Shown here piece by piece: positions 1 to 64,000 of a DNA stretch of 64,000 bases (its first letter is position 1; each line of letters starts with the position of its first letter). The DNA comes from Eledone cirrhosa (taxonomy: Eukaryota), in the NCBI GenBank assembly GCA_964016885.1, contig CAXHJY010000796.1, positions 8,130 to 72,129 of the forward strand. Reading direction: 5' to 3'. Below the pieces are notes generated by a model. The model saw nothing but the letters and a program-made list of their open reading frames with translations, searched no databases and had not been told where the DNA came from. Both the position numbers and the translations under genes were made by a program.

Positions 1-27659: not shown

Positions 27660-27696
27660 CTGATTTATCTGGTTGTTACGTACATATATATATATA

Positions 27697-27809
<113 letters not shown>

Positions 27810-27901
27810 TAAAATAACAGATTAAAGTTTAAGCAAATTTATATATATATATATACATACGTATATACACACACACACGCACACACACATACACCCCCCC
27901 C

Positions 27902-27934
<33 letters not shown>

Positions 27935-28260
27935 GTAGTTAAATAATGTTCTTTTCAGTTTTATTGTTCAATTAAATCAATATTTCGGAGATATAGAATC
28001 AAATCAATTAAAATCTAAGATATTTGTTCAGCATATATCCTTATGATGTTGTGATTGAATATGCAAAGTACATAAAGGTACCTAGTGCTATCTTTGATAC
28101 CAACTTGCCGCAAACCGCCCCAAGCCGCTCAAAACCGCCTTTGCTTCTGTGAAACAAAGCCACGTATTGTAAAAGGTTTCTATTAAAATGAAATATAAAC
28201 AGCTTCGTATTATATGAAACCACGTTTTATATAACAGTTATGTTACATATAACATTATAA

Positions 28261-28811
28261 TAATTGTTTCTGCTTTTGGCGCAAGGCCAGCAATTATAAC
28301 AGTACATTACTGGTACTTTATTTTATCGACCCCGTAAGGATGAAAGGCAAAGTTAACCTCAGCGAGATTTGAACTCACATCGTAAAGAGATGTAACTACG
28401 CTGGAAAGCATGTCTGACCCCTTACCAATACTGCCAATATAATAATGAAATAAATAATAATTGTTTCTACTTTTGGCACAAGGCCAGCATATTACCAGTG
28501 TATTACTGGTACTTTATTTTATCGACCCCCGTAAGCATGAAAGGCAAAGTTAACCTCGGCGGGATTTGAACTCAGAATTGCAAGGGCCGTAACTCTATGC
28601 GTCAAAGCATGGCGTAATAATTGTTTCTACTTTTGGCACAAGGCCAGCAATTATCCCAGTGTATTACTGGTACTTTATTTTATCGACCCCCGTAAGGTTG
28701 AAAGGCAAAGTTAACCTCAGCGGGATTTGAACTCAGACCTTAAAGTGCCGTAACTCTTTGCTGCAAAGCATGGCGTCCGACCCTCCGCCGATACTGCCAA
28801 TCCACCGCCCT
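28261..28811 (-). mobile_element. Head-to-tail trimer of OK-like SINEs
   Basis: Copies at 28261-28437, 28457-28614, 28616-28811. Confidence 0.9.
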
Positions 28812-29119
28812 TGAAATAAATAATAATGTTAGTCCCTTTCTACACCACCCCATCCGCCTGAAAAAGTTTTATTAATTAATTAAGATGTGTGTATTTTGTT
28901 AAGGATATGGTCATGAAAGGGTTAAACTACCTTACAGGTGTTAAATGAGAAAAACCTGCCGAAAAAACTACCTTGTATATCTGCGTTCTCTTTAAGTGAA
29001 ATAATTCAAATTTGCGTTTTATTTTCTTCTCGGGACAGGAAATAACCTGAACGATCAAAGGAAGAAACTAATCAGCTAGCGAACATGTTAGTAACGACTC
29101 ATTAACTACAAACCAATTT

Positions 29120-29400
29120 CTAACACTACCACCATAACCACTACCGCAACCACCGCCGCAACCACCACCACCACCACCACAACCATCGCCGCAACCATCA
29201 CAGCCACCACCACCACGACCATCATCCAACCACCACGATAACCACCACCACCACAACCATCATCCCATCATCCAACCACCACCATAACCACCACCACCAC
29301 CACAACCATCACCGCAACCACCACCATAACCACTACCGCAACCACCACCGCAACCACCACTACAACCACCACCGCAACCACCACAACCACCACCACCATT
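29120..29400. repeat. Degenerate (ACC)n low-complexity tract
   Basis: accaccacc/accgcaacc units. Confidence 0.9.
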
Positions 29401-29887
29401 TCACTCCCCATAAAAGTCGACACGACATTAGAAAGCTAGGGACCATAAATTACGCGAGGACAAACGATTTGCAAGCACGGCGGAAAAATATAACACATTT
29501 TAAAGATTTGCACACTTACATTTACGACAGACAGAAAAAAAAACAGAGCCGCTACATAGTTACCTGGTTTGCTAGAAAAACCAGTCAAATCTCATTCACA
29601 TAACAAATTTGAAAGGTTACATGTCTGATCATCGTTCGATAGGTTTTCCCCCATATTTTAAAGAGTGACGAATAGTGCAGTTTATAACAGTGATCGCCTC
29701 CCGATTTACATTGCGTTTCTCCATATTATATTTATACATACATACACACACACACGCACATATATATATATATACGTGATATCATACTCTGCTCTACGAA
29801 AGCATTGAGTGCTCATACGGCTTACCCCATACGGACGCTTTAAGCATCCAACACCAATTATATATATACATATATTATATTATATAA

Positions 29888-30080
29888 GGGGCGGTGAATT
29901 GGCAGTATCGGTAGAGGGTCGGACGCCATGCTTTGACGCATAGAGTTACGGCCCTTGCCATTCTGAGTTCAAATCCCGCCGAGGTTAACTTTGCCTTTCA
30001 TCCTTACGGGGTCGATAAAATAAAGTACCAGTAATGTACTGGGTTATTTGCTGGCCTTGTGCCAATAGTAGAAACAATTA
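29888..30080 (+). mobile_element. Full-length OK-like tRNA-derived SINE
   Basis: ggcggtgaattggcagtatcgg (A box)...gagttcaaatccc (B box)...gtagaaacaatta. Confidence 0.9.
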
Positions 30081-30098
30081 TATTATATATATATATAT

Positions 30099-30160
30099 AG
30101 TAATAATATAAATTTCAAGACTAAAATCCAAGGAGGGCTCGATAAGGATAAATACATACA
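30099..30160. mobile_element. Family E terminal fragment abutting (TA)n
   Basis: agtaataatataaatttcaagactaaaatccaaggagggctcgataaggataaata; also 62371-62426 and reverse at ~40075-40105. Confidence 0.75.
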
Positions 30161-30196
30161 GATGTGAGAAAAACCACAGACCCTCCATCTCAACTC

Positions 30197-30236
30197 TACT
30201 TTTGAAAAGCAGAAGAACTGCGAAACTGGTAAAGGA
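30197..30236 (+). ncRNA. Decayed type I hammerhead
   Basis: ctt TTGAAAA gcag-aagaa-ctgc GAAAC tg GTA aag; two transitions away from CTGAAGA. Confidence 0.5.
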
Positions 30237-30365
30237 ACCAAATAAATCTATATATTTTTTAAAAAATAATACTCCAGTTGCATTTTCGATTTCATCTCTT
30301 TTTCTTTATACTTTCACTCGTGTAGGACACCTCGGTTATTTTTCATTTTGTAAAAAAAACCTCAC

Positions 30366-30443
<78 letters not shown>

Positions 30444-30508
30444 CACTTTCTAATATATATATATATATATACCTCACTTTCTAATATATATATATATATA
30501 TACCTCAC

Positions 30509-30623
<115 letters not shown>

Positions 30624-30637
30624 TCTCTAGCTGTGTC

Positions 30638-30726
30638 ATTCTCGATAAAAGCACTGGATATGTAGTCCTGAAGATTTCTAACAAGAATGAAACGCGTAGA
30701 TTACTTCCCTTGCTTTTATCGAGAAT
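30638..30726 (+). ncRNA. Type I hammerhead ribozyme, copy 1 (predicted cleavage 30698/30699)
   Basis: gtagtc CTGAAGA t-ttct-aaca-agaa-t GAAAC gc GTA gattac; helix I extended by perfect 16-bp attctcgataaaagca/tgcttttatcgagaat. Confidence 0.9.
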
Positions 30727-30947
30727 CTAATTGTAATACGTGACGTATTCTATTCTATAGCGATTAGGTCTTCAAAATGTTTATTATAAACATACAGAAT
30801 ATTTTCGAATATTCTATGTCTATATTCACATATATATCGCTATTTCAGAGCATTTATTCCAATTTCTAATTTCTGCCGGACCGGCAACCGCTCTTTCAAA
30901 CCAGTTCCTGTACACAGCTAAGTATTCTATAAGTCTCTAGCTGTGTC

Positions 30948-31036
30948 ATTCTCGATAAAAGCACTGGATATGTAGTCCTGAAGATTTCTAACAAGAATGA
31001 AACGCGTAGATTACTTCCCTTGCTTTTATCGAGAAT
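30948..31036 (+). ncRNA. Type I hammerhead ribozyme, copy 2 (predicted cleavage 31008/31009)
   Basis: Same sequence as copy 1, 310 bp downstream. Confidence 0.9.
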
Positions 31037-31604
31037 CTAATTGTAATACGTGACGTATTCTATTCTATAGCGATTAGGTCTTCAAAATGTTTATTATAAA
31101 CATACAGAATATTTTCGAATATTCTATGTCTATATTCACATATATATCGCTATTTCAGAGCATTTATTCCAATTTATATATATATATATATATATATACA
31201 TATATATGGAGTGGGGACCGTGTGTGTGTAAGTGTGTGCTTGTGTACATGTGTGTGTGTGTACATGTGTGTGTGTGTGTGTGTGTTTGTGTGTGTGTGCA
31301 CGAAAAGAAATATTTATCAATCGTAATAATGACTATTTTCTATAGGTTAATTTGTAGCGTGTTAATTTTCAATTGTTGACAATATACAAGGTGAATATTG
31401 AACTTCAATCAAATCAATGGATTATAAATATATTCTTTTTCTCTTTATTTACGAAGGACGGAGGTGCTTTAGCTGAGAAGTGAGAAATCGATATTGAATA
31501 TATATTCATAATGGGATAAACAACTAAAATGATTAACCATAGTGTACAATTTCGAGATAAACTTTGCTCTCTTCTCTCAGGCTTACTCTTTCTCTTCCCT
31601 TCTA

Positions 31605-31635
<31 letters not shown>

Positions 31636-31842
31636 TCACCTTTCTCTCTCTCTCTCTCTGTCTCTCTCTCTTTCTCTTCACCTTTCTCTAGCTTCCACCC
31701 TCTCCCTCGCTCTCGCTCTCGCTCTCTCAACCTTAAAATATATACACATATATGTATATAATTATGTATGAATGTGTATAAGTATGATTATATATACATA
31801 TATGCATGTAAATATTTATTAAGATATATATATGAATATATT

Positions 31843-31929
<87 letters not shown>

Positions 31930-33424
31930 TCAGGTATCACATCGAAGCTGAAGCTGCAATAGAGCAACACCAGTCGAATTATTTGAGGTGGTCTCTAAAT
32001 ACTCAATGATGCGAGAAATGTATTAATTCTTTCATCAGAGTGAGCACATTAAGTTATACGGGGAAAAACTATGAATAATATATAGACCACCTATGCTGCC
32101 ACAGCATATATCAACAACAAAGATGGCGAATACCATAAGAGAAGAGAAATTCCACTAAGAAGTTATTGGTAAACTCGAACACGATTGCGCAAGGTGTGCC
32201 GCAGTGGGGTTGAACAGAGAACTAAGTGGTTGCAAAACGAACTCCTTAACAACATACCAGTTCTTCTTCTTCTTCTTCTTCTTCTTCTTCTTCTTCTTCT
32301 TCTTCTTCTTCTTCTTCTTCTTCTTCTTCTTCTTCTTCTTCTTCTTCTTCTTCTTCTTTGCCACATATTCCTGGGAGGGTCATTCTTCTTCTTCTACGAC
32401 TATATATAAAAAAATGTAAAATTAGTCTCTTACTGAAAATTTGTCTTAAATCATCAGTGATGTTTTGAGCATTGGGTATGGGACTACAACGTTGTCTGCC
32501 GAGCTGTTTGGGCTGCAATTAAGGTGTAGATTAAATCGATTGATCAGTCACGAAGTGTCAATTAGTCTATTGTTATTTAAGTGAGATTTACGACTAACTA
32601 AATACATCTCTGCTTTAGCTATAGCAAAGAGACCCCCAGAGAAAAACACTGCCATAAACAATATTGACTTACTAGTAAGCTTAATTTAATTTTAATTGTT
32701 CTAACTTCCATCACTTGCCATGTTTAGCCTTAGACAAATGCCATTGGTTTTAGCAGTCGAGATATATACATATTTACATACACATAGACGCACAAATATA
32801 TACATACATATATATATACACACACACACAATCACACACATATATATATGTATGTATATTTGTGTATGTGTGTATATATTAACACATGCATTGAGAGTAT
32901 CTAACTGGCAATAAAAATATAATATGTAACAGCTGAGTTTCACTTCGGGTTTTATGATTAGTCAGGTAGGAAACTAACCCTTTCCTACACACACATACGC
33001 ATAACACTCTCTCAGACATACATACATACATACATACATACATACATACATACATACATACATACATACATACATACATACATACATACATACATACGCA
33101 TACGTATCCCACTTGCTAATTATAGATGGCCAAAGAGACAATATAAAAAGAATAAACTGAAGTATCTGGTACAAAAGGAGACAGATAGGGCCTACATTTT
33201 CAATGAGAAGGTCACAGCAGTTGTGTTGTAAGATCTTTCACAATTAAATAACCATCATGCTGTTAAATCGACCAATGAAGGGACTAGTTACCGAAATAAT
33301 TAAATAAACTGAAGTAAATCTCATTCGGGGAGTGAGTTGGCAGTATGACCCTCCCAAGCTATAACAATATATGTTTCAACACACGATATCACATCAACAA
33401 CTTTGCAAAATAAATTAAAAACGA

Positions 33425-33519
<95 letters not shown>

Positions 33520-33665
33520 GAAAAGTATAGAAATTATTGTAGCAAGAAGCCAACAGTATTCCATAATATATAATATATATATATATATATACATGTTGTG
33601 TTAGTTAATTCCGAAAAAAAAGCAAAGGAAAAAAGAGTGCTCTATGTATAGAACAGAGCTATTTA

Positions 33666-33823
33666 ATTAGAAAGTGAAGAACACAAAATATAACTCCATT
33701 ACCAAAGGTTTCTGGAGGTCAGACAATATTAATATACGTCTGGATTGGTCATCAGACCGAGATGTTGTGGATAGAAACGTTTGGTAATGGAGTAGTTATA
33801 TTTTGTGTTGTTCACTTTCTAAT
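33666..33823. mobile_element. Fold-back element with ~48-bp arms and hammerhead remnants
   Basis: attagaaagtgaagaacacaaaatataactccattaccaaaggtttct / agaaacgtttggtaatggagtagttatattttgtgttgttcactttctaat; CTGATGA on minus at 33755-33749. Confidence 0.7.
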
Positions 33824-33871
33824 AAACATACATACATACATATATATATACATACATATATATACATATAT

Positions 33872-33973
33872 GCCCGAAACGTCGTCCTCCACCTACCCCC
33901 CACTCTCCTGAGCGTGAATTTAATAAACATTTATCGTACTGCCTCTCTGTTCTGTCCCTGTTCAATTTTTCAT
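33872..33973 (+). mobile_element. (TA)n-flanked island beginning with hammerhead 3' half
   Basis: gccc GAAAC GTC at the 5' edge, aataaa inside, TA on both sides. Confidence 0.5.
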
Positions 33974-34555
33974 TATATATATATATATATATATATATAG
34001 TTAATGAGTTCACGTGAGTACGAAACTGATTGCGAAGTTGATAATGACGGTTTCCAGTCTTCAGAGATTCTCATCTTGCCAATTAGATGTTGTGTTGTGA
34101 AAGCTATAATTAATGTCAGTCGGTTTTCATTAAATGTACGTAACGGCATGTTTAACGCGTGTCTACGCTTAATTCAATGACCACGTGATGAGCATTGTAA
34201 ACCTTGAAGAGGATAGAGACAGACTCGAAATGTTTGAATATCTGCTTCCCGATTAAGGCAGTGATGTCAAGTTAGAATATCGGATAGAATACTTCACATT
34301 AGTGAGTACGGCTCTCTGCGTTCTATGGTTTCAAATCTAGCATAGGTCAAGCTTGCATTTCATATTTTTTAGGTCGATAAACAAACCACAATACTGGTGT
34401 CGATTCTTATTCGGTATTAATTTCATGCACCCCGTCATTCTCTTCTAAATTTAAGGAGTATGCTCTGAATCAAACAATTCATTTCTTGTATCATTCAGTA
34501 GGTAAATGACTACCGTTGTGCAAATGTAACTTCAATAAATTCCTTAAAATATACA

Positions 34556-34872
<317 letters not shown>

Positions 34873-36080
34873 TATGTATATATATTTGTGCGTGTGTGTG
34901 TATAAGAACATAACACCTAACACCTGTAGGGCGGTAGACTTGATGATATAGATTAGCAGAGAAAATATAGGTGTAAGAGGAAAGTATGTAGTATAAGAAA
35001 GTATAAACGTTTGAGTGACAAACCGTGGCTAATATTCGTTTACTGCAACAGACTTTGCTATTGTCAAGAGACAACCTGGTCTGCATATAAATGTTAAAAG
35101 AGATGTGATGTAAAGTGTTCGTCACAATTAATTACTTCGTGTGTAAAGGTGATGGGGACTTAGTTGACAGTAACTGTTTTACATTGCCTCATGTTGTGCA
35201 ATGTTGGGTGTTGTGTGTTGTGTGGTTGTAGTCGTCTTGTTTTGTGTCTTACTGTAAAGACGAGTTAAACAGCAGTCTGTTTGTCATGGTAACAAGTCTT
35301 TGTGTATACATATTTATATATATATATATCTCAAACTGAGATCAGTTTTTCAGTTTTCAGTTTTCAGTTTTCAGTTTTCATTTTACATCCCTGATCCCTG
35401 TTTGACAATCGCCATCGACGGATGTAAGAAAGTTCTCCAACAAAGTTAATCAGAAATCTTTAAAATTCTTCCGACCGAAGGTAACAAAGAACTTACTAGA
35501 TCTACCAACTCATAATATTATAATATTATAAAATTAAATCAAATTATTTAGCACTACAAGTTAAGTCATTCTTTTCCTTTCTTTCAAATATACCTAACTC
35601 TACCAAGGATCTCACACATTTTCCAATATATATATATATATATATATTAGTCACAGCATACCCGCTTTGGCTAAGAACGAAAGACTTGCTGAAGAAGTAA
35701 ATCCTATGTTCTGTCGTCAAAAACCATTATATTGCAGACTCCTGCAATAGGAATTTGTCGATCATGGATTTGCAGAAACTTAGCGCTGTTGCTGCGTGCG
35801 ATTTTGCGATCAATATTGTGGAAACACCATGTGGATTGTATATTTTACACCCAGCCTCAGCGTTATGTCCAGGCCAGTAAAAAATCTTTACCTGGGTCCT
35901 GTATTTTCGTTGCTCTAGTGATGCGGTCGGACTGCCGACTGCTATATCTAATTTGCTAAGCTGTCTGAACATAATGTTATACTCTGGGGTCTTACCTCAT
36001 ATGAGTGCTAAAGCTACAAACCGAATAAGCATACACGCTAGCTTGGCCGTATACTAGAGCTTCGTCTATGCTGTACTAAA

Positions 36081-36124
<44 letters not shown>

Positions 36125-36154
36125 AAATGTGTGAGATATATATATATATGTATA

Positions 36155-36194
36155 AACAAAGAAAGCGTGGTAAGAAACCATGTGGACCATAATA

Positions 36195-36225
<31 letters not shown>

Positions 36226-36345
36226 CACTCAATGAAATAGGAACAAAGAATTGTTCCAATCCAAGTGGACGCCATAGACCAGGCATCGTCGACCATTTTC
36301 GAGAAGCCGGCCGCATAAGATATGGCTCATCATCAGGCTAATTTA
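36155..36345 (-). mobile_element. Diverged family A relative retaining CTGATGA
   Basis: Minus strand CTGATGA (36336-36330) tgagcc...ggcttctc GAAA, then gttcctatt...attgagt...[TA]...ttatggtccacatggtttcttaccac as in the family A tail. Confidence 0.6.
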
Positions 36346-36524
36346 CATTCGTGCCCACATTAACAAAAGGGCCGTAATTCAGGTGTTTTGAATTGTTTCT
36401 TCAGAATTCGTACACGTTACTGTTCTCGATCATAAAAATGATAGAAAGTTAAATTACGACTGAAAAGTTGGGGTAAAAAATCAGAAAGATTTTACTTAGG
36501 TGACTTAGGCGAGCCATTCAGAAA

Positions 36525-36556
36525 GCTTCGCGGGCCGCAGGTTTCCGATGACTGGG
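36525..36556. mobile_element. Possible hAT-type MITE terminus
   Basis: tcgcgggccgcaggtttccgatgactg; similar terminal motif at 58918-58968 (gcgggccgcagg...tttgacatgcctg). Confidence 0.4.
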
Positions 36557-36764
36557 TAACAAAATGAGAAACAAAATGAGAAATAAAATGAGAAACAACA
36601 TGAGAAACAAAATTAGGATGCAGTTTATGGAACACTCAAATGATTTAGAAGTCGAGCTTCAGTAGGAGCAATAAAATTAGGAAAGACATGAACAACATCA
36701 AATCATTTTGTATTGAAAATTTTGAAAGTAGGTTTATAAGTATAAATTTTCAGTAGGCTTACGT

Positions 36765-36855
36765 AGCTGTCTCAGTGGCCTAGTGGTAGGTACTAGGGAC
36801 AGTGGAGATCCTAGTCTTGGTTTCAATCCTAGTCGAGAGGTACATGCAATTTTTT
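36765..36855 (+). ncRNA. tRNA-like Pol III unit (pseudo-tRNA or SINE head)
   Basis: A box tggcctagtgg, B-box-like ggtttcaatcc, T-run at ~36849-36855; cloverleaf imperfect. Confidence 0.45.
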
Positions 36856-36879
36856 CAGTTTTCATTTTACATCCCATAG

Positions 36880-36988
36880 AAAAAAAAACGAAAAGGTTTA
36901 CCGGGAGCCCTACTCTCGATCAGAATCGAACTTCTGACGAGGATCACTGTCGTCTATGATTCTTCCAACTAGGCCGCCATGACAGCTA
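36880..36988 (-). ncRNA. tRNA-like Pol III unit (pseudo-tRNA or SINE head)
   Basis: Minus strand cggcctagttgg...agttcgattct, T-run at ~36888-36880. Confidence 0.45.
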
Positions 36989-37199
36989 CAAAAGTGCAAT
37001 GGAAGTTAATAATATAAACCTACTTTCTAAATCAAAGTTAAAGAGATGTGGTGTCGTTCATGACTTTCCTAGAGTTATTAGTAATATTTAGGGTCGACTT
37101 CTCAATCTTCTGGCTCTTTGGTAACAACCTTATTATTCCTATATGTGTTTAACTGTTGAATTAATTTAATTTGATTATTTAAATAAACAAATAATAAAT

Positions 37200-37486
<287 letters not shown>

Positions 37487-37585
37487 AACAAGGGGAGAAG
37501 AATACTGCATGGTTGCACATGGATTACATATTATAAAATTAGTCCCTCATCAGTGATTTGCCAACCATCATTGGTATTTAATCGC

Positions 37586-37620
<35 letters not shown>

Positions 37621-38996
37621 AGAGAGAGAGAGATACATAGTGTATAATTCTTTTAGTTGTACCAATGACGTACTTATCGATGCATCCCATATTACACGGC
37701 GTGTTATACTCTGAGTTTTAAGGTCGTCTTTAACGCGCGTGCCGATCATACCGATTCTCATCTTACGCTCTGAACTCCTTTACTCTCGTTTCATAACTAT
37801 CAAACAATCAGTCCTATACCCTCTCTGTTTCCTTTCTTTTTATACATTTTCCTTTTGTATTTCTTTCTCCATCAATAATTCTTCCGGAGAAGCAAGTAAA
37901 ATATATGTGCAGGAAAACCGTTTGATCTATCGGAAGATGTTGGTAATTATAGAAGTTTATTACAATTTCTTTTAGCTAAGACCAAACTGATACTCAAATT
38001 TACTATTTCCGTATTTGCTAAAAAAAAAAAAAAAAAAAAGGAAAAGTAAAGAAAAAAAATTGAAATCAATTTGCGAAAGCAGGTAACACAATTATGTCTT
38101 ATTCAAGATATCTTTATCTTCTGTTCTTTGTAGTCGATTTTATTTCTTCGATGAAAATACAACCGGAAGGAAAGTGTTAGAAAACAGAAAAAGGAATAAA
38201 GTTGGGGAAAATAGAAATAAAAACTAACAAAAAATATCTTCACATCAGTGGAACTGCTCATACGAACAAAGCTATAGAGAAACATTTTTTTACAAGAAGC
38301 GGACTGTTAAGATGGCAATAAAATACAGCCATTGATACAATTAAAAAAATATATATCTGTGTGTGTGTGCAAAAGAACGTTATGCTCTTATGTCATGTTT
38401 TGATTTTCCTTTGGACTTCTTTAACAGAAAGAGTCTATGCCAAATGAAGCTGTGAACCGTTTCACGACTAACGACTATTATTATTAAAGACGATATTCCA
38501 TATATCCTATACGTGACCACAGCAGCTACAGTTCGTTTCAGTGGTTGCTTTGAAGGTTTACGGTATTAAAATTCCTGTTTTGTGTTCTATGTAACACTGC
38601 TATCTATGTCGCTTTTACGGTGGCATTTATCGTGTTAAATGAACCGTAGGAAGATAACCGTCAATCTATGCAAAGTACGTGTCTGTAAGATTAGTGTTTG
38701 TGGTTCTAATTGCAAGAAGACTTCAATTCATCAAAAATATAGAAAGAATATCCAAGCCAAAATATAAAGTCAAACATAACACGACTTTTTGGCCAATTAT
38801 TTTTTACTGTTTTATTATTTTTTTATCTTAGTAGACTGTGGGCATGCTGGGGCACAGCCTTGGTTTAGTTGTTGATATCGATATCGATCTCAGTACTTAC
38901 TTTTAAAGTTTGAGATATATTTTATCGATCTCATTTCTGTCGAACCGTTAAGTGACGGGGTATAAACTCAGGTACGAACACACACTCACTCACATA

Positions 38997-39034
<38 letters not shown>

Positions 39035-39184
39035 TGTGTGTATGTATATATTTATATGTGTGTGTGTGTGTGTATGTATATATATATATGCATATATATA
39101 TACATATATACATATATATATATATATACATATACATATAAGTATACGTATATATATATGTGTATGTGCATATATATATATGTA

Positions 39185-39216
<32 letters not shown>

Positions 39217-39251
39217 CATGCACATACACATATACATATATACATGTGTGT

Positions 39252-39282
<31 letters not shown>

Positions 39283-40004
39283 ATGTGTGTGTATAGACAC
39301 ACATATACCCACATAATAAAAACAATTTATTCGTCCTGCTGTTAAAAGATTATATTTTCTCTCGATCTCTCCTTCACTTTCTTCTTCTTCTTCTTCTTCT
39401 TCTTCTTCTTCTTCTTCTTCTTCTTCGTCTTCTTCTTCTTCTTCTTCTTCTTCTTCTTCTTCTTCTTCTTCTTCTTCTTCTTCTTCTTCTTCTTCTTCTT
39501 TTCATCCTCTTCATTGCAGTATGACCCACACCTTACACTACTTAATGCAACTTTAATATAATTTATGGTACAGGAAGGGAAAAAATAATATTACCTCCTA
39601 GGTAAATAGTAACCTCCTCCACCCTGCAAAAAAAAAAGGATAAAAATAAAAATATTAATAAAATATATAATTCTCTTTTTAGTTTTTACAATATAATTGA
39701 AATGGCCTTAAAATGGAGTGCTGTTTCTTAATCTGAAATAAGCATTGACCTGAAGAGTCAACAGAAGAGATGTACGGAATTTTTTAGCAGACTAGCAGAG
39801 AGATGGAAAGAAAAAGAAAAATATTTGTATGACAACCGCACCATGCCCACCCCCGGAGAACTTTATACTTTATCAAATAAGGGACCTGGCACGTATAATA
39901 GAAAAAATATATATATATAATAATATAACAAACATGTAACACTGTAACACATAATTTCGTGTTATCCAATGTACGACATTCGCATATTGAAGCGGTAAGA
40001 CATG

Positions 40005-40064
<60 letters not shown>

Positions 40065-40101
40065 TATATTTATTTATTTTAGTCTTCAAATTTATTATTA
40101 T

Positions 40102-40150
<49 letters not shown>

Positions 40151-40246
40151 GAAATATGTTTATATATATAGGTATACACGTATGTATACCTATATATGTA
40201 TGTATATATCCTATGTATATACATACATATACCTAAATATATAAAC

Positions 40247-40282
<36 letters not shown>

Positions 40283-40300
40283 ATATATATGTATATATAT

Positions 40301-40357
<57 letters not shown>

Positions 40358-40392
40358 ATATACATACATACGTTCCTACATATGTATGAGAG

Positions 40393-40440
<48 letters not shown>

Positions 40441-40471
40441 CGCTCATGCATATGTAGGAACGTATGTATGC

Positions 40472-40510
<39 letters not shown>

Positions 40511-40575
40511 CGCTCATACATATGTAGGAACGTATGTATGTATATGTATATATATATATATATATATGTATATGT

Positions 40576-40645
<70 letters not shown>

Positions 40646-40656
40646 ATTTATTTATA

Positions 40657-40842
<186 letters not shown>

Positions 40843-40874
40843 TATAAATAAATATATATATATATATATATATG

Positions 40875-40940
<66 letters not shown>

Positions 40941-64000: not shown

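Follow-up and report, generated by a model that had tools for sequence, protein, structure and literature searches.

The 310-bp repeat unit at positions 30622 to 31175 of the window, the 64,000-nucleotide stretch of Eledone cirrhosa DNA analysed here, is very probably a young non-LTR retrozyme. Read from the sequences of its copies, the whole chain of events behind it is judged probable rather than assured: a retrozyme is copied by the enzyme of a Penelope-like element (PLE), and each insertion derives from one monomer, most likely a circle.

The insertion lies on the plus strand (TRF: period 310, 1.8 units, 100% match); its first base corresponds to unit position 230-233 and its last to 167. 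It sits in a (TA)n target, recognized from the sequence and by repeat finding at 30515 to 30621 on the left and 31176 to 31207 on the right. TATA at 30618-30621 may belong to either insertion or target, and because (TA)n flanks both sides of insertions, a target-site duplication is not readable. Directly left of the insertion, at 30360-30514, there are four occurrences of CCTCACTTTCTAA with (TA)n behind it, a duplicated edge of the target microsatellite. The unit is non-coding with a GC content of 34%. Two GAAACGCGTA ends, at 30698 and 31008, delimit exactly the span 30699-31008 that the first-pass annotation had proposed as the cleavage-to-cleavage monomer, that is, the predicted RNA unit and candidate circle. 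Copies identical to this monomer are present on at least 6 large contigs.

The unit carries a type I hammerhead ribozyme, assigned by a manual fit to the hammerhead consensus (CUGANGA, GAAA, GUA, stems I to III). Copy 1 occupies 30662-30704, with a predicted cut after 30698 (GUA), and copy 2 occupies 30972-31014, with a predicted cut after 31008, both on the plus strand. In copy 1, a stem I of 6 bp with open ends (30662-30667/30699-30704) is joined to CUGAAGA (30668-30674), a U-U plus a 4-bp stem II (30675-30688), and GAAAC (30689-30693). Helix III is the palindromic ACGCGU; since a loop cannot be closed by two nucleotides, it must consist of one pair beneath a palindromic tetraloop. It resembles that of the axolotl HHR_Amex1, a one-pair form reported to cut efficiently only as a dimer (PMC7229834), and the U-U at the base of helix II is found in the axolotl HHR_Amex2 (PMC7229834). 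Thus, two weaknesses described separately in the available part of that source are combined here in one ribozyme. Rfam gave no match for the ribozyme at the gathering threshold and only 3 chance matches at E<=5, and the insert 30622-31175 contains no antisense ribozyme motif or minus-strand core. In the predicted circle, stem II has a probability of 0.16, being mostly displaced by pairing of UUUC with the conserved GAAA, and the hammerhead-compatible fold costs 5.6 kcal/mol; stem I has a pair probability of 0.96 and places the 5' end beside the core. By analogy, cleavage would need two hammerheads, so that multimers would be cut and a circle with a single ribozyme should be rather stable.

Six further pairings had been named within the monomer, and all are perfect reverse complements on the plus strand. 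A 16-bp stem, whose 5' arm (30711-30726) is the exact reverse complement of its 3' arm (30948-30963), extends stem I and has a mean pair probability of 0.95 in the circle. The other five, with their pair probabilities, are a 6-bp hairpin at 30735-30749 (0.89), an 8-bp stem at 30757-30764/30836-30843 (0.57) around an 8-bp UUCG hairpin at 30796-30815 (0.89), a 5-bp GC hairpin at 30874-30886 (0.93), and a 9-bp stem at 30912-30946 (0.98). The prediction that the monomer folds better than shuffled sequences was borne out both for the linear molecule (MFE -72.5 vs -52.5 +/- 3.8, z -5.2, 0/100 shuffles) and for the circle (-67.8 kcal/mol, z -4.6, 0/200 shuffles). As background, 1/33 non-repetitive 310-nt windows reached z <= -4, and that one is itself another hammerhead-like palindrome. 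The minus strand of the monomer folds alike (z -4.7), as expected because the stems are Watson-Crick. In the uncut precursor, the 89-nt hammerhead domain with its 16-bp stem can fold locally as a hairpin and reaches z -7.4, and the interior alone (unit positions 29-249) gives z -2.5 (1/150 shuffles); the fold signal comes mostly from the extended stem I of the hammerhead. The 16-bp stem had been thought to bring the two cut ends together. However, it stops 12 nt from the 5' end of the monomer and 45 nt from the 3' end, and the ends are instead held by stem I (30699-30704 with 30972-30977). Furthermore, the same stem pairs equally well in the linear precursor (30638-30653 with 30711-30726), and thus the fold alone is no proof of a circle; the genomic copies are more informative on this point.

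The family is dispersed through the 3.0 Gb genome in high copy number and has no LTR layout. Hammerhead cores number about 17,000 (the free position is U in 12,727 and some other base in 4,453), with 0 matches for reversed-pattern controls, and exact long ends joined to (AT)n occur 1,226 times. At 0.43 single-unit substitutions per kb, the family is very young. The 137 loci analysed comprise 38 picked by identity to the monomer among the matches listed, 13 taken from the first core matches listed, 4 family members among 20 loci of another set of core matches, and 82 drawn from the first 100 of the 1,226 long ends; the other 55 were not end-selected. Most insertions have two arms arranged head to head. 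This is so at 44 of the 55 loci that were not end-selected (42 readable, 2 with a gap or edge), and all 42 readable ones pair one short-end arm with one long-end arm. Among the 82 end-selected loci, the same asymmetry is seen in 51 of 52 readable ones, 12 are edge-cut, and 18 are single-armed or incomplete. Short arms stop at unit position 118-140 (true end about 127-132, ambiguous to 139) and long arms at 156-174 (true end about 163-167), so the two ends lie about 35 nt apart.

Placed on the window by arm-end statistics of the genomic copies, this interval between short-arm and long-arm ends is a Penelope-type tail of about 35 nt at 30829-30863, and a second copy of it at 31139-31173 terminates the insertion. 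The window insertion is a long-end arm alone, a minority form in the family. Its 3' end would correspond to a fixed start site of reverse transcription, a point missed in the first-pass annotation. The 5' ends of arms are spread over the whole unit (31/236 in the first tenth), and the 236 ends show no pile-up at the predicted cut. Complete arms range from 0.2 to 19.3 units with a median of 3.0, as a single continuum, and 199 of 223 are longer than one unit. All 108 of 108 arm junctions are distinct, mostly with 0-3 bases of overlap. One locus (L313, G000:C1:339.147 Mb) belongs to an older 312-bp sub-family, about 95% identical, with an identical two-armed layout. The genome also contains a macrosatellite (L167-L171, G000:C14 25.02-25.32 Mb) in which same-strand retrozyme pieces are interleaved with (TA)n at a spacing of several kb.

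PLEs are marked by a 5'-truncated copy in inverted orientation, by a tail of 30-40 bp at one end only, and by (TA)n or AT-rich targets (PMC8557442). For an anole PLE, the tail is the distance between two internal starts of reverse transcription, and both DNA strands are cut and extended (PMC11167929). The retrozyme family shares with these elements, as described in the available parts of both sources, the 5'-truncated inverted copy, the 30-40-bp tail on one end, the (TA)n target, and the two internal starts. It differs from PLEs in having no coding capacity and in arms made of many copies of a short unit. Two PLE families of this genome were compared with it, out of more than 20,000 PLE candidates. 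Family 1 is young, with many near-identical intact frames of 784 aa (RVT_1, E 3e-7; GIY-YIG, E 2e-6) and a CX4CxxC motif ahead of the nuclease, as in Neptune and Nematis (PMC8557442). Its anatomy is the same as that of the retrozyme: an (AT)n target, inverted arms, and on one arm a tail of 36-41 nt, which in this case is the element's own 5' start. Family 1 also forms full tandem copies in which the 3' end is joined to the 5' start (L271 2402-6058; L273), and the two copies scanned contain no hammerhead core. Family 2 (L285-L309) has frames of up to about 900 aa and a minimal hammerhead about 400 bp past the stop codon.

The 310-bp monomer has no significant sequence similarity to either of these two families. 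Comparison of the insert by blastn with 14 loci of family 1 found only a nested retrozyme insertion, and with 25 loci of family 2 only AT-rich low-complexity matches. A CCAAT|(AT)n end common to family 1 and the retrozyme was discounted as evidence for a partner, being the short end in the former and the long end in the latter. The class of enzyme behind the retrozyme copies, as distinct from any one family, is well supported as Penelope-type, and mobilization of the retrozyme by a PLE enzyme is considered highly likely.

Other repeats lie in the same window. A palindrome of about 130 bp at 34700-34870 has a hammerhead-like core on the minus strand (fold z -9.7) and 2,102 first-look candidates in the genome; relatives with a GAAACAGGUC core are found among 133 matches. 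It is likely the inverted end of another PLE-derived family. A fragment of another repeat at 30096-30158 is 94% identical over 64 nt to L303 and, by eye, matches the end of a second hammerhead-bearing palindrome (L175 4600-4820). Several copies of a dispersed repeat of about 200 bp, in both orientations, occupy 28258-28800 and 29880-30097; this repeat is presumably SINE-like with a tRNA-type head.

The sequences of units within arrays bear on the nature of the template. Among 117 arrays with at least 2 full units (727 units), arrays are internally uniform, and 33 array-wide haplotypes were found. The majority haplotype is equal in both arms at 74 of 80 loci, the 6 mismatches all falling in arms of one or two units. 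Three variants that were private within the sample were counted genome-wide. One, 292A>T, had to be set aside as a private variant, because genome-wide it marks a sub-family with 231 matches. The second, 119T>G, runs through whole arrays at two loci, with 18 and 10 matches, and occurs in one unrelated single unit on C3, which was rejected as a donor because its background is different; for its 10.7-unit arm there is no donor of equal length except itself. The third, 98A>T, is array-wide in both arms at 3 loci, on a different background at each. Thus, two young haplotypes are each confined to one locus, where both arms carry them. Such arrays are not copies of a donor array in this assembly. 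Recurrent single-unit variants never share a background (0/8). These patterns fit well with the idea that each insertion passed through one monomer. Read on the ribozyme strand, the single-unit substitutions of the 117 arrays include 20 T>C and 6 A>G (p=0.03, uncorrected), a strand bias that would fit reverse-transcription errors.

Array-wide and locus-unique haplotypes would be accounted for equally well if an RNA of 1-2 units were copied as a short insertion and the arms then grew by unequal crossing-over or slippage, with no rolling. Local growth of this kind is preferred by the authors of 10.64898/2026.07.22.740005 in their Discussion, as far as the available part of that source goes. DNA-level duplication does occur, as indicated by variants repeated in 2-3 units in 7/117 arrays and by array L205, one arm of which combines 10 units carrying one haplotype with 2 carrying a second (from either a nested insertion or a template switch). 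Variants recurring at 2-, 3-, 4-, and 6-unit spacing (L055, L054, L047, L058) and the macrosatellite on C14 also point this way. However, those 7 arrays stand against 97 single-unit substitution events, and the older arrays L166 and L313 are star-like, their units differing mostly by private changes. In addition, arm lengths range without a break from 0.2 to 19 units, and with so many complete arms longer than one unit, copying must have run past the cleavage site already in the seed. Growth by local amplification is rated unlikely.

A second alternative dispenses with cleavage: an uncut, linear, multimeric donor transcript would be the template, and the ribozyme and fold would matter little for copying. 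The anole PLE copies mainly unprocessed RNA, hammerhead cleavage being dispensable in vitro (PMC11167929), and helices II and III are weak in the present ribozyme. Uniform donor arrays would give uniform daughters, and sub-families such as that of 292A>T fit shared donors. Yet each of the two young haplotypes fills both arms completely at one locus and is found nowhere else (donors could be missing from the assembly), and the long 119T>G arm matches no donor but itself. Neither a junction nor a single-unit variant is inherited between loci, and the catalytic core has 0 changes among the 33 array-wide variants. A linear multimer is regarded as quite improbable.

The monomer bottleneck is also compatible with a cut linear monomer that is held shut by stem I, the enzyme jumping the nick on each lap. 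Stem I would keep the 5' end next to the core, and PLE enzymes do make tandem copies of themselves (L273). Such a non-covalent circle nevertheless seems very unlikely, given that 5' ends do not pile up at the cut and that junction scars are absent from the units inspected, apart from one 1G>T and one unit changed at positions 2 and 4. Moreover, circles predominate in the coral, mussel, and axolotl systems (PMC7229834). The copies are best accounted for by rolling reverse transcription around a circle. The first-pass annotation had proposed a fold suited to such a circle, with rolling copying as the explanation of the 1.8-mer. A repeatedly copied monomer template does fit the copies; the main stem, however, forms in the linear precursor too, and 1.8 units is simply one value among arm lengths that vary continuously.

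Selection on the RNA fold can be examined by comparing two classes of variants. Array-wide variants have passed an RNA stage, whereas single-unit variants, which are later DNA mutations or errors of copying or assembly, have not. With variants polarised against the copy at 30622-31175, and bearing in mind that they are not independent draws, 2/33 array-wide variants break a pair or the core in the six stems and ribozyme, compared with 32/84 single-unit variants (p=0.0005). Both array-wide breaks are in terminal pairs, one in the 8-bp stem around the UUCG hairpin and one in the hairpin itself; no array-wide variants were seen in the 6-bp hairpin. The difference is also found in arrays of 3 or more units only (p=0.0016), outside the ribozyme (2/24 vs 25/72, p=0.017), and when all MFE pairs and four further variants are included (8/37 vs 41/83, p=0.005). 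A cost above 1.5 kcal/mol is imposed by 0/33 array-wide and 23/84 single-unit variants. The contrast loses significance when only the five interior stems are counted (2/25 vs 16/61, p=0.08), and likewise for the interior with all MFE pairs (p=0.33).

Of the array-wide variants within stems (n=10), 8 keep the pair, 7 of them as A>G opposite U. In the 16-bp stem, all three array-wide variants are retained as G-U and 9 single-unit variants break pairing; in the 9-bp stem, the corresponding numbers are 2/2 and 4. These results also bear on the possibility that the stems do not act at the RNA level, being chance or DNA-level palindromes, a reading that draws on the equally good fold of the minus strand and on the modest z of the interior. 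Read on the minus strand, 8 of the same 10 in-stem variants would break pairs. Array-wide stem variants are thus G-U pairs on the plus strand and mismatches on the minus strand or in DNA, and the hammerhead core is intact in thousands of copies. For the hammerhead domain and for the stems of 16 and 9 bp, the palindrome reading is already largely refuted; overall it is considered extremely improbable.

The earlier suggestion of selection at the RNA level consequently stands for the hammerhead domain together with its 16-bp extension and the 9-bp stem, and falls short of significance for the five interior stems taken alone. Support for selection on RNA structure is firm for stem I, the 16-bp stem, and the 9-bp stem, whereas the remaining four stems have thin support. 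Covariation among genomic copies, offered as a check on the fold, did not materialize: two-sided compensatory change was not found in the 117 arrays, the family being too young. Real covariation would best be sought in older copies of the L313 type. At unit positions 20, 259, 260, and 276, A>G has appeared repeatedly on several backgrounds, which may reflect editing, recombination, or tolerance. ADAR was considered as the cause of A>G and set aside, as its effect is inseparable from selection for G-U; outside the defined stems, array-wide A>G equals T>C (4 vs 4).

Together, these observations suggest the following mechanism. Tandem 310-bp copies are likely transcribed, and the transcripts are predicted to be cut into monomers by their own hammerheads. 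The monomers would probably be ligated into circles by a host RtcB-type ligase, a reaction demonstrated in vitro for axolotl and mussel (PMC7229834). By analogy with the anole PLE (PMC11167929), the GIY-YIG nuclease of a PLE would nick both strands of AT-rich DNA, and each DNA 3' end would prime at one of two internal sites on the RNA. How many times each arm then runs around the RNA would be left to chance, and short microhomology would join the two cDNAs. At 30622-31175, the long-end arm alone would have been kept. Weighing against the chain are the stem II probability of 0.16, the failure of Rfam to see the ribozyme, and the lack of two-sided compensation; in addition, only 1/9 Xenopus retrozyme dimers were cleaved in vitro (10.64898/2026.07.22.740005). 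A more ambitious version, put forward tentatively and thought rather unlikely, is that a PLE enzyme, working from the two ends of a DNA break, primes at two fixed sites on a covalent 310-nt circle and rolls around it, such that each insertion is a clonal record of one RNA, including A-to-I edits at positions 20, 259, 260, and 276. The genome would then preserve a history of how a circular RNA population evolved while its fold was under selection.

Contigs from sequencing runs were also compared with 30625-31170, and these contigs say nothing on expression. Runs X2, X3, and X6 each gave one 340-nt contig (depth 10-26, 1-2 differences), 340 nt being 310 + 30, the length of a closed cycle; the organism labels of these runs differ from that of X1. 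In X1, one low-depth contig omits 45 bases (region 30698-30744), and the gap begins right at the predicted cut site.

In itself, the element is an unexceptional representative of a class already described. With the non-LTR retrozymes of metazoans (coral, mussel, axolotl; PMC7229834; 10.64898/2026.07.22.740005) it shares a non-coding tandem unit of 150-450 bp, one type I hammerhead per unit, a GC content below 50%, thousands of copies, and a self-paired predicted circle. It differs from those described in the available parts of these sources in its head-to-head two-armed insertions, its fixed tail of about 35 nt, and its strict (TA)n targeting. The Eledone cirrhosa family is also distinguished by being very young.

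Small branched RNAs of similar size with a hammerhead are also characteristic of the hammerhead viroids. Unlike viroids, the 310-bp element is genome-encoded, in thousands of DNA copies, with no antisense ribozyme in the insert. The label "viroid-like" given to it at first is therefore an overstatement, the more so as elements of this kind have already been described as non-LTR retrozymes. Plant LTR retrozymes provide another small branched hammerhead RNA of similar size (PMC7229834). The present ribozyme differs from those of hammerhead viroids and plant LTR retrozymes in being type I rather than type III and in not being blocked by a complementary strand, and the element has no LTR, PBS, or PPT. 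Among the papers listed by literature searches, none described a cephalopod retrozyme or two-armed retrozyme insertions, although the supplements of PMC7229834 and 10.64898/2026.07.22.740005 may bear on this; the available part of PMC13282606 does not mention ribozymes. Relative to that literature, as far as it was accessible, the two-armed anatomy and the monomer bottleneck appear to be new.

For animal retrozymes, the copying enzyme and the copying of circles have so far been proposals rather than results in the sources available. This young family shows the footprints of the process directly. Its Penelope tail and inverted arms name the class of enzyme, and the two start sites on the RNA can be placed within a few bases. 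Its single-unit variants provide a built-in neutral control for selection on the fold of a circular RNA. Finally, because an intact young PLE is present in the same genome, circle-templated reverse transcription is directly testable in vitro.
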